Below the pieces are notes generated by a model. That model saw nothing but the letters and a program-made list of their open reading frames with translations. It ran no database searches and was not told the DNA's origin. The position numbers were made by a program, and so were the translations under genes. This document shows, piece by piece, positions 1-64,000 of a stretch of 64,000 nucleotides of DNA. This stretch comes from a virus (Duplodnaviria; Heunggongvirae; Uroviricota; Caudoviricetes). The stretch is taken from the IMG/VR virus record IMGVR_UViG_3300043425_000245. The stretch is one strand, 5' to 3'. Numbering within the stretch: the first letter of the stretch is position 1; every line of letters begins with the position of its first letter.

Positions 1-26
1 CCAGGACAACCAGGAAGTAGATACTA

Positions 27-524
27 ATGATTGCAACACTATCACAATACTCGAAGCATAAGGATGGAACCTATGTTTCAATGGACTTAACTCAAGGGTG
101 CAAAGATATCCTAGACCATTTCGTTGAGACTAATCTAGGTTTGACCGAGCGAGTTGACAAATCAACATATCATATTACTGTAATATATTCACGTGCGCCA
201 GTACCATCAGCTGAGCAATACGTTGGCACTGAGTCTGCTATCCAAGCACGTGTCACAGGTTATGAAATATTCCCCACAAAGAACGACGGCAAGTGTTTGG
301 TGATGCGTTTGGACTTTCCATTCGCCAACCTATTAAACAAGCAATTGACCGCTGAGGGTGCCACCTCTGACTATGATACATACAAGCCACATATGACCAT
401 TGCGTATGATATCACACAACAGATTGATCCAGAGACTCTACCAATCCCACAATTCCATTTGAACTTTGGTCCTGTGAAGGTTGAGCCGTTAGATCCTGTA
501 TTCGTTCCAAAGAACAAGGAATAA
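27..524 (+). CDS. acb1: 2H phosphodiesterase, T4 gp57B / Acb1 (anti-CBASS) homologue
   Basis: Two HxT motifs (HITVIYSR, PHMTIAY) plus GxYV, LVxxLD, GATxDxDxYxPH and EPL segments collinear with T4 57B as recalled. Confidence 0.75.
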   Translation: MIATLSQYSKHKDGTYVSMDLTQGCKDILDHFVETNLGLTERVDKSTYHITVIYSRAPVPSAEQYVGTESAIQARVTGYEIFPTKNDGKCLVMRLDFPFANLLNKQLTAEGATSDYDTYKPHMTIAYDITQQIDPETLPIPQFHLNFGPVKVEPLDPVFVPKNKE

Positions 525-525
525 C

Positions 526-819
526 ATGTACCACGAACCAGATTTTCAAACATACGATTATACGATCGGTGGTAAGCTGGTCGTTGGTAGAGCAGTCCTT
601 GCTGAATCGTATCAAGATCTAATGATGAGCGACAAAGAGGCTCGTCAACAAGTCAAAGAGAAGCTCATCTCTGATATGGCTCAGTACATGTTGGAGAATA
701 ACCTTGTTGAGTTTATGCAGCAGAAGAACGTTGACATGACAACAACTGTTGTAGTTCGTGCTTATTTGGCACCAAACAACGAGATAAAGATTCTAAGATT
801 AGCAAATAAGATTGTATGA
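526..819 (+). CDS. hypothetical protein
   Basis: ORF tightly packed in operon, AAGGA upstream. Confidence 0.6.
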   Translation: MYHEPDFQTYDYTIGGKLVVGRAVLAESYQDLMMSDKEARQQVKEKLISDMAQYMLENNLVEFMQQKNVDMTTTVVVRAYLAPNNEIKILRLANKIV

Positions 820-1055
820 AGTATTACACCATTGTATTCCCAGGAGAGTACGGGCAACATGTTCAAGAAACGTGGAGCACTGATCAGATTCTAAAATCAT
901 ATTATCCTTATTGGTGTGGTATGATGATACAGAACGTTGCTGCTCCAGATCTATCAGAAGTTAATTGTATTGACGATTGGATTGTGACTCATTGGGCGAT
1001 GGAAACTGATCAATTTGGAAATAAGTTATGTCAGAATACATCCAACAATGCATAA
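816..1055 (+). CDS. hypothetical protein
   Basis: ATGA overlap with the previous ORF. Confidence 0.6.
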   Translation: MKYYTIVFPGEYGQHVQETWSTDQILKSYYPYWCGMMIQNVAAPDLSEVNCIDDWIVTHWAMETDQFGNKLCQNTSNNA

Positions 1056-1189
1056 TCGCTGCGGTTTATAACCTTACGATTCTCTTTCTCTGTACAACTT
1101 TAGTACTCTTTTTTGGGTTTAGCCCTTGGTGGTATCTGGGAGCAGTCCTACTGTTCGCCAGCTGTAAAAAAGATCAAGAAAACGCTTGA
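1028..1189 (+). CDS. small membrane protein (53 aa)
   Basis: Manually translated MSEYIQQCIIAAVYNLTILFLCTTLVLFFGFSPWWYLGAVLLFASCKKDQENA; fills the gap. Confidence 0.55.
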   Translation: MSEYIQQCIIAAVYNLTILFLCTTLVLFFGFSPWWYLGAVLLFASCKKDQENA

Positions 1190-1214
1190 CTTTAATTCAG
1201 ATCAGCGGTATAAT
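1186..1214 (+). promoter_or_regulatory. sigma70-type early promoter
   Basis: TTGACT-17 nt-TATAAT, followed by TGTATTGATTAGGAGAA. Confidence 0.85.
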
Positions 1215-1238
1215 TACTGTATTGATTAGGAGAAAAGT

Positions 1239-1442
1239 ATGTCGTTCGAAACTAAGGTTCTTGAAGTTGCCACTCCCCACCTCACTGCTGGCGAGTCCGC
1301 TTACTTTTTCAACGGTACTTTGTTCGTTGATGGTGTTGAGCGTACATCGCGAAAGATCTTCTCCGATATCATGATGAAGATTACACCCATGGTCAAAGTC
1401 TCCAAGACTGGTCCAGAAGAATTTGCTATTGATTTTGTTTGA
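1239..1442 (+). CDS. hypothetical early protein
   Basis: Strong SD (AGGAGA) and promoter upstream. Confidence 0.7.
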   Translation: MSFETKVLEVATPHLTAGESAYFFNGTLFVDGVERTSRKIFSDIMMKITPMVKVSKTGPEEFAIDFV

Positions 1443-1449
1443 GGTTGTT

Positions 1450-2529
1450 ATGCGTAAACTTGCTAAGATTGTTCGAATTGATGAACTGAACCCAATCGAG
1501 GGTGCTGATGCCATTGAGTGCGCAGTTGTTGGTGGTTGGAAAGTTGTAGCCCAAAAGGGTTTGTACAACGTTGGTGACCTCGCTATCTATTTTGAGATCG
1601 ACTCTTGGATCCCACACGATTTGGCTCCATTCCTGTCTAAAGGTAAAGAACCACGCGAGTTCGAAGGTGTGAAGGGTGAACGTCTTAAGACTATCAAGCT
1701 GCGTGGTCAGCTGTCTCAAGGTTTGCTGATGCCGTTGGAATACACTGAAGACGGCGGATTCTATTTCCGTCGCACCGATGGTGACATTCAGAATGTTAGC
1801 GAAGGCCAAGACGTTACTGAATTGCTTGGCATCAAGAAGTGGGAGAAGCCCGTCAATGCTCAGTTGGCTGGCGTGTGCCGTGGTAACTTTCCATCGCTGA
1901 TTCCTAAGACTGATCAAGAACGTGCTCAAAACCTGAAGAAAGAAATTGTTGCTGCGAACGAGGCTGGCACTCAATTTGAAATCACTGAGAAGCTAGAAGG
2001 CTCATCTATGACCGTATATCGTATGGTTGTCGATGGTGAGATGCAGTTCGGTGTTTGCTCACGTAACATGGATCTCAAGGAAGTGGCTGGTAATACATTC
2101 TGGGACGTTGCTCGTCAGGATGATATCGAGGCTAAGATGATTGCTGTTGATGAGTTCTGGTCATTTGCTATTCAAGGTGAATTGGTTGGTCCCAACATCC
2201 AAGGCAACATCTACAAACTATCTAAACCCGAATTCCGTGTGTTTGATGTTTACGATATTCAGGCTGGTAAGTATCTGAACCCTGAAGCACGTTGGCAACT
2301 GATCACTCGTATGGGGTTGAAGCACGTGCCAGTTTTGGCTTTCACTGCTTCTATGTACGATACCCTTGGAATCAGCGACATGAACCAGATGTTGGAATTT
2401 GCCGATGGTAAGTCTATGAACGGTGCTGCTGGCCATGAGCCACTTCGCGAAGGTGTAGTGTTCAAAGAGGTCAACGGGGGCATGACTTTCAAGGTTATCT
2501 CTAATCAGTACCTGTTAGGTGAAAAGTAG
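1450..2529 (+). CDS. RNA ligase, DRB0094-type (N-terminal OB fold plus nucleotidyltransferase)
   Basis: MRKLAxIxRI..GADAIE..GGWKVV..YFEIDS N-terminus; EKLEGSS, QGELVG, FRVFDVY, EGVVFK and FKVISNxYL motifs; GAGG SD before ATG 1450. Confidence 0.9.
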   Translation: MRKLAKIVRIDELNPIEGADAIECAVVGGWKVVAQKGLYNVGDLAIYFEIDSWIPHDLAPFLSKGKEPREFEGVKGERLKTIKLRGQLSQGLLMPLEYTEDGGFYFRRTDGDIQNVSEGQDVTELLGIKKWEKPVNAQLAGVCRGNFPSLIPKTDQERAQNLKKEIVAANEAGTQFEITEKLEGSSMTVYRMVVDGEMQFGVCSRNMDLKEVAGNTFWDVARQDDIEAKMIAVDEFWSFAIQGELVGPNIQGNIYKLSKPEFRVFDVYDIQAGKYLNPEARWQLITRMGLKHVPVLAFTASMYDTLGISDMNQMLEFADGKSMNGAAGHEPLREGVVFKEVNGGMTFKVISNQYLLGEK

Positions 2530-2537
2530 TAAAAAAG

Positions 2538-2561
2538 AAACCCTACCGAGTGTAGGGTTTT
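2538..2561 (+). terminator. hairpin terminator, overlapping the CCCT-N9-AGGG element
   Basis: AAACCCTAC-CGAGT-GTAGGGTTT followed by T tract. Confidence 0.65.
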
Positions 2562-2574
2562 TATCAAATATCGC

Positions 2575-2603
2575 TTTACTTTAATTCAACATTAAACTAT
2601 AAT
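2575..2603 (+). promoter_or_regulatory. sigma70-type early promoter
   Basis: TTTACT-17-TATAAT with TTAATT spacer start. Confidence 0.8.
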
Positions 2604-2633
2604 TAATGTATTGGTTGAGATAAAGGACATATT

Positions 2634-3311
2634 ATGAAGCTGTTGAGCACTGGTAACCCAAAGTTGATCAAAGGTGAGAAGAAAGGTTATTTGTCATTCG
2701 TTCTTCACCTGTCACCTGCCGATGTGGCTGGTTATGAAACCTGCCCAAAGCGCACTGCTGGTTGCACAGCTGCTTGCCTGAATACCGCTGGTCGTGGTGG
2801 TATGTTCAAACCAGGTGGCACAAATACTATTCAAGAAGCACGCAAGCGCAAGACACGTATGTTCTTTGAGCAACGCGATCAGTTCTTGGCTGACCTCGAA
2901 GCCGATATTCGTAAGGGTATCAAACAAGCAGAAAAGAAAGGTATGATCCCTGCTTTTCGTTTGAATGGCACCAGTGATATCGCTTGGGAAAAGTATGGTA
3001 TCATCCAGAAGTTTCCCGAAGTCCAATTCTATGATTATACAAAGATCCGCAATCGTAAAGTTGCTGCACTGAGCAACTACCACTTGACCTTCTCGAAGGC
3101 TGATGGTAACGATATGGATGTTCGTTTGGCTGCATCTGCTGGTATGAACGTGGCAGTTGTATTCAAAGATGTACCCGATGCTTATATCGGTCGTACAGTT
3201 ATTGATGGTGATGAAACCGATCTGCGATTCCTTGACCCAAAGGGTGTTGTGGTTGGTTTGAAAGCCAAAGGTCGTGCTCGTAAAGACACTTCTGGTTTTG
3301 TAGTTGTTTAA
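2634..3311 (+). CDS. GP88-family protein
   Basis: LLSxGNPKxxKG..LHLxPA..ETCP....GCxxACLNTAGRG..FRLNGTSDIxWE..FYDYTK..GDETDLRFLDP pattern. Confidence 0.8.
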   Translation: MKLLSTGNPKLIKGEKKGYLSFVLHLSPADVAGYETCPKRTAGCTAACLNTAGRGGMFKPGGTNTIQEARKRKTRMFFEQRDQFLADLEADIRKGIKQAEKKGMIPAFRLNGTSDIAWEKYGIIQKFPEVQFYDYTKIRNRKVAALSNYHLTFSKADGNDMDVRLAASAGMNVAVVFKDVPDAYIGRTVIDGDETDLRFLDPKGVVVGLKAKGRARKDTSGFVVV

Positions 3312-3327
3312 ATAAGGAAATTATATC

Positions 3328-3684
3328 ATGGCAAAAGCTCAAATCATCGAAGCCCCAATCGAGGGTGTTTTCGGCGAACAAGTAAATGTTGGTGACCAAG
3401 TTATGGTCGTGACCACTGGTTATTCTCATCGAGTGAATGTTCGTAAGGGTATCTACAAAGGTTATGTTGATACAGGAATGGGTTGGCGAAAGAGCAAGAA
3501 AGCAAAGATCGAGATCAATTCTACTCGATCTATTCAAGTCAAGCCTGACGGCACTGAGTTTAATTGGAAGACTGATTATAACCAAGGCACATGGAATGAG
3601 GTCAAGGATACTCTGACTCGTCAGGTTGTTCCTTATACATACGAAACCACTCTTCAACTCAACCGCATCGCAACTATCAAGTAA
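3328..3684 (+). CDS. hypothetical protein
   Basis: ORF with AAGGA SD. Confidence 0.7.
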   Translation: MAKAQIIEAPIEGVFGEQVNVGDQVMVVTTGYSHRVNVRKGIYKGYVDTGMGWRKSKKAKIEINSTRSIQVKPDGTEFNWKTDYNQGTWNEVKDTLTRQVVPYTYETTLQLNRIATIK

Positions 3685-3959
3685 TGGATAAAGATATCAT
3701 CCTCGCAGCAGCCAATATGATGTCCGATAAAGGATATGGACTTGGCAATGAACCAGATTATCTCAAGTTCAAGGCAGGTCGCTTGCTCCTGACATTGGTC
3801 AAGTATCGGGATGCGGGGATGAATTCTTACACCTATTTCTGGAAGAACGAACAAGAGCGAGTCGCATCACCATTCTTTGATTCTGAGAAAGAAGCCTATG
3901 CGTGGATCAAACAGGTTGACGAATGGGATAACTGGAAAGCCAACAAGGATATCGTATGA
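3684..3959 (+). CDS. hypothetical protein
   Basis: TAATG overlap. Confidence 0.65.
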   Translation: MDKDIILAAANMMSDKGYGLGNEPDYLKFKAGRLLLTLVKYRDAGMNSYTYFWKNEQERVASPFFDSEKEAYAWIKQVDEWDNWKANKDIV

Positions 3960-4303
3960 GAGTAATTATTGCTGGTGGTCGTGATATCCATGATTACAAC
4001 CTAGTGCTTGATGCGATCGTTGAATGTAACTTCAATATTCAGGCTGTTGTATCTGGTGGCGCCAAAGGTGTTGATGCTCTTGGTGAGCGATATGCTGAGT
4101 CAGCCGATGTACCATTGCATATATTTGAAGCTGACTGGCAAACCCATGGTCGTGCCGCTGGACCAATCCGTAACCGAAAGATGGCAGAGAATGCCGATGC
4201 ACTAATCGCTATCTGGGATGGTAAGTCCCGTGGCACTAAGAATATGATTGAAACAGCAACCAAGAAAGGTTTGCTGGTATATGTAAAGAGGACTGATGTA
4301 TGA
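3956..4303 (+). CDS. SLOG-superfamily protein (DUF2493/YspA-like)
   Basis: IIAGGRD..VVSGGAKGVDALGE..ADW..HGRAAGPIRNxxMAExADALIAIWDGKSRGTKNMI. Confidence 0.9.
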   Translation: MRVIIAGGRDIHDYNLVLDAIVECNFNIQAVVSGGAKGVDALGERYAESADVPLHIFEADWQTHGRAAGPIRNRKMAENADALIAIWDGKSRGTKNMIETATKKGLLVYVKRTDV

Positions 4304-4557
4304 TGGCTACAATTGAACAAAGAATGGCTCAACTGGAGGCTCGTGTAGCCCAACTTGAAGCTCGGATTGCTAATCAAGAAGCCAAACATATGACGTTTGG
4401 TCCATCCACTCCATATCAACCGACTCCTGTCTCGCCATACCCAAACCCTCTAAGCCCATGGAATCCTCCATATACAATTACCTGTAAGATGGCTGATGGT
4501 ACAACCAAAGAAATGACCTTCACCACTCCGATCGTTGCTCAAACTAATGTAAAATGA
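4300..4557 (+). CDS. hypothetical protein (coiled coil plus Pro-rich)
   Basis: ATGA overlap; heptad repeat then P-rich tract. Confidence 0.6.
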   Translation: MMATIEQRMAQLEARVAQLEARIANQEAKHMTFGPSTPYQPTPVSPYPNPLSPWNPPYTITCKMADGTTKEMTFTTPIVAQTNVK

Positions 4558-4916
4558 TAGTTCTAACCTTATTCACACTGCTCGTCCTGAAGCATTTCAT
4601 TCTGGACTTTCCTGCTCAAACACCATACCAATGGATGAACAAGGGAACATATGGGCATCCTGGTGGTCTATTACACGCTGGTCTTCATGGTCTAGGAACA
4701 ATGCTCGTGTTCGGTATCTTTATCGTTCCACAATGGGCAATTATCCTTGGTCTAATTGATATGGTTCTACACTATCATATTGACTGGGTGAAGATGAATG
4801 TCAATAAGAAATACGGTTGGAAAGCAGATACTCATCCTGAGTTCTGGATCGCTCTCGGTCTGGACCAACTGGCTCATTATCTGACATATTGCCTCTTGAT
4901 TGGAATGATCCTATGA
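4554..4916 (+). CDS. DUF3307-like membrane protein
   Basis: KHFxxDFxxQ..HAxxHG..HYxIDWxK..GLDQxxH pattern. Confidence 0.85.
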   Translation: MIVLTLFTLLVLKHFILDFPAQTPYQWMNKGTYGHPGGLLHAGLHGLGTMLVFGIFIVPQWAIILGLIDMVLHYHIDWVKMNVNKKYGWKADTHPEFWIALGLDQLAHYLTYCLLIGMIL

Positions 4917-5356
4917 AAGAACGTGTCTGGGTTGTTGCTGGTAACAGGCACGAGTTTGACAATTATGTAAGAAACAAGCCTCTCAATGGCGATAAGAAAT
5001 ACCACTATGTTCAGGATGTGGCAACCATAAGAGGCTTAATTAATCCCCGTGGAGTTCTTATTGGTAATTGGAAGCATCGCGATGATATTATTCAGATTCT
5101 TGACCAGCTAATCATATCCACTCATACGAATACTGATACGCTGCAAAAGATCAAGATAGATCTAATTCGCAATGCCACTCCTGCGGTTATGCATTCGGCA
5201 TCTATAAACCAAGCTGCCCAGATGTTATCCAATGCCATCGACCAACAAGTATTGGATACATTCGCAGGTATAAAGAAACCAACTGTATTTGATATCATGG
5301 AAGAATACGATAATCCCAACATTCGTATGCAAACATGGCAAGGATTCATCAAATGA
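4913..5356 (+). CDS. hypothetical protein, N-terminal domain paralogous to 5940-6398
   Basis: ATGA overlap; VVAGNxxEF..NPxGVxIGxWKxRxDI shared with 5940-6398. Confidence 0.65.
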   Translation: MKERVWVVAGNRHEFDNYVRNKPLNGDKKYHYVQDVATIRGLINPRGVLIGNWKHRDDIIQILDQLIISTHTNTDTLQKIKIDLIRNATPAVMHSASINQAAQMLSNAIDQQVLDTFAGIKKPTVFDIMEEYDNPNIRMQTWQGFIK

Positions 5357-5706
5357 AAGATCTAATTCCCTTCAACACCAGAGTAATTGACCGAGACGGT
5401 GAGATTGTATATCAACGTCGTCCTGTATTTGCCTATGTAAAGACCATATGGTATAAACCATGGGCTTCTCGTATCGAATACGAAGTCGAAGAATGGTATG
5501 ATGTTGATATGCCCAAGATGCCAACCTATCGAGTGGGAGATAGAATCCAAGTAAAATCAGGTTCATTCTCTCCTGGCACCATGGGTGAAATCAAGTATAT
5601 CGAACCATACAAGAAAACACTATGGGTTCTACGAGATGGCGCAAGTAAGGATATTCCCTACCAACCAGAAGAAGTTGACCTGATTTGGAGACGACCAAAT
5701 GACTGA
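5353..5706 (+). CDS. hypothetical protein
   Basis: ATGA overlap; C-terminal YRVGDRIQV KOW-like segment. Confidence 0.6.
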   Translation: MKDLIPFNTRVIDRDGEIVYQRRPVFAYVKTIWYKPWASRIEYEVEEWYDVDMPKMPTYRVGDRIQVKSGSFSPGTMGEIKYIEPYKKTLWVLRDGASKDIPYQPEEVDLIWRRPND

Positions 5707-5947
5707 AGAAGAAGTAATTAAGGACATTATCCGTCGTTCCAATGCAAAGGTTAAGCTGATTCGTAAGCATCAGAAGGAACTTCAAGAGATCTATGACCAA
5801 TGTAATCACCATGGTACAGTGGAACAGAAATCATCCTATTTCGGTGGCTCATACTATGACCATGCATATACTCGCTATTGGGCTCAATGTACAGTCTGCG
5901 GTAAGAAATCAGAAGAAGTAACAAAAGAACATAGTTATTATGGATAA
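5699..5947 (+). CDS. hypothetical protein, possible Zn ligand set
   Basis: CxH and CxxC motifs; overlapping operon ORF. Confidence 0.6.
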   Translation: MTEEEVIKDIIRRSNAKVKLIRKHQKELQEIYDQCNHHGTVEQKSSYFGGSYYDHAYTRYWAQCTVCGKKSEEVTKEHSYYG

Positions 5948-6398
5948 GAAGTTTGTCATTGCAGGAAATAAGGGTGAGTTCTACGACTATGCAAATAAAC
6001 CATCTGTATCATCCAGAGAGCTAGTCTATGTGGACACCCCTGCATCTCTGCATCTTAATGGGAATCCTCATGGTGTATTCATTGGTACTTGGAAGAGCCG
6101 AACAGATATCCTGGATATTCTAAATGCACTGGAGATTCTATGGAACTTTCAGAATACAACCATTAGAAAGATCCGTGAAAGTCTGGTAAATGCATCGCCA
6201 AGTCCACTGGCAGTCTATCTAAATGGAGTCCTGCAGGCACCAGCTGATTATACTGTATCAGGTAACACTGTATCCATATATAATCCAACCAATCAAATTG
6301 CCACCATTGAACTGAAAACTTCCGATAAAATGCTGTATTCTTTCAATGCAATGCCCTACGACACTCTACATGCATCGCTGCATATTAATATATCATGA
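5940..6398 (+). CDS. hypothetical protein
   Basis: Paralogous N-terminus to 4913-5356; C-terminal VYLNGVLQ..DYTVSG motif. Confidence 0.65.
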   Translation: MDKKFVIAGNKGEFYDYANKPSVSSRELVYVDTPASLHLNGNPHGVFIGTWKSRTDILDILNALEILWNFQNTTIRKIRESLVNASPSPLAVYLNGVLQAPADYTVSGNTVSIYNPTNQIATIELKTSDKMLYSFNAMPYDTLHASLHINIS

Positions 6399-6574
6399 CA
6401 CCTGAATTCATTGAACGAGCACGTAAAGACTTTGATAAGGACGATCGATATCTAGATTGGGAATCATTCCTGGCTGGATATTGGGCTGCAACAAAGAGAT
6501 TTGGACAAAGAGAAGATCGTAGAGAGATTCGTTCAAAGCAAGGGTATTCACGTATAGGATTGAATAATGTATGA
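6395..6574 (+). CDS. hypothetical protein (59 aa)
   Basis: Manually translated; ATGA overlaps at both ends. Confidence 0.55.
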   Translation: MTPEFIERARKDFDKDDRYLDWESFLAGYWAATKRFGQREDRREIRSKQGYSRIGLNNV

Positions 6575-6801
6575 ACTGGGAAGAAACCGAACAAGAACTA
6601 ATCCGTCTAAAAGCCATACTGGCATCCCTGCATAATAGACCAGAGCGAGACTGGGAAATCCATGAAGTAGACGCTGCAAGAATCGCTCGTCGTAAATGTA
6701 TAGAGATCGGTGAGTATCGTTATAGTCTATTAAGGAAGAAAATCCCTGTTCAAGATAAAAAGAATCTGATCAAAGAATTATTGGGAGTTAATCGTGATTA
6801 A
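6571..6801 (+). CDS. hypothetical protein
   Basis: ATGA overlap. Confidence 0.55.
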   Translation: MNWEETEQELIRLKAILASLHNRPERDWEIHEVDAARIARRKCIEIGEYRYSLLRKKIPVQDKKNLIKELLGVNRD

Positions 6802-6933
6802 ACCTATCCCTCGCTATGTTGACCATCTATGGTATCCGATCCTATGTCGAGTCCGAGGGTCAAATCATTCTAGAATCGTGGAAATGCAGGGGAAAGAAGT
6901 AAATGCTTGGAATGATTATGTACGGAGCCAAAG

Positions 6934-7119
6934 ATGAATAGACTAAGCAAAGAACTGGCAGAACAAGCTGGTTATCCCGATTCGATGACATACGGTCAGG
7001 ATAAGGTATTGGAAAGATTAATTCATCTGGTCGTGGAAGAATGCATCAATACTCTATCAGCAGACGACGGTGCAACCCATCATGAAGAACTTCTATTACA
7101 AAGATTTGGACTAAAATGA
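6934..7119 (+). CDS. hypothetical protein
   Basis: ORF with GGAG upstream. Confidence 0.55.
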   Translation: MNRLSKELAEQAGYPDSMTYGQDKVLERLIHLVVEECINTLSADDGATHHEELLLQRFGLK

Positions 7120-7274
7120 AACTAACTGAAGAACACAAACAATTCCTGATAGATCTAAGAGACAGCGGAGTAACCAACATGTGGGGTGCCTCTCCGTATC
7201 TAGAAAGAGAATTCGGTCTAACCCGTAAAGAAGCCTCGGATATCCTATTACAATGGATCAAATCATTTAAATGA
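7116..7274 (+). CDS. small phage protein (52 aa)
   Basis: Manually translated; LRDSGVTNMWGASPYL motif recognised from other phages; ATGA overlaps. Confidence 0.65.
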   Translation: MKLTEEHKQFLIDLRDSGVTNMWGASPYLEREFGLTRKEASDILLQWIKSFK

Positions 7275-7525
7275 GAGAATTAAAACAACTTCTCCTGCTG
7301 GCTCCCAAGGGACATATTGATCCCATAGCCATGAAAACCATCAAGGAATGGGATAAAAACCCAAAAGCTATCCAAATCCTAAAGACCTTAGATATGTGTG
7401 TTCACTCGGGATTAGCCTCTAGTTTCGTTATACATGTCCTGGAGCAAATGTTTAATAAAGCTCTAAAGAAAGAGAAAACAACATACGAAGAAGTAGTCAA
7501 GGAAGCGACATGGAGACAATCCTAA
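7271..7525 (+). CDS. hypothetical protein
   Basis: ATGA overlap. Confidence 0.6.
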   Translation: MRELKQLLLLAPKGHIDPIAMKTIKEWDKNPKAIQILKTLDMCVHSGLASSFVIHVLEQMFNKALKKEKTTYEEVVKEATWRQS

Positions 7526-7603
7526 TAATCTATGCTATCGCGAATGCTCTAATAATACTATATTTCTTCGTATATAAGAACCGTCAAGCAGATAAGGAAT
7601 ATA

Positions 7604-7846
7604 ATGAGCAACTCCGAAGAATTCGACATAGTAATCAATACTCTACAGGAAGCCAAGGATAAACTCTGGAAGATGACCCAATCCAATATGAATATGGATA
7701 TGTTTAATGTAATGGATCAAATAAGGCTAGAACAGATACAGGAATTAAACGAGGCTATGGGTATGTGGCTAATCTGGAAGGATCAGAGGGAGCAGTCGCT
7801 AGTCGCTCCTGCCAAAGAGGCTCACACGGATAGAGGCTCACACTAG
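7604..7846 (+). CDS. hypothetical protein
   Basis: AAGGA SD; 3' end runs into the repeats. Confidence 0.55.
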   Translation: MSNSEEFDIVINTLQEAKDKLWKMTQSNMNMDMFNVMDQIRLEQIQELNEAMGMWLIWKDQREQSLVAPAKEAHTDRGSH

Positions 7847-7890
7847 TATAGGGAAAGAGGCTCACAGGGTAATTCTAATAGAGGCTCACA
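7816..7890 (+). repeat. four direct repeats of AGAGGCTCACA (iteron-like)
   Basis: Exact 11-mers at 7816, 7832, 7856, 7880. Confidence 0.9.
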
Positions 7891-7960
7891 GTGTCCTGTA
7901 TATTATAGGGAATACTGTGTATCTGAACTGGTCTCTATTTAGGTAGCTCTGGGAAGAGTC

Positions 7961-7968
7961 TATAAATA
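7961..7968 (+). promoter_or_regulatory. T4-type late promoter
   Basis: TATAAATA consensus upstream of ORF 8018. Confidence 0.6.
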
Positions 7969-8017
7969 GGACTTGGCGTTCGTCTTAATCCTTTTGCTAC
8001 GAAAGGCAAATTTTTTT

Positions 8018-8335
8018 ATGCCAGGAGTTTACCGAGAAAAGCAGTGTCCCGTGTGTGGTGTTACGCATCGCCGCAGAGGACCATATTGCTCTAGAAGCCA
8101 CGCAGCACAGGATCGCACGCACTCGGCGGAGACTATCGCTAAGATTGCTCAGTCGAATAAGGACAGGGTCGCTGATCGTACGTCAGATGCTTACTTAGAA
8201 TCAGCAGCTAATCTACGAGACGCTGCCATGAAGTCCAAGGGGATCGTTCGGGATCCGATCCCTCCCCGTCTTCGCGATGACCGTCCTGGCGAGGTCATTG
8301 ATGGGGACTATTGGGTATCGGCTGACGATTGGTAA
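8018..8335 (+). CDS. small protein with Cys motif and NUMOD3-like DNA-binding segment
   Basis: CPVCG..YCSRSH and HSAETIAKIAQS; ATG at 8018. Confidence 0.6.
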   Translation: MPGVYREKQCPVCGVTHRRRGPYCSRSHAAQDRTHSAETIAKIAQSNKDRVADRTSDAYLESAANLRDAAMKSKGIVRDPIPPRLRDDRPGEVIDGDYWVSADDW

Positions 8336-8360
8336 AACCTATCAGTCGCAGTACAGCTGG

Positions 8361-8389
8361 ATTATACCTTATTCCCGAATTAAAGTCAA
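8361..8389 (-). promoter_or_regulatory. minus-strand sigma70-type promoter, antisense to 8018-8335
   Basis: Reverse complement reads TTGACT-TTAATTCGGGAATAAGG(17)-TATAAT. Confidence 0.8.
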
Positions 8390-8433
8390 GTCAGATTATT
8401 CCCTACAAGAACTGAGGGGATTGCAAAATAAAT

Positions 8434-8462
8434 TTGACTAATATTCCAGTCCTGAGTATAAT
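8434..8462 (+). promoter_or_regulatory. sigma70-type early promoter
   Basis: TTGACT-17-TATAAT. Confidence 0.85.
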
Positions 8463-8492
8463 AACCTTGTTGGGTATGATAAAGGAATCTAG

Positions 8493-8639
8493 ATGGAATC
8501 GTTATTCACTGTGGTCTTTCTAACTGAACTAGAAGAGACGTATACGTTCACTGATCTTACTGTAACTGAAGTCACTGGTCTAGTGGATAAATTCCTAGAC
8601 GACACGGTGGTTGAAACGAAGATAACCCTTCAAGACTGA
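8493..8639 (+). CDS. small acidic early protein (48 aa)
   Basis: Manually translated; AAGGA SD and promoter upstream. Confidence 0.6.
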   Translation: MESLFTVVFLTELEETYTFTDLTVTEVTGLVDKFLDDTVVETKITLQD

Positions 8640-8649
8640 GGGGAATGGG

Positions 8650-8678
8650 TTTACTTTAAATCAAGATTGCGTTATAAT
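8650..8678 (+). promoter_or_regulatory. sigma70-type early promoter
   Basis: TTTACT-17-TATAAT. Confidence 0.8.
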
Positions 8679-8707
8679 ACTTGTATTGAATAAGAAAAGG
8701 AACTGAA

Positions 8708-9028
8708 ATGAATATGACTAAAATCTCCCGTGAGCTGATCGAATACTTGTCTTTCCGTGTTTTTACTAAAAATGACTACTATGGGTTCGCTGGGGTTTTG
8801 AGCCCGATTCCGTTGATCGCTGATAACGAAGACGAAGGTATCCTGATGATCATTGACGGTGACTACGCTGAGTTGTACGCTTATGACGGTGAAGGTTCAT
8901 TGGAGTGCGTTGATACCTGCGAAAACATCCGTGAGCTTCAGTACAAATCCGAAAAGCAGATCGCTATCGAAGCCGAGATTGCTAATATGGAAAAAGCCCT
9001 TGCCGCTCTTAAGGCAGAATTGAATTAA
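8708..9028 (+). CDS. hypothetical early protein
   Basis: SD AAGGA; own promoter. Confidence 0.7.
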   Translation: MNMTKISRELIEYLSFRVFTKNDYYGFAGVLSPIPLIADNEDEGILMIIDGDYAELYAYDGEGSLECVDTCENIRELQYKSEKQIAIEAEIANMEKALAALKAELN

Positions 9029-9067
9029 AGTCAAGCCCCTATGAAGTTGAGGGGATTACAGACCCAC

Positions 9068-9096
9068 TTGACTTTAATTCGGTGATGCGATATAAT
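9068..9096 (+). promoter_or_regulatory. sigma70-type early promoter
   Basis: TTGACT-17-TATAAT. Confidence 0.85.
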
Positions 9097-9120
9097 TGAT
9101 GTATTGATTAGGAGAAGTGA

Positions 9121-9321
9121 ATGAACCAAGTGTATAAGAGCAAGTCCCAAGTTCGTACTGAAACCTCTGAAGCCCTGCAGGATTTTCTGGCACGTGGTGG
9201 TAAGATCGAAGTGGTCAAAGCCCGAAAGGCACCCAAGCAAAAGATGCGTGCCAAGGCATCCAAGGGTGGATCAGCATCCACTAGTGGCTTTGCTACAGGA
9301 TACGTGAGCTCATCTTTCTAA
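9121..9321 (+). CDS. small basic early protein
   Basis: AGGAGA SD; FLARGGKIEVV motif common in phage small proteins. Confidence 0.7.
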   Translation: MNQVYKSKSQVRTETSEALQDFLARGGKIEVVKARKAPKQKMRAKASKGGSASTSGFATGYVSSSF

Positions 9322-9347
9322 TCCCTAGTAAGACTGAGGGGAATGGG

Positions 9348-9376
9348 TTTACTTTAATTCATGTCCCTGTTATAAT
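9348..9376 (+). promoter_or_regulatory. sigma70-type early promoter
   Basis: TTTACT-17-TATAAT. Confidence 0.8.
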
Positions 9377-9406
9377 TCTTATATGATGATTAGAAAAGGA
9401 AATGAA

Positions 9407-10312
9407 ATGACAGCTCGTATCGTGTTTGATAAGTCTTCTGAGAAGTTCGTTGGTTATGTTGGTAACAAGGCTGTGGTTCGTTCCAAGTATAAGGCAGCCG
9501 TTGAGAAGCGTATCGCTGAACTGGGTGGCTCGGTGGACTTTGCTGCCGCTGAACAAGCAGCTGCTGTACGTGATGCCAAGTTCGGTATCAATACACGATT
9601 CGAGTTCGTTGAGAAGTTGGTTAACATGGTCGCTGCTGGTGTTCAGCCCTCTGCCGTGATCACTGGTGAAGGTGGTCTCGGTAAGACTTTCACTGTCACC
9701 AAGACCCTTGAGTCTGCTGGTTACAAAGACATCAGCGATATGGGTGAATTCCAAGTTGGTCAAGTGGTTAACACTCGCAAGTGCTTCACCACTGTCAAGG
9801 GTTACTCTACTGCCAAAGGTTTGTATCGTACCCTGTTCGAGAACAACAAGTCCATCATCGTGTTCGACGACTGTGACGCTGTTCTGAAGGATCCCGTTGC
9901 CCTGAACTTGCTGAAGGGTGCTTTGGATTCCTACGGCAAGCGTATCATTAGCTGGAACGCTGACATGCGCGACGAAGATCTGCCTCGTTCGTTCAACTTT
10001 GAAGGTCGTGTTATCTTCATCTCCAACATGGACCAGAACAACATCGACCAAGCCATCCGTTCACGCTCTATGTTGATTGACTTGTCCATGAATGCCGATC
10101 AGAAGATCGAGCGTATGGAAACCATCGCCAAGTGCGACTCGTTCATGCCCGAGTACGATGCCCAGATCAAGACCGATGCGCTGAACCTGATCCGTGAGCT
10201 GAAGGATTCAGCCAAGGAAATCAGCCTTCGCACTCTGATCTCCGTGTGTAAGATCCGTGCTAGCAATCCCAAGGACTATGCCGCTCTCGCCGAATACATG
10301 ATCTGCCAATAA
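9407..10312 (+). CDS. AAA+ / P-loop ATPase
   Basis: Walker A GEGGLGKT, Walker B IIVFDDCD, FISN sensor, AIRSR Arg finger. Confidence 0.85.
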   Translation: MTARIVFDKSSEKFVGYVGNKAVVRSKYKAAVEKRIAELGGSVDFAAAEQAAAVRDAKFGINTRFEFVEKLVNMVAAGVQPSAVITGEGGLGKTFTVTKTLESAGYKDISDMGEFQVGQVVNTRKCFTTVKGYSTAKGLYRTLFENNKSIIVFDDCDAVLKDPVALNLLKGALDSYGKRIISWNADMRDEDLPRSFNFEGRVIFISNMDQNNIDQAIRSRSMLIDLSMNADQKIERMETIAKCDSFMPEYDAQIKTDALNLIRELKDSAKEISLRTLISVCKIRASNPKDYAALAEYMICQ

Positions 10313-10331
10313 CCCTCATGCCCTGAGGGGC

Positions 10332-10360
10332 TTTACTTTAATTAGACATAGCAGTATAAT
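10332..10360 (+). promoter_or_regulatory. sigma70-type early promoter
   Basis: TTTACT-17-TATAAT. Confidence 0.8.
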
Positions 10361-10383
10361 TAATGTATTGAAGGAGAAAAGAT

Positions 10384-10473
10384 ATGACTGATGTACTGAT
10401 TTCTATCGCTGCTATTGTTGTCTTGTTGGGCATGCGTGCTTACTTCAAAGACTGGAATCTGGAGGAAGTTTAA
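10384..10473 (+). CDS. 29 aa membrane peptide
   Basis: AGGAGA SD; MTDVLISIAAIVVLLGMRAYFKDWNLEEV; TAATG coupling to next ORF. Confidence 0.55.
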   Translation: MTDVLISIAAIVVLLGMRAYFKDWNLEEV

Positions 10474-10673
10474 TGTACACAGTCATCTTTCCCTCTGGTA
10501 AGGTATTGACCTTCACCGTGAAAGCAGTCGCTGAGACTTATGCCAAAGCATATCGTGGTACACTGTGTCAAGATCGTAAGACTGGCGAGTACTATAACCC
10601 GCAAGAGAAGTTCGATGAGCTGTTGAACTCCGCTGAATTTATTAATGTTATGAAAAGGATGCAAAATGTTTGA
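10473..10673 (+). CDS. hypothetical early protein
   Basis: GGAGG SD, TAATG overlap. Confidence 0.65.
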   Translation: MYTVIFPSGKVLTFTVKAVAETYAKAYRGTLCQDRKTGEYYNPQEKFDELLNSAEFINVMKRMQNV

Positions 10674-10779
10674 AATGATGATCGCCGTCCTCCAAGGACA
10701 CTCTGCCAAGGTCGTTAAGGCTGTTGAGAAGGAACTCAAGCCATACGTGACAGCAACCCGAGTTATCCGTAGGAAATAA
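10666..10779 (+). CDS. small basic peptide (37 aa)
   Basis: Manually translated; AAGGA SD. Confidence 0.5.
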   Translation: MFEMMIAVLQGHSAKVVKAVEKELKPYVTATRVIRRK

Positions 10780-10798
10780 CCCTACAATCCTGCGGGGC

Positions 10799-10827
10799 TT
10801 TTCTTTTAATCAGTATCGTGGTATAAT
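10799..10827 (+). promoter_or_regulatory. sigma70-type early promoter
   Basis: TTTTCT-17-TATAAT plus conserved downstream TACTGTATTGATTAGGAGAA. Confidence 0.75.
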
Positions 10828-10852
10828 TACTGTATTGATTAGGAGAAGTGTT

Positions 10853-11050
10853 ATGACCAAAGTTGAAGCCATCAAAGAACACATTGCCCTTCGTGAAGCC
10901 TTCTGGGGTAAGTATAGCAAGATGAAGTATGCATATGGCTTCGTCCGTTGCTTGTTCCATAAGCAGTCACTGATTGAAGGTGCTTCCGCTGGTCTTCGTG
11001 TTTACATCAAGGACTATGGTACAGCTGCTAACTTGAACAAGAGCCTGTAA
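10853..11050 (+). CDS. hypothetical early protein
   Basis: AGGAGA SD. Confidence 0.65.
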   Translation: MTKVEAIKEHIALREAFWGKYSKMKYAYGFVRCLFHKQSLIEGASAGLRVYIKDYGTAANLNKSL

Positions 11051-11051
11051 T

Positions 11052-11342
11052 ATGTTGAAAGCCCTCAAGCGTGACCCAGTGTTGTTGATTCCCCTGACCA
11101 TCGGTGGGATCTTCCTAGCAGGTGCTTTCATGGTGTTCTTGGCTCTGTTGAATGAAGCCCTTGGTTACCGAGTGATCTTGGAAACCTTCCCAGGAACCAA
11201 GTCCGTCTGCGCTGCTACTCAGTACAACTACTCCCTGAAAGTGACCCAATGCACCAAGTATCAGTCCGTGCCAGCTACCTGCAAGAAGGTTGAGCGCCAT
11301 GGTCCGATCTTTGACACCTTTGTAAACACTGAGTGTAATTAA
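11052..11342 (+). CDS. membrane-anchored small protein with 4 Cys
   Basis: N-terminal hydrophobic helix; Cys in the predicted exported part. Confidence 0.6.
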   Translation: MLKALKRDPVLLIPLTIGGIFLAGAFMVFLALLNEALGYRVILETFPGTKSVCAATQYNYSLKVTQCTKYQSVPATCKKVERHGPIFDTFVNTECN

Positions 11343-11361
11343 CCCTACAATCCTGCGGGGC

Positions 11362-11390
11362 TTTACTTTAATTACAAGAACCCTTATAAT
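11362..11390 (+). promoter_or_regulatory. sigma70-type early promoter
   Basis: TTTACT-17-TATAAT. Confidence 0.8.
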
Positions 11391-11415
11391 TACTGTATTG
11401 ATTAGGAGAAAACAA

Positions 11416-11616
11416 ATGGCTGCAAAGATGACTTACTCGGATGTCCGTACCCTGCAAGACTCTATCCCAAAGAGTGGTATGCAAGGTCACTATGTACTGG
11501 GTGCTTATGAAGTGATGTTCGCCGACCTCGTGGCTGACCTTCCCAAGCATAAGCAAGTAGAGTATCGCTCTGCTATGGAACGTCTCGCCGAACGTGCTCG
11601 TCAAATTACTGCTTGA
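11416..11616 (+). CDS. hypothetical early protein
   Basis: AGGAGA SD. Confidence 0.65.
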   Translation: MAAKMTYSDVRTLQDSIPKSGMQGHYVLGAYEVMFADLVADLPKHKQVEYRSAMERLAERARQITA

Positions 11617-11641
11617 CTTTAATTAGCAGTCCTGGTATAAT
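11613..11641 (+). promoter_or_regulatory. sigma70-type early promoter
   Basis: TTGACT-17-TATAAT. Confidence 0.85.
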
Positions 11642-11664
11642 AACTGTATAGATTGGAGAAAAGT

Positions 11665-11835
11665 ATGCGTGGTTCTATCCGTGTTGGTGTTGGTTTCCTG
11701 TTGGCGTTCGGTGCAGTTGGTGGTCTGGAGAACACTATGAACAGTGAAGTGATGGCTCTGGTGAGTCTGTGTGCCATTGCTGCTGCTGGTCTCGGACTTA
11801 TGTACAGTGGCGTGAGTGCTATGCGGGAAGTCTAA
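11665..11835 (+). CDS. small two-helix membrane protein
   Basis: GGAGA SD; two hydrophobic stretches. Confidence 0.6.
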   Translation: MRGSIRVGVGFLLAFGAVGGLENTMNSEVMALVSLCAIAAAGLGLMYSGVSAMREV

Positions 11836-12095
11836 TTGCTCCGTGCGCCCTATGGGCGTGTCGGTATGGGAAGTCCCAAAAGTGGAGTATAACTGGGGGC
11901 GTCTCGGTATGCCCGTGGCGGTATGCGCATCGGTAAAAATAGATTTCAGGGTCCCCTTTTTCGATACCCAAACACGACCTAAACTCCCCCATCATATTAT
12001 TCTCTCTCAGCACAATCTCAAAAATACTTGGCACTTTTCAAAGTGTTTTCTCTAAAAAATTTCCCGCAGAAAAAATTTCACGTAAAAGGTTCATC

Positions 12096-12248
12096 ATGCG
12101 TAACTTGGTTATTCAACGTATCTCTGAGGTTCTCATAGAAGCACCCGATCTTCAAGACGAATTGGATATTTCCCCCGAGGAATTAAACAACTTATCCAAC
12201 GAAGAACTCTTGGATTTGTTTGAAGAAATTTTCGGATTTGGTGGTTAA
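12096..12248 (+). CDS. small acidic protein (50 aa)
   Basis: Manually translated; AAGGT SD. Confidence 0.55.
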   Translation: MRNLVIQRISEVLIEAPDLQDELDISPEELNNLSNEELLDLFEEIFGFGG

Positions 12249-12249
12249 T

Positions 12250-12432
12250 ATGCTTTTACTCAATATGTTTATTTGTATACTCTGTGCCTATATGGCGGGA
12301 GCTTTGAAGTGTTCAATTGATATTGATAGGTTAGATAATTACCCTATTGCTTGGTACAGGTATGCTATGGTGGTTTGTAACCTATTGGCTTCTGTGTTTA
12401 ATATGATTGTAGTTGTGGGAAGTGTAAAATGA
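12250..12432 (+). CDS. small membrane protein
   Basis: Start right after the previous stop; hydrophobic. Confidence 0.5.
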   Translation: MLLLNMFICILCAYMAGALKCSIDIDRLDNYPIAWYRYAMVVCNLLASVFNMIVVVGSVK

Positions 12433-12623
12433 CACGTATTAAAGAACTTATCGAAACAAAATCTAACATTTTGTTTCCTGGAACTGACACTGTTGATTGC
12501 CAAATTTCAGACATTGAAAAGTTCGCTCAGTTGATTATAGACGAATGTATCCAAGTGGCATTGAACGCAAAGTCAAAGGAAGCAGCAGCAATGATAGTTA
12601 TGCATTTTGGAGTTGGAAAATGA
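12429..12623 (+). CDS. hypothetical protein
   Basis: ATGA overlap; EKFAQLIIDECI..HFGV motif. Confidence 0.6.
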   Translation: MTRIKELIETKSNILFPGTDTVDCQISDIEKFAQLIIDECIQVALNAKSKEAAAMIVMHFGVGK

Positions 12624-12763
12624 GTTATTTGTATTGGATTGGTTTATTGATGTATCTTGCAGCTGGAGCCATGCTTCATGATGTACCGTTTTTAAGGTTT
12701 ATCTCAGCCATGATTCTAGTTTCAGCTGGAACGATCTTTGCGATTCTCGGAAAAGCTGCATGA
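12620..12763 (+). CDS. small membrane protein
   Basis: ATGA overlap; two TM stretches. Confidence 0.55.
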   Translation: MSYLYWIGLLMYLAAGAMLHDVPFLRFISAMILVSAGTIFAILGKAA

Positions 12764-12900
12764 GTTATCGTAATTACTATTGGAACAAGTTCAAAGAACA
12801 GTTTGAGCTTACTTGGAAGATTCTTTGGCACGGTGTCATTCGTAACGAAGGGCACCATAGCAAATGGGGTCGGGGTTGGTTTTACGGGAAGAAGAAATGA
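12760..12900 (+). CDS. small Trp-rich protein (46 aa)
   Basis: Manually translated; ATGA overlaps at both ends. Confidence 0.5.
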   Translation: MSYRNYYWNKFKEQFELTWKILWHGVIRNEGHHSKWGRGWFYGKKK

Positions 12901-13112
12901 AAGATTCTACTATTGGCGGGATTATCCTTGGATATTTCCTAGCATTTATTTTAACGTTTGGGCATGCTTATCGTAGTATTCCCGAAGTTGAGCAGCGAGA
13001 GTATGCAGGGCAGGTTTATACTGTACACAACGGAGTAGGTGTAAAAGCAACGGGAGCCTTCCTTTCTTCTATGTTTTGGCCACTGTACTGGTCTGTAAAG
13101 GTTTGGGAATGA
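12897..13112 (+). CDS. small membrane protein
   Basis: ATGA overlap; TM helices ending FWPLYW. Confidence 0.55.
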   Translation: MKDSTIGGIILGYFLAFILTFGHAYRSIPEVEQREYAGQVYTVHNGVGVKATGAFLSSMFWPLYWSVKVWE

Positions 13113-13294
13113 GTGAACGTTGTTTAGAGTGTGGCGCAAAAGCCACTTGGATGCGGTCTACGCAGTTTGCGGGAGACCATCCTTATTGCGAAGAACACGC
13201 TAAGTTAGAGAAGGACTTTGGTGTTTCGGATTCTTATGGCTACTGGTACGAAATAAAAATTTCGGGTTCCCCAGAGACAGAGACAACAGAGTAA
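13109..13294 (+). CDS. small Zn-ribbon-like protein
   Basis: CLECG..YCEEH. Confidence 0.55.
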   Translation: MSERCLECGAKATWMRSTQFAGDHPYCEEHAKLEKDFGVSDSYGYWYEIKISGSPETETTE

Positions 13295-13300
13295 TTCCGC

Positions 13301-13329
13301 TTGCCTTGCAAGAACTTTTATAGTATAAT
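13301..13329 (+). promoter_or_regulatory. sigma70-type promoter, ATG 6 nt downstream (leaderless)
   Basis: TTGCCT-17-TATAAT-AGTGTT-ATG. Confidence 0.65.
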
Positions 13330-13335
13330 AGTGTT

Positions 13336-13494
13336 ATGACTGATAGCGAAGTAGAACAATTTTATAATGAGCTGGTTGAGCACTATGGCGACAAGCTAGT
13401 TAATTTTGAACATTATCCTAGACAGTTCGCTAATCAGGTGAAACTGTATAGGTATTACAAGGAAAAACAAAATGAAAATAGCAGTGTGCAGTGA
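13336..13494 (+). CDS. small protein (52 aa), probably leaderless
   Basis: Manually translated MTDSEVEQFYNELVEHYGDKLVNFEHYPRQFANQVKLYRYY... Confidence 0.65.
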   Translation: MTDSEVEQFYNELVEHYGDKLVNFEHYPRQFANQVKLYRYYKEKQNENSSVQ

Positions 13495-14398
13495 TGTCCA
13501 TTTGGAGTTTGGTCCACTGACGTTGGAAAACCCAGGAGATGTAGAAGTTCTCATCTTGTCTGGTGATATTTTAGTTGAGCGTGACCTAGACATGTACGAT
13601 CGCCGTCAAGTTGAACTTGGTTTCATGCGTTATCGCTCAGAAATGTTCCATACATTCTTTCAAGAGTGTTCAAAGGCATTTCCCCACGTACTTTATGTTG
13701 CTGGTAACCATGAATCTTATCATGGGGATTTCGCTCACACCACTAATGAGTTAAAGCGCAAGCTGGCTTACCTTGAGAACGTTCATGTTCTTGATAAAGA
13801 GGTGTTCAAGCTAGGTGATTACACATTCGTTGGTTCGACTTTATGGACTAACATGAACAACGAAGACCCGTTGACCATGTATCACATGAAGGATTACATG
13901 AACGACTTTAGAATCATCAAAAACTCCAATAATATGGTTGTTAGAAACGTTCCAATCTATGAGTATGATAGTCTTGGCAACGTTGCTCGTAACGAAGCTG
14001 GTCAACAAATCCAGATCGGTATGAAGAAAAAAGAAGAACCTGCTAGGTTCACCCCTGAAGACGCTGTTGAAGAAAACAAGAAGTGTTTTGAGTTCATCAA
14101 ATTTGTGGTTTCCGAGGCTAAAGATAACGAGAAAGTAATTGTTGTGGGTCACCACACCCCTTCTCATCAATCTTGCCACCCTCGCTACAAAGATGATCAA
14201 ATCATGAACGGTGGCTACCATAACAGCTACGAAGATTACATCATGGACCACCCGAAAATCGCTTTGTGGACTCATGGTCATACTCATGAACGCTACGACT
14301 ACATGATTGGGGACACTCGTATCGTGTGTAATCCACGTGGTTACGTTGGTCATGAGCAGATTTCTGTTGATTTTGAGTTGAAGGTTGTAGAAGTATGA
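13472..14398 (+). CDS. calcineurin-like metallophosphoesterase
   Basis: SDVHLE, LSGD, GNHE, GHHxP and HGHTH motifs. Confidence 0.9.
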   Translation: MKIAVCSDVHLEFGPLTLENPGDVEVLILSGDILVERDLDMYDRRQVELGFMRYRSEMFHTFFQECSKAFPHVLYVAGNHESYHGDFAHTTNELKRKLAYLENVHVLDKEVFKLGDYTFVGSTLWTNMNNEDPLTMYHMKDYMNDFRIIKNSNNMVVRNVPIYEYDSLGNVARNEAGQQIQIGMKKKEEPARFTPEDAVEENKKCFEFIKFVVSEAKDNEKVIVVGHHTPSHQSCHPRYKDDQIMNGGYHNSYEDYIMDHPKIALWTHGHTHERYDYMIGDTRIVCNPRGYVGHEQISVDFELKVVEV

Positions 14399-14553
14399 GT
14401 AATATGAAGTACAACCCCAACGAAAATTTGGAAAAAGAGCAAGAGGACGCTTTGGAGTTTTATATGAAAAAGTGTTCTCAGCTTGAAACTGAAAATAAAG
14501 AACTCAAAGAGCGTCTTGCTCGTCTAATATGGAGCATGGAAGAACATGACTAA
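14395..14553 (+). CDS. small coiled-coil protein
   Basis: Manually translated; ATGA overlap. Confidence 0.5.
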   Translation: MSNMKYNPNENLEKEQEDALEFYMKKCSQLETENKELKERLARLIWSMEEHD

Positions 14554-14749
14554 ATTTACCCTTGTGTGTGATCATTCTAGTGATCTAGATACGCACGTTG
14601 TTACACACACATTTAATTCTGCGTATTTACCCGACGTTCTTTTAAACATTGAACAATTCCTCCGTGGAGCAGGTTATCACTTTGATGGTATGTTAACCAT
14701 TGAAGAATCACACTCCGAACATTATTACGATACTGAAAGAAACCGATGA
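14546..14749 (+). CDS. hypothetical protein
   Basis: FEQFLRGAGY-type motif (IEQFLRGAGY) seen in T4-like small ORFs. Confidence 0.6.
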   Translation: MTKFTLVCDHSSDLDTHVVTHTFNSAYLPDVLLNIEQFLRGAGYHFDGMLTIEESHSEHYYDTERNR

Positions 14750-15117
14750 ATCCATTTAACGATGTAGAAAAATTCCTGAACGCTGTTGGGCAAAACCCAC
14801 CGCCATTCACTGTTGGTGAAAACCCTCAATCGCTCTTGTATAAAGAGTTGATTCGAGAGGAAATCAAAGAGTTCTGGGAAGCTGATGAAGCTAACGATGA
14901 CGTTGAGCGTTTGGATGCTTGCTTTGATATGATTTGGGTTATCGTTGGATATGCTCGTTCGCGTGGTTGGGATTTTGACCTTGCGTGGGAAGAAGGTGCT
15001 GACTCTAACCTTTCCAAGATTGATCCAGAAACTGGTTTGGTTCGCCGTCGCGAAGATGGTAAGATCTTGAAGCCAGAAGGCTGGAAACCACCTAACTTTG
15101 AACAATTTGTAAAATGA
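14746..15117 (+). CDS. MazG-like / PRA-PH-type nucleotide pyrophosphohydrolase
   Basis: LIREEIKE..DACFDMIWV..SNLSK..REDGKILKPEGW. Confidence 0.85.
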   Translation: MNPFNDVEKFLNAVGQNPPPFTVGENPQSLLYKELIREEIKEFWEADEANDDVERLDACFDMIWVIVGYARSRGWDFDLAWEEGADSNLSKIDPETGLVRRREDGKILKPEGWKPPNFEQFVK

Positions 15118-15611
15118 TTACTTTATACCTAGACATGGATGGTGTACTCGCCGACTTCAATAAAGAGTACACAAAATTTGACCCCGAGAAGTCCGACCGT
15201 AAGCGTTTCCGCGAGTCTGTTATTGAGCACCATATCTTCGAGAAGCTGGATTTCATGCCAGACGCTCAAGAATTGTTGAATCATGTATCTAGACTCAATG
15301 GAGTTAATGTTCAGATCTTGACTTCCATGGGTACACATGAGCCGATTCAAGCTAACATGGCTCAAATGCAAAAGATGAAGTGGCTTGATGCTAAGAACAT
15401 CCCTTACAAAGCTAATTTCGTTCACAATAAACAAGAGAAAGCCCGATTTGCTACTCCTCGATCTATTCTTATTGATGATTCTGTTGGTTGTATTTCTCCC
15501 TTTATTGAGGCTGGTGGTCATGGTATTCTCCATGTTAACGCTTCTGATACTATTCGGATTCTTGATTCAACCCTTCTTCAATTAAGGGCTTTAGATGCTA
15601 GATCTTTTTAA
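15114..15611 (+). CDS. HAD-family 5'(3')-deoxyribonucleotidase-like protein
   Basis: YLDMDGVLADF, ILTS, LIDD motifs. Confidence 0.85.
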   Translation: MITLYLDMDGVLADFNKEYTKFDPEKSDRKRFRESVIEHHIFEKLDFMPDAQELLNHVSRLNGVNVQILTSMGTHEPIQANMAQMQKMKWLDAKNIPYKANFVHNKQEKARFATPRSILIDDSVGCISPFIEAGGHGILHVNASDTIRILDSTLLQLRALDARSF

Positions 15612-15882
15612 ACCAACTTTCGATTGGATTCGCGATGACTTTACTTCCAACCCTTTCCGTTTTATTGTCGAGCTTCTTGCTTGGATTCTTAGTATTGGGT
15701 GCAGTCTCACTATGGCGATCACCGTCCCTAATCCGCCTCTTATTTACTTGTATCCTGTTTGGATTAGCGGTTGTGCTATGTACGCTTGGGCTGCCTTTAC
15801 TCGCAGATCATTTGGTATGCTTGCGAACTATGTCTTGCTAACTACAATTGATCTGATTGGTTTATTCAGAATGGTAATGTAA
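15595..15882 (+). CDS. membrane protein
   Basis: Three hydrophobic helices. Confidence 0.65.
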   Translation: MLDLFKPTFDWIRDDFTSNPFRFIVELLAWILSIGCSLTMAITVPNPPLIYLYPVWISGCAMYAWAAFTRRSFGMLANYVLLTTIDLIGLFRMVM

Positions 15883-15890
15883 AATATCGC

Positions 15891-15919
15891 TTTACTTTAA
15901 TTCAGGATTAGGGTATAAT
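15891..15919 (+). promoter_or_regulatory. sigma70-type early promoter, leaderless
   Basis: TTTACT-17-TATAAT-TATAGT-ATG. Confidence 0.8.
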
Positions 15920-15925
15920 TATAGT

Positions 15926-16474
15926 ATGAATATCTTTTATGTACACCCCGATCCTGTCATCTGCGCTCAGCAGCACGTTGACAAACACGTGGTCAAAATG
16001 ATTCTTGAATACGCTCAACTTCTGTCCACCGCTCATAGGTTTCTTGACGGTACAGAAGTTCAAGGTCTTTCTAATTCTGGTCGCAAAGCCAAACGTTGGC
16101 AACTCCCTGACGAACGTGACGAAGTTCTTTACAAAGCATCGCACATCAATCACCCTTCTGCTAAGTGGTGTCGTCATTCCCTTGAGAATTACAAACACTT
16201 GTTCACGCTCTGGATTGAATTGATGCGCGAGTATCACTATCGGTATGGTAAGATTCATGCATCAATGCGCCTTGCTAAACATCTAAAGAACGCACCAACT
16301 AATATTTCCAAAGACGAAAGTTTCTCCGCTCCATGGCGTGCAATGCCAGACGAATACAAAGTTGACCGTGCTGAACCTGACTACACTGTTAAGTCATATC
16401 GTGCATATTATCTCGGTGCAAAAACTTCAATGTTAAAGTGGAAAAATCGCCCAACACCTGACTGGGTTCGCTAA
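15926..16474 (+). CDS. pyrimidine-dimer DNA glycosylase family (DenV-related)
   Basis: MNIFY..CAQxHxDKHVVKMILEYAQLLSTAH..HINHPSAxW. Confidence 0.85.
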   Translation: MNIFYVHPDPVICAQQHVDKHVVKMILEYAQLLSTAHRFLDGTEVQGLSNSGRKAKRWQLPDERDEVLYKASHINHPSAKWCRHSLENYKHLFTLWIELMREYHYRYGKIHASMRLAKHLKNAPTNISKDESFSAPWRAMPDEYKVDRAEPDYTVKSYRAYYLGAKTSMLKWKNRPTPDWVR

Positions 16475-16477
16475 ATA
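16471..16477 (+). promoter_or_regulatory. late-promoter-like motif
   Basis: CTAAATA in intergenic gap before FmdB/PhoH. Confidence 0.45.
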
Positions 16478-16493
16478 GGTTTAAGGAGTTATA

Positions 16494-16736
16494 ATGCCAA
16501 CATATGATTTTAGAAATAAAGACACTGGCGAAGTGTTTGAGAAAATTATGAAAATTGCTGAGAAGGAGCAATATCTAATTGACAACCCCCACATCGAACA
16601 AGCAATAGTAAGCGCACCAGCGTTTACTGGCGATCACATCATCATTAAAAAGGATTCAGGTTTTAAGGAGGTGTTACAGAAAATTAACGAACGAGTGCCA
16701 GGAGGCATGAAACAAAGCGGATCTTCTCAACTATAA
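16494..16736 (+). CDS. FmdB-like small protein
   Basis: MPTYDF..TGEVFE..NPHI; typical neighbour of phage phoH. Confidence 0.75.
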   Translation: MPTYDFRNKDTGEVFEKIMKIAEKEQYLIDNPHIEQAIVSAPAFTGDHIIIKKDSGFKEVLQKINERVPGGMKQSGSSQL

Positions 16737-16748
16737 TAAGGGGTATGC

Positions 16749-17510
16749 ATGGCGACAAAGCGCACAGCAAAACTTCTAGATAATGATTTAAGTGAAAAAC
16801 CAAAAGATGTTAAAGTAAATAACTCTTTGAAAATTAGGATCGATGATTTAAAAACTTTTGATCCATTAACTGCACATCAGAAAGACTTTTACGACGCTTA
16901 TAAGCGACAAGATTATTTTATTGCACTACACGGTGTAGCAGGTACAGGCAAAACATTTATTGCACTGTATAAAGCACTTGAAGAAGTTCTTGATAAGAGC
17001 AATCCGTTCAATAAGATTATTATCGTTCGTTCTGCAGTACCTTCTCGTGAAGTTGGTCACTTGCCAGGAGATTTAAATGAAAAGACAGAAATTTACAGAC
17101 AACCATACCAGCAAATCTGTACGACTCTCTTTGGAAGACCTGATGCCTACCAACGGTTGGAAGAGCAACACCACATTGAATTTATTTCTACATCGTTCAT
17201 CAGGGGTATGTCATTCGATGATGCAATTATCATCGTTGACGAAATGCAAAACCTAACCTATGAAGAGATTGACACGGTTATGACTCGTGTTGGTTATCGT
17301 TCGAAGATTATCTGGTGTGGTGATTATCGCCAAACCGATTTGAATAAGAAAAAGAATGACATGTCTGGTATTCTTAAGTTCTTTGAGATCGCTCAACATA
17401 TGAGAGCTTTCACTAGAATTGAGTTTACACCCGATGACATTGTTCGTTCATCACTAGTGAAAGATTATATCCTCGCCAAACTAAGATATGAGGATTATGT
17501 AGAGAAATAA
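16749..17510 (+). CDS. phoH: PhoH-family ATPase
   Basis: GVAGTGKTFIA, GHLPG, FIRGMSF, DEMQN, GDYRQTDL. Confidence 0.95.
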   Translation: MATKRTAKLLDNDLSEKPKDVKVNNSLKIRIDDLKTFDPLTAHQKDFYDAYKRQDYFIALHGVAGTGKTFIALYKALEEVLDKSNPFNKIIIVRSAVPSREVGHLPGDLNEKTEIYRQPYQQICTTLFGRPDAYQRLEEQHHIEFISTSFIRGMSFDDAIIIVDEMQNLTYEEIDTVMTRVGYRSKIIWCGDYRQTDLNKKKNDMSGILKFFEIAQHMRAFTRIEFTPDDIVRSSLVKDYILAKLRYEDYVEK

Positions 17511-18163
17511 TGAAAACATTTATACATCATGATTTTGCGAAGTTAGAAAGGGATACAGCTGCTGACGGTCGTCGAGTTTATAAGACGCCAGAAGGTAAGC
17601 TGTATCCTTCAGTCACATCCATCACTGGAGTTAATAGCACATTCAACAAGAGTGCTTGGATTCAACGTGTTGGCGTGGATGAAGCAAATAGAATTACTCA
17701 GCGAGCACTTGACCGTGGTACTCGCATTCACTCGTTCTGTGAAAACTTCTTACTTGGTAATGAAGTAAAGATTGATATGTTCGATCAAGATATGTGGAGC
17801 ACAATGCTACCTCTCTTGAATAAGATCGATAATATCCACTGCCTTGAAACACCACTATATTCTGACTTTCTACAAGCAGCTGGTACAGTTGACTGTATTG
17901 CTGAATATGAAGGTAAGTTATCCGTCATCGACTTCAAGACTTCGTCCAGAGTTAAAGAACGAGATGACATCCACAACTACTTTGAGCAGACTGCAGCTTA
18001 TGCTGTCATGTTTGAAGAACGTACAGGTATTCCAATCGGACGTTTGGTTATCTTGATGGTTATTGATGATGATGCTCCACGAGTGTTTATCGAAAAACGT
18101 GATGGTTGGATCGCTGGGTTCAGAAAATCCAGAATGGATTACCGTCATAAATATGGTGTATAA
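17510..18163 (+). CDS. PD-(D/E)XK exonuclease (T4-like phage family)
   Basis: YPSVT, RGTRIH, AGTVDCIAEY, VIDFKTS, QxxAYA. Confidence 0.9.
   Translation: MKTFIHHDFAKLERDTAADGRRVYKTPEGKLYPSVTSITGVNSTFNKSAWIQRVGVDEANRITQRALDRGTRIHSFCENFLLGNEVKIDMFDQDMWSTMLPLLNKIDNIHCLETPLYSDFLQAAGTVDCIAEYEGKLSVIDFKTSSRVKERDDIHNYFEQTAAYAVMFEERTGIPIGRLVILMVIDDDAPRVFIEKRDGWIAGFRKSRMDYRHKYGV
18146..18153 (+). promoter_or_regulatory. late-promoter-like motif upstream of radical SAM gene
   Basis: CATAAATA, same variant as upstream of gene 48 (33614). Confidence 0.5.
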
Positions 18164-18181
18164 TATAATTGAGGAAGATTC

Positions 18182-19636
18182 ATGATTTTTGAAATTCACG
18201 CACAACTGCAAACTGACCCTAATGATAAGAAGGTTTTTTATTATGACAACATGAAGAACATTCTTAAAGATTCTGCTGGAGTTGTCATTGAGTATGCTAA
18301 CATTCAACCGAATCCGAATAGAAAAGAGTTTACTAACTTCAGTAAGGATATCCCTTTAAAGAAGTCAAAGGCAATTAACCACCTGAAGATTCAGCTTGGT
18401 CTTTCTTGCAACTATTCTTGCGATTATTGTTCACAACGTTTCGTTGAGCGTGCACCAGAAACTTCTAAGAAAGATATTGACGCTTTCATGGCTAAGTTGG
18501 AAAACCTTGAGTTCAACGAACAAGACGGTCTTCATGTAGAATTTTGGGGTGGTGAACCTTTAGTTTATTGGAAGACTCTACGACCACTCGCTGAGACTAT
18601 CAAGGATAGATTCAAAGACTGGGAAAAGAAGCCATACTTCTCTATCATTACAAACGGTTCTATCTTAACTGATGAGATGATTGACTGGTTGATGATGATG
18701 AACTTCCAAGTTAGTATTTCACACGATGGACCAGGACAATCTGTGCGTGGTCCAGACCCATTCGATGATCCAGAAGTTAAAGAACGAATTCTTGGTTTCT
18801 ATCGTATGATGACACGTTTGAAGAAGCCATTCAGTTTCAACGCAATGTTGAACAATAAGAATACTTCAAGAAAAGCTATTTACGATTGGTTCGTAAACTT
18901 GACAGGTGATCCAGATGTATCGCTTGGAGAAGGTTCTATCGTTGATGCGTATGAAGAAGATGGTATTGTAAATTCTCTTACAACTAAGCAACAACATTTT
19001 GAATTCCGTCGCCAAGCCTTTGGTGAGATTTTTTCAACCAACGGTCAAATTGGTTTTAAGAGCATCATTATGAAGATGGCTGACTTTGGTCAACGAGTCT
19101 TGACTCATGAAGAATCAATTTACCTTGGTCAAAAGTGTGGTATGGATGATGAGCGTACTATCGCAGTTGATTTGCGTGGTAATGTTATCACTTGCCAAAA
19201 CGTTTCTGCCGCTGAAGTTTCCAAGAATGGTGAGTCACACCTTGGTGGTAACTTAGACAACTATGATGATGTTCAATTTACTTCTTCCACTCACTGGTCT
19301 AATCGTAAAGAGTGTCCAGAGTGCCCAGTGCTACACCTATGTAAAGGTGCTTGCATGTTCTTAGATGAAAAGTTCTGGGACATCAGCTGCGCTAACTCAT
19401 ATTCCGACAACGTTGCTCTTTTCGCCTTGACTTTTGTTAAGTTGACTAATGGGTATATCCCAACCCTGATTAAGAGCGATACTTTACCTCTAGACCGTCA
19501 GGATATCTGGGGTTCTATCTTTGAACATAAGGAAGAGCCTAAAAAGAAGATTATCCCGATCAAAATCGTGGCTGAACAGGTTGGTAAAATCGACGATGTT
19601 ACAGTTTATGGTAAGTCTAGAATCGAGTCAGTATAA
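18182..19636 (+). CDS. radical SAM enzyme with C-terminal SPASM-type domain
   Basis: CNYSCDYC triad, FWGGEPL, ITNGS, ISHDG; CG..DxxGNVxxC and CxxCxxxxxCxGxC..C auxiliary cluster motif. Confidence 0.92.
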   Translation: MIFEIHAQLQTDPNDKKVFYYDNMKNILKDSAGVVIEYANIQPNPNRKEFTNFSKDIPLKKSKAINHLKIQLGLSCNYSCDYCSQRFVERAPETSKKDIDAFMAKLENLEFNEQDGLHVEFWGGEPLVYWKTLRPLAETIKDRFKDWEKKPYFSIITNGSILTDEMIDWLMMMNFQVSISHDGPGQSVRGPDPFDDPEVKERILGFYRMMTRLKKPFSFNAMLNNKNTSRKAIYDWFVNLTGDPDVSLGEGSIVDAYEEDGIVNSLTTKQQHFEFRRQAFGEIFSTNGQIGFKSIIMKMADFGQRVLTHEESIYLGQKCGMDDERTIAVDLRGNVITCQNVSAAEVSKNGESHLGGNLDNYDDVQFTSSTHWSNRKECPECPVLHLCKGACMFLDEKFWDISCANSYSDNVALFALTFVKLTNGYIPTLIKSDTLPLDRQDIWGSIFEHKEEPKKKIIPIKIVAEQVGKIDDVTVYGKSRIESV

Positions 19637-19639
19637 ATA
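19632..19639 (+). promoter_or_regulatory. T4-type late promoter
   Basis: Perfect TATAAATA 20 nt before ATG 19660. Confidence 0.75.
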
Positions 19640-19659
19640 GTTAGAAATGGGCAAACATA

Positions 19660-20547
19660 ATGACTCTTCCAGTATCTCCTAATTCTATCTCTGTTTCCAA
19701 TGTAACGACAGAAGTTGGTGTAACAACCAACTCTGCGACATCAGGGGCAGACTTACAGTGGCTGAACGGATATATCAAACCCGTGGAAAGACCTACGCAA
19801 CCTAATATGCAGTCTTTCTATGGATTGGCTTACTTTACTAGAAATATTGACGGTAATTGTAACAATGCTTCCGCATCAAACTGCAACTGTAACTGCGGTA
19901 ACATTCAGTGTAGCGCATCAGCTAACTGTACAAACATTAACTGTGTAAACTGCGACACAGCACAATTCCTTCAATCAAATTGTAACTGCGCTTGTACATA
20001 CAACTGCGTTTCTAACGCCAACTGCTACTCATACAACTGTAACTGCTCTAAGATCATTTGCACTAAGTTGCATGAACTAGGTTTGATGCCTAATGATATT
20101 TTTGTAGCTGACCAAGCGTTTGGTGAACAGTTAAAGAAAACTGATCCAGAAGTTTACGAGGGGTATGTTCGTTGGGCTTCTGTTATTGTTTCTGGTATGG
20201 AAGGTACAGCCCCTGACTTTATGTTGTGGGTTAACAAAACTGACAGAAAAGAAGTTGAGAAACAAGCAACTATTAAGTGGGCACAGAAAGTGGCTAAACC
20301 ATGGTCTGAACATATGGCTTACTTGATGGGTGTTATCCCAGAAGATAACAACGTTGGACGTTTGATCATGAAGATGGGACGCCCACTTTCTAGACTTGCG
20401 GCTAAATTGCCAAAGAACTATAAGTTTGGATTATTTGGCGCTGTTACCCTTTGGATGATCTGCCCTTCATTGTATTACGCAGCAACTGCTATTGATAAAG
20501 TTCAATCACTATTATCAGTAGAACTATGGACTAAACAAAATGGATAA
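19660..20547 (+). CDS. Asn-Cys repeat protein, putative radical SAM substrate / virion appendage protein
   Basis: N-terminal MTLP..ISxSxV..E..FYG motif typical of phage fibre-tip proteins; residues 67-129 contain 15 Cys; C-terminal KIICT..GY..W domain. Confidence 0.8.
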   Translation: MTLPVSPNSISVSNVTTEVGVTTNSATSGADLQWLNGYIKPVERPTQPNMQSFYGLAYFTRNIDGNCNNASASNCNCNCGNIQCSASANCTNINCVNCDTAQFLQSNCNCACTYNCVSNANCYSYNCNCSKIICTKLHELGLMPNDIFVADQAFGEQLKKTDPEVYEGYVRWASVIVSGMEGTAPDFMLWVNKTDRKEVEKQATIKWAQKVAKPWSEHMAYLMGVIPEDNNVGRLIMKMGRPLSRLAAKLPKNYKFGLFGAVTLWMICPSLYYAATAIDKVQSLLSVELWTKQNG

Positions 20548-20971
20548 GCAACCAACAGAACAAGAACTACTAGATCTTAATATTGGGATTGTTCCTGCTT
20601 TAGATACATTTCAACAAAACCCGTTTCCAATTGGAACCATTAAGTTTGTTGATGATCAAGAGTTAGTATACAAACACGAACATGTTATGCACTGGATGGA
20701 TAACATTGTAATGTCTAGAACTTTAAACTTATCCGCAGAAGACAAAGATCGTTATTTCCAGATGATCACTGATTATGCAGATATCCTTATGAAGATTGTT
20801 GGCGATGATAACCATATTATTTGGAAAGCTGCATTGGGTAAACCTTTCGATGATTTAGAAAAGCATGCTAACAAATCAGGCGCTCAGATTGATTATGAAA
20901 AACCTAAAAAGTTGCTTGATGAGTTCTATGCTTGGCAAGAAAAACAACCAAAAAGTAAAAAGAAGAAATAA
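20540..20971 (+). CDS. hypothetical protein in the radical SAM cassette
   Basis: Overlaps the previous stop. Confidence 0.7.
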   Translation: MDKQPTEQELLDLNIGIVPALDTFQQNPFPIGTIKFVDDQELVYKHEHVMHWMDNIVMSRTLNLSAEDKDRYFQMITDYADILMKIVGDDNHIIWKAALGKPFDDLEKHANKSGAQIDYEKPKKLLDEFYAWQEKQPKSKKKK

Positions 20972-20978
20972 AATATTT

Positions 20979-20985
20979 CTAAATA
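20979..20985 (+). promoter_or_regulatory. late-promoter-like motif
   Basis: CTAAATA followed by hairpin AAGGGGTC-TTAG-GATCCCTT. Confidence 0.5.
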
Positions 20986-21028
20986 AAAAGGGGTCTTAGG
21001 ATCCCTTAAACATTTAGAGAGGTATATT

Positions 21029-21745
21029 ATGAATAATCCGAAAACTGAAGAAGATCGTAAACAATATCATTGGTATCAAAATGCCCAGAATATGTTTTGG
21101 AAAAGTCCAATCTGGGAAGTTGACCTTGGTTATGACACTGAGTGGAATGAAGCGTTACTTGAAGAAATCTACGACATTGGTCGTAATATCACATTAGGTG
21201 TTGACAAAACTCCAAGTAATAGTATCTGGGATTATGCTGACAAATATCCTCATCTAAAAGAAATAAAACAAAAGATTATTGATGTGGTCACTATGACCAT
21301 TACTAAAGAAATCCCCGAGATTCGCATGCTGAATATCAAAGGGTGTGAACATTTTATGGGTTGGATTAATGTTCGCGAACCAGGAGAGTCATTAGAAGTT
21401 CATGGGCATACTGAATCAGCCATCGCTGCGACATATTATGTTAAAGCAAAAGAAGGCTGCGGCGATATTGTTCTTTTCGACACTGCAGGTGCTATTGATT
21501 TTGAAAATAATCGTTTGAGTGGTTCTCCATACGTTCGTGCACGTAGATTTAAACCAGTTGAGGGGCGATTAATATTCTTCCCTAATTATATTCTTCATGG
21601 CGTTGACCCTAATTTGTCTGATGACCTTCGTATCTCGCTAACAACAGATATTCGCAAAGTCGTTGACCCCAATGCTTCAAATACAGTTATTCTTAAAACA
21701 TGGGCAGGTCGTATGTCTAAGATTAAAGAATGGAAGCCTGAATAA
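21029..21745 (+). CDS. 2OG-Fe(II) oxygenase-like protein (TIGR02466 type)
   Basis: WINV..GE..HxH..ATYYV..LIFFPxYxxHxV..N...RIS. Confidence 0.85.
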   Translation: MNNPKTEEDRKQYHWYQNAQNMFWKSPIWEVDLGYDTEWNEALLEEIYDIGRNITLGVDKTPSNSIWDYADKYPHLKEIKQKIIDVVTMTITKEIPEIRMLNIKGCEHFMGWINVREPGESLEVHGHTESAIAATYYVKAKEGCGDIVLFDTAGAIDFENNRLSGSPYVRARRFKPVEGRLIFFPNYILHGVDPNLSDDLRISLTTDIRKVVDPNASNTVILKTWAGRMSKIKEWKPE

Positions 21746-22281
21746 TGTTCTGTAAAGTTAATTATGAATTTGAAAAACCCTTATATGTTGTTACAGAAGG
21801 TTTAAAACGATTCACTGGTCATGAAGGGCGTGGTATTGATTATAAGAAAATCTGGTCGCCTGATGTGGAAAAGTTAATGAGCATAATCCCAAAAAGATAT
21901 TGGGGTGATTTTCACTTAACTGTTATGACTATCAACCGAGATATACCTGCGCACACCGACACAGATATTATTACCACGATCAATTACTATCTAGATTCAG
22001 GTGGTGATGATATTGATACAATATTCTTTGAATCAAAAGTGGATAACCCTAAAAAGTTTCAGATTGAAAATCAAATTGATGGTTATATTTTTGAAAAAGA
22101 AGATTTAGTTGAAGTTGGTAGGTTTAGAGCTAAACCAATGGAGTGTTGGGTTTTGGATGTCAAGAAAATACACAGCGTTGATGGAAATGTAACTGGAGTT
22201 AGAAAAGCTGTTACAATTGGCACATTTATTCATAACTATGAAGCTGTTGTTGAAATGATTAAGGAAACTGGATGTTTGTAA
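21745..22281 (+). CDS. Fe(II)/2OG oxygenase-fold protein
   Basis: IPAHTD..INYY..WVLDVKKIHSV..RKAVT (HxD..H..R); paralogue of next ORF. Confidence 0.7.
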   Translation: MFCKVNYEFEKPLYVVTEGLKRFTGHEGRGIDYKKIWSPDVEKLMSIIPKRYWGDFHLTVMTINRDIPAHTDTDIITTINYYLDSGGDDIDTIFFESKVDNPKKFQIENQIDGYIFEKEDLVEVGRFRAKPMECWVLDVKKIHSVDGNVTGVRKAVTIGTFIHNYEAVVEMIKETGCL

Positions 22282-22802
22282 AACTCAAAAACAGTTTTGA
22301 AAAACCATTATTCACTACCATTGACGGGTTGACATCATTTGCTGGAATAGATGGTAAAGGTGTTGGTCATAAAAAGGTTTGGTCGCCTGATGCTGAACAG
22401 TTTTATTCAGTTATTCCTAAAAGATATTGGGATGATTTTGATTTTACGTTGATGACTATAAATTCAGCGATATACCCTCATATTGATAGAGATTATATCT
22501 CGACTGTCAATTTCTATCTGGAAACTGGCGGTGAATATAAAACTTTGTTTTTCTCAGATGGTGAACTAGCTAATATTAATGGTGATGTTGATTATTCAAG
22601 CGGTGTATATGACGAAAGCACTCTTACTGAGATAGGTTCTTTCGTGGCAAAGAATAATGAAGCATGGTTACTGGACGTTTCTGTGATACACACTGTTCAT
22701 AATATTCATGGGAATGAAAGAAAAGCCCTTTCGTTGAGAACCAAGAAATACAACTACACTGAAGTGTATAATATGTTAAAGGAAACTGATAATGTGGTAT
22801 GA
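22272..22802 (+). CDS. Fe(II)/2OG oxygenase-fold protein
   Basis: IYPHID..VNFY..WLLDVSVIHTV..RKALS; paralogue of previous ORF. Confidence 0.7.
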   Translation: MFVKLKNSFEKPLFTTIDGLTSFAGIDGKGVGHKKVWSPDAEQFYSVIPKRYWDDFDFTLMTINSAIYPHIDRDYISTVNFYLETGGEYKTLFFSDGELANINGDVDYSSGVYDESTLTEIGSFVAKNNEAWLLDVSVIHTVHNIHGNERKALSLRTKKYNYTEVYNMLKETDNVV

Positions 22803-23568
22803 AAGATTAGATGTTCAATTTGATATTGAACGATTAAGAAAAGATGTTCGCGAGCACGTGTTCACCTTGGGTGATCAAGTTATTCAAGGTGAAGAATATG
22901 AAACTCCTCAGTATCATGGGTTTGGTGGTTGGACTTTATTAAGTAGAACTGCTGATTGGAGAGATGGTTGGGAAGCTATTCAAACTGAAACTGGTACATC
23001 CCTTGAGCAAATGTTACCAACTCAAGAGTTAATTTTAAAAGCTCACAAGCACTTTGGTATTGCCCATAGTCTTGAACACGATAAACCAACTCAAGCATAT
23101 GTTGGTTACATTAAAGAAGTTATTGATACTTTAAAAGATATGGGTTTGACTCCACGAAGAGCAAGAATTACTTGTTTAAAAGCTGGATGTAAATCTCTCG
23201 TACATAAAGATGCTGACACAACTGAGTATATGGCACGTTTACATATTCCTCTTTGGACGAATGAGAAATGCGTTCATATTTGTGAGGGTGATAACTTACA
23301 TATGAAAGCTAATGGTTCTGCATACATCCTATGGACTAACTTGTGGCATCAAATTCGTAATGATTCAGATGAAGATCGTTACCATATTATAATGGATGTT
23401 TATGACACCAAAAAGATTACTCAAAACTTTAAATATGAAGGTAATTTTGAAGAGCTAGAAAACTTTGTGCGTGGTACAAGAGAACAAGTTGAATCTGTTG
23501 AATTGACTGAAGACGATAAGGAATTCTTTGATGCGTTGAAGAAAAGATACGTCACAAAAAAGGCTTGA
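22792..23568 (+). CDS. aspartyl/asparaginyl beta-hydroxylase-like oxygenase
   Basis: ARITxL..G..HKD..RLHIPLxTN..HxxxNxSxxDRxHII. Confidence 0.8.
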   Translation: MWYERLDVQFDIERLRKDVREHVFTLGDQVIQGEEYETPQYHGFGGWTLLSRTADWRDGWEAIQTETGTSLEQMLPTQELILKAHKHFGIAHSLEHDKPTQAYVGYIKEVIDTLKDMGLTPRRARITCLKAGCKSLVHKDADTTEYMARLHIPLWTNEKCVHICEGDNLHMKANGSAYILWTNLWHQIRNDSDEDRYHIIMDVYDTKKITQNFKYEGNFEELENFVRGTREQVESVELTEDDKEFFDALKKRYVTKKA

Positions 23569-23593
23569 CTTCCAATAAATAATCAGGTATAAT
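23565..23593 (+). promoter_or_regulatory. sigma70-type promoter of tmRNA gene
   Basis: TTGACT-17-TATAAT. Confidence 0.85.
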
Positions 23594-23599
23594 ATAGGT

Positions 23600-23916
23600 T
23601 ATTGCTGTAATCCCTTCAAAGCGAAGGACTTCTGGACGGGGGTTCGACTCCCCCCATCTCCACCAAAAGCACATACATCGCTTCTCACCTGAAATAGTGC
23701 GATGGTACAGATGATAGTGGTGAAGTAATATCTGCTTATGTGTGCTTTTGATGGGGATGCCATGGTTTCGACAGGGGTAGATAGTAGAGACGGCAGCACG
23801 TCAGGAGTAGACGTTAAAAGCAAATCAAACTAAATGCAAACGATGAAGTTTTCGCATTGGCAGCCTAAACGCTGACTAGGGTTTCGATGGGTTTCCTCGT
23901 AACAGAATAACCCATC
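23600..23916 (+). ncRNA. ssrA: circularly permuted (two-piece) tmRNA, tag ANDEVFALAA
   Basis: T arm and acceptor 3' end GGGGGTTCGACTCCCCC-CATCTCC-A-CCA (to 23665) precede the 5' end GGGGATG..TTCGAC (23753); G3-U70 pair; tag ORF 23836-23868; outer ends approximate. Confidence 0.92.
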
Positions 23917-23933
23917 ACTAATTCGGAGATATT

Positions 23934-24437
23934 ATGATCGGTGTTGTATTAGGTAATGGTCCAAGTCGTGAGTTCTACGATAGAAAAGGTGATATTGTCC
24001 TTGGTTGTAATATTCCCAATGAACAATTCAGCGTAGATGCGACTGTTATTTGCGATGAAGAAATTGCTTGGATTATTAAGAATGACTTGACTTTAATTCA
24101 AGTTCCAGTTATAATATCTACTAAGGTGTTTGAAAAATTAAAAGAGTTTAAGATTGAAGACCAGTTTATAATCTTAGACGTTTTCAAACCTAAAGACTGG
24201 TACAATGCAGCCCACTATGCTGCAGAATATTTGATACAAAACACTGAGTGTGAACAGATAGAGTTATGGGGTTGCGACTCTATTTTTGAGAATACTGTTT
24301 CATCTACAACTGGAAAATTAATCCAGCAAAGCACTCAAGGTGATACAAGGTTTGTTCGTAATTGGCGTAGAGTTTGGAATGAGATGCACCTGAATAACCC
24401 TGATGTGCATTTCGTGGCTATGAGAATGCCTAAATAA
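23934..24437 (+). CDS. hypothetical Rossmann-like protein
   Basis: VLGNGPSR..GCN..IELWGCDS motif, as in sugar-transferase-like phage proteins. Confidence 0.65.
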   Translation: MIGVVLGNGPSREFYDRKGDIVLGCNIPNEQFSVDATVICDEEIAWIIKNDLTLIQVPVIISTKVFEKLKEFKIEDQFIILDVFKPKDWYNAAHYAAEYLIQNTECEQIELWGCDSIFENTVSSTTGKLIQQSTQGDTRFVRNWRRVWNEMHLNNPDVHFVAMRMPK

Positions 24438-24494
24438 TATACCAGCTGACGGTTGCTGGCACACACTTTAACCGTTTTACACACAGGAGTTTAT

Positions 24495-24773
24495 ATGTCA
24501 AATATGACACCGTTCGAGATTCGCCTTGAACTATTAAAAATGGCGAAGGATATGCTTGTTGAAGAATACTACGGTAAGAAAGAACAAGTTGTCCAAGATT
24601 GGCAAGTTAAGGTAGAAAATGCCCGACACAATGGCTCTGCTCCACCTGAGCACCCAACGTTGCCAAACTATCCGACTGAAGCTGATGTTGTCGCAAAGGC
24701 AACTCAATTAAACGGCTTCGTCTCACAAATCCCACAAGCTACATTAGAAAAGGCAAGCAAAAAGTCCACCTGA
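24495..24773 (+). CDS. conserved T4-like phage hypothetical protein
   Basis: TPFEIRLELLKMAKDML..FVS motif; AGGAG SD. Confidence 0.75.
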   Translation: MSNMTPFEIRLELLKMAKDMLVEEYYGKKEQVVQDWQVKVENARHNGSAPPEHPTLPNYPTEADVVAKATQLNGFVSQIPQATLEKASKKST

Positions 24774-24826
24774 TAGGGATTGGGGTGTCGCATTCGCACA
24801 CCCTTTAACTTACAAAGGAGATAATT

Positions 24827-25345
24827 ATGCGTAAAGCAAAATTAATACTACTTGGTTCTGTTATTACACTTTGTACCTTAATTGGTCTTGGTCATACAAT
24901 GGAACAAAACAAACTAATGGATATCGCATATAGCGATCTAACTAAAGAAGCCAGAAAGCAGGTAGACTGTTTGGCTGAAAATATTTACCACGAAGCTGGG
25001 TTTGAGCCAGAAAAAGGTAAACAAGCTGTTGCTTTGGTAACGCTTAATAGAACGCAAGATGAACGTTTTCCTTCACAGATATGCGAAGTCGTAAAACAAA
25101 AGACTCAAGGCACGTGTCAGTTCAGTTGGTTCTGTATGCCTGTTAAATTGAAAAGAGATTCTGACGCATTTAGGGAATCTATGCAAGTTGCCCTATTTGT
25201 TTATGCAAACTATGAGAAGTTGAAAGACGTCACGCATGGCGCTCTTTACTATCATGCAGACTACGTCAACCCTCGTTGGCGAAATGTCGAAAAGACAACC
25301 GTCATTGGTCGTCACATTTTTTATAAGGAAAAACTGAAATCATGA
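24827..25345 (+). CDS. cell wall hydrolase (SleB/Hydrolase_2)
   Basis: CLAENIYHEA..VxLNR..FP..ICEVV..CQFSW..GALYYHADYV..IGRHIFY. Confidence 0.92.
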   Translation: MRKAKLILLGSVITLCTLIGLGHTMEQNKLMDIAYSDLTKEARKQVDCLAENIYHEAGFEPEKGKQAVALVTLNRTQDERFPSQICEVVKQKTQGTCQFSWFCMPVKLKRDSDAFRESMQVALFVYANYEKLKDVTHGALYYHADYVNPRWRNVEKTTVIGRHIFYKEKLKS

Positions 25346-25902
25346 TGAATAAATTAAACCTACAACTTACCGACGGTGGAGATTCTAAACACTCGTTTTT
25401 CCTAATGATGGAAGAAATCAGTTTAGCTACTTGTAAGTCTGCCGTGGAGTGGATTCTTGAAGCTAACTTTACCGAAGAACGACCAGAGATGCTTAATTTG
25501 ATTATCACTTCCCCAGGTGGCGATCTAAACGCAGCATTCGCATTGATTGACGTCATGCGTGGTTCGGCTATTCCAGTTCGTACGATTGGACTTGGTCAAA
25601 TCGCTTCTGCTGGTCTTATGATTTTTATTGCTGGTGAAAAGGGACAACGCATCCTTACACCTAATACTTCAATTCTTTCTCACCAATACTCTTGGGGTGC
25701 TATTGGTAAAGAGCACGAATTGTTTGCTCAAATTAAAGAGTTCGACCTGACTACCAAAAAGGTTATCGACCACTACAAGCGTTGTACTGGTCTTGCGGAT
25801 AAAAAGATTCGCGAAGTTCTATTACCCCCACAAGACGTTTGGCTATCCCCCATTGAAGCCAAGAAACTAGGTTTATGTGATGATGTTAAGGATCTAAAAT
25901 GA
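25342..25902 (+). CDS. clpP: ClpP-like protease
   Basis: ITSPGGD, GQIASAG (catalytic Ser), SHQY (His), DVWLSxxEAxxxGLxD. Confidence 0.88.
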   Translation: MMNKLNLQLTDGGDSKHSFFLMMEEISLATCKSAVEWILEANFTEERPEMLNLIITSPGGDLNAAFALIDVMRGSAIPVRTIGLGQIASAGLMIFIAGEKGQRILTPNTSILSHQYSWGAIGKEHELFAQIKEFDLTTKKVIDHYKRCTGLADKKIREVLLPPQDVWLSPIEAKKLGLCDDVKDLK

Positions 25903-26111
25903 AAGCAGAATATATTGCTAGTCTTGTAGCTGTGACAGTCTCTATTACAGTTATTGTAACTGGTTTGACATATTACAACATCAAACGTGATGAATCAATG
26001 AAGTCAAACATTGAGTCTGCGATTGTTAAAGGTATTGACCCTGTTGCTGTGAAGTGTGCATATGGTAAAGCAGACTCTGTTTGTATCGTCTACGCTGCCA
26101 ACAAGAAATAA
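25899..26111 (+). CDS. small membrane-anchored protein
   Basis: ATGA overlap; N-terminal TM. Confidence 0.65.
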   Translation: MKAEYIASLVAVTVSITVIVTGLTYYNIKRDESMKSNIESAIVKGIDPVAVKCAYGKADSVCIVYAANKK

Positions 26112-26112
26112 C

Positions 26113-26141
26113 TTTACTTACAACCAATTTTATGGTATAAT
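26113..26141 (+). promoter_or_regulatory. sigma70-type promoter, leaderless
   Basis: TTTACT-17-TATAAT-TATAGT-ATG. Confidence 0.75.
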
Positions 26142-26147
26142 TATAGT

Positions 26148-26366
26148 ATGAAAACAAAAAGTGAACTCATAAAAGAACGTGCTAATCTTCACATTGAGAA
26201 AATGAAAATGGATAAATTCTTTTCTCTTTTCTTGGAAAAGTTCGGTGACGAAATGGATCCCAAATCACCGAACACCAAGGTGTGGACACTATACAGATCC
26301 AAATTAACAGAGTATGGTAAGGTTTCACAGTCTATTAAAAACTTAGATTATTGGATCTCTAAATGA
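26148..26366 (+). CDS. hypothetical protein, probably leaderless
   Basis: ATG 6 nt after the -10 box; first gene of the 33/59 operon. Confidence 0.65.
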   Translation: MKTKSELIKERANLHIEKMKMDKFFSLFLEKFGDEMDPKSPNTKVWTLYRSKLTEYGKVSQSIKNLDYWISK

Positions 26367-26581
26367 TGTTTAAAACTTCCAACCAATTTTCTTTGTATAT
26401 TGAAAAGCAAGCCAGTGAAAGACGTATCACTCATATGGATGCTGTATTAGAATATTGCAAAGAAAACTTCTTAGAACCAGAAGATATTGCTTCTATGATT
26501 AATAAGTCCTTGAAGGACAAAATTGAAATGGATTTTCGCGATGCCAACATGCTCCCCAAAACTGCGCAGCTTGATCTCTAA
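26363..26581 (+). CDS. 33: late transcription coactivator gp33
   Basis: FSxxIE..DAVLEYC..INKSLKDKIE; position before gene 59. Confidence 0.85.
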   Translation: MMFKTSNQFSLYIEKQASERRITHMDAVLEYCKENFLEPEDIASMINKSLKDKIEMDFRDANMLPKTAQLDL

Positions 26582-26759
26582 TATTTCACTGGGTATCTTT
26601 GCAATTGCTTGGTTTGGTTTTGGTCTATATTGGATTATGAGTCAACCTAAACAATCTGTTGTGGTTTACAATTGCGAACTTTCTGAGATATCCCCAGACT
26701 TCCCCATTGAAGCTAAAGAACGTTGTAGAGTATTGAGAGCGCAGAATGGACGGTTTTAA
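26523..26759 (+). CDS. small membrane protein (true start probably downstream)
   Basis: TM helix then YNC..CR. Confidence 0.5.
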   Translation: MKWIFAMPTCSPKLRSLISNISLGIFAIAWFGFGLYWIMSQPKQSVVVYNCELSEISPDFPIEAKERCRVLRAQNGRF

Positions 26760-27357
26760 GGCATACAAATATTACATGGCTGTAAAGTTACACTTCACAT
26801 CCAAGAAGTATAATGTGTTTGAGACACGTGGACATGTAAAAGGTACTCGCGATGCGTTTAACGCACGCAATGACAGATATATCTTTGAGAAATTAGCGCA
26901 GAAATATAATGACGATAAAGAGATTATTCAATTCTTTGTTTCCAACTTTGCTTATAGTAACGACACTGCGATTTACGGAAACAGCGAAGCTGAAGAACTA
27001 TACTCGGAATGGAAACGTCGCAAACAGTCTATTAGTAAGATATTTGTAGACGACCTTACCAACGTTATGAATATGTGCGACGTTCACAAATTTAATGTGG
27101 ATGGAATTTTCAAAGTAGTAGATGGTGATTTACCAGTATTGACTTCCATGTTTCTTTCAGGTAAAATAACTATTGAGACCTTGAGGATTATTGATGATAT
27201 TGAACCATTCATCAATACTTGGGAAAACGATCCTATGATAAAGATCGTATTGGGTGACAAACTTCTTCGTGCTGAAAAACTCAAAGGTTTTGTAAAGTAC
27301 GATAAAGAAAAAGCCACCAAAGTTTTTAATCATTTTAAAGAAGAACTATCTTTGTAA
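26746..27357 (+). CDS. 59: helicase loader gp59
   Basis: AYKYYMAVKLHF..RNDRYIFEKLA; synteny with genes 33 and 32. Confidence 0.88.
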   Translation: MDGFKAYKYYMAVKLHFTSKKYNVFETRGHVKGTRDAFNARNDRYIFEKLAQKYNDDKEIIQFFVSNFAYSNDTAIYGNSEAEELYSEWKRRKQSISKIFVDDLTNVMNMCDVHKFNVDGIFKVVDGDLPVLTSMFLSGKITIETLRIIDDIEPFINTWENDPMIKIVLGDKLLRAEKLKGFVKYDKEKATKVFNHFKEELSL

Positions 27358-27361
27358 TATC

Positions 27362-27583
27362 ATGGGCAAGACCTATAAACAATCTAGTCGTTACGACGAA
27401 GAACCCTCTAGCCGTTCGGGGAAAAATTCTAAACACTCAAATAATCGTAAAAGTGGTGGAATGAGAACGCTAAATAGCTATGTTGAAGAAGATATTAACT
27501 TTGACGATGAAGACATCTTTGATGATGACTTTGGAGTTGAGGATGAGATTCAGATTCGACACATACAAAACGATAAACCGTAA
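27362..27583 (+). CDS. small basic/acidic hypothetical protein
   Basis: MGKTYK.. ORF between genes 59 and 32. Confidence 0.6.
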   Translation: MGKTYKQSSRYDEEPSSRSGKNSKHSNNRKSGGMRTLNSYVEEDINFDDEDIFDDDFGVEDEIQIRHIQNDKP

Positions 27584-27610
27584 TACAATTACATACAAAG
27601 GAAAATACAA

Positions 27611-28528
27611 ATGGATATTCAAACACTTCGCAAAATGCGTTCTAACGACTTCGGTAGCATTTCTAATGCTTTTGAGAAGATCGCAAACCCTTCTACTGAA
27701 TCCAAAGGTTATGCAGATGACCGCTTCTGGAAACTAGAAGGTGACAAAGCAGGCAACGGCACTGCTACTATTCGATTCCTCCCACGTGTAGAAGGTGATG
27801 AACTCCCATGGGTTCGTGTCTTCAGCCATGGTTTCCAAGGACCAACTGGTAAGTGGTACATCGAAAACTCCCTAACTACTCTCGGTGAACAAGACCCTGT
27901 TAGCGAACTAAACACTCAACTCTGGAACTCTGGCGTTGAAGCTAACAAGAAGATTGCGCAAAACCAAAAGCGTCGTCTGTCTTATATCGCCAACGTTCTG
28001 ATTGTTTCTGATCCGAAGCATCCAGAGAACGAGGGTAAGGTTATGCTCTTCAAGTTTGGTAAGAAGATCTTTGATAAAATCATGGATAAGGCTCGCCCAA
28101 CTTTTGAAGACGAAAAGCCAGTCAACGTGTTTGACTTCTGGGAAGGTGCTAACTTTAAACTGCGTATGCGTAAGAAGGATGGCTTCACTAACTATGATGA
28201 GTCTGCATTCCAAGAGCCTTCTGCTCTAGGTGACGACGACAAGATTGTTGAAGTTGCCCAAGCTCAACATAAGTTGTCTGAATTCTTGGATCGTAAGAAC
28301 TTCAAGTCTTACGCTGACTTGAAGAAGAAGTTGGATGAGGTTCTTTCTGGTGATGGTTTCAATGCTAAGTCTGCTGCAGAATTGGCTAAAGATGAACCAG
28401 CTTCTATGGAAGCACCTGAGCCAGCAAAAGCTGCACCAGCGTTTACTCCAAAGGCATCGGCTAAACCAGCAATGGATGACGATGAAGACGTTATGTCTTA
28501 CTTTGAGAAGATCGCAGCTGAAGACTGA
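27611..28528 (+). CDS. 32: single-stranded DNA-binding protein gp32
   Basis: DDRFWK..AGNG..IRFLP..HGFQGP.GKWYIENS..FGKKIFDKI..FDFWEGANFKL; acidic tail. Confidence 0.95.
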   Translation: MDIQTLRKMRSNDFGSISNAFEKIANPSTESKGYADDRFWKLEGDKAGNGTATIRFLPRVEGDELPWVRVFSHGFQGPTGKWYIENSLTTLGEQDPVSELNTQLWNSGVEANKKIAQNQKRRLSYIANVLIVSDPKHPENEGKVMLFKFGKKIFDKIMDKARPTFEDEKPVNVFDFWEGANFKLRMRKKDGFTNYDESAFQEPSALGDDDKIVEVAQAQHKLSEFLDRKNFKSYADLKKKLDEVLSGDGFNAKSAAELAKDEPASMEAPEPAKAAPAFTPKASAKPAMDDDEDVMSYFEKIAAED

Positions 28529-28545
28529 TAAGTCTTAAGCAAAAT

Positions 28546-28570
28546 AAAAGGGAGCTTAAAGCTCCCTTTT
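28546..28570. terminator. bidirectional rho-independent terminator
   Basis: AAAAGGGAGC-TTAAA-GCTCCCTTTT between convergent genes. Confidence 0.85.
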
Positions 28571-28573
28571 TCA

Positions 28574-30478
28574 TTATGTAAATCTAGACATTGAATACCT
28601 AGAATAACTAGATTCTTGGTTTCTAACTTGGGGTTTAACAATGTTATTTGTTGTAGAGTTACTATTGATCTGACTAGTAACTTGATTAACTGGTGCTGAA
28701 CCAGATTGACCATCAACTTTAGCTTGTTCGTCTGCATTACCCTTAGAAGCAGCATACACTTTAGTGCCTTGAACAGACATAGCACCACCAGCAGCTACGA
28801 ACTTAGTTGCCTGTTCCCATGGGAATTCTTTGGCACCCTTCATAGCGTTTGGATCTACTTTTGCGAACTCTTTCATTGCAGTAGAAAGAGTTGTTAGACC
28901 TGCTCCAGCTTTTTGTACACCATCGCCAGCAGCGCCAATCTTAATAAGTTGCTCAACTGGAGAATCTTGACCGATAGTTAAAAGGTTTCCAATAAGAGTA
29001 CCAAGACCAGCTGCTGCCTGTCCTGCACCAAAAGCAGCAAACGCAACACCAAGGTTCTTTAGACCTTCACCAACGTTCATCAGCTTATCGCCATCAATAT
29101 CTTGTAGACGCTCAAGACCAGATACTAGTCTTTCTAGACCAGATCCCATCATCTCCATAGCGCCACCAATTACCCAAACTGCAGCACCCAGCCCTGTAAG
29201 AGCCAATGCACCCATACCAAGCAACGGAGCCATTGCACCTGCAGCAGCACCAGCGGCAATCAATCCAGCTAATGCCAAACCAGCTTTGGTTAGAGTTTCC
29301 CATTCTAATGATGCAAAGTTGTCTAGGGCTTTACTCAATCCCCAAATAACAGCAGTCAATAAACCTAATACAGCAACGCCAGCAACAGTTTTAATATTAG
29401 CGAATGATTTGATGCCAAGAGCTAGACCTTCCATGATACCTTGGAAGATACCACCAATTGCCCCACCAACTGCTAAACCAACACCTTTACCTAAACCACC
29501 AAGAGCTGAACCAATACCCTTCATTGATTTAGAAAAGTCGCTTAGACCTAAACCAGAGGCAGAAGCTGATGCGTCTTCTCCACCACCTGCAGCTGAAGAT
29601 TTCTTACCTGCCATCGCTGCCGTATTATTTGCGATCTGTTGTAACAGATCGGATTGCATACCCATCAAACGTAGGTTTTCTAGGTCTTGCTCTTTCTTTA
29701 ATTGATTGTCTGCAGCAACGTCTGTTGTGGATTGCGCAACTTGACCTTTATCAGAAGGAGTCTTTGGAAGAGCAGCAGAAGGTTGGTCGCCAGTAAATTT
29801 ACCTTTTGGAGCTGGGTTTACTATCCCTGCGCTCTTTAAGTCTTTAAGAGCTTTATCGCGTGTATTATAAAGAGCTGGTTTGTTCTTTCTAATATCGTCT
29901 TCACTAACACCCATCTTCTTAAGACGATCAATTTCATCTTGAGCTTTTAGGGCAGTTCGTTCATCCGCACGTTTTTGTTTAGCAGCTGCTTTTAATTCTT
30001 TGTCAGAACGTGTATCACCTTGAGCACGCATGCGCTTCATATAGTCTAGATCATCCACCTTATTGCGCACGCCCTTGAACATTGAGAATGGTCCAAGCAT
30101 TGCTTTCTTAATGGTGTTTGGATCTAGCGCATCAGACAAGTTTCTCTTTAGATCTTTGAACTTATCACCGACTGTCTTCCAGTCTTTGTTACCTTTTTGT
30201 AAGGCTTCAATTTGCTTTTGTTGACCGTCGCTTATTTTCTTTAAGAAAGCAGCTTGGTCTTTTTGAAGTTCTAATTGAGCTTGTTGGATCTTAATGGACA
30301 TTAAGACTTTAGCATCACTTTGGTTGCTGTCTTTAATTTCCTGAGATCCAGATTGAATCTGTTGAAGAGCTTGAGACTGTTGGTCTAAAACTGCTGTTAT
30401 TTGACCCAGAGCATTATTCGCGCGACCTACTCCTTGCGCGACTTTTCTCATTGGTCCTCTGCTATTGCGACGTGGCAT
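28574..30478 (-). CDS. tape-measure-like / gp29-like protein
   Basis: Long helical Ala/Gly-rich protein with hydrophobic segments, directly after genes 26/51. Confidence 0.6.
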   Translation of the reverse strand: MPRRNSRGPMRKVAQGVGRANNALGQITAVLDQQSQALQQIQSGSQEIKDSNQSDAKVLMSIKIQQAQLELQKDQAAFLKKISDGQQKQIEALQKGNKDWKTVGDKFKDLKRNLSDALDPNTIKKAMLGPFSMFKGVRNKVDDLDYMKRMRAQGDTRSDKELKAAAKQKRADERTALKAQDEIDRLKKMGVSEDDIRKNKPALYNTRDKALKDLKSAGIVNPAPKGKFTGDQPSAALPKTPSDKGQVAQSTTDVAADNQLKKEQDLENLRLMGMQSDLLQQIANNTAAMAGKKSSAAGGGEDASASASGLGLSDFSKSMKGIGSALGGLGKGVGLAVGGAIGGIFQGIMEGLALGIKSFANIKTVAGVAVLGLLTAVIWGLSKALDNFASLEWETLTKAGLALAGLIAAGAAAGAMAPLLGMGALALTGLGAAVWVIGGAMEMMGSGLERLVSGLERLQDIDGDKLMNVGEGLKNLGVAFAAFGAGQAAAGLGTLIGNLLTIGQDSPVEQLIKIGAAGDGVQKAGAGLTTLSTAMKEFAKVDPNAMKGAKEFPWEQATKFVAAGGAMSVQGTKVYAASKGNADEQAKVDGQSGSAPVNQVTSQINSNSTTNNIVKPQVRNQESSYSRYSMSRFT

Positions 30479-30480
30479 TA

Positions 30481-30627
30481 TTACATCCTCTTCTTGGATT
30501 CAATCCGTTGTTTTTCTTCTTCTAGGTATTGGACTAACATATGCACATAAAGCTCTCGTTCAAAAGGAAGCATATCTTCCAACTCTGTTAACGAATATTT
30601 ATGATATTGCATCAATGCAAAGTTCAT
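30481..30627 (-). CDS. 51: gp51-like baseplate hub assembly protein (likely reached by frameshift from gene 26)
   Basis: Manually translated MNFALMQYHKYSLTELEDMLPFERELYVHMLVQYLEEEK..; frame open upstream through the gene 26 end. Confidence 0.85.
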   Translation of the reverse strand: MNFALMQYHKYSLTELEDMLPFERELYVHMLVQYLEEEKQRIESKKRM

Positions 30628-30665
30628 TCGATAGTAGTTGTGAAGAGACTCATGAGCGAGAGCTA

Positions 30666-31382
30666 CTAAAAAAAATTCTGTAGACCTTCTAATACCTTAT
30701 GATGTTCTTTACCGCAAACTGGGCACTTATATTCTATCTTTGTGGATAGTTTTGGCATAGTTTCAAAGAAGTGCTGAATCTTAGCAAACTGTTCAGAAGT
30801 TAGGTTATTCAAGAACTCTAGCAATTCTTCTTTTCTGGTTTCTTTAGCATGATATACTTCTTCGCCGTCATAGATAACGTCTATCAATTCAGCAACTAAG
30901 TTGAACACTTCTTCGATGTTATCAGCATCTTTTAAGAAGTCAGTTGCGTCTAGGGTTGGGTATTTCATGATAACACCAACGTTATTAAACAATGGGATCT
31001 TATTTGTGTGTCCTTCTGGTTTAACAACCTTCAAATCACCCAAGTTAATGATGACTTTGGCTTTAGCCTTTTCATTTTGTTCACCGTGATCCTCATCACA
31101 CTGGAACAACAAGTCAACTGTTTCGCCAACGGACTTACCACGAATCTGTAGGAACATGTATTCCAAATCAAAAATAGCAAGTTTATCTACATCAACATCA
31201 TCTAAAAGAACGTTACTTAAAACACCCTTTAGAGTGTCGATCATAATAGTGGCATCTTCAGATTGTTGTGCAATCAACAGAGCTTTTTCTTCTTTAACAA
31301 CGAACGGTCTAAAACGAACTTGTTTGTTGGTTGAAGGGATTACCATGTTAAACGATGGCATGGAATTTTTTGGTAAAGCCAT
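30666..31382 (-). CDS. 26: gp26-like baseplate hub protein
   Basis: MALPK..IPST..RPFxVKEEKALL..FDLEYxFLxIRxKSVGE..FFETMPKL..EGLQNFF. Confidence 0.9.
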   Translation of the reverse strand: MALPKNSMPSFNMVIPSTNKQVRFRPFVVKEEKALLIAQQSEDATIMIDTLKGVLSNVLLDDVDVDKLAIFDLEYMFLQIRGKSVGETVDLLFQCDEDHGEQNEKAKAKVIINLGDLKVVKPEGHTNKIPLFNNVGVIMKYPTLDATDFLKDADNIEEVFNLVAELIDVIYDGEEVYHAKETRKEELLEFLNNLTSEQFAKIQHFFETMPKLSTKIEYKCPVCGKEHHKVLEGLQNFF

Positions 31383-31384
31383 AA

Positions 31385-31798
31385 TTATTCTCCTTTAGTC
31401 ATATTACTAATCATCTTATTCAATTCAGCAGTACTACCCACGAAAATTGCATTGTTTGTTGTGTTGTTACTTTGTACAGCTTTAGAAGGTTCATCAATCT
31501 TTTTCTTTTGTTGATGTATATCTAAAAGCTGTTGGTTCATATCAGCTAACTGTTTCATCAAGTTACCAACAACCTCGAACGCACGTGGGTGTTCAGATTG
31601 TTTAGCTACTGTTAAAGCAGTCTCGAGTGCTTCTTTACCTTTAACTAACAGTTCATGTATATTGTTTCTTGAATGATCATAGTCGTCTTGAATGTGGTTG
31701 TTAGACTCAACGCTAACAACCTTTGTTTCAACTTCTACTACCTTTTCATCCATTGGTTCTATATCAAAAATTTTTGACAAAGAGTCATCAGTATTCAT
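31385..31798 (-). CDS. 16: terminase small subunit gp16
   Basis: DDY..R..L..G..A..SEHPRAFEV..NNAIFVGSTAEL. Confidence 0.8.
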   Translation of the reverse strand: MNTDDSLSKIFDIEPMDEKVVEVETKVVSVESNNHIQDDYDHSRNNIHELLVKGKEALETALTVAKQSEHPRAFEVVGNLMKQLADMNQQLLDIHQQKKKIDEPSKAVQSNNTTNNAIFVGSTAELNKMISNMTKGE

Positions 31799-31812
31799 AG
31801 TTTCAAATCACC

Positions 31813-32523
31813 TTAAAATTTAATAGATGGTATTCTGGATGTAACTTGAGAGAAAGAACGTTGAGCAATTTGACCAACGGCACCAGTCAAGAAGTTACCA
31901 CCTTCACCTAGACCTTTTCTAAATCTCTCTTGGAAACCAGTAAAGTCACTTGTATACTTATTAACGCCATCTGCTGTTAATAATTGACCATTTGCCTGTT
32001 CGCTAATTGTGCTGGACATCCAGTATTTGTATTGGAATGTGACATCCAAACGCATAGTGTCTTTTGATTCGGCGTCAAGTTGAACAGAACCCATTGACTT
32101 AGGGTACGCTTCAAACATAGAAACTTCGTATGTGGTTTTATCTTGAAGGTCTTGCACTTGGATAACTAGATCAGAAATATAATTTCTATACCACTGAAAA
32201 CTTCTGTTCCCAGGATTCTGAATGTAGTTGATCCAGTCATCGAACATCTTCTTAACTTTCATTTCACGGTCAACGTGGAAAGTTAGAGTGACGGGGTCAA
32301 ACAACTTATCATATGGAACCTCGCGCGATTCACCGAAAGATCTATTCTGGGTTGTTGCATAATTAATACCTGGCAAAGAAGCCTTCTCGCAGAAAAGAAG
32401 AGTCTTTCTAACATTGGCAGGTTCAGCGCTTGGTGGAGTTAGGTAAACCAAAAATCTATTGGTTCTAGAAAGCCCCAGCGTTTTAATTTCTGCAATAAAA
32501 TCTTTTTGTCTATTAGAACTCAT
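31813..32523 (-). CDS. 54: tail tube initiator gp54-like
   Basis: CExASLPG..PY..FDPVTLTF..FDDW..AYP..V.L..VTFxYxYW. Confidence 0.75.
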   Translation of the reverse strand: MSSNRQKDFIAEIKTLGLSRTNRFLVYLTPPSAEPANVRKTLLFCEKASLPGINYATTQNRSFGESREVPYDKLFDPVTLTFHVDREMKVKKMFDDWINYIQNPGNRSFQWYRNYISDLVIQVQDLQDKTTYEVSMFEAYPKSMGSVQLDAESKDTMRLDVTFQYKYWMSSTISEQANGQLLTADGVNKYTSDFTGFQERFRKGLGEGGNFLTGAVGQIAQRSFSQVTSRIPSIKF

Positions 32524-33167
32524 TTCTTCTTCTTTCTCTTCATCTGGTTAACGTACTGACGAGATTTATCCCAAATTCTATCATCAGGTGCTTTAACAAA
32601 TTGTTCAACTGGTAATAGAACGGCAGTAGCCCAGTCATATGATCTTATCTCACGAAACGTTGAACGAAGACCACCGAAGTTATAATTATGAAATGCTGGA
32701 ACTGCAGCAGCGAATTTCTGAACACCTTTAATGGCTGCCCAGCTGTATTTGATACGGGTGTTTTCATCCATCTTAGCGTTTGTCTTGTACTGCATCAAAT
32801 AATACAATAACTGCATTCTCATTTGGTATGGTAGATAGTGGAAGTTGATTCCACTAAAACCAGTGATTGAACGCTTATACAACAACGTGCACGGGAAACG
32901 GTCAAAGTATGGAATTGACGATTTATATAAAGGGTCATAGATGTACATATACATCTTCCCAGGCATCAATTTAGTAGTTAATTGAGCGGGGTTTCCTTTT
33001 AGAACTGTCCACGGGCTGTTAATCTGTTTCATCAGCAAAATCATTTGCTGTTCATACCAAGCCTTCGATTTACGAAACGCTGTTCTAAGGTCGTATTTGT
33101 TCTTCTCGAAGATATCGAGAGCAGCGATCTGGGCAGCTGTACGGCTTTGTTTAATCGGAGTAGGCAT
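32520..33167 (-). CDS. 2: DNA end protector gp2
   Basis: YMYxYDP..PYFDRFP..GINFHYLP..W..AxxLPVEQF. Confidence 0.9.
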   Translation of the reverse strand: MPTPIKQSRTAAQIAALDIFEKNKYDLRTAFRKSKAWYEQQMILLMKQINSPWTVLKGNPAQLTTKLMPGKMYMYIYDPLYKSSIPYFDRFPCTLLYKRSITGFSGINFHYLPYQMRMQLLYYLMQYKTNAKMDENTRIKYSWAAIKGVQKFAAAVPAFHNYNFGGLRSTFREIRSYDWATAVLLPVEQFVKAPDDRIWDKSRQYVNQMKRKKKK

Positions 33168-33173
33168 ATTGAC

Positions 33174-33180
33174 TATTTAG
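33174..33180 (-). promoter_or_regulatory. late-promoter-like motif for gene 2
   Basis: CTAAATA on minus strand. Confidence 0.55.
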
Positions 33181-33181
33181 G

Positions 33182-33616
33182 TCAAACTCCTAATTCCTTT
33201 TCCGTAATAATCTTGAACTCCCATCCACGGTCTTTGGCGTATTCCGTGGCTGCTTTCCATTTGGCTTGGTTTTTGATGAATCCGTACGATTCAGCTAAAT
33301 ATCTTTTAGTCTGTCTGCCAGGAAACTCTGGTGGGACTGTTTGTTTTAAAGGTTTAATTTCTATCAGGTAAGTTCGAGTAGAACCATCTTTTTGTTGAAC
33401 TCTAATCTTAAAATCAATAAAATAGCGATGTAATTTGTTATCAGTTGGGCAGACGTAAGGTATGACAGTCTCTTCGGAACTCCATCTAACTATTGATGGG
33501 TTTCTATCGCACCATAAAGCGAACTTCCTCTCCCAAGAAGACCTCATAATTATATTTGATACGTCACCCGAGTATTTTTGCGGGTTCAAAGGGACAAAAC
33601 GTGATTTATGGAACAT
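33182..33616 (-). CDS. 4: head completion nuclease gp4
   Basis: NPxKYxGD..RSSWE..CD.N..WSSEE..PY..HRYFxDF..EIKP..NQAKW.AA. Confidence 0.95.
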   Translation of the reverse strand: MFHKSRFVPLNPQKYSGDVSNIIMRSSWERKFALWCDRNPSIVRWSSEETVIPYVCPTDNKLHRYFIDFKIRVQQKDGSTRTYLIEIKPLKQTVPPEFPGRQTKRYLAESYGFIKNQAKWKAATEYAKDRGWEFKIITEKELGV

Positions 33617-33647
33617 AAATAATATGTGCGTACAAAACCCTATTTAG
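33614..33647. promoter_or_regulatory. divergent late promoters for genes 48 and 4
   Basis: CATAAATA (+, 33614) and CTAAATA (-, 33641-33647). Confidence 0.6.
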
Positions 33648-33654
33648 GTCAAAC

Positions 33655-34842
33655 ATGATAGAAAATTTCAGTTCAGAAAACGTAAGAGCGTATTACAACA
33701 AAGCAAAATCTTCTGTAACCAGTGCTCCAGAAAGAATCAACAAAGCAACGATGCCACCCAAGTCTACTTGGGGTGACAAGAGTGCGGTAAAGTTTCTCTC
33801 AGACAAATATAAGGTTGATCAACACTCATATCCTTCAGACTTAATGAGTCCAGTTTATGGTGGAAATTACGCAGTGTTTTACATCAACGTATCTGAAGAT
33901 TCTAGACTGAACGTTAAGAGTAACACAGTAGAATTAGACCCAAAAACTGAACAAAGAAAACGTGGTTCTCTAGTCGCTCAGAAACTAGACGTCGCCACAT
34001 TAGCAGCAGCAAACGCTGGAACACAAATTTTAGGTGGTATCGGTGGTGGTATTGCTAGTACAGCTAAACAAGGTTTTACTGGAGATAAGAGCAGAACTAG
34101 TCAATTGACTGGCGGTAGAGAAACTGCCGTAAACTCTGGCGGTGCCGCATTGGGTGTAGCTGTTGCTGGTACTATGGCGCCAGATGCATCTCGTTCACAA
34201 AGACGTTTGAAAACGGCAATTGCTCTACACATCCCTAACCAACTTTCTGTTCGTTATGGTATGCAATGGTCTGAAGAAGATACTGCCATGTTACAAGGTG
34301 CAGCTGATGCTATTCTAGCTGGTCTAAACCGCAAAGGCGCAAACGGTAAGATGAGCACTCTCCCTCAAGTTGCCCGTGAAGGCGCAGCTGCTATTGCTCT
34401 AAATAAGGTTCAAAATCCAGGAGCTGTTTCTGCAGCGCTTGGTATTGCGGCTAACCCTAAGAAAGAACAAACCTTTAAGGGTGTTGACTTCCGTAAGTTT
34501 ACATTTGACTATCAGTTCTATCCTAGAGATGAAGTTGAAGCTCAGAACGTTATGAACATTATTGAGCAGTTCAAACTACATATGCACCCAGAGTTTAAAA
34601 GCCAATTGAACTATGTTTGGATTTACCCTTCTGAGTTTGATATTATCTATTACAGCGGTGGTGCTGAGAACTTACACCTACACCGTCACACTTCTTGCGT
34701 GCTGGAAGAAATGAGTGTAAACTATACACCTAATGGCAATTTCTCAGTATTTGCTAATGGTATGCCAACACAAATTAACGTATCTCTTGGTTTCAAAGAA
34801 CTTCAAGTTCTATCCAAAGAAACTGTTGCTGGAGGTTTATAA
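33655..34842 (+). CDS. 48: baseplate tail tube cap gp48
   Basis: IALHIP..NPxKEQxFxGVxFRxFxFxYxFxP..YPSEFxI..C.L..VNYTPNG. Confidence 0.9.
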   Translation: MIENFSSENVRAYYNKAKSSVTSAPERINKATMPPKSTWGDKSAVKFLSDKYKVDQHSYPSDLMSPVYGGNYAVFYINVSEDSRLNVKSNTVELDPKTEQRKRGSLVAQKLDVATLAAANAGTQILGGIGGGIASTAKQGFTGDKSRTSQLTGGRETAVNSGGAALGVAVAGTMAPDASRSQRRLKTAIALHIPNQLSVRYGMQWSEEDTAMLQGAADAILAGLNRKGANGKMSTLPQVAREGAAAIALNKVQNPGAVSAALGIAANPKKEQTFKGVDFRKFTFDYQFYPRDEVEAQNVMNIIEQFKLHMHPEFKSQLNYVWIYPSEFDIIYYSGGAENLHLHRHTSCVLEEMSVNYTPNGNFSVFANGMPTQINVSLGFKELQVLSKETVAGGL

Positions 34843-34843
34843 T

Positions 34844-35662
34844 ATGTACTTCAAAGACTTCCCTCAGTTTCTTTATGACTTTAATTATGGGAATGGTAAA
34901 TCTAAAACTACTGTTGTTAAAGACATAACAAGAAACGTTCGTATCAAGAAAGATATTCTAGCAAACATCTCATTGTTTGATGAGTATGATATCATTGATG
35001 GTGAAACACCAGAGATTATTGCAGAGAAGTTCTATGGTTCCCCTGAATATCACTGGGTTGTTATGATTGCCAATGAAAAGTATGATTGGACCACAGATTA
35101 TCCTCTAAGAGAATCCATTCTACAAAGACATATCAAAACATCATACAATCCATTGCTTTATTCTGATGATTGGTATTGGGATGTTCATGATGATGGTTTA
35201 ACATACGTTCACTTAAAGATCACATATGGTTCAACACAACCTTTTGACCCAGACTATTTGACCGCACCTGTTACAATTAAACTTTACGATCCATCTAAGA
35301 CATATGTTAAGACCATAAATTTCCCTGGCGACTATGTTGAATTGGATGTGGCTTCTCAGTACTTCGTTTTCCGTTACGAAGAACAAGCTGAGTTTGGACC
35401 AATTACAAACTTTGGTGAAGGTACATTGAATTATGGTGTTGGTAAAACAAGGATCTATATTGAAACTGACGGTAGAGAAAACAATCCTATCTATTTCGTA
35501 GACACTAAAGGTAATATTGTTAACCCAAACGTTGATGGTGCTGAACCTGTTACTGGTGCTGAAGTCCACCGATTAGAAAATGATAACAAACGAAGAATTA
35601 AAATTATTTCTCCAGGATTGTTAGAAACGCTGATCAAGAATTATGAAGAGCTTCTAAGATGA
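34844..35662 (+). CDS. 53: baseplate wedge gp53
   Basis: MYF..FP..Y..Y.I.DGETPE.IA.K.YG..HWVV..N; ends IKII. Confidence 0.9.
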   Translation: MYFKDFPQFLYDFNYGNGKSKTTVVKDITRNVRIKKDILANISLFDEYDIIDGETPEIIAEKFYGSPEYHWVVMIANEKYDWTTDYPLRESILQRHIKTSYNPLLYSDDWYWDVHDDGLTYVHLKITYGSTQPFDPDYLTAPVTIKLYDPSKTYVKTINFPGDYVELDVASQYFVFRYEEQAEFGPITNFGEGTLNYGVGKTRIYIETDGRENNPIYFVDTKGNIVNPNVDGAEPVTGAEVHRLENDNKRRIKIISPGLLETLIKNYEELLR

Positions 35663-36927
35663 GTTTTATTTCTGGTAAGTATTTACGTTTTGCTGGTGAT
35701 GTAAATATCGACAAATGCGTGTTGACTGGAAGCAATGGCGTCTTCCAGAATATCACTGCGCAAGTTACACAAGTGCAAATATTTGAAGATATCTTTTCAC
35801 CATACATCACAGGCAGCATAGTTATAAAAGACGCATTAGACTTTACTAACTTATTTCCATTACGTGGTGAAGAATACTTACAGTTGAGAATATCAACTCC
35901 AACTATGGAACGTGGATATATTGAAGGTACATTCCACGTCTACAAGATGAGCGACAGAACTAAACTTGGTGATAGAACTGTTGCTTACGAATTGAACTTT
36001 ATTTCAATTGAGTCTCTAGCTGACGCAAATAAAAAGATCAGCAAAGTTTATTCTGGAAAGATCTCAGACATTGTTGGTTCGTTTGTGTTGGATAAGATTG
36101 ATGGTCTTGAGAGCGGTAAGCAATTTATTGTAGAAAATACAAGAAACACTATCAAGTATATTTCAAACTTCTGGTCTCCTGTTAAGAACCTAACGTTCTT
36201 GGCAGATAACGCCATTTCAGAATCACAATCACCGTCATTCTTATTCTTTGAAAATAGAGACGGTTTTAATTTTAGATCTCTGGAAAAGTTATACAAGGGT
36301 GAACCAATCATTGAGTTTGTAAACGACCGCTACACTCGTGACAACTATCCTGTTGGTGGTAACGCTCTTAACATTCTAGAAGATTATAAGCGAATTACAG
36401 ATATAGAAGTACCAGCAATGTATGACTATATGGATAGACTGAGATCTGGTATGTTGGCGTCTAAGTTGATTTCTTATGACTCCACTAAGAAAACGTACAC
36501 TGTTAAAAACTATATCGCAGCAAACCGTTTTGAATCGCAGGGGCATTTGAACAAGAATCCATTGTTCACCAATGATGCACCAATTCGATCAAACTCTAAG
36601 ATCATTCTATACCCAAGAGCGTTTGAAACATTTACTAGTTTCGGTGATACAACTAACGCACGTATCATTCAAGAAAGAAACTCATTTTTAAAAATGGCTG
36701 AGTCCCAAAAGGTTGTTATTTCTGTTCCAGGAAGATGCGATTACACGGTCGGTATGACTTGTAACTTATACTTGCAACAGACAAAACCAATAAACAAACG
36801 AGACACACAAGACGAAATTACAGATAAGATCTTATCTGGTAAATATCTTATTGCCGCTATAAATCATATTATATCTCCAGAAGGTCATGAGTGCCGTATG
36901 GAATTGACAAAAGATTCATTAATGTAA
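35659..36927 (+). CDS. baseplate hub protein (gp27-like)
   Basis: IFEDIFSP..TG..FLFFENRDGFNF..GKYLIxAI.H; between genes 53 and 5. Confidence 0.75.
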   Translation: MSFISGKYLRFAGDVNIDKCVLTGSNGVFQNITAQVTQVQIFEDIFSPYITGSIVIKDALDFTNLFPLRGEEYLQLRISTPTMERGYIEGTFHVYKMSDRTKLGDRTVAYELNFISIESLADANKKISKVYSGKISDIVGSFVLDKIDGLESGKQFIVENTRNTIKYISNFWSPVKNLTFLADNAISESQSPSFLFFENRDGFNFRSLEKLYKGEPIIEFVNDRYTRDNYPVGGNALNILEDYKRITDIEVPAMYDYMDRLRSGMLASKLISYDSTKKTYTVKNYIAANRFESQGHLNKNPLFTNDAPIRSNSKIILYPRAFETFTSFGDTTNARIIQERNSFLKMAESQKVVISVPGRCDYTVGMTCNLYLQQTKPINKRDTQDEITDKILSGKYLIAAINHIISPEGHECRMELTKDSLM

Positions 36928-36936
36928 GGTTAAATT

Positions 36937-39900
36937 ATGCAATTATATTTTGGTATTGTAGAAAACAGAAGCGACCCGCTTGAGCTTGGTAGATGCCAAG
37001 TGCGAGTCGTTGGTCTACATACACACGATAAGAACTTACTTCCAACATCGGATCTACCTTGGTGTGCAACTATGCAGCCAAGTATTTCTGCTGCTATGAA
37101 TGGTATTGGTTATACTCCAATTGGACCAGTTGAAGGAAGTTCTGTACTTATAACATTCGTTGATGATACTTTACAACAAGGTATTATTCTTGGTGCTGTT
37201 GGTGGTATTGCAACCGAGCCAGTACCTATTGACTATGATGACTCTGGACCAATTTCTAAACAAGAAGTTGCCACAACAGCTGTCCAACTTAGATCAGTTG
37301 CAGGACCAACGACAGGCAACAAATTAAAGTTCTTTGATCCAAACTCTAATAGATCTGACTTGACAAATTCGCTGCAAGCGAACATGAGAGTTTCTGGTTT
37401 TGGTATACCTGCTGGTACAACTATCGTTTCTATTGATAGTGGTACAGATATTACTATTTCAACTGTCGTACGAGACCTTGAAGAAAACATTATCACGTTT
37501 GAGCCACCTCTAGCTAACGCTAAAACAGTAGTTGAATCTAAGACTAACATTACTGCTGCTGTTGTTTCCGAGAAAGCAGAGCCTGTGCCTCAAACTCCAG
37601 TGAACACTGAGATTCCAACATTACCACCACTGCCTGAGTTTAAAGGTACTCAGATTAAAGCGTCGGAAGGTATTAAGGCATTGATCGCTGCTTGTGATAA
37701 AGTAGGTTTGAAAACCAAAGAACAGAAATGCGCATTGTTGGGTATTGCTGGTGGTGAGTCTGGATGGATTCCACAGAAAGAATCATACAACTATTCACCT
37801 GCTCGTTTGAAACAGATCTTCTCGTTTGCGACTGATGAAGATGTTGAAAAGTATTCAAACGCTGTTAAGAAGGGTCTAACACGACAAGAATTTTTCTCTT
37901 GGTGTTATGGTCCAACTAAGCGTGGTAAAGGTTTCTTTGGTCATACAACCGATGAGATGGGTGGCAAATACTATGGTCGTGGTTTTATTCAGTTGACTGG
38001 ATATTCTAACTACAAGAAGTACAACGACCTTGCTAACAAGATGGGTATGGCCATTGATATTGTTAATAATCCAGATTCATTGGACGATGATATTAACGTT
38101 TCCGCTTTGGTTGCTGCTTTATACATTAAAGATAGAGTACCTGCTAAAGTTAATCAAAACGCACATCCTGATTATTTCTTTGCAGCCAAGAAAGCTGTTG
38201 GTATAAACTCTCCAGATATTGCTGCCAGAAAATTAAGTTACTATGAACACTTCTATGGCGTTAAGGTTTCTGGCGGTGTAATTAAAGATGCTGGCGTTGC
38301 TGCCCCAGAAACATCAACTACTGGAGAGACTAAGCCAGGACCATCTGAGAAATCTATCACTACTGGTTCTTTCGGTATTGGTTTCCGAGACCCAAATAAC
38401 AAGTATCCTCTAAAAGAATATATCGGCGAGTCAGACGTAAACCGTTTAGCACGAGGCGTGATTGACGGCACTGTTGTTGGTGTGAAAGACTCCAAACGTG
38501 TTTTTGGTATCCCAAAAGGTATCGTTGGTGGATCGTGGGATCAGCCACCTGCTCCATTCGGTGCTAAGTATCCGTTCAATAAAGTTTTTGAAACTGAAGG
38601 TGGTCACATTCAAGAGTTTGATGATACTCCAGGGCAAGAACGTATTCACACATATCACCGCTCTGGTACATTTACTGAAGTTGACGCAAACGGCACTCAG
38701 GTAAATTATATCGTTGGTGATAACTTCGTTTTGATGGAACAAAACGGTTGTATCCACGTTGCTGGCGAATGTAATATTACTGTTGATGGTAATACTAATA
38801 TCTTTGCAAGAACTGATGCTAATATCGAGGTTGCTCAAAACGCTTCGTTGAAGGTTGGTAACAATTTAGATGTTGGAGTAGCTAACGACACATACTTTGC
38901 CATCGGTGGAGATTTTAAAGTTAAAGTCGCTGGTGAGATGAGCATTGAAGCTCAAAGCGTATATCAAAAGTCTAACACAGTATATAACGTCGAGTCTACT
39001 GAACAAGTTAACGTAAAGTCTGCAACAATCAACCAGCAATCAGATAGTGACCTGAACTTAAAAGCTGGTTCTGCTATTAAAGCATCTGGCGCAACTGTGA
39101 ACGTAAAAGGCTCTGGTGCTGTCAATGTTGACTATGGAACATATAACCTTGGTACGGGATCTGCTCAAGCAGCATCTGACGCACAAGGTTCTAAAGCTGT
39201 TCAATTAACACCTCCTCCAGCTGGAGATCCTTTGAACTCTAACATCAATTATAGCGTTCCGCCTCCAAGAGAGTTTGAAACAAGAGGTGTTATTGAGACT
39301 CCAGAAGATTGGGAAACACCAGAAGGTAGATCTCAGCGAAATAGCGTTGAAAAGACTGATGGCGTCGCAGATGCAATTGCTGTTGGTGCTATTGTTGCTG
39401 CTGAAGAAGGCGCACCTCCAACTGGCGGTTCAAAGAATATCGCGACTGTTGATAAGTCTTTGATTTACACGACTAGAGATTTTACCAACGATTACAGACT
39501 ATCTAAGAACATAACTCTTGGTATGATGATTGACGGTGGCGTTGGTGGTAAACACCGTCTAACACCTCAGATGTTGAAGGCTTCTAAAGACAGCCCTGAG
39601 CGTCTATACACTGTTCAAGAGATTGTTGGTAACTTGGCAGAAACAGCAAATAACGTGCTTGAACCACTGATGGATATTTTGCCAGGTGGTATCGGTGGTT
39701 ATAACAAACAATGGGGTATTAACTCTGGTTATAGATTGAAGGGTGTTGTGTCAAACGAGTCCCCAACTTCTGACCACTGTAAGGGTCACTGTATCGACAT
39801 CGGTATCCGTCACCCAGATATCTTTAATGAGACATTTAAGTATGCTCAGAACATTGAAAAGTTGATTCCATACGACCAGATTATCCTTGAGTATGCATAT

Positions 39901-40056
39901 GGTAAAACTCCGTGGATTCATATTGGTTATAGAAAAGACAACAACCGAAAGATGGCTTTCACTATGGTTAACCACGATGTTTACAAGAGAAACACAAAGG
40001 GTATCCCAGAAGGATTCTTCTTAATTAACCCAATTCCAGCACCTAGAGGTAAGTGA
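36937..40056 (+). CDS. 5: gp5 baseplate spike with GH19-like and M15-like enzyme domains
   Basis: N-terminal GxVENRxDPLxLGRCxVRVxG OB domain; YYGRGFIQLTGxxNY (GH19); YPFNKV..TEGGH..DDTPG.ERI beta-helix start; INSGYR..SDH..G..DI (M15). Confidence 0.9.
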   Translation: MQLYFGIVENRSDPLELGRCQVRVVGLHTHDKNLLPTSDLPWCATMQPSISAAMNGIGYTPIGPVEGSSVLITFVDDTLQQGIILGAVGGIATEPVPIDYDDSGPISKQEVATTAVQLRSVAGPTTGNKLKFFDPNSNRSDLTNSLQANMRVSGFGIPAGTTIVSIDSGTDITISTVVRDLEENIITFEPPLANAKTVVESKTNITAAVVSEKAEPVPQTPVNTEIPTLPPLPEFKGTQIKASEGIKALIAACDKVGLKTKEQKCALLGIAGGESGWIPQKESYNYSPARLKQIFSFATDEDVEKYSNAVKKGLTRQEFFSWCYGPTKRGKGFFGHTTDEMGGKYYGRGFIQLTGYSNYKKYNDLANKMGMAIDIVNNPDSLDDDINVSALVAALYIKDRVPAKVNQNAHPDYFFAAKKAVGINSPDIAARKLSYYEHFYGVKVSGGVIKDAGVAAPETSTTGETKPGPSEKSITTGSFGIGFRDPNNKYPLKEYIGESDVNRLARGVIDGTVVGVKDSKRVFGIPKGIVGGSWDQPPAPFGAKYPFNKVFETEGGHIQEFDDTPGQERIHTYHRSGTFTEVDANGTQVNYIVGDNFVLMEQNGCIHVAGECNITVDGNTNIFARTDANIEVAQNASLKVGNNLDVGVANDTYFAIGGDFKVKVAGEMSIEAQSVYQKSNTVYNVESTEQVNVKSATINQQSDSDLNLKAGSAIKASGATVNVKGSGAVNVDYGTYNLGTGSAQAASDAQGSKAVQLTPPPAGDPLNSNINYSVPPPREFETRGVIETPEDWETPEGRSQRNSVEKTDGVADAIAVGAIVAAEEGAPPTGGSKNIATVDKSLIYTTRDFTNDYRLSKNITLGMMIDGGVGGKHRLTPQMLKASKDSPERLYTVQEIVGNLAETANNVLEPLMDILPGGIGGYNKQWGINSGYRLKGVVSNESPTSDHCKGHCIDIGIRHPDIFNETFKYAQNIEKLIPYDQIILEYAYGKTPWIHIGYRKDNNRKMAFTMVNHDVYKRNTKGIPEGFFLINPIPAPRGK

Positions 40057-40117
40057 TAGTGAGTCACTATTTTCAAGGTTCCAATAACAGTTTTGTAGAG
40101 TTATAATAAATAATAAA

Positions 40118-40507
40118 ATGCGCAATACAAGAATATTCTCAGACTTAGATCTAAACTTCAGCCCTCACCCTGTGACGGGCGACGTCACACGTAAGTTGGA
40201 TGAGAACTCAATAAAGCAGTCTGTTAAAAACCTTATTATGACTAAACACTTCGAGAGACCTTTCCATAGCGAATTAGGATCTCAAGTTATGTCTCTGTTA
40301 TTTGAACCTATGACACCATTAACAACGTTGATGGTTAGAAGGTCTATTATTGATTTGATTTCAAACTTTGAACCAAGAGTAGAGTTGATCAACGTTGATG
40401 TAATTGCTTCAGAAGAAAACAACGGATTGTATTGCGAAATAATTTTCAAGATAGTAAACACTGAGCGTCCGCTTACTCTTGAACTAGTATTAGAGAGAAC
40501 ACGATAA
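40118..40507 (+). CDS. 25: baseplate wedge gp25
   Basis: DLDLxF..HPVT..IKQSVxNL..ERPF..LLFE..FEPRV. Confidence 0.93.
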   Translation: MRNTRIFSDLDLNFSPHPVTGDVTRKLDENSIKQSVKNLIMTKHFERPFHSELGSQVMSLLFEPMTPLTTLMVRRSIIDLISNFEPRVELINVDVIASEENNGLYCEIIFKIVNTERPLTLELVLERTR

Positions 40508-42339
40508 TGGCAAAAAATAATAGAATTAAAGTCAACGACCTAGACTTTGACACAATCAAAGATAACTTTAAAGAGTTTCTACGTGGACAGGAACAATTTC
40601 AAGACTATGACTTTGACGGTTCGTCATTCTCTATCTTACTAGACGTCCTAGCATACAACACTCACTACAATGCATTGTATACAAACCTTGCTGTTAATGA
40701 GATGTTCTTGGACTCGGCTTCTAAGAGATCGTCAGTAGTTTCTTTGGCTAAGATGTTGGGTTATGTGCCGAACTCTGCAGCTTGCTCAAAAGTTTACGTC
40801 AACGCTACAATTACTGCTCCAACATATAACCCAGACGTTGCCACTTTGGCGGCGGGTCAACCTTTCTTGACTTCTATTGATGGTGTGTCATATACATTCT
40901 ATAATACTTCTGACGTTACAACAGTTGCGGCTGGTGGCTTCTATACATTTACAAACGTTGAATTGATTGAAGGTGTTCCTCTAGTTTATAACTATTATGT
41001 TAGATCTGGACAAAGATATATCATTCCAAACGCCAACGTTGATTTGACTACCCTAAAAGTAAAAATCAGAGAAACAGCAACAGACGACTCATTCTTAGTT
41101 TATGCTCCAGCTGATTCTTTGACTTCTCTAGATGCAAACACTAAGTCATACTTTATCAAAGAACTTGATGATGGTTTGTATGAAGTTTACTTCGGTGATG
41201 GTGTTATCGGTTACAAGCCACAAGAAGGTAATTACATCACGTTTGAATATTATGTTTCTTCTTTGGAAGCACCTAACGGTTCAAACACTTTCTCGTATGC
41301 GGGTACAGCGATTCTTGGTTCTGGTTTAACAGTTATTGCAACTGGACCAGCGCAAGGTGGCGCATCTCCAGAGTCTATTGATTCTATCAAGTACAACGCA
41401 CCAAAATTATTTGCTGCTCAAAACCGTGCAGTTACAACTGAAGATTACAAATCGCTTATCTATAAGAATTATCCACAAGCGCAATCTATCGTTGTTTGGG
41501 GTGGTGAAGATAACGACCCTCCTATCTATGGTAAGACTTTTATTTGTATCAAACCAACCGATACTAACAAGTTGACTGAATCGCAAAAAGACTTTATTAA
41601 GAACAACATCATTGGTCCAAAGTCTATCGTTTCTATCACACCTGAGTTCGTTGACCCTGAATACTTTAACGTTCAAATTGATATCACTGCATACTACAAC
41701 GCTAAGATTTCAGATAAAACTCCAGCTCAGTTAGAAACAATTATTCGTGAAGAGATTTATGCATACGACGATACTAACCTTAAAAAGTTTGACGGCGTCC
41801 TGCGCTATTCTCAACTAGTTTCTTTGATTGATAATGCTGATCAGTCTATCGTTAACAACACGACTAAGGTTCTAGTTCGCAGAGAATTCGTACCACGTTA
41901 TAACATCAGTTCAGAATATAAGCTGAACATGATCAACCCTATCTATCGTTCAACTATCCCAGCTGAATCAGTTCTTTCTACTGGTTTCTATATTCCAGAC
42001 TCAGCGAACGTTCACTACATTGACGATGATGGTGCTGGCAATCTACGTTTGTTCTACTTTGATGCCAACCAAAATAAATTTATTGTAAACCCAAGAATCG
42101 GCGAAGTCAATTACGAAAGAGGTACTTTGATTGTAAGAAACTTGGTCATTACTTCTCTTGCTTCTAGTAAGTTTGAATTGGTTCTAAAACCTGAATCGTA
42201 TGACGTTGTTACAGCTTACAACCAGATCGTTCAAGTTGACCGTCAATATTTAAGTGTTAATGTAATTAACGATGCTACTGCGGCTGGTTCTAACCAAGCT
42301 GGTAAGAACTATATCTTCACTTCAATCAGAACAGTATAA
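40507..42339 (+). CDS. 6: baseplate wedge gp6
   Basis: LDFDxIKxNxKxFL..FxDYDFDGS..LLDVLAYNTHY..FGDGV..QNRAVTxEDY..WGGED. Confidence 0.95.
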   Translation: MAKNNRIKVNDLDFDTIKDNFKEFLRGQEQFQDYDFDGSSFSILLDVLAYNTHYNALYTNLAVNEMFLDSASKRSSVVSLAKMLGYVPNSAACSKVYVNATITAPTYNPDVATLAAGQPFLTSIDGVSYTFYNTSDVTTVAAGGFYTFTNVELIEGVPLVYNYYVRSGQRYIIPNANVDLTTLKVKIRETATDDSFLVYAPADSLTSLDANTKSYFIKELDDGLYEVYFGDGVIGYKPQEGNYITFEYYVSSLEAPNGSNTFSYAGTAILGSGLTVIATGPAQGGASPESIDSIKYNAPKLFAAQNRAVTTEDYKSLIYKNYPQAQSIVVWGGEDNDPPIYGKTFICIKPTDTNKLTESQKDFIKNNIIGPKSIVSITPEFVDPEYFNVQIDITAYYNAKISDKTPAQLETIIREEIYAYDDTNLKKFDGVLRYSQLVSLIDNADQSIVNNTTKVLVRREFVPRYNISSEYKLNMINPIYRSTIPAESVLSTGFYIPDSANVHYIDDDGAGNLRLFYFDANQNKFIVNPRIGEVNYERGTLIVRNLVITSLASSKFELVLKPESYDVVTAYNQIVQVDRQYLSVNVINDATAAGSNQAGKNYIFTSIRTV

Positions 42340-45300
42340 TGTATACAAATAATACAAGAGTTCAGTTAAAGGATATTGTAGCGAGTCAGCTCCCAGAGTT
42401 TATTCGCGCACAATATCCAACATTTGTTTCGTTCGTTGAAGCGTACTATGAGTGGTTAGGAAACAACAGTGTTGACCTAACACAAATTAGAGACATCGAT
42501 ACAACACTTGATGAGTTTATCAAATACTTTAAAGCAGAACTTGCTCAGAACTATCCAGTAAGCTCAAGCTACGAAACTGAAAGATACCTATTAAAGCACG
42601 TTCGCGATCAATACCTTGCTAAAGGTTCTGAAGCGTCATATAAGCTGCTGTTTAGATTGCTATTCAGTAAAGACGTTTACATGGACTATCCTGGTAAACA
42701 GATGCTTCGTGTTTCGGATGGTCGTTGGCAACAAGATATTTCTTTGTTCGTTAGAGTTGACGTTGGTGACCCATTCGAGTTGATTGGTAAGATCGTTGAC
42801 ATTCAGACTTCTAGAAAGATCTATAGATCTACTCCAGTTGAAGGATATGAGTTCAGCGGATCAATCACAAAATTAACAGCCAACATTGAAAACGTTTTAC
42901 AAGTATCTGGCAACGTTTATGAGTTATTCTTAAACAGAAACTTCTACGGTGAAATCATTGCTGGCGACGTTGTTAAATATGGTTCTGACTTCCAAGGTCA
43001 AATTTTACCATGCGCTTCTAAACTCAAGATCGCTAACAAAGGTAAAGGTTTCAAACCAGGCATGGTATTCCAAGTTGCCTCTGGTGACGGTTCCCCTATC
43101 TGGTTCAAGGTTCTAACAACTGAACCATATACAAAACCAAACGGAGAAAAAGTTGACGGTGGTTTAAAAACTATTGACTTGATCAAGTTTGGTCTTGGAT
43201 ATAGTACAGATTTCTCTTTGACTATTCTACCTTCTTCTGCTGTATCAACTCAGAAGAAAGTATCTCAAACATCAGTGGCTATTACATATTCTGTAAAGAA
43301 TAACACGATCGCTGGCGTTAACCTTCTATCAGGTGGTTCTGGTTATATAGAAGTGCCTGATGTTATCATCGGCGGCGCACTTGGTAGTGGTGCCACTGCT
43401 CACGCTGTTTTAACTGACGGCGTTGTTACACAAATTATCATTGACACACCAGGTGAAGGTTATGAGAACCCATCTGTTGTTATTGTACCACAAGACGGAG
43501 ACCCAGGATCTGGCGCTGAAGGTGAGATCGTTCTTGGTTCTATCTACAACTATTCTTACTCTGACCAAACTAACGGTTTCACAGAAAACGGTTATTTGAG
43601 TGCTGGCGACTATTGGGACTTAACATCTAGAGGTAATGGCGGTTTACTAACTATTACTCTTTTTGCTACAACTCCAATTATTAAAACACGTGGTACAGGC
43701 TACGTTGTTGGTGATGTTGTATCAATCTATGGTATCACATATGAAGTTATGTCAGTCAACGGGTTTGGCGGTATTACTTCTTTACAAGTATCATCAACGC
43801 CAACGTTTACTACAATTACAGAGTATAATGAGAACGGTGTTTTTGTAACTGGTGGAACAGGTACTGGCGCTAAGATTTCTCCAACATACGGTATTGATGA
43901 TATTGTCGTCGCCAATGGTGGTGCAAATTACAATTACAATTTACCCGTTTTAGACTTAGACGTTCCAACAGACGGTGACGGTATACCAACTGGAAGCACG
44001 TCAGCCAAGGCTAAGTTGTCTATTGCAAACGGTCAAATTTCTGACGTTACTTTGCTAGGTTCTGTTGATCAAACAAGCGTTTTAACTGGCGGTTCTGGAT
44101 ATAACAAAAATCCAATAGCATACTTTAAAACAGCCGATGGTGACAATTCTGGTAAGGGTGCTAAAGGTATTGCACAAATCACAAACGGTGTTGTTACAGG
44201 TATAACTCTTGTAAACAGTGGTAACTCGTATCAAGATTTACCAGAAATTGTGATTGGTGATGAGTTCACTGCTTCAACATTAATATTAACAGACGACCAG
44301 TTCTTTAATGATGGTAAAGTATATACTGCACTTAATGATGGTATCACTGGAGAAACAGCTCCAACACATACAGTCAATACTGTTAATGCTGGTTTCTTTT
44401 TAACAAACTTCCCATACACAATTGCTACTCTTGGTACAACAGATTGGAACCAAGTAGCTGGTACTGAGGATGTAGAGTATGAAGTTGGCGATCAGATCAT
44501 TGCAGTTGGCGCAGGGTCAGGCACTGGTACAGCTACAACAACAGTTGTTCTAAACGGACAAGTTAAATTTAGATACTCTGGTGTACAAGCAACTGCTCAA
44601 GTTGATTCTCTAAAGTATGGTGGCGAGGGATATATCCACTTCCCATCATATAGAATCCAAGGTGCAGGCGGTTACTCTGACGGTGCTTACGTTGGTACTG
44701 TTGACCGTCAATTCTTTATTGACGCTAAGGATACAATTTCTGCTGACGCTGCTTTGATCAACGTTACTCTTGGCGCTGTTGCAAGATACCCAGGATATTA
44801 CAAAACAAACGACGGTTTCTTGGATGACTCAATGTTCATCCAAGACTCATACTATTATCAAGCGTTCGCTTATGTTCTAAAGATTGATGAACAGCTAGAA
44901 TCTTATGCTTCTGTTGTCCGTACTATGCTTCACCCATCGGGTATGGCTATGTTCGGCGAGTACAGTATTAACAACAAGATTAATCTTAACGTTGCTATCA
45001 CTTCGTTGGTCAAATCTCTTGGTATTTCGTTGTTCGAAATTGTTGATGTTAATGATACATACAAGACAGACGCTCAAGGTAATGTCGTTACAGGGATGTA
45101 CTACACATTCTCTAAAGACTTATCTACAACATACGAAGATATTCAAGACGCTATTACGTCTAAATTCTTCGTTAAGGGTGCTTCTGAAGAATTTGTACAA
45201 TTGAACGAAGTTCAGTTCTACAAGACGTTCACTAAAGCGATTGGTTTTACTGGTCAGGCTGAAACCGTTTTCATGGTAGATCCTGCTAGTGGTATCACTA

Positions 45301-45554
45301 GAGTTTTCTCTAAGACTCTAGAGCACACTACTTCTCTACAAGAAACATATTTGAGAAAATATTTCTTTAAGACTAGCCAAGATTTCCAGACTGTAAGTGA
45401 TTACCACCAATTGCTCTACACCCTAAATACCATTGATGATGGAATTTTTAATTGGGACACAGAATCGGGTTATGTTGTATTAAACCCATACGACGAAGGT
45501 TCTTACCAAGCCGAGCATTATTCAAACGAACGAAACGCTACGTTTTCAACATAA
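42339..45554 (+). CDS. 7: baseplate wedge gp7-like protein with Gly-rich repeat insertions
   Basis: P.FI..YP.FV.FxEAYYEW..KGSEASYxxLFRxLF; IQDSYYYQxFAYV..HPxG..FGE. Confidence 0.8.
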   Translation: MYTNNTRVQLKDIVASQLPEFIRAQYPTFVSFVEAYYEWLGNNSVDLTQIRDIDTTLDEFIKYFKAELAQNYPVSSSYETERYLLKHVRDQYLAKGSEASYKLLFRLLFSKDVYMDYPGKQMLRVSDGRWQQDISLFVRVDVGDPFELIGKIVDIQTSRKIYRSTPVEGYEFSGSITKLTANIENVLQVSGNVYELFLNRNFYGEIIAGDVVKYGSDFQGQILPCASKLKIANKGKGFKPGMVFQVASGDGSPIWFKVLTTEPYTKPNGEKVDGGLKTIDLIKFGLGYSTDFSLTILPSSAVSTQKKVSQTSVAITYSVKNNTIAGVNLLSGGSGYIEVPDVIIGGALGSGATAHAVLTDGVVTQIIIDTPGEGYENPSVVIVPQDGDPGSGAEGEIVLGSIYNYSYSDQTNGFTENGYLSAGDYWDLTSRGNGGLLTITLFATTPIIKTRGTGYVVGDVVSIYGITYEVMSVNGFGGITSLQVSSTPTFTTITEYNENGVFVTGGTGTGAKISPTYGIDDIVVANGGANYNYNLPVLDLDVPTDGDGIPTGSTSAKAKLSIANGQISDVTLLGSVDQTSVLTGGSGYNKNPIAYFKTADGDNSGKGAKGIAQITNGVVTGITLVNSGNSYQDLPEIVIGDEFTASTLILTDDQFFNDGKVYTALNDGITGETAPTHTVNTVNAGFFLTNFPYTIATLGTTDWNQVAGTEDVEYEVGDQIIAVGAGSGTGTATTTVVLNGQVKFRYSGVQATAQVDSLKYGGEGYIHFPSYRIQGAGGYSDGAYVGTVDRQFFIDAKDTISADAALINVTLGAVARYPGYYKTNDGFLDDSMFIQDSYYYQAFAYVLKIDEQLESYASVVRTMLHPSGMAMFGEYSINNKINLNVAITSLVKSLGISLFEIVDVNDTYKTDAQGNVVTGMYYTFSKDLSTTYEDIQDAITSKFFVKGASEEFVQLNEVQFYKTFTKAIGFTGQAETVFMVDPASGITRVFSKTLEHTTSLQETYLRKYFFKTSQDFQTVSDYHQLLYTLNTIDDGIFNWDTESGYVVLNPYDEGSYQAEHYSNERNATFST

Positions 45555-45565
45555 AGGAGTTCTCT

Positions 45566-46027
45566 ATGACTGAACAAAAATACGAATCTTTAACATCTGT
45601 AAAAGGTATGGTTAAAGTAACAAAAACAAACGAGTTTGGACAAATCACTCAAGAATTTGAGGTTCCAAACTTAGTGGTTACATCTGGCAAGATTTACATT
45701 GCTGGTAAGATGATCGCTACCGACTCTAACGTTCCAGTTGCTATGTCACACATGGGTATTGGTACTGGTACTGCTTCTCCAGTTGCAGAAGACACTGGTT
45801 TGGGTACTCAAACTGGTCGTGTACTATTGAGCGGTTCTCTACAAGAAAATAACTCTATCACTTACACTGCTACATTCCCAGCAGGTACTGGTACTGGTGC
45901 TATTACTGAAGCTGGTATTTTCAACGCTTCTACTGGTGGTACTATGCTTTGCCGTACAGTGTTCCCAGTTGTTACTAAGCAAGCTGGTGATACTATCGCT
46001 GTTACTTGGAAAGTTACTGTAAGCTAA
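45566..46027 (+). CDS. virion structural protein
   Basis: NLVVTxG..GxGT..A.DT.L..ITEAGIFN..G.M..RTVF..V.K..D; AAGGAG SD. Confidence 0.8.
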   Translation: MTEQKYESLTSVKGMVKVTKTNEFGQITQEFEVPNLVVTSGKIYIAGKMIATDSNVPVAMSHMGIGTGTASPVAEDTGLGTQTGRVLLSGSLQENNSITYTATFPAGTGTGAITEAGIFNASTGGTMLCRTVFPVVTKQAGDTIAVTWKVTVS

Positions 46028-46078
46028 TCTAATTTCTTTTTTGTTATGTTTCTATCAACAGGATACGGATTCAAATAA

Positions 46079-49000
46079 ATGAGCGCACTAATTAAAAATA
46101 TTCTTTATAAATCATTAGCAGAAGGTGTTTATAGAGACGTCGTAACACGCACATCTTCTTATTATTATTTCCTAGGAAAGACTCTTTCGTGGGAAGACGA
46201 TAATGAACCACCAGCTCCTGTTGATAGTTACAAATATGAGAGAGAAACTCGTAACGAGATCATCACAATCAAAGAGATTAAACCTTCTGACGTTGCTTTC
46301 GTTATTCCACGAAAGAACTGGATCTCCGACGTTGTGTATGATATGTACGACGATCGCTACTCTGACGAGATTATTGGTATCAATATTATCTCTGGTGGTT
46401 CTGGTTATATCAACGTTGATGATATTTCCATTACAATTTCTGGTGGTAACGGTTCAGGGGCAACTGCTGTTGCGGTTGAAGCCTTTAGAGGTGGTATCTC
46501 TAAAGTTATTTTGACAAACCCAGGATCTGGTTATACATCAGAACCAACAATTACTGTTACTTCTGCTTCAGGTAATGGTGCTGTATTGAAAGCGTCTATG
46601 GGTATTGCTCCTTCTGGCGCTCAAAAGCTAGAAGACGCAAACTACTATGTTGTTACTGACGACTACAACGTTTATAAGTGTTTGGATAATAACAACAACG
46701 GAAGATCTACATACAAGCCAACTGGTACACAGCTAGAACCAATTAAATTGTTGGATGGTTATGTTTGGAAGTTTATGTACAACATTCCAATTAACCTTCG
46801 CAACAAGTTCTACACTGACGAATACATTCCTGTTGTTTCTGCTTTAACAAACTCATTCTATTCTAACGGTACAGTTGATAATATCTTTATTGCAAACAAA
46901 GGTAAGAACTATACATCAGCTGTGGTTTCTGTAACTGGTGACGGATACAGAGAGTCTGACCCAATTTATATTAACAGTGCACGAGTTGTAGCTGAAGGTT
47001 CTGGATACACTAATCCAGTGGTTGAATTCAGCCCACCTTTCCCAGCTGCTTCTTCATATATTTCTGGTGGTAGCGTTAACTTGGGTCAAGTTATTTTTAA
47101 CTCGGTGTTTGACTACTACCAAGTTGTAACTCCTGGCGCAATGAGCAGCGTTGAACCAACTCATAGATTTGGTACAATCCAAAACGGTAATGCCGCATTG
47201 AAGTATGTTGGTACTAAACTAAAAGGCGACATTACAACTAGAAACGACAAGAACCTAGTTAGAATCGACTTAACAAACCCAGGAACTGGTTACACTTCAG
47301 CGCCGACTGTAACAATTACTGACCCAACTGGTATCAATGCTTCTGCTGTTGCAGTGATCCCAACATTAGGTTTGAAGATTACCAACGGTGGTACAGACGG
47401 CGTCAACATCGTATCAGGTGGCGCAGGTTATGTAACTCCAACAGCTGAAGTTGTTGGCGGTGGTGGTACTGGCGCTCTAGTGTTTATTACACAGTGGGAT
47501 TCCAACGGTACAATTACTGAAGCTAAAGTATTGAGCCCAGGAACTGGTTATACAAGTGCACCTTCTATTGTAATTTCAGACCCGCAAGGTTCTGGTGCTG
47601 TGATTACAGCAGTTCTTCAAGGTGCAGCAATTTCTGAAATCCGTTTAACTAACGGTGGTGCTGGATATACTAACCCATCAGTTGCAATTACTGGTGGCGG
47701 TGGTGCAGCAGCTACTGCAGCGGCAGTAGTTGAGACTGGTGTCATTGATGACATCACATTGTATGGTGCTATCCGCGACGTTGTTATCCTTAACTCTGGT
47801 TCTGGTTACTTAGAGCCACCAGAAGTAGTTATCGGTACAGCTGTTGATACAGTTGAGTTAATTGATGGCGGTTCAGGTTACACTGTTGCTCCAACTATCA
47901 TTCTACAAGGTGGCGGTGGTACTGGTGCAACTGCAGAAGCTACTGTTTCTGGCGGTGCTATTACTTCTATTTCTATTACAAACAGGGGTTCAGGTTATAC
48001 TCAAGCTCCAACTGTTGTTATCAACGGTGACGGTACTGGTGGTAATGCGGTTTCTCATCTTGTTTCTGGTAGCTATGCACTAGTTAAGTCTAAACTATTT
48101 GCCGACAAAGTTATTTCAACTTACATTGTTAACTCTGGTCAAGATTACCTTGAAGTGCCTTCTGTGGTTTTTGGTAAATCATATGAACAAGAGTTGGAAG
48201 TATATACAAACCAACAATATTCTTATGGCAACAACTTGTACACAGTCGTACAGGCTGGCGTTTTCGGTTCTCTAGCACCAACGCACACGAGCGGGACATT
48301 GGTTACTAGTATTGAATGGCAACCAAACACTGAATTAGAATATAACGAAACTGTATATGCTTCTAATAGATTGTACAAAGTTATTGTTGCTGGTCTTTCT
48401 TCTGGCACTGCTCCAACACACACTACTGGTATTGAGTTGAACGGCACTGCTGAACTAGAATACCTTGGTGTGCCAGCTTCTCTCCGTCGCGATGGCGAGG
48501 TTGCAACTGGTTACGCTGTTTTGCGCTACGGTGCGGGTTATTCTGTAACACCTTCTGTTTCTATCGTTGACCCAACTGGTACTGGTTCTGAGATTAACTT
48601 CTTTACTTCTAAGTCTGAAGCAAAGATTTCAGCCATCACAGAAAATGGACAAATCGTATATCTTGTTATTGAAGATCCAGGCATCGGTTATACTAAAGCG
48701 TCGCTAACAGTATCTGGTGGTGGTGAAGGTGCTTCTTTGATTCCAGATCTTAGCTTGGGTGCGATTTCTTCACAACAAGCAAACAACGAAATTCTAACAC
48801 CTTCTGGAACAATCGACGCTATCGCTATCGTATCTGGCGGTTACTCTTATGGTGTTGCTAATATCTCGATCGAGGGTGACGGTACTGGCGCAGCAGCTGA
48901 AGCTGTAATTGACCCAGTTACTAACTCTCTTGTTAAGATCAATATCACAAATCGTGGCGAAGGTTATTCTTACGCTATCGTAAAAGTTGTTGGTAATGGT

Positions 49001-49723
49001 CAAGGTGCTGAGTTGAGAGCTATCATTTCACCATATGGTGGTCATGGTAAAAATTCTCCAGAAGAGTTTTTTGCAAGATCTTTGATGTTCTATTCTAACA
49101 TTTCAACTGACTTGAACCAAGGTGTTGTGGTTGGTAACGACTATCGTCAAGTTGGTATTGTTAAGAACCCTCGCGTGTTTGATGGATTTGAGCGTTATCA
49201 AGGTGTACTTGGTTCAGCGTGTTATATTATCCAATCTCCTATCAACACATCAAAGTTCTCTAAGGATAACGAGTTGTTTATTGAGCGAGTTAATCGCCCA
49301 GAGATTGAGTGGGAACCTTCTCTAGATATGACTATCGGTGAATTCATCTGGTATGAGGATAGAATTTATACTGTTGTTGTTTCTGGTATCGGTGGTTCTA
49401 CACCTCCAACTACAACATCTGGTTCTGAACAAAACGGTTTTGCTGTTGTTTCTTATGTTGGTACTACTAAGTCTAAGAAGCGTTATCGTATCGTTTCTGT
49501 GACTTCTTCAACTGCGTTGGTTCAGTCTTTGGATAACGACATCCCAGGCGCAAACGATGTATTTGTTAACTCGGTAAACATCACAGATAACTTTACTGCT
49601 GTTTCAGTAGGTATTCCAAACTTTGATAAATACTCTGGACAGCTTATGTACATCGACAATAAGCAAGGATTTACACCTTCTGGTGATGAAACAATTACAT
49701 TAAGAACTATTATCCAATTTTGA
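46079..49723 (+). CDS. 8: baseplate wedge gp8-like protein, greatly expanded
   Basis: VYKCLDN..P..DGYxWKFMY..GGHG..NDYRQVGIVKNP..SGQLxYIDN. Confidence 0.85.
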   Translation: MSALIKNILYKSLAEGVYRDVVTRTSSYYYFLGKTLSWEDDNEPPAPVDSYKYERETRNEIITIKEIKPSDVAFVIPRKNWISDVVYDMYDDRYSDEIIGINIISGGSGYINVDDISITISGGNGSGATAVAVEAFRGGISKVILTNPGSGYTSEPTITVTSASGNGAVLKASMGIAPSGAQKLEDANYYVVTDDYNVYKCLDNNNNGRSTYKPTGTQLEPIKLLDGYVWKFMYNIPINLRNKFYTDEYIPVVSALTNSFYSNGTVDNIFIANKGKNYTSAVVSVTGDGYRESDPIYINSARVVAEGSGYTNPVVEFSPPFPAASSYISGGSVNLGQVIFNSVFDYYQVVTPGAMSSVEPTHRFGTIQNGNAALKYVGTKLKGDITTRNDKNLVRIDLTNPGTGYTSAPTVTITDPTGINASAVAVIPTLGLKITNGGTDGVNIVSGGAGYVTPTAEVVGGGGTGALVFITQWDSNGTITEAKVLSPGTGYTSAPSIVISDPQGSGAVITAVLQGAAISEIRLTNGGAGYTNPSVAITGGGGAAATAAAVVETGVIDDITLYGAIRDVVILNSGSGYLEPPEVVIGTAVDTVELIDGGSGYTVAPTIILQGGGGTGATAEATVSGGAITSISITNRGSGYTQAPTVVINGDGTGGNAVSHLVSGSYALVKSKLFADKVISTYIVNSGQDYLEVPSVVFGKSYEQELEVYTNQQYSYGNNLYTVVQAGVFGSLAPTHTSGTLVTSIEWQPNTELEYNETVYASNRLYKVIVAGLSSGTAPTHTTGIELNGTAELEYLGVPASLRRDGEVATGYAVLRYGAGYSVTPSVSIVDPTGTGSEINFFTSKSEAKISAITENGQIVYLVIEDPGIGYTKASLTVSGGGEGASLIPDLSLGAISSQQANNEILTPSGTIDAIAIVSGGYSYGVANISIEGDGTGAAAEAVIDPVTNSLVKINITNRGEGYSYAIVKVVGNGQGAELRAIISPYGGHGKNSPEEFFARSLMFYSNISTDLNQGVVVGNDYRQVGIVKNPRVFDGFERYQGVLGSACYIIQSPINTSKFSKDNELFIERVNRPEIEWEPSLDMTIGEFIWYEDRIYTVVVSGIGGSTPPTTTSGSEQNGFAVVSYVGTTKSKKRYRIVSVTSSTALVQSLDNDIPGANDVFVNSVNITDNFTAVSVGIPNFDKYSGQLMYIDNKQGFTPSGDETITLRTIIQF

Positions 49724-49724
49724 C

Positions 49725-49731
49725 CTAAATA
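49725..49731 (+). promoter_or_regulatory. late-promoter-like motif
   Basis: CTAAATA in intergenic gap. Confidence 0.55.
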
Positions 49732-49766
49732 AAGATATAGTTTAACTTTCACTAAAGAGAAAACGA

Positions 49767-52700
49767 ATGGCACTAGATTTTAATACCGAACCGTATTTTG
49801 ACGATTATAACTCAGCGAAGGATTTCTATCGCGTCTTGTTTCGTCCAAGCTACGCAGTTCAAGCCCGTGAACTAACTCAATTACAAACTATCCTACAAAA
49901 TCAGGTTTCTAGGTTCGGTGATCACGTATTTAAGAACGGATCTCAAGTTATCCCAGGTTCTGTTAACGTAGACAACAAAGTTCATTTTATTAAACTTGAA
50001 CAGTTTACTGGTACTCTAGACGTTACAACTTACATTGAAACTCTAAAGAACAAAGTTGTTACTGGTGAGACATCTGGTGTTAAGATGGTTGTTGTCGACA
50101 CTTCTGGTGGTGGCACTATCGTTGATAATCTAGACGAACCTACATTGTATTGTAAGGTTATTGGTACTGCCGACGACAATGTAACAAATAGACTTATCCC
50201 AGGCGAGAACTTGGTTGCTCTAACTGCAGACAACCAACTTTCAACTAACTATCGCCTTGCTGAAGATCAGTTAACTGACATTCCAGTTATCGTTAAAGCC
50301 ACTGGTTCTTCTGGTGAAGAGCCTTCAGTGTACCTAACAGCACCAACTTCTGAATTCCCAAACCCAGAATCTTCTAACGTTCTAGGTTATGCATACAGCG
50401 TTGAAGTCAAAACTGGTATCTATTACGTTGACGGCATTTTCGTTCGTAACGATGATTTGAAGTTATACGTTGGTCGTTTTACAAACAGACCATCATATCG
50501 CGTTGGTTTCAAAGTAACAGAAGAATACATTACACCAGAAGACGACGAGTCTATCCTAGACAACGCCACTGGTTCTTATAACTTCGCTGCTCCTGGCGCT
50601 CACCGTTACAAAATCTCTCTTTCTCTAGTTAAATTACCATTGACTGGAACAGACACATTCAAGTTTATTGAATTGGTTCGTGTTGTTGATGGTCGTATTC
50701 AATATAAGATTGAGCGTTCTTCTTACGCTGAATTGGAGAAAACTCTAGCTCGTCGTACATTCGATGAGTCTGGTAACTATGAAGTAAACAAGTTTAAAGT
50801 TTCTTCCAGAGAACACTTAAACGACGGCAAGAACCAAGGTGTATATCCTCCACTTGTTGGTGTTGCTGAAAACGGTGTAGTTTATGGTGATCAAAACAAG
50901 TTTGTTGTTGTGGTTGATCCAGGCAAAGCATACATCAACGGTTATGAAGTTGAGTCTACTGCATCTCAATTCTTAGAATTTAATAAAGCCCGTGAAATCG
51001 GCGCTGAAGAGTTTGGACACGTTAAACGTCTTGGTCTTCAGAATATTGGTTTCAACTATGGTCACTATGTTAAGGTTAATAACCTTTACAAATACCCAGA
51101 CATCTCAAACTTTGAGAAAGTCTACCTTGTTAAGAAATTACAAAACCGTCCAGCTACTTTAAGCTGTACTGTTGTTGCTGGTGTTGTTCAATCCCCTATT
51201 ACTATCATTGATGGTGGTGAAGGATATGGTTCAGCTCCAACTATCGTATTCCAAGCAGTATCTAACACTGGTCAAGACGCTGAGGCTACTGCAACTGTTG
51301 TTGATGGTAAGATTACTGCAATCACTCTAGTTGATGGTGGTTCAGGTTATACAGAAGCTCCATTTGTTTATGCTAACGATGGTGGTATCGGTTTAGGTCT
51401 TGCTCCAACAGCTTCTGATATTGTTGGTACAGCTAGAGTTAAAGCTATTGAGTTGAACTCTGGTGAATTCACATCTACAACTACTGCTTATAAACTTGGT
51501 TTGTTTGATGTTAACATGTTCTCTGGCTACTCTTTTGATAGAGACGTTAAGTCAGTTATTGGTACAGCAGCTTCAAATAACTTCAGCTGTAACATCAATC
51601 CAACTCTTGTAAGCGTTATTGGTCAAGGTACTTCTTCAACTTCTTCTGCTACAATCACTGGAGCAGGTACTGCGTTTGACAGTGTATTGAAAGTTGGCGA
51701 TATTGTTTTCTTGAACGATACTAAAGTTGGTACTGTTCAGAGCTTTAATAACTTTACAATCACTCTAACAGCAAACGCTCTAGTTTCTGTTACAGGCGGT
51801 CGTATCAGCGTGTTTACAAGCACAATCTACGAACCTAACTATGAGTCTCTATTGTTCCCAGTTGGACAAACATTCATCAAGACTCTAAAAGCTAGAAACT
51901 CTAACAACACAGCTGATACAGTTGATAGCTCAACAACAGTTGTTCGTCGTTTGTTTGGTACAAAGAACACTACAACTAACAAAGTTGAATTCAGAGTAAC
52001 TGACTTAGATGAGACTCTAGAATTTGATACAGATTTGTCTAACTATCTGTTGATCAACATTGATAATAACCGTCCAGTTAATATCAACGAAGCAAATACA
52101 ACATTCAACACAACTGGCGCTCGTCAAACTGTTTACTTTGACAAAGTTCCAAACGGTAACTATCGTTTGATTGCTTCTGTAAACCAAGAAGAAGTTTCTG
52201 CAGCTGCTAGATTGAAAGTGTTGACTACTAACTACGAAAAAGAGTATGTTGGTAAGAATACAGTTTCTGCTTCAACTATCGCTCTTGAGTACTGCGACAT
52301 CTTTAAATTGAAGTCTGTTTTGATGACTCCTGGTGATTATGACGCATTTGACCCAGACAATGCAGTTGACATCACAGATCGTTATACTCTAGACAACGGT
52401 CAACGTGACACTTACTATGGTAAGGGTAAGCTACTTCTTAAGTCTGGCTTCCAGTCACCATCTGGCGCAATCCAAGTTAAGTATGATTACTTCAGTGCCG
52501 ATTTGAACGGCAGCGGTAACTATTTCTCAGTTGACTCTTACAAGAACGTTGTTGATTACTCTGAGATTCCATCTCACTTTGTAACTGACCCAACTACTGG
52601 TAAGCGTTCTGAAGTTAACCTAGCAGACGTTATTGACTTCAGACCATACATTGGTGGTTTGAACGCAAACACTTTCAAACCAGAACTACCAAAGTTTGGT

Positions 52701-55700
52701 TCTGATATGATCGCTCCAACTGCTTTCTATATCGGTAGAATTGACAAGATCGTTTTGGACTCTGTTGGTAAATTCAACGTAATCAACGGTGTGCCAGATC
52801 AACAACCAAAAGAGCCATCAGACCCTAAAGACGGTATGGTGATTGCATCTATCATCGTTCCACCATATACTCAAAACATTGGCGAGGTTGTAATCAAGCA
52901 ACGTGATAACAAACGTTATACAATGCGCGACATTGGTAATCTAGAGCGTAGAATTTCTAATCTAGAATACTATGTAACACTATCTCTTCTAGAAAAAGAT
53001 ACAGCCGATTTACAAATCACTGATGAAACTACTGGTCTTGATCGTTTCAAGAACGGTTTTATCGTTGACCAATTTACTGGTCACGGTATCGGTGATGTTA
53101 AGAACGAAGATTACAGAATCTCTGTGGATACACAAAACCGTGTTCTACGCCCAATGCACCACGCTCGTGCTCTAGAGATCGTTGAAGACCTAATTTCTGG
53201 TACAGATAGATCTTCTAAACTATACCAAAAGACTGGTGATGTTATCACATTACCTTACCAAGAAGATTCATTCATCTTTAACAACCACGCTACTCAAGCC
53301 ATGGACATTCACGCATTGTCTATGGGTGCGTTCAAAGGTCAAGTTCAGTTAATCCCTGAGGGTGATAACTGGAAGTCGGTTGATCGTCGTCCAGACCTAG
53401 TTGCTGTAGACGATAACAACTATGACGCTATCAAATTCATGGCGGAAGAACTTGGTGTCACTGGCACTAAGTGGGACGAGTGGCAAACTAACTGGACTTC
53501 AATCAGCACACGATCTGTTGCTGGCGAGACTAGAGAGTGGGTTGGCGGTATTCGCGTTACAGGTTATGAAACAACATATACTGATTATGTTGGTTATAAC
53601 TACCGCAATGGCGTTGAGACTACTCTAACATCTTCAGTTAATGCTCAAGACTACGGTGATAGAGTTGTTGATGTTTCATATATTCCATATATGAGATCTA
53701 GACCAGTAACTATCATTGCTCAAAACTTAAAGTCAAAGACTCGCTTCTGGCCATTCTTTGATAACGTTTCAGTTGAAAGCTACTTCAAACCAGCTGATGT
53801 GTTCTCTGTAACACGCGATGGACAATCTTTAATGTCGTTTGATCAAAATGACTTGAACGATAACATCCTAGCGGACAGCGATCGTAGAGCTTACAATGGT
53901 AAAATTGAACCAGCGTTTGTTGTTGGTGACGTTCTAACAAACTCTACACACCAACCAGTTAACATTACTCAAATTGTACACTTGACTCAAGAAGCTGCAA
54001 CTTTTGACGTATATGTTGGTTCTACTCAAAACATTAAAGTTGGTCACCACGTTGTAATGTTCAACTTGGACTTCCACAACGAGTCAAGCGATCTAAACCT
54101 TTCTGACCTAAAAGAAAACCAAGTATCTTCTAACGGTGTTAAGATTATCGGCGAGAGCGATGGTATTCTAACTAATGATAATTCTTCTAAGGAATTGAAC
54201 CTTAAGAAGTTCAAGGTAACAGCAGTTTCTGGTACAAAACTAACTCTTGCTAACCTTGACGACACATTGATCCCAGCTTTCAGTTCATACGACTTAGAAT
54301 CTTATGATACAAACAAGTTTGGTAAGCTAATGCGTTTGAAGGCTTCTGGTGTTGTTGCTTGGGGTGGTATTGTAGAATCTTCTGACAATATTGGTCCAAT
54401 CACTCAGACTATTCACCTAGTTAACATCAAGAATGGTTTTGCTATCGGTGAAACTCTTTCTGGTTCTGTAAACATTGGAAACAGCTCTTCATACAATGGC
54501 GTTACAATTAACTCCATCAACGGTGTAACTAGCACAACAGTTGTTCCTACTTACAAGGATACTAGCGACGCATTGATCACTGATGAAGACGGTACAGCAG
54601 TTGGTGTATTCTTTATCCCTGAGACTGCAGAGTTGAGTTTCCGTACTGGCGAGCGTACATTCAAACTTACAGATAATAAGTCTAACAGCAACATGTCGTT
54701 TGACTCTATTGGTTCTGCTGTTTATTACTCTCAAGGTGTTACACTAAGCAAAGAAAGAACTATCGTTTCTAGCAGAAGCGTTGAGTTTGTTCAAGCTGAT
54801 ACTTATGAAGACACTCAGTCTCTACCACCAGTAAGAAGAACAACTACTTCTACACGCCAGTTGTATCAATACACATACGACCCTCTAGCACAGACATTCA
54901 CTGTCAGCGCTGAAGGTGGTTGTTTCTTGACTTCTGTTGACTTGTACTTTGCTGCAAAGGGTGTTCGCCCAGTTTCTGTTGAACTAAGAAACACTGATAA
55001 CGGTGTTCCTTCTTCTAAGATTATTCCTTTCTCTAAGGTTACTAAACCAGCAAGCGAATTGGTTGTATCTGATGACAGTTCTGTTGCAACAACTTTCAAA
55101 TTCAAGTCTCCAATTTACTTACAAGATACTGAGACTTACTGTTTCGTTGTTATGACTGACGAGCCAGGAACTCAGCTATGGGTTTCTGAGATGGGTGGTA
55201 CTGATATCATCACTGATAACACTATCGCTGGTCAACCATTAACTGGTTCACTATACGCTTCTCAGAATGCTAGAGAGTGGGAAATTCACCCTCTACTAGA
55301 CATGAAGTTTACTTTGAACAAGGCTAAGTTTGATATCACATCAACTGCTGAGTTGACATTGAAGTCTGTTCCACCAGACATGATCAACCTACCATTGAAC
55401 CCGTTTGAGATCACTCCTGATACTAACAAGATCAGAGTGTATGCTCCAAACCACGGTATGTTGGCTGGTCAGATTGTTAACATTCAAGGTGTATCTGAAG
55501 GATACTACGGTACAGAATACAATGATGCTGGTATCCCAAGCGTTCTATTGAATACTTCTCACACTGTTTCTTCTTCTGGTCTAGAAAAAGATTCTTTCGT
55601 TATCAACCTAGTTACAACAGTTAATGGTCAGAACGCTTTGACTTACAAGGATGGCTCTGGCGCTATCATTGAAGGTACTGTTGCAAACTTTGTAAAAGGC

Positions 55701-57011
55701 GAGTACGGTGGAACTGGTGTACGTTGTTCTTCTAGCATCAACATGGATGTTATGTACTTGAAGACTTCTGATTTGAGCTTCCAAGGAACTGAAATCAACT
55801 ACACAGTTAAGGCTCAAGAAGTTGGTGGCTCTATGACAAACGCTTTACCGTTTGTTGCAAATAGCAATTACAACTTCCCAACAAGAATGAACATTCGTTC
55901 TTTCGAGAACCAACTTACTGATATCAACGGCAACAAACAGTCTTCTGTTCAGATTATCGCCAGCTTGTATTCTTCAAACGAGAATATTTCTCCAGTGGTT
56001 GATTTGCAACAGCTATCCGCTTACGCTATCTCTAACTTGATTAACGATACTGCTTCTGAAACAGTAAACGTACTAGAAATCGACAAGAGAGTATTAGTTG
56101 CTGGTGGTGACTTGGTTACTGCTGACTACTCTAAAGCTGGTACTGGTACTATTTCTATCACACAGAATACTGATACAATCACTGGTACTGGAACTTCTTT
56201 CTCTACTGAAGTTGTTGCAACTAACATCATCAAGAAAGTTGACGGTACTGTTATCGGTACTGTGAGTTCAGTGAACGGTTCTACAATTACCCTAGCTGCT
56301 AACTACACAGGAACTACAATCACTAACGGCGAATTTGTAATCCAGTCAATTCCAACTATCTCGTTTGTTAACGAAAATGGCGTTGGTGTTATTAAGACTA
56401 ACATTGATTCTTCTGATAACCTATTGGCTTCTGCTGGTATCGGTAAGACTCTAGTTATCTCTAATGTTGCAAGCGGTATTGACGGTGAATATCTAATCAC
56501 TAATATCGTTGAAGTGGAAGACGCTACAACATACGCTGGTAATGAAGAACTAGATCTAACAAAGGTTGTTCTAGAAAGAGCCTTTGGTACTACATCTTCA
56601 TTCAACATGACTACTGATAACGACTTTGAAGTTGCAGTGTATGATAAGTACGTTAGCGACATTGGTCCAATCGGTTCTTCTAATAACGCAAACTATGTAA
56701 CTAGAACATTGTCTTTGTCTGAAGCTGCTGATTCGTTCAAGATTATCTTTGATGCGAACATTGTTAACAATACAGCTATCAAGGTATTCTACAGAACATG
56801 GACTGGTAACGTTGATCTAAGAAAAGTACCTTATACAGACACTGGTTACGTTTCTATAAATACAGACGCTGATGGTAAATTTATTGAAAGAAGCATTGAT
56901 GTTATTGACATCGAACCTTTCTATAATATCCAAATCAAGATTGTATTGAAATCTACAAACCCTGTATATGTACCTAAGATTAAAAACTTTAGATTGTTGG
57001 CGCTGTCATGA
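49767..57011 (+). CDS. large virion structural protein (DUF4815-like)
   Basis: PYFDDY..FxRVLFRP..VQARELTQLQ..GAHR..ARRTxDESGxY..RFKNGFIVD.F..DPLAQTF. Confidence 0.85.
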   Translation: MALDFNTEPYFDDYNSAKDFYRVLFRPSYAVQARELTQLQTILQNQVSRFGDHVFKNGSQVIPGSVNVDNKVHFIKLEQFTGTLDVTTYIETLKNKVVTGETSGVKMVVVDTSGGGTIVDNLDEPTLYCKVIGTADDNVTNRLIPGENLVALTADNQLSTNYRLAEDQLTDIPVIVKATGSSGEEPSVYLTAPTSEFPNPESSNVLGYAYSVEVKTGIYYVDGIFVRNDDLKLYVGRFTNRPSYRVGFKVTEEYITPEDDESILDNATGSYNFAAPGAHRYKISLSLVKLPLTGTDTFKFIELVRVVDGRIQYKIERSSYAELEKTLARRTFDESGNYEVNKFKVSSREHLNDGKNQGVYPPLVGVAENGVVYGDQNKFVVVVDPGKAYINGYEVESTASQFLEFNKAREIGAEEFGHVKRLGLQNIGFNYGHYVKVNNLYKYPDISNFEKVYLVKKLQNRPATLSCTVVAGVVQSPITIIDGGEGYGSAPTIVFQAVSNTGQDAEATATVVDGKITAITLVDGGSGYTEAPFVYANDGGIGLGLAPTASDIVGTARVKAIELNSGEFTSTTTAYKLGLFDVNMFSGYSFDRDVKSVIGTAASNNFSCNINPTLVSVIGQGTSSTSSATITGAGTAFDSVLKVGDIVFLNDTKVGTVQSFNNFTITLTANALVSVTGGRISVFTSTIYEPNYESLLFPVGQTFIKTLKARNSNNTADTVDSSTTVVRRLFGTKNTTTNKVEFRVTDLDETLEFDTDLSNYLLINIDNNRPVNINEANTTFNTTGARQTVYFDKVPNGNYRLIASVNQEEVSAAARLKVLTTNYEKEYVGKNTVSASTIALEYCDIFKLKSVLMTPGDYDAFDPDNAVDITDRYTLDNGQRDTYYGKGKLLLKSGFQSPSGAIQVKYDYFSADLNGSGNYFSVDSYKNVVDYSEIPSHFVTDPTTGKRSEVNLADVIDFRPYIGGLNANTFKPELPKFGSDMIAPTAFYIGRIDKIVLDSVGKFNVINGVPDQQPKEPSDPKDGMVIASIIVPPYTQNIGEVVIKQRDNKRYTMRDIGNLERRISNLEYYVTLSLLEKDTADLQITDETTGLDRFKNGFIVDQFTGHGIGDVKNEDYRISVDTQNRVLRPMHHARALEIVEDLISGTDRSSKLYQKTGDVITLPYQEDSFIFNNHATQAMDIHALSMGAFKGQVQLIPEGDNWKSVDRRPDLVAVDDNNYDAIKFMAEELGVTGTKWDEWQTNWTSISTRSVAGETREWVGGIRVTGYETTYTDYVGYNYRNGVETTLTSSVNAQDYGDRVVDVSYIPYMRSRPVTIIAQNLKSKTRFWPFFDNVSVESYFKPADVFSVTRDGQSLMSFDQNDLNDNILADSDRRAYNGKIEPAFVVGDVLTNSTHQPVNITQIVHLTQEAATFDVYVGSTQNIKVGHHVVMFNLDFHNESSDLNLSDLKENQVSSNGVKIIGESDGILTNDNSSKELNLKKFKVTAVSGTKLTLANLDDTLIPAFSSYDLESYDTNKFGKLMRLKASGVVAWGGIVESSDNIGPITQTIHLVNIKNGFAIGETLSGSVNIGNSSSYNGVTINSINGVTSTTVVPTYKDTSDALITDEDGTAVGVFFIPETAELSFRTGERTFKLTDNKSNSNMSFDSIGSAVYYSQGVTLSKERTIVSSRSVEFVQADTYEDTQSLPPVRRTTTSTRQLYQYTYDPLAQTFTVSAEGGCFLTSVDLYFAAKGVRPVSVELRNTDNGVPSSKIIPFSKVTKPASELVVSDDSSVATTFKFKSPIYLQDTETYCFVVMTDEPGTQLWVSEMGGTDIITDNTIAGQPLTGSLYASQNAREWEIHPLLDMKFTLNKAKFDITSTAELTLKSVPPDMINLPLNPFEITPDTNKIRVYAPNHGMLAGQIVNIQGVSEGYYGTEYNDAGIPSVLLNTSHTVSSSGLEKDSFVINLVTTVNGQNALTYKDGSGAIIEGTVANFVKGEYGGTGVRCSSSINMDVMYLKTSDLSFQGTEINYTVKAQEVGGSMTNALPFVANSNYNFPTRMNIRSFENQLTDINGNKQSSVQIIASLYSSNENISPVVDLQQLSAYAISNLINDTASETVNVLEIDKRVLVAGGDLVTADYSKAGTGTISITQNTDTITGTGTSFSTEVVATNIIKKVDGTVIGTVSSVNGSTITLAANYTGTTITNGEFVIQSIPTISFVNENGVGVIKTNIDSSDNLLASAGIGKTLVISNVASGIDGEYLITNIVEVEDATTYAGNEELDLTKVVLERAFGTTSSFNMTTDNDFEVAVYDKYVSDIGPIGSSNNANYVTRTLSLSEAADSFKIIFDANIVNNTAIKVFYRTWTGNVDLRKVPYTDTGYVSINTDADGKFIERSIDVIDIEPFYNIQIKIVLKSTNPVYVPKIKNFRLLALS

Positions 57012-57256
57012 GTCTAGTACAAGTTGATGGTTTTAATTCTTTGAGAAAGGACACCGCTACTGGCGGTGTCGTTAATGTTGACAAGAAATCATATGAAGCC
57101 CATAAAGCTCAAAAGATGATTGCTGTTAGAAACGCACAAGCTCAAAAGTCTACTCAAGAATCTGTAACCATGCTGCAGGATGAAATAAATATACTAAAAG
57201 CTGATTTAGTTGACATAAAAACTTTATTGGTTAAATTAATAGAAAAAGGTAACTAA
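57008..57256 (+). CDS. small coiled-coil virion-module protein
   Basis: ATGA overlap; typical follower of DUF4815 genes. Confidence 0.7.
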   Translation: MSLVQVDGFNSLRKDTATGGVVNVDKKSYEAHKAQKMIAVRNAQAQKSTQESVTMLQDEINILKADLVDIKTLLVKLIEKGN

Positions 57257-58497
57257 TGGCTGCTATTAACCTTAGACGAGACAAGGAAAGACCTCTAACA
57301 ATCGAAGAAGTAGATAATAACTTCGACGCGATTAACAGAGAGGTTGGCACTAAACTAGATACAGAATCTTTCAATGCTGAAAACATCTTATCTGTTTTAG
57401 ATGGTAACGCAGGTTTAGGGTCTGGTTTGGATGCGGATTTAGTCCGTGGTAAAACTCCAACAACTCAAGCTGTACCAGACACTTCAGTTCTTAGAGATTC
57501 TCTTGGTAACATTAATGCAAACCAGTTTTATGGTTTGCACGTCGGTGACGTTCTAGGCGACGTTCAAGGTGTTGTTACTGGCGCTCTTATCGGTAACTCT
57601 ACAAACGTTGATGGTGTGGTACAAGTGGACCACGGTGGTACTGGTGCAACTACACCATCAGCTGCCCGAACAAACCTTGGTCTTGGTTCTATCTCTACAC
57701 AGAATAAAAACACTGTAGATATTACTGGTGGTTCTATCACTGGTATTACTGACTTAGCAATCGCGGATGGTGGTACTGGTGCTTCTACAAAAGAAGGTGC
57801 TCGTTCAAACCTTGGTTTGGTTATCGGTCAAGATATTCAAGCCTATGCTGCTATTCTTGGTGGTATCAGCGCAACTATTGGCGATGGTTTGGTTGTTAGA
57901 ACTGCAACAAATACTTCTGTTATTAGAAAGTTTGTTGAGGGTAACTCTATTGAAATTACTAACGAAACTGGTAAAGACGGCGACATTACTATTGGTTTGA
58001 CTCTAGTCCCAACAGTAACTGCTATCACTAAGGGTGGCACTAATGCCTCTGGTGATATTGGCCAAGCGGATAACCGTTTTGGCGGTGCACACCTTACTAG
58101 CGTTGGTGTTGGTATTGGTGCTTCTGGCACAGCTGGTGAAGTTAGAGCAACAAATAACATTACTGCTTTTTATTCTTCTGACGCTTCATTAAAAGAAAAT
58201 ATTCAAGATGTACGAAACCCTCTTGATATTGTATGCGCTATCGGTTCTAAGACTTTCGATTGGACTGATGAATACATCAAAGAGCATGGCGGAGAAGATG
58301 GTTACTTTGTTACAAAGTCTGATTTCGGCGTTGTTGCCCAAGACGTTTTAAAAGTATTCCCACAAGCAGTAAGAAAAAGAGAGAACGGTACTCTTGCAGT
58401 AGACTATGAAAAGTTAGCAACGCTATCATTTGGCGCTGTTAAAGAATTAAAATTTCAGCTTGATATGATCAAAAAGCATATCGGAATGGAAGAGTAA
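57256..58497 (+). CDS. tail fibre protein with C-terminal intramolecular chaperone (peptidase S74-like)
   Basis: K..PLT.EEVDxNF N-terminus; SSDxxLKENI..FDW..GVxAQDV..P.AV..VDYEKL. Confidence 0.88.
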   Translation: MAAINLRRDKERPLTIEEVDNNFDAINREVGTKLDTESFNAENILSVLDGNAGLGSGLDADLVRGKTPTTQAVPDTSVLRDSLGNINANQFYGLHVGDVLGDVQGVVTGALIGNSTNVDGVVQVDHGGTGATTPSAARTNLGLGSISTQNKNTVDITGGSITGITDLAIADGGTGASTKEGARSNLGLVIGQDIQAYAAILGGISATIGDGLVVRTATNTSVIRKFVEGNSIEITNETGKDGDITIGLTLVPTVTAITKGGTNASGDIGQADNRFGGAHLTSVGVGIGASGTAGEVRATNNITAFYSSDASLKENIQDVRNPLDIVCAIGSKTFDWTDEYIKEHGGEDGYFVTKSDFGVVAQDVLKVFPQAVRKRENGTLAVDYEKLATLSFGAVKELKFQLDMIKKHIGMEE

Positions 58498-58506
58498 GGA
58501 ACGTAA

Positions 58507-59775
58507 ATGCCAATTATTACATCACGTATCACATCAGGTAATGACGTAACAGTCAAGGGTACGCCATTAACAAACGCTGAAATCGACGCTAACTTTATTG
58601 GCATTAACGATGCCATTCGCTTGACTGAAGACTTAACTGGTTTTGTTGATAGAACTAGCAGCACAATATCTTTCAATGACAGCAATAGAACTGTCACCCT
58701 AGCACCTGTTGCTTCTGAGTTTGACGTACATTGGAGAGGTAGAAAGATTACAATTTCTTCAACTCTTAATCTTCAATTATCAACCGCAAACGGTGGGCGA
58801 TATATTACCATAAACCCTGACACTGTTCAGTTAGAAGATTCTGGCGCAATGATTGATGTTAAAGATTACATCACAGTGGCTTATGTTTATTGGGACGGTT
58901 CTACTGCAATTATTTTCGGCGACGAAAGACACTCTGCTTCAAGAGATACTCAATGGCATTATTCTAAGCACACTGAAGTTGGTGCTGTTTGGGTTGATGG
59001 TGGAGATATCTCTTACACTCTAAACAATCAATCAGCTGTTACTCTTGGATTTACAAATCTGGTAATCGCCGACGAGGATATTGAGCACAGTATCAATCAC
59101 GCACTTGTTCCAAACGGTTACTATGAACAGATTCTAAACGCTAACGCATTGTTACCAACAGTATATTACAACGGAACTTCGTACCTACAAGTTGCCGCAT
59201 CTTCTACTCCATGGTTGGCTGGAACAACTGCAAGATACAACAGAATCGTCAACGGTAACGGTTCTCTTGTTGAGGCTGGTGAAGGTGCTTTCGTAAACTA
59301 CTGGATTATCGCAACTAATGATATGAGATACCCAGTAAAGGTATTGATGGGCAGAGCGATTCACGGCAGCTTAATGAGCGCATTCGGCGAAACAATTGAC
59401 GGTTATGATTTACCATTTGAAGAGATTGTAGTGTTGTACCAAGTAACTTTAAATACAAGTTCTGCTTATACAATCAACTCTGCTAAATCTGTTATCGCTT
59501 CTGTTAAGCGTGTTTCTGGTCCAGCTGATAATACTAAGCGAACAACTATGCATGGTTTCACCCACGCAGGTTTAACTGGTAATAATTCTGATGATCACTT
59601 ACAATATTTGCACATTTCTAACTCCAGAACAATTTCTGCTGCCCACACATTTAACGGAGTTCAAACTTTCACTAGCGGTATTAAGATTAACGTAAAACCA
59701 ACTGTTAATTATGATGGCGCAAACAAACAATACGTGGATCAGCAAGCATTATTAATGGCTTTTTTAAATGCTTAA
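58507..59775 (+). CDS. tail fibre / structural protein
   Basis: KGTPLTNAEIDANF N-terminus; beta-rich; DDHxQY and ANKxYVD fibre motifs. Confidence 0.75.
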   Translation: MPIITSRITSGNDVTVKGTPLTNAEIDANFIGINDAIRLTEDLTGFVDRTSSTISFNDSNRTVTLAPVASEFDVHWRGRKITISSTLNLQLSTANGGRYITINPDTVQLEDSGAMIDVKDYITVAYVYWDGSTAIIFGDERHSASRDTQWHYSKHTEVGAVWVDGGDISYTLNNQSAVTLGFTNLVIADEDIEHSINHALVPNGYYEQILNANALLPTVYYNGTSYLQVAASSTPWLAGTTARYNRIVNGNGSLVEAGEGAFVNYWIIATNDMRYPVKVLMGRAIHGSLMSAFGETIDGYDLPFEEIVVLYQVTLNTSSAYTINSAKSVIASVKRVSGPADNTKRTTMHGFTHAGLTGNNSDDHLQYLHISNSRTISAAHTFNGVQTFTSGIKINVKPTVNYDGANKQYVDQQALLMAFLNA

Positions 59776-59780
59776 TTCTA

Positions 59781-59787
59781 CTAAATA
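59781..59787 (+). promoter_or_regulatory. late-promoter-like motif
   Basis: CTAAATA before the fibre-tip operon. Confidence 0.55.
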
Positions 59788-59810
59788 ACTAAGTATAATT
59801 GGAGAAATAA

Positions 59811-60134
59811 ATGGCAACTGGAAGATTAGGCACTGCTAACATTACTACTGCTGCAACATATTTTACACCATACGTCGTACCAACTGACACATTCACTATG
59901 TGTTCAATTTCTGTTTGTAACAGAGGTAACTCAGACGCTGGTATTAGAATCGCTTTAGCAGCTTCTACAACACCAACTGACGACGAGTGGATTGAATACA
60001 ACGTTGCTATCGCTGGTGGCGGTGTATTGGAACGAACTGGCGTACTATTGAGCGCTGGACAAAGAATCATTGTATGGTCAAGCACACCGAACGTTAGCGT
60101 TGTAGTTGTCGGTGTAGAAACATCAACACTATAA
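59811..60134 (+). CDS. small structural protein
   Basis: MATGRLG..SxSxCNR..IRIA..IEY..GVLERTG motif common in fibre modules. Confidence 0.75.
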   Translation: MATGRLGTANITTAATYFTPYVVPTDTFTMCSISVCNRGNSDAGIRIALAASTTPTDDEWIEYNVAIAGGGVLERTGVLLSAGQRIIVWSSTPNVSVVVVGVETSTL

Positions 60135-60145
60135 TAGGATAAAAT

Positions 60146-60475
60146 ATGGGACGCTTTTTAACATCACAAGGTACTTTAGGTATTGTTCTAAAAGAGAACA
60201 TCACTACTTCACAAAGTATTAACGCTAACGATAGAATTTTAGCCAACACAGCAGGTGGTGCTATCACTTTAACATTACCAGCTGTTCCGTTGGTAAATGA
60301 CATGGTTCAAATCATTGACGTTGGTAACGTAGCTGCAACTAACAAAATCACAGTAGCAAGAAACGGTAACAAGATTCAAGGTCTAAACGAAGATTTAACT
60401 ATTGACTTGAACGGTTCTGTTACATCTTTAATCTTTACTGGTGCAACATACGGTTGGGTTTACGCTGCTGTTTAA
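60146..60475 (+). CDS. tail-fibre-associated small protein
   Basis: NTAGGAITLTLP..VxIID..N.ITVARNG.KIQG..DL..GW. Confidence 0.8.
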   Translation: MGRFLTSQGTLGIVLKENITTSQSINANDRILANTAGGAITLTLPAVPLVNDMVQIIDVGNVAATNKITVARNGNKIQGLNEDLTIDLNGSVTSLIFTGATYGWVYAAV

Positions 60476-60493
60476 TATAATAAGGATAGAATC

Positions 60494-61477
60494 GTGGCTT
60501 CATTATCACAATTATTAGAATCAAAAAGAGGCACATTCACTTCCGCAGAAGAAAACATTGAACAGGGTCAGATTTGGGTTTACACATCTCCTGCTCAGTA
60601 CACGGGTTATTGGAACAACTTCTGTTGGCAAGCGCCAGGGTGTGGTCACGTAACAGTTGAAGTTTGGGGAGCCTCTGGTTCCAGCGCTAAAATGTGCTGT
60701 TGCGGCTTTGGATTGCCAGGAAACCCAGGAGCATATGCTAAGAAAACAATTCACGTTCAACCAGGAGACTGGCTATGTGGAGACGTTGGTAAAGCGTGTA
60801 ACAACTCAAACGATCTATGTTTCCGTGGATGTTCTTCTCCAAGCTGGGTAGGCTGGACTGGAAGAGATTGCAGAGGTAATACTTCAGGATATATCTGCGC
60901 GCAAGGTGGTAAGGGTGGTGTCACTCTATGTTCTACTGGAACTTCTGCCACTTGCTGTTTTGGATTACAAGGTTTCTGCACTACATTGTACCCGTATGGT
61001 TGCGTATATGCCAGCGTTGTATGTAATACATGTCCAGGAGCTTGGATGCCAACAGCCAGCGGTGGTGATGTAAACTGCTGTGGTGGTTTCTCTTGTGCTT
61101 CGTTTATGTTATGCGCACCAGAATGTATGTGTACATATCACTACCACTTATCAACATCTCCAGGATTGTATGCTAAAGATGGTGGTGTTGCCACTCACAC
61201 AGTAGAAAACAATAACGAATTTGCAAACTGGTCTGGACAAGGGCACAGCCAAGCATTATCTGCAATTAATGCGCTAGGAAGATTCCCTTCTCAGTCAAAT
61301 AACTGGGCTTCTTGCTGGGGCTTCTCTGGTCAGTGCGGGTGTTACGACTCTGATGGTTGTACTCGCGCCATGCCAGTTGGTGTCCCAGGAACTGCACCAC
61401 ACCCATGTGCTGGTGTTCGCGATCACGCTCATACTGGTGGTAGCGGTGCTGTACGAATCAAATTTATTGCGGGATAA
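60494..61477 (+). CDS. Cys/Gly-rich fibre-tip (adhesin-like) protein, copy 1
   Basis: GTG start; EVWGASG..MCCC..GxxGAY.KK..GAVRIKF glycine-rich fold. Confidence 0.8.
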   Translation: MASLSQLLESKRGTFTSAEENIEQGQIWVYTSPAQYTGYWNNFCWQAPGCGHVTVEVWGASGSSAKMCCCGFGLPGNPGAYAKKTIHVQPGDWLCGDVGKACNNSNDLCFRGCSSPSWVGWTGRDCRGNTSGYICAQGGKGGVTLCSTGTSATCCFGLQGFCTTLYPYGCVYASVVCNTCPGAWMPTASGGDVNCCGGFSCASFMLCAPECMCTYHYHLSTSPGLYAKDGGVATHTVENNNEFANWSGQGHSQALSAINALGRFPSQSNNWASCWGFSGQCGCYDSDGCTRAMPVGVPGTAPHPCAGVRDHAHTGGSGAVRIKFIAG

Positions 61478-61480
61478 AAT

Positions 61481-62452
61481 ATGGCATCATTAAGACAAAG
61501 TTTATTAACAAAGTATGATACTATTGTTAACAATGAACAGAACTTAGAAACTGGTAGAATTTGGGTTTATAACGAAGCTACTGTTAGAACAAAGTTCTAT
61601 AACTGCTGGTGCTGGAAATCACCAGGTGTTGGTAAAGCTGTTATCGAAGCATGGGGTGCTGGCGGTTCTGCTGCACGTATGTGTTGCTGCGGTTCTGGTC
61701 TACCAGGAAACTCTGGTGCATACTCAAAGAAGACTATCTGTGTAGACGCTAACTCTAATATTAGAGGGTGTAACGGTTGGTCTTGTGGTAACTCTCAAGA
61801 CCTCTGTTTCCGTGGTTGCTCCGAACCAACAATGTTATGTTGGTGTGTAAACGCATCGTGCAATGGTTGCATGTGCGCTCAAGGTGGTATGGGCGGTTCA
61901 TCATTCTGTTCTACTGGTACTTCAATGTATTGCTGCTTCGGCGGTAACGGTTTTTGTGTTACTAAAACACTGAACGAAAACTGCGGTGTTGTTTGTAACT
62001 TTGGTACTGCTAGACCACATATCGCTTGCGCTTATGGTGGCGATGTTAACTGCTGCGGACAATTCAACTGTAAGAGTTTCTTTGGTTGCTATCCTAACTG
62101 CGTTTGCCAATTCCAACAACACATCTACGTCCCTCCAGGATTAATATCAGATGGCGGAGCTTGGTTGACATTTAACCACGAAGACTCTGGTACTTGGGAA
62201 ACATGGACAGGTTCAGGATTGGGTGGTTTCTTTACTGCTCTTGATGGAGCTTCTAAGAACCCAACAGCTGGTCACCCATATTCTGCGTGCTGGACAGGTA
62301 ACAGAGCTTGCGGTTGCTATGAAGCCATGGGATGTGTCGGTTTTATTCCAACTGGTATTGGTGGTGTTGGCACTAACGCTTGTCCAGATCACAGAACTGC
62401 TGGATATCGTGGCGGTCAAGGTGCTGTACGAATTAAATTTATTGCGGGATAA
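61481..62452 (+). CDS. Cys/Gly-rich fibre-tip protein, copy 2
   Basis: Collinear paralogue: EAWGAGG..MCCC..GAVRIKFIAG. Confidence 0.8.
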   Translation: MASLRQSLLTKYDTIVNNEQNLETGRIWVYNEATVRTKFYNCWCWKSPGVGKAVIEAWGAGGSAARMCCCGSGLPGNSGAYSKKTICVDANSNIRGCNGWSCGNSQDLCFRGCSEPTMLCWCVNASCNGCMCAQGGMGGSSFCSTGTSMYCCFGGNGFCVTKTLNENCGVVCNFGTARPHIACAYGGDVNCCGQFNCKSFFGCYPNCVCQFQQHIYVPPGLISDGGAWLTFNHEDSGTWETWTGSGLGGFFTALDGASKNPTAGHPYSACWTGNRACGCYEAMGCVGFIPTGIGGVGTNACPDHRTAGYRGGQGAVRIKFIAG

Positions 62453-62455
62453 AAT

Positions 62456-63433
62456 ATGGCGATTTCATTAAGATCAGCTTTACGAGATAGACATCCACAA
62501 GAGTCTAGAATCGAAGAAAACTTAGAAACTGGTACAGTGTATATGTACACTGGCGGCACATCTAGTGCTAACCTGTGGTCAGGTTTCTGTTGGAGAGCAC
62601 CTGCAGCTGGTACAGCTGTTATCGAAGCATGGGGTGCTGGTGGACCAGGATCCCGTATGTGCTGCTGCGGGTTCGGACTTCCAGGAAACTCTGGTGCTTA
62701 TTCTAAGAGAACAATTACAGTAGCTCCAGGATGTTATGTTTGCGGTACAACTGGCAACCCACCATGCTCATCTAGCTTATGTTTCCAAGGTTGTGGTGAT
62801 GCAACTGGTCTTTGCTGGTTCGGTAACGGTGGGGCTTCTGGATGTATGTGTGCAGAAGGTGGTAAAGGTGGTGTATCTATCTGTTCAACTACACCTTCTT
62901 TTTATTGCTGCTTTATTGCTAACGGCTTCTGTGGCAACAGAAAGAACCTACCAGACCAATGCGGTGTTATCTGTAACTACTGCCCAGGTATGTGGATTGG
63001 TTGTGCATATGGTGGCCAAACAAATATTAACAGTTTATTCAGCTGTGTTGAAACACGTCAGTGTTTACCAAACTGCCAATGTTATAACATCAACCATGTA
63101 CCAGTACCTGCAGGTTTATTCACGACGCAAGGTAGTTGGGTAGTTTATGAACCTGACTCTGACGGTAACGATGGTCCAGGACACTGGTCTGGTAACCAAT
63201 ACCCATCTTTCATCTCTGCTATGAGTGCTCTATCTAGAAACCCAAAGCGTGGATCACACAAGTATTCTTGCTGGCGTTCTGATAAAGTTTGCGGATGTTA
63301 TGAAATGACAGGTTGTCAAGCTCTATTACCTATTGGCGTTGGTGGTCTTCCACCACAGCCGTGCCCTGATGTTCGTGACCACGGTTTCCGTGGCGGCTGG
63401 GGTGCTGTACGAATCAAGTTTATTGCAAGTTAA
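62456..63433 (+). CDS. Cys/Gly-rich fibre-tip protein, copy 3
   Basis: Collinear paralogue: EAWGAGG..MCCC..GAVRIKFIAS. Confidence 0.8.
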   Translation: MAISLRSALRDRHPQESRIEENLETGTVYMYTGGTSSANLWSGFCWRAPAAGTAVIEAWGAGGPGSRMCCCGFGLPGNSGAYSKRTITVAPGCYVCGTTGNPPCSSSLCFQGCGDATGLCWFGNGGASGCMCAEGGKGGVSICSTTPSFYCCFIANGFCGNRKNLPDQCGVICNYCPGMWIGCAYGGQTNINSLFSCVETRQCLPNCQCYNINHVPVPAGLFTTQGSWVVYEPDSDGNDGPGHWSGNQYPSFISAMSALSRNPKRGSHKYSCWRSDKVCGCYEMTGCQALLPIGVGGLPPQPCPDVRDHGFRGGWGAVRIKFIAS

Positions 63434-63448
63434 TAAAAGGAATTAACC

Positions 63449-64000
63449 ATGAAAAAGAATTTTACATTTATTCTACCAGACGAACCATACACAGATAAGA
63501 CTGAGTTGAATCAAACAATCAACGCAGTGTATGAAGGACCAAGATACCTTCTATGTAGAGTTAACCAAACAACTAACATCGTTGAAGGTGTTGTTCGCGA
63601 AGCTGACGATTTGTCTGCGTTTGAGAATATGCCACAAGAGCAAGGTTATAATTATGTTACAGTTGACGCAAATATCAATCCATTTGAAGCAGCGTATCTA
63701 ACTGACTATTACACTCACGACTTAATCGAAGACCCAACTTTCGTATTACCACGTGGCTTGGGTGAGTGGACTTATCACTACGATGATTACACTGGTGGTA
63801 TCAACCAAGCGTTTTACCAGTTTACTTTGAAGTATGAAGGTGGTGTATTCATTAAACCACAATATCGTTTACACGCTCTTTCTCGCGAAAGTGTGATGGC
63901 TGCTGCAAAACTTAATGCAAGCAACATCAGAGAAGCATTAAAGATTACTGACGACAGCTACACAGCCGAAGAGCGTAAGACTCTTGAAGACTATGCTGAA
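63449..64000 (+). CDS. hypothetical protein, possibly fibre assembly chaperone (truncated by window end)
   Basis: AAGGA SD; manually read open frame MKKNFTFILPDEPY.. to the end of the window. Confidence 0.7.
   Translation, partial: MKKNFTFILPDEPYTDKTELNQTINAVYEGPRYLLCRVNQTTNIVEGVVREADDLSAFENMPQEQGYNYVTVDANINPFEAAYLTDYYTHDLIEDPTFVLPRGLGEWTYHYDDYTGGINQAFYQFTLKYEGGVFIKPQYRLHALSRESVMAAAKLNASNIREALKITDDSYTAEERKTLEDYAE

Follow-up and report, generated by a model that had tools for sequence, protein, structure and literature searches.

We have found that, in a T4-like myovirus, the gene of a radical SAM/SPASM enzyme lies beside a gene whose product carries a tract of Asn and Cys residues, and that the linkage of enzyme and tract goes far beyond chance, in both search directions and across unrelated phage backbones. 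In the window (the whole stretch of 64,000 nucleotides analyzed), both genes belong to a cassette at 18182-23568, entirely on the + strand, that continues with an ORF of 143 aa and four genes for 2OG-Fe(II)-type oxygenases (Table 1). Comparative genomics lends strong support to a single functional system that comprises the radical SAM enzyme, the oxygenases and the Asn-Cys protein and has a fibre-type protein as its target. Our preferred reading, which we consider fairly probable, is a dedicated maturation cassette in which the enzyme would cross-link the tract by thioethers, the oxygenases would hydroxylate it and the product would be associated with the tail or its fibres. The sequence-only reading of this DNA had listed the same genes, and its gene content was borne out by profile searches, motifs and fold. 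It had also proposed that the phage crosslinks and hydroxylates its own appendage protein. The part of this claim that stood is the existence of one linked system, given the two-way genomic linkage, the recurring oxygenases and the fibre homologues, whereas the location of the window cassette outside the tail module speaks against the appendage.

Table 1. Features of the cassette and their coordinates in the window.
Feature	Coordinates	Strand	Basis or remark
Late-promoter motif CATAAATA	18146..18153	+	7/8 match to T4-type late promoter; 29 nt upstream of radical SAM start
Radical SAM/SPASM enzyme, 484 aa	18182..19636	+	Pfam Radical_SAM, NCBIfam TIGR04085, motifs
Late-promoter motif TATAAATA	19632..19639	+	exact; 21 nt upstream of Asn-Cys start; overlaps enzyme stop codon
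Asn-Cys protein, 295 aa	19660..20547	+	three parts: N-terminal domain of ~60 aa, Asn-Cys core, C-terminal helical 'KIIC' domain
Asn-Cys core, residues 65-134, presumed substrate tract	19852..20061	+	residue composition
C-terminal 'KIIC' domain, residues 131-295	20050..20544	+	all-helical model, pLDDT >90
ORF, 143 aa	20540..20971	+	start overlaps Asn-Cys gene end by 8 nt
Late-promoter motif TCTAAATA	20979	–	7/8 match, motif comparison
2OG-Fe(II) oxygenase	21029..21745	+	Pfam 2OG-FeII_Oxy_5, 60.5 bits vs 27; phrog_81
Small 2OG-oxygenase-fold protein, 178 aa	21745..22281	+	HxD..H..R and fold; translationally coupled to both neighbours
Paralogue of the 178-aa protein, 176 aa	22272..22802	+	43% identity
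Asp/Asn beta-hydroxylase-family (AspH-like) oxygenase, 258 aa	22792..23568	+	Pfam Asp_Arg_Hydrox, 41.5 bits vs 22.6

The co-occurrence of the radical SAM gene with NC-repeat genes, proposed as a check in the same earlier reading, was run from both sides. In a close set of 80 IMG/VR loci retrieved via the Asn-Cys protein (the window's own contig, L003, included), the enzyme was upstream of the Asn-Cys gene and on the same strand in all 80, directly in 70 and with an insert of 0.7-1.5 kb in 10. Enzyme identities were 64-100% (64-90% without L003) and the Asn-Cys protein had diverged to 40-69% identity, yet the linkage was kept. Genes resembling those of the AspH-like and 178-aa proteins followed downstream in nearly all close loci with enough flank. 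The distant set consisted of 54 prophage-like contigs with at least 4 kb upstream of an enzyme 35-57% identical to ours. By script, 49 of them encoded on the same strand a protein bearing an [N/D]C tract (about 52 by eye, short NC tails being seen on inspection in three of the five misses), nearly always at the very C-terminus, and the partners were proteins of the tail-fibre type with a terminal Asn-Cys run. Among 5337 opposite-strand control ORFs none had such a tract. In the reverse test, where loci were chosen only by an in-frame NCNCNCNC ending an ORF of at least 90 aa, with at least 4.5 kb downstream, an enzyme homologue appeared downstream in 16 of 17.

The Asn-Cys core holds 16 of the 17 Cys of the whole protein, together with 18 Asn. 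NC dipeptides number 13, against a shuffle mean of 4.1 (0 of 100,000 shuffles reach 13), and there are also eight NxxC and five CxC. Metagenomes yielded more than 460 homologues with a length of about 295 aa; C67, C95, C98, C116, C127, C129 and C134 are invariant among 67 homologues, and Asn precedes most of them. The monomer model of AlphaFold gave pLDDT values under 50 over the core, a predicted disorder that is as expected for a stretch that would need modification or assembly. The 143-aa ORF that follows is poorly kept among relatives (25-79% identity) and had no match in family and profile searches including Pfam and NCBIfam.

The two small proteins in the middle of the oxygenase block had no match in the Pfam search. 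However, H70, D72, H143 and R153 (HxD..H..R) are invariant in their alignment, and the model of the 178-aa protein (pLDDT 92) has 2OG oxygenases as its top structural matches (proline 3-hydroxylase, Z 10.2; human AspH, Z 8.7). Related loci carried the 2OG-FeII_Oxy_5 gene in most cases and the AspH-like gene, at 53-91% identity, nearly always when the flank was sufficient. In our reading, all four oxygenases, the AspH-like one included, would probably hydroxylate the Asn-Cys core. We consider it unlikely, although deserving serious weight, that the four are independent auxiliary genes for nucleic acids, small molecules or other proteins and mere neighbours of the other two. Enzymes of the AspH family act as hydroxylases on Asn/Asp of proteins, and the predominant partner residue here is Asn; the AspH-like gene remains with the cassette in nearly all of the 80 close loci although these show rearrangements, and in 39 of the 54 distant, non-T4 loci the interval from the NC gene to the enzyme contains one to three 2OG oxygenases, which belong to other subfamilies. 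In favor of independence, the other 15 distant loci had no detectable oxygenase, the late-promoter core was found upstream of the oxygenase block in only 1 of 46 relatives, which is background level, and marine and freshwater T4-like phages often carry 2OG oxygenase arrays of unknown role (PMC2938197; PMC7029224). Tandem arrays of cyanophages occur without such a context (PMC2938197), so the oxygenases could serve another substrate. Iyer et al. 2010 (PMC2938197) described, as here, several unrelated 2OG oxygenases arrayed in T4-like aquatic phages, but neither a radical SAM partner nor an Asn-Cys protein; secondary-metabolite synthesis was proposed for the phage arrays, and bacterial beta-hydroxylases were connected with proteins of the phage tail-collar type and with collagen-like proteins, seen as their likely substrates.

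The enzyme passes the cutoffs of Pfam Radical_SAM (39.7 bits, cutoff 29.5) and of the NCBIfam SPASM domain TIGR04085 (32.7 bits, cutoff 27), and alignments of 5 and 30 relatives show no variation in its CX3CX2C motif (C76/C80/C83) or in any of the seven Cys of the SPASM motif. The models nearest to it are all of maturases that form thioethers, namely PapB, QhpD, CcpM and SCIFF/CteB. The NCBIfam models closest to it were PapB (85.6 bits), QhpD (TIGR03906; 83.9 bits against a cutoff of 453, the best of two stretches spanning just residues 61-185) and CcpM (69 bits), all far under their cutoffs. It reaches no NCBIfam equivalog cutoff (e.g., 340-500 bits), falling short by a factor of 4 to 8, and the chemistry therefore cannot be read from the family. 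The best full-length matches were PapB (residues 66-393) and CcpM (57-396), and the closest solved structures were 8vpo, CteB (5wgg) and anSME (4k36). Pfam detected no RRE domain in the enzyme, and no leader-peptide logic was detected for the cassette. In the maturation that we propose, the enzyme would take the adjacent Asn-Cys core as substrate, most likely abstracting hydrogen from a carbon of a neighbouring residue, for which Asn is the obvious acceptor, and joining the Cys sulfur there; repeated along the tract, this would give a ladder of thioether cross-links. We infer the Cys-Asn thioethers, like the hydroxylation of Asn, from distant family likeness.

SPASM enzymes are a chemically diverse group, and the enzyme could act on the tract by another chemistry, such as formylglycine formation of the anSME type, sactionine bonds (S to C-alpha), epimerisation or C-C/C-O cross-links, with the oxygenases processing the product. 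The genomic linkage would serve this reading just as well, anSME is among the detectable relatives (TIGR03942 at 56.4 bits, against a cutoff of 349, and 4k36), and the homologue in Achromobacter phage JWF was deposited as a sulfatase-maturating enzyme. Like the proposed maturase, anSME is a SPASM enzyme acting on protein Cys, folded or unfolded, without a leader peptide. But the sulfatase motif C/S-x-P/A-x-R is absent from the tract, no sulfatase gene is nearby, PapB and CcpM both make thioethers, and Cys-rich substrates of characterised SPASM enzymes receive thioethers in most cases (PMC13692751), so that another chemistry appears distinctly unlikely.

Homologues of the Asn-Cys protein or of its tract are located within, or at the end of, tail-fibre genes. 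In a lambda-like prophage of Polynucleobacter the gene order is J, tail fibre, Asn-Cys homologue and enzyme, and in the Ackermannviridae phage RSP15 and in JWF the enzyme is found among tail-fibre genes. The proteins of JWF and of one distant locus (L111) have a fibre N-terminus and collar-type repeats in common and both end in NC runs, while another (L121) combines a 'GGTMTG' fibre repeat with a terminal NC run. The presence of the same enzyme beside Asn-Cys-tipped fibres in many unrelated phages suggests that chemical modification of a host-contact protein is probable in these viruses. In the window the KIIC domain follows the tract; no fold matched it among solved structures. The same module also terminates large DUF4815 and Gly-rich phage proteins elsewhere, and closes a protein within a cyanophage fibre cluster. 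Since the tract is the extreme C-terminal fibre tip in related phages, KIIC may be a removable or assembly module; in JWF its position is held by a self-cleaving Hint domain.

The product of the proposed maturation would probably belong to the virion, in association with the tail or its fibres. Two observations are counterpoints to this location: KIIC closes with a hydrophobic helix at the C-terminus of the protein, which could mean a membrane location, and the window cassette is flanked by PhoH/exonuclease and gp59/gp32, in a region of early and metabolic genes. They agree with a non-virion product, i.e., a membrane-anchored or released protein or peptide, maybe for host takeover, superinfection exclusion or competitor killing as in bacterial RiPP clusters, as do the weak DsbD_2 match of the protein, its small size and the PhoH, nuclease and tmRNA genes in the same accessory region. 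We consider such a product very unlikely, because a direct homologue sits between tail-fibre gene and enzyme in the lambda-like prophage, bona fide tail fibres end in the same tract, KIIC ends proteins of structural type and the late promoter is typical of structural genes.

The alternating C-x-C of the tract fits a beta-strand with one Cys-lined face, and metal binding could be all that a regularly spaced row of Cys does in a trimeric fibre. In T4, the His-x-His repeats of the gp37 tip bind iron and gp12 has a zinc site; these trimeric fibres likewise carry a short, regularly spaced repeat of ligand residues at their distal end, but lack a dedicated modifying enzyme, whereas the phage cassette has a radical SAM enzyme and oxygenases. 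That the tract is a metal-binding, Fe-S-binding or disulfide motif of this kind, with the enzyme in an unrelated or indirect role, is of very low probability, as it leaves unexplained both a dedicated SPASM enzyme tracking the tract across unrelated phages, gene orders and both test directions, and why oxygenases join. Metal binding and enzymatic modification are compatible with each other, and the authors of the CrpA study suspect metal binding by their modified protein (PMC13692751).

The sequence-only reading knew of no description of such a system, and our literature search likewise found no paper describing phage enzymatic modification of an Asn-Cys host-contact protein. PapB/freyrasin, CteB/SCIFF, CcpM and NxxcB/NxxcA also involve radical SAM/SPASM enzymes acting on Cys-repeat substrates, but these are short leader-dependent peptides in bacterial clusters with proteases and exporters, neither of which is present in the phage cassette. 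NxxcB joins Cys to the Asn beta-carbon within NxxC repeats, the motif that the phage tract also contains. Whole-protein substrates with SPASM-installed thioethers are found in QhpD/QhpC and CrpC/CrpA (PMC13692751). CrpC of Methanococcus voltae contains three [4Fe-4S] clusters and forms ranthionine thioethers in the adjoining Cys-rich CrpA of about 29 kDa, again a protein and not a short peptide, for whose repeat region the structure prediction likewise has low confidence (PMC13692751, 2026). It differs from the phage cassette in several features: the system is archaeal and cellular, CrpC has a predicted RRE, the motifs are ACAGM, CAVD and CPLVL, with Cys before the acceptor, and Asn-Cys repeats, oxygenases and a fibre context play no part. 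QhpD forms Cys-to-Asp/Glu methylene thioethers within a structural subunit during quinohemoprotein amine dehydrogenase maturation, but with acidic acceptors and by an RRE-leader mechanism (PMC13692751).

In the proposed maturation, synthesis of the 295-aa protein would be late and driven by a T4-type late promoter of its own. The sequence-only reading had put the system under late control, with motifs at 18146, 19632 and 20979. Of these, the one at 19632 is exact and conserved and the other two only 7/8 matches; late control itself is borne out in the case of the Asn-Cys gene, weakly so in that of the enzyme, and is not seen for the oxygenase block. Although exact copies of the motif in the window (3, against 3.85 expected) are no more than chance, the ATAAATA core, with a background of 1.4%, precedes the Asn-Cys gene in 34 of 56 distinct relatives and the enzyme gene in 12 of 50.

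The window is a portion of a T4-like myovirus genome, with genes for an RNA ligase, PhoH, a gp59-type helicase loader and gp32, then those for gp48-, gp5-, gp6-, gp7- and gp8-type baseplate proteins and, after them, a DUF4815 protein and tail fibres. Outside the tail module, between PhoH/exonuclease and a tmRNA gene, lies a cassette that codes for a radical SAM/SPASM protein (hereafter the enzyme), a protein with a tract of Asn-Cys (NC) dipeptides (the Asn-Cys protein), an ORF without known family and four oxygenases, all on the same strand (Table). Gene calls and Pfam gave no protease or exporter gene in the cassette, amine dehydrogenase genes were absent from the window, and the 64 kb contained no NC tract besides that of the Asn-Cys protein. 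A megablast of the cassette against cultured phage genomes gave zero matches, the close relatives being found in metagenomes only.

Table. Coordinates of the cassette and of other features of the window
Feature	Coordinates (nt)	Strand	Remarks
PhoH/exonuclease	16749-18163		
Radical SAM/SPASM enzyme, 484 aa	18182-19636	+	Pfam Radical_SAM, NCBIfam SPASM
Asn-Cys protein, 295 aa	19660-20547	+	
ORF without known family, 143 aa	20540-20971	+	Start overlaps preceding stop
Four oxygenase genes	21029-23568	+	Last three coupled upstream by overlapping start/stop codons
Small oxygenase paralogues (two of the four)	21745-22281, 22272-22802	+	
AspH-like gene (last of the four)	22792-23568	+	
tmRNA gene, circularly permuted, two-piece	23552-23959	+	Directly after the AspH-like gene
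DUF4815 protein, 2414 aa	49767-57011	+	
Tail-fibre protein	57256-58497	+	C-terminal Peptidase_S74 intramolecular chaperone domain (48.5 bits)
Three tandem Cys-rich paralogues, ~325 aa	60494-61477, 61481-62452, 62456-63433	+	29-33 Cys each (9-10%)

We have found the same association in many other genomes. The enzyme is upstream and on the same strand in all 80 of the IMG/VR loci found with the Asn-Cys protein (the close relatives), directly adjoining it in most, and AspH-like and small oxygenase genes follow in every such locus with a long enough contig, the order of oxygenase and exonuclease genes being variable. An alignment led by the enzyme of Achromobacter phage JWF gave a distant set of 80 loci from bacterial genomes and MAGs, mostly lambda-like prophage tail regions of Limnohabitans and other Burkholderiales. 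Among the 54 distant loci having at least 4 kb upstream, 49 encode on the same strand a protein containing an [N/D]C tract, which nearly always forms its last residues (e.g., NCNCNCNCCGC and NCNCNCACDCCC), and the same criterion applied to the opposite strand as a control gave 0 of 5337 ORFs. Three of the five loci missed by the criterion have shorter NC tails; the fibre of Ralstonia phage RSP15 ends in NCQCGN. In a reverse test, arbitrary viral contigs were pulled by a DNA pattern for NCNCNCNC, and an enzyme homologue was found in 16 of the 17 that had proteins of at least 90 aa ending in the motif and at least 4.5 kb downstream. The gene order varies: the enzyme precedes the NC gene in the window and follows it in the Polynucleobacter and Paraburkholderia loci, and in Limnohabitans-type loci the NC fibre is followed by a protein similar to RSP15 ORF047, the oxygenases and the enzyme. 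Close relatives, distant relatives, the reverse test and the varied backbones and orders are four independent counts that argue for a meaningful neighbourhood. The arrangement of enzyme, Asn-Cys protein and four oxygenases described by the sequence-only reading is real, the co-occurrence of enzyme and NC repeats across phages, which it had listed as a check, was borne out, and the conserved neighbourhoods strongly support a functional linkage of enzyme and tract.

Also in 38 of the 54 distant loci, the NC-tailed fibre gene is followed by the gene of the ORF047-like protein, of ~275 aa and without known family (loci L121 5137-5964 and L001 5314-6129, the latter being RSP15 ORF047). It is one more conserved companion of the cassette, possibly a chaperone or assembly factor, and has no detectable relationship to the 143-aa ORF of the window.

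The enzyme is a radical SAM protein (PF04055, 39.7 bits over a gathering threshold of 29.5) in which CX3CX2C (C76/C80/C83) is invariant among its relatives, in alignments of 5 and 30 sequences with identities down to 37%. It is also a SPASM protein (TIGR04085, 32.7 bits over a cutoff of 27), and in 5 and 30 sequences the Gly and all seven Cys of the C-terminal motif CX9-15GX4C ... CX2CX5CX3C ... C, which in this subfamily is for two auxiliary clusters, are invariant. The best NCBIfam models were those of PapB, QhpD, geopeptide, CcpM, nif11 and SCIFF maturases, at 55-86 bits against cutoffs of 340-520, and the enzyme therefore lies outside every curated family. Specifically, it scored 85.6 bits with the PapB family NF047865 (equivalog cutoff 340), 83.9 with QhpD TIGR03906 (cutoff 453), the window having no QhpC/QHNDH neighbourhood, and 56.4 with the anaerobic sulfatase maturase TIGR03942 (cutoff 349), the sulfatase-maturase substrate motif C/S-x-P/A-x-R being absent from the Asn-Cys tract. 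The closest solved structures were 8vpo, CteB (5wgg) and anSME (4k36). Pfam gave no match in the enzyme to a PqqD/RRE domain at E<=0.01, a kind of domain that frequently escapes sequence-based detection. Complex prediction for the enzyme and the 55-140 segment of the Asn-Cys protein gave a score of 0.00, with a pLDDT of ~30 for the partner, a result that weighs neither for nor against binding.

The NC tract of the Asn-Cys protein (residues 65-134) contains 16 Cys, 18 Asn and 5 CxC, and 13 Asn-Cys dipeptides where 4.1 are expected (0 of 100,000 shuffles reached 13). Residues 74-129 contain 8 NxxC repeats, a substrate feature of NxxcB/NxxcA-type Cys-Asn thioether systems, whose other marks are an enzyme orthologous to NxxcB and an S-to-C-beta(Asn) bond. 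The family comprises more than 460 metagenomic proteins of ~295 aa; seven of the core Cys are invariant and Asn precedes most of the conserved Cys in nearly all of 67 aligned members. RiPP clusters in the strict sense have a short precursor made of leader and core that is recognised through an RRE (PqqD-like) domain; the partner is here a conserved 295-aa protein of three domains or a whole tail fibre. AlphaFold gave a pLDDT below 50 for the core and, for residues 131-290, a confident helical domain with a hydrophobic helix at the end. This domain starts with a conserved 'KIIC(T/A)KL' (hence KIIC domain) and is a mobile module that also terminates phage proteins of 600-1900 aa with DUF4815 or Gly_rich_2 domains and a 616-aa protein within the fibre cluster of cyanophage SynMITS9220M01. 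The model of the Asn-Cys protein had no fold match among solved structures at E<=0.001, the AlphaFold DB and viral fold libraries gave only uncharacterised proteins with the same C-terminal helical domain, the ESM Atlas only unnamed viral clusters, and tblastn against cultured phages only the C-terminal domain, in one cyanophage. As for proteins bearing the KIIC domain, SynMITS9220M01 gp028 (L083 4669-6519) presents an extreme linker before it, with a Gly-rich region, an uninterrupted run of ~33 Pro and 8 Arg. The window has its own DUF4815 protein, and in other phages the KIIC domain terminates DUF4815 proteins measuring 1472-1864 aa (proteins P0126 and P0131).

The sequence-only reading had placed the whole cassette under late control, which, judged by the motif, held for the Asn-Cys gene, held weakly for the enzyme and failed for the oxygenase block. 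The exact TATAAATA at 19632 is one of 3 copies in the window where 3.85 are expected, and is not significant alone. Six of the nine ATAAATA copies in the window are within ~70 nt upstream of ORF starts, including those of the gp48-type, tail-fibre and both cassette genes. Among 56 distinct relatives, 34 have this core no more than 70 nt ahead of the Asn-Cys gene, as compared with 1.4% of random windows; the numbers were 12 of 50 for the enzyme and 1 of 46 for the first oxygenase. Scans of the cassette for sigma-70 promoters and terminators gave counts no higher than shuffles. This pattern of conservation suggests a conserved late-type promoter proper to the substrate gene, one at the enzyme gene in some cases and none at the oxygenase block, and only the Asn-Cys gene would qualify as a T4-type late gene, i.e., with a conserved motif shortly upstream.

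The four downstream genes had been read as oxygenase-fold, correctly so, two of them by Pfam (2OG-FeII_Oxy_5 and Asp_Arg_Hydrox, both above thresholds) and the small paralogues by motif, model and structural matches. The AspH-like gene scored 41.5 bits with PF05118 (threshold 22.6), its closest solved sequence relatives being a proline cis-4-hydroxylase and a beta-hydroxylase. The small paralogues are 43% identical to each other and had no Pfam match. Members of the 2OG-Fe(II) superfamily have a DSBH fold, an iron triad HxD...H and, ~10 residues past the second His, an Arg that binds 2OG; for the small paralogues H70, D72, H143 and R153 (HxD...H...R) were invariant in 19 sequences, and the small-oxygenase model is a jelly roll (pLDDT 92) with 2OG oxygenases as top structural matches (Z 8-10; proline hydroxylases and human AspH at 8.6-10.2). 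Both small paralogues are predicted members of this superfamily. Thiol dioxygenases (CDO, ADO) were Foldseek's first rank for the small oxygenase at a TM of ~0.4, an identity overruled by HxD..H..R and the VIA ranking. In 39 of the 54 distant loci one to three 2OG oxygenases (Pfam Oxy_3 and Oxy_5; not the subfamilies of the window) lie between the NC gene and the enzyme. It is chiefly their return in a backbone of another kind that argues for oxygenases as part of the system; against this stand the lack of a late motif at the oxygenase genes and the frequency of oxygenase arrays in aquatic T4-like phages in general (PMC2938197, PMC7029224). On balance, we lean slightly to oxygenases that act on the same substrate as the enzyme.

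The NC-tailed partners in the distant loci are clearly fibres. A protein of 311 aa (L111) has an N-terminus in common with JWF gp028, the annotation of which includes a T4 gp36 fibre motif, and itself has collar-type repeats and an NC-run end, and another of 186 aa (L121) has a classic fibre repeat and an NC-run end. The Polynucleobacter prophage homologue of the window's Asn-Cys protein (48% identity over N-domain and core) directly follows gpJ and a side tail fibre, and ends right behind the NC tract. In the fibres of JWF (gp028, L002 4793-6244) and Burkholderia paludis (L084 5745-7304) the NC run NCNCDCNCNCSC continues without a gap into a Hint/intein-like autoprocessing domain, which begins at the last Cys of the run (…SC-FPAGT); if this domain cleaved itself off, the fibre would terminate in the NC run. 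The arrangement points to a mature product whose end is the NC tract, and to an equivalent position for the KIIC domain of the window's protein. The window also has a tail fibre ending in a Peptidase_S74 domain, so that the phage has a removable fibre end module of a second and classical type as well. The cassette is away from the tail module and the Asn-Cys protein has a hydrophobic end, which speaks against an association with tail or fibre in this phage, but its homologues and the same NC tract are located in tail-fibre modules, making such an association likely, and we consider its presence in the virion fairly probable. A role in DNA hypermodification, considered for the enzyme as RSP15 belongs to the Ackermannviridae, was rejected, the radical SAM enzyme of that pathway being an SPL-like isomerase without SPASM domain (PMC8989533) and in another gene context.

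Both the chemistry and the virion location we infer. The Asn-Cys protein would be made late, and the SPASM enzyme would bind it, no leader/RRE system being detectable. The enzyme very probably acts on the NC tract and would most likely link Cys-S to a carbon of neighbouring residues; since Asn precedes nearly every conserved Cys, it is the obvious acceptor. Thioethers specifically are somewhat favoured, and AspH-type and other oxygenases would hydroxylate the tract. In having a whole protein as substrate, the phage system would be closer to anSME and CrpC than to classical RiPP maturases. Altogether, we tentatively propose that in unrelated aquatic and soil phages a SPASM enzyme, usually with 2OG oxygenases, converts the Asn-Cys repeat of the fibre tip into a Cys-Asn thioether ladder with hydroxylated Asn, a covalent, redox- and protease-proof tip for host contact in which the links may join trimer chains. 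The whole system could be described as a RiPP-like maturation, by a radical SAM enzyme, of fibre-type proteins in phages.

Small antimicrobial peptides are known to be subject to radical SAM/SPASM thioether chemistry. At the protein level SPASM thioethers are described in QhpC and, since September 2026, in CrpA of Methanococcus voltae, both cellular, and the paper on CrpC/CrpA has no mention of phage or Asn (PMC13692751). Iyer et al. (2010) reported on dioxygenase arrays of cyanophages and connected bacterial beta-hydroxylases with tail-collar proteins, but described no radical SAM partner and no NC repeat (PMC2938197). A survey of pelagimyophages mentioned, without analysis, 'radical SAM cassettes' in host-recognition clusters (PMC7029224). 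In the full-text literature outside subscription-only journals we found no description of the phage enzyme/NC-tract system and no report of radical SAM/SPASM thioether chemistry on a virus's own structural proteins. New from the window are the three-domain form of the substrate with its KIIC end module, the placement of the cassette outside the tail module, a putative conserved late promoter that, within the cassette, only the substrate gene has, and a four-oxygenase block that recurs with other subfamilies in prophage loci. The proposed thioether ladder would, if true, be a kind of post-translational modification of virions that virology has not known, and would account for some of the radical SAM and oxygenase cassettes that have long lacked an explanation in T4-like phages of marine and fresh waters. 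Aquatic T4-like phages abound in cassettes of radical SAM enzymes and 2OG oxygenases, usually classed as auxiliary metabolic genes; if the tract is cross-linked they would have a concrete, testable role, and receptor-binding tips would carry covalent chemistry missed by structure prediction and ordinary proteomics, which would matter for predicting host range, engineering fibres and understanding how stable virions are. The cultured phages JWF (gp028/gp030) and RSP15 (ORF048/ORF045) carry the enzyme beside NC-tailed fibres, so the question is directly testable now.

Two other features of the window deserve mention. Directly after the tail-fibre genes are the three Cys-rich paralogues, which all end in '...GAVRIKFIA(G/S)' and have no Pfam family (the one of the three scanned against PHROGs matched phrog_4205, of unknown function); lacking the NC dipeptide pattern, they probably represent a separate family of Cys-rich proteins in the fibre module. 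The tmRNA gene (ARAGORN tag ANDEVFALAA), beside which there is a near-consensus sigma-70 promoter (TTGACT-17-TATAAT) at 23565, scored 165 bits with the Rfam family beta_tmRNA (gathering 84) and 148 bits with tmRNA_permuted. This betaproteobacterial type hints at a betaproteobacterial host, in agreement with the Limnohabitans and Polynucleobacter relatives.

Follow-up and report, generated by a model that had tools for sequence, protein, structure and literature searches.

An Asn-Cys tract protein of T4-like phages, its neighbouring radical SAM/SPASM enzyme and an exchangeable C-terminal module: a probable case of virion protein maturation

Radical SAM/SPASM chemistry is familiar from bacterial peptides and from a few enzyme subunits. 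In the NxxcA/NxxcB, CteA/CteB (SCIFF), PapA/PapB and QhpC/QhpD pairs, a SPASM radical SAM enzyme adjoins a Cys-rich substrate, which in the case of QhpC is a protein and not a short peptide. Peptidase S74 (PF13884) and Hint are established self-cleaving domains. The acceptor residue of NxxcB is Asn, with Ala, Gln and Asp tolerated (PMC9389541). The T-even phages show a fibre-then-adhesin gene order, gp37-gp38, and gp38-type adhesins are monomers (PMC12032242). In a literature search that covered few subscription journals, no paper was found on radical SAM/SPASM maturation of virus particles or phage fibres, nor on the two C-terminal domains compared below, CFI-box-CTERM and KIIC.

The window, the whole stretch of 64,000 nucleotides analysed here, comes from a T4-like phage and contains the gp59 loader, gp32, baseplate hub and fibre genes. 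An IMG/VR contig (L001) is nearly identical to this phage. The ORF at 19660-20547 (+) encodes a protein of 295 amino acids (P0001), which found no family in Pfam, NCBIfam, PHROGs or PDB sequence searches. It is preceded by a radical SAM gene and followed by a gene for a 143-aa protein and then by four oxygenase-type genes. The protein has 463 homologues of similar length, which together with synonymous codon variation rules out an ORF artefact. The AF2 model is composed of a small helical N-terminal domain, a core without resolved fold and a confidently modelled all-alpha C-terminal domain. A tripartite architecture had been proposed in the first-pass annotation, and natural swaps of the C-terminal part among relatives bear it out. 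Head, Asn-Cys core and KIIC end domain are three genuine modules. In profile searches made segment by segment, the N-terminus matched the N-termini of adhesins, and KIIC emerged as a module of its own with matches in 1443 clusters (50% identity).

The Asn-Cys core (19855-20049 (+), aa 66-130) is the predicted substrate and the predicted C-terminus of the mature protein. Residues 67-129 contain 15 Cys, of which 13 follow Asn (Asn66 counted), the same figures as in the first-pass annotation. Twelve NC pairs lie inside residues 67-129, a number never reached in 100,000 shuffles of the tract (maximum 11). The core is mostly without fold in the AF2 model (pLDDT <50). Analysis of 118 homologue cores revealed that Asn precedes 82% of the Cys, followed by Ala (10%), Gln (5%) and Asp (1%) at the same position. 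These four residues are the acceptor set tolerated by NxxcB. The tract is present across hundreds of phage homologues, being retained in every inspected member of the 463, and its repeat number varies (12-19 Cys in 63-98 aa). Synonymous variation in the Asn and Cys codons rules out a microsatellite origin. The NxxC motifs pointed out earlier are indeed present, but they are not enriched and arise as a side effect of NCNC runs. CxC contexts hold 33% of the Cys in homologue cores. Outside them, 85% of the Cys have Asn at -1, while Asn at -3 (19%) falls below its background of 35%, ruling out NxxC as recognition motif. Selection favours an Asn at -1 of Cys rather than NxxC. The acceptor Asn of NxxcB stands three residues before Cys, so that the adjacent Asn of this core represents another geometry.

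The candidate maturase is a radical SAM/SPASM enzyme of 484 aa (18182-19636 (+), phrog_1802). It scored 39.7 bits against PF04055 (cut-off 29.5) and 32.7 bits against TIGR04085 (cut-off 27), with the seven-Cys SPASM motif present. The CxxxCxxC motif (Cys76/80/83) and the seven SPASM cysteines (Cys319, 338, 378, 381, 387, 391 and 403) make up ten Cys, all invariant in 56 orthologues. The top NCBIfam match was PapB (3.6e-24), and the scores for PapB (85.6 against 340), QhpD (83.9 against 453) and SCIFF (56.5 against 425) are all below the family cut-offs. Relatives in the PDB are 8VPO, 5WGG and 4K36, and the closest named families and structures act in the maturation of peptides or proteins. The SAM core has about 65 aa ahead of it, and a Pfam scan gave no PqqD match. 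No orthologue was found in GTDB genomes by a single-protein pattern scan of low sensitivity.

The tract and the enzyme are paired almost invariably. All 35 viral loci found through the radical SAM gene encode an Asn-Cys protein, many of these loci being close kin, so that the locus counts are not independent events. Among loci found through KIIC, the enzyme was present in 36 of 37 with an Asn-Cys tract and in none of 17 without it, where the upstream flank of long proteins was often out of view. The S74-ended and tail-less members that were checked also adjoin the enzyme. The Achromobacter siphoviruses JWF and 2-1 and the Ralstonia phage RSP15 encode a radical SAM protein of about 45% identity, and two or three genes upstream of it lies a tail fibre with a terminal Asn-Cys tract. 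In the JWF and 2-1 fibres a Hint domain comes after the tract, while in RSP15 the tract is at the very C-terminus. Across 24 loci, similarity of the core correlated with that of the radical SAM enzyme (rho 0.62) and little with that of the AspH-like gene (0.17). The former value is weak support, since the enzyme tracks the flanking exonuclease as well (rho 0.71). The pairing supports the modified core postulated in the first-pass annotation, and the Asn-Cys protein is probably the substrate of the neighbouring enzyme.

As in the ranthipeptide systems, there would be many sites per chain and Asn would be the acceptor, here by prediction. The cassette differs from them in being phage-encoded, in the virion-part-like nature of its substrate, in an enzyme that lies under all family cut-offs and in having no evident cleaved leader. 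By this analogy, thioether chemistry on the core has about an even chance of being right.

Several related loci carry variants of this arrangement. In Ralstonia phage RP12, an unannotated ORF of 65 aa with a C-terminal Asn-Cys tract (L023:1960-2157) has virion genes on one side and three radical SAM genes on the other; the genome paper merely lists the enzymes (PMC5468394). An S74 version (L182:4452-8126) has radical SAM genes on both sides, two in all. A Trp-halogenase-like gene belongs to the cluster of one tail-less version (L184:8608-10134). RSP15 (L020:7314-8129) and another phage locus (L017:9887-10807) share a helper-like gene beside the radical SAM gene (25% identity over 175 aa, E 1e-6), which the cassette of the window does not have.

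The gene of the 143-aa protein (20540-20971 (+)) overlaps the stop codon of the Asn-Cys gene. This conserved protein, a possible helper, showed no match to any family (Pfam, NCBIfam, PHROGs) or to any atlas entry. It is present in 46 of 55 loci; those lacking it are the S74 and tail-less loci, L100 and contigs that are truncated. The four Fe(II)/2OG oxygenase-type genes (21029-23568 (+), starting at 21029, 21745, 22272 and 22792) match PF13759, PF05118 and phrog_81. The last of them is Asp/Asn beta-hydroxylase-like, and two small paralogues possess HxD...H. Such genes are usually co-located with the cassette among related loci. They are possible further tailoring enzymes, with a weaker link than that of the radical SAM enzyme. 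The cassettes of L009, L011-L013, L015, L028, L029 and others have membrane desaturase-like genes inserted in them, in some cases two; these genes, of about 240 aa, were called by His-box pattern alone. Directly after the oxygenase cluster of the window, a permuted two-piece tmRNA was found (23573-23959 (+)). Its tag, ANDEVFALAA, resembles betaproteobacterial tags, which we take as a hint of the host. At about 60500-63433 (+), after the fibre genes, there are three tandem paralogous Cys-rich proteins of about 320 aa with 27-33 Cys, two of them matching phrog_4205. With 1-5 NC pairs each, they represent a different family.

The N-terminal domain (19660-19854 (+), aa 1-65) is of the fibre-tip or adhesin attachment type. 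Its model consists of three short helices (pLDDT about 80). The HHalign comparison of its profile gave a probability of 94% (E 1.3e-7, score 39; shuffled columns reached no more than 18), in a test partly circular through a template set seeded from a KIIC-bearing protein. The matches, all from cultured phages, are the N-termini of JC1 gp60, Itty13 gp10, YL1 gp67, phiXF1 gp9 and Rb1 gp28, and all of them except Rb1 gp28 are encoded right after an S74-ended fibre. The fibre-tip likeness claimed in the first-pass annotation thus holds, while the idea of a cleaved leader is better replaced by that of a retained domain: the 65 residues, judged by these profile matches, are probably kept for attachment. 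This protein is similar to the gp38 and JC1 gp60-type tips in its small size, in a gene position that at several loci comes behind an S74-ended fibre, and in having a short helical attachment-type N-terminal domain with a variable distal part. The distal part of T-even gp38 is polyglycine versus Asn-Cys here, and the homology detected is with the N-termini of the JC1 gp60 type and not with gp38. S16 gp38 was absent from the listed fold matches, in searches dominated by the C-terminal domain.

The position of the cassette varies. It comes after tail-fibre genes in L017, L014 and L196, and tail-less members in L017 and L196 have fibre genes directly upstream. In the clade of the present phage, its neighbours are phoH, exonuclease and gp59/gp32 genes, and the fibre genes are about 37 kb away. 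A complex prediction for the L017 fibre-tip trimer with its N-terminal domain scored 0.25, short of the mark of 0.34, and counts neither for nor against docking. JC1 gp60 is missing from the published virion proteome, as are the fibres gp57 and gp59 (PMC9144972). The S74 and gp38 analogies conflict, because S74 implies a trimer and gp38-type adhesins are monomeric. A 413-aa tail fibre with S74-type chaperone end (57256-58497 (+)) is a candidate docking partner in the window. An exact T4-type late promoter motif, TATAAATA (19632-19639 (+)), is situated 21 nt before the start codon. Of 55 loci, 23 have it at most 70 nt ahead of the gene (background 0.6%), and the neighbouring oxygenase and exonuclease genes have none. 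A location of the protein at the virion tip is fairly likely.

KIIC (20050-20424 (+), aa 131-255) is all-alpha in the AF2 model with a pLDDT of 95. Full matches start 104-185 aa from the C-terminus and keep the Cys corresponding to Cys134 in 140 of 140 cases; the only pointers to a catalytic mechanism are this invariant Cys and an invariant Asp. Of these 140 full-length matches, 90 have a Gly-rich linker ahead of KIIC, 11 an Asn-Cys tract and 5 a Hint domain. Its passengers include baseplate-hub, DUF4815 and Gly-rich proteins as well as some bacterial proteins, and the cultured phages SynMITS9220M01 and HMO-2011 encode KIIC proteins. It also ends non-fibre proteins such as an InlB-repeat protein (P0247) whose start resembles a signal peptide. 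In Sneathiella genomes (L143-L147), low-complexity proteins end in KIIC, with weak phage-family matches nearby. Fold searches with KIIC led back to its own viral relatives alone. The best solved match, the NEL domain of SlrP/SspH1 (Z 7.0, rmsd 3.1, 107 aligned residues, 5% identity), was dismissed as a functional clue, its score being typical of ordinary helical bundles.

Head and core are also found with other ends. The N-terminal profile search retrieved them with peptidase S74 in 8 proteins and without any extension in 12. The S74-ended P0324 and the KIIC-ended P0054 are 91% identical over head and core. In a tree of 60 rows, including 30 KIIC rows drawn at random, S74 needed 5 changes, at least 4 of them forced by well-supported branches; S74 members formed one clade in none of 200 bootstrap trees, the bootstrap being not fully converged. 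The sister phages L001 and L008 are 90% alike in the radical SAM protein and 78% in the core, and only 39% in KIIC, the one part in which they differ sharply. Residues 131-295 of P0001 gave no PF13884 or Hint match in Pfam. Judged from these sequence comparisons, KIIC is a mobile C-terminal module exchangeable with S74, Hint or nothing. Like S74 and Hint, it is strictly C-terminal, mobile among virion proteins and joined to the tract at the same junction. It differs from them in having no sequence relation, an all-alpha fold and an invariant Cys near the start, and its self-cleavage and chaperone action are putative. A RiPP follower recognised by the enzyme was rejected, since KIIC is freely swapped and occurs on many proteins without tract or radical SAM gene. 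As S74 and Hint self-cleave, the most economical interpretation is a mature protein that would end at the tract, with KIIC shed or dispensable. The occupants of the slot give indirect support to the removable follower of the first-pass annotation, whose other option, a membrane anchor, is weak. Putative removal of KIIC from the mature protein is slightly favoured.

The moderately hydrophobic C-terminal helix (20425-20547 (+)) is restricted to the long type of KIIC. The best 19-residue Kyte-Doolittle mean of P0001 is 1.38, a marginal value, and 76% of long-type against 11% of short-type members exceed 1.6. The hydrophobic tail described earlier belongs to the long type and is absent from the short one. 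A likeness to CFI-box-type C-terminal domains had also been suggested, and it is architectural alone. CFI-box-CTERM (NF041770) and KIIC are both helical C-terminal domains after a Gly linker, with a Cys near the start and often a hydrophobic and basic end. Their conserved Cys stand in different registers, however, and no HMM or profile-profile similarity was detected. None of 51 family members and none of 10 distant members matched the NF041770 HMM, HHalign gave E values of 0.10-0.28, inside the shuffled range, and comparison with 30 genome-derived CFI-box domains revealed no homology. These comparisons leave room only for a very remote relationship. One homologue beside the radical SAM gene (P0329, L192:721-1524) possesses the same head and core followed by a weakly CFI-box-like C-terminal domain, with 3 of 1000 shuffles scoring equally high.

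We give a probability of about 0.5 to the reading that P0001 is a late virion-tip protein modified by the radical SAM enzyme, with a KIIC tail that is shed or dispensable. The protein would be synthesized late from the T4-type promoter. By analogy, the enzyme would then join Cys sulfur to a carbon of the neighbouring Asn, producing a multiply thioether-cross-linked tip, to which the oxygenases might add hydroxyl groups. KIIC, as a generic mobile processing or assembly module, would be lost. The product of about 130 aa, ending at the Asn-Cys tract, would dock on the fibre tip and would resemble the natural tail-less and S74 versions in this end. More tentatively, phages may cross-link their tips at Asn-Cys by radical SAM enzymes, and KIIC may form a third, all-helical, Cys-dependent self-cleaving class interchangeable with S74 and Hint.

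KIIC could also be retained, as a membrane tether or an assembly-targeting signal of the CTERM kind, leaving substrate and location unchanged. The hydrophobic helix with basic residues in most long-type members would suit such a role, as would the frequent Gly-rich linker and the early Cys shared with CFI-box-CTERM, the signal-peptide-like InlB-repeat carrier and the weakly CFI-like occupant of the slot in P0329. However, short-type KIIC has no hydrophobic helix and the slot is also filled by self-cleaving S74 or by nothing; where KIIC sits behind an intact Hint domain, it would be stripped off by cleavage at the N-terminus of Hint. We regard retention as fairly unlikely.

Two further readings concern the core. 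It may be a structural metal-binding or disulfide-ladder fibre, where the enzyme loads or makes a cofactor or, in place of forming thioethers, carries out another reaction, for example epimerisation or modification of Asn. HxH metal sites occur in T4 gp37, CxC is common in the tract, and the trimers implied by S74 versions could set Cys on a three-fold axis. The reaction of an enzyme below every family cut-off is also not assignable. This reading is improbable in view of Cys numbers that are both odd and even, a core without fold in the AF2 model, and a seven-Cys SPASM pattern and top matches that are those of peptide or protein maturases. A very unlikely alternative is a RiPP of the phage outside the virion, in which the N-terminus would be a leader, the oxygenases and desaturase-like genes tailoring enzymes, and the released core a toxin, superinfection-exclusion factor or metal chelator. 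The cassette does lie outside the structural module here, along with four oxygenases, and some loci add desaturase-like or halogenase genes. Against this, neither a protease nor a transporter nor any conserved motif for leader cleavage was seen, the N-terminus is homologous to adhesin N-termini, the tract belongs to a tail fibre in cultured phages, and S74 and the late promoter suggest structural proteins.

The reading of a modified virion-tip protein with a disposable KIIC tail, drawn from sequence and model comparisons, points to a probable undescribed variant of radical SAM/SPASM protein maturation on a probable virion protein. If true, the ability to work at a dozen Asn-Cys sites would make the enzyme useful as a cross-linking catalyst. 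The same reading would bear on why such proteins escape virion proteomics. The tips that contact the receptor would be chemically matured, affecting how host range is read from sequence. KIIC itself, a domain present in more than 1400 sequence clusters, lacks annotation. Its natural swap with S74 at the same residue makes it a candidate new autoprocessing or chaperone module, and phages may use it as a new kind of disposable tail.
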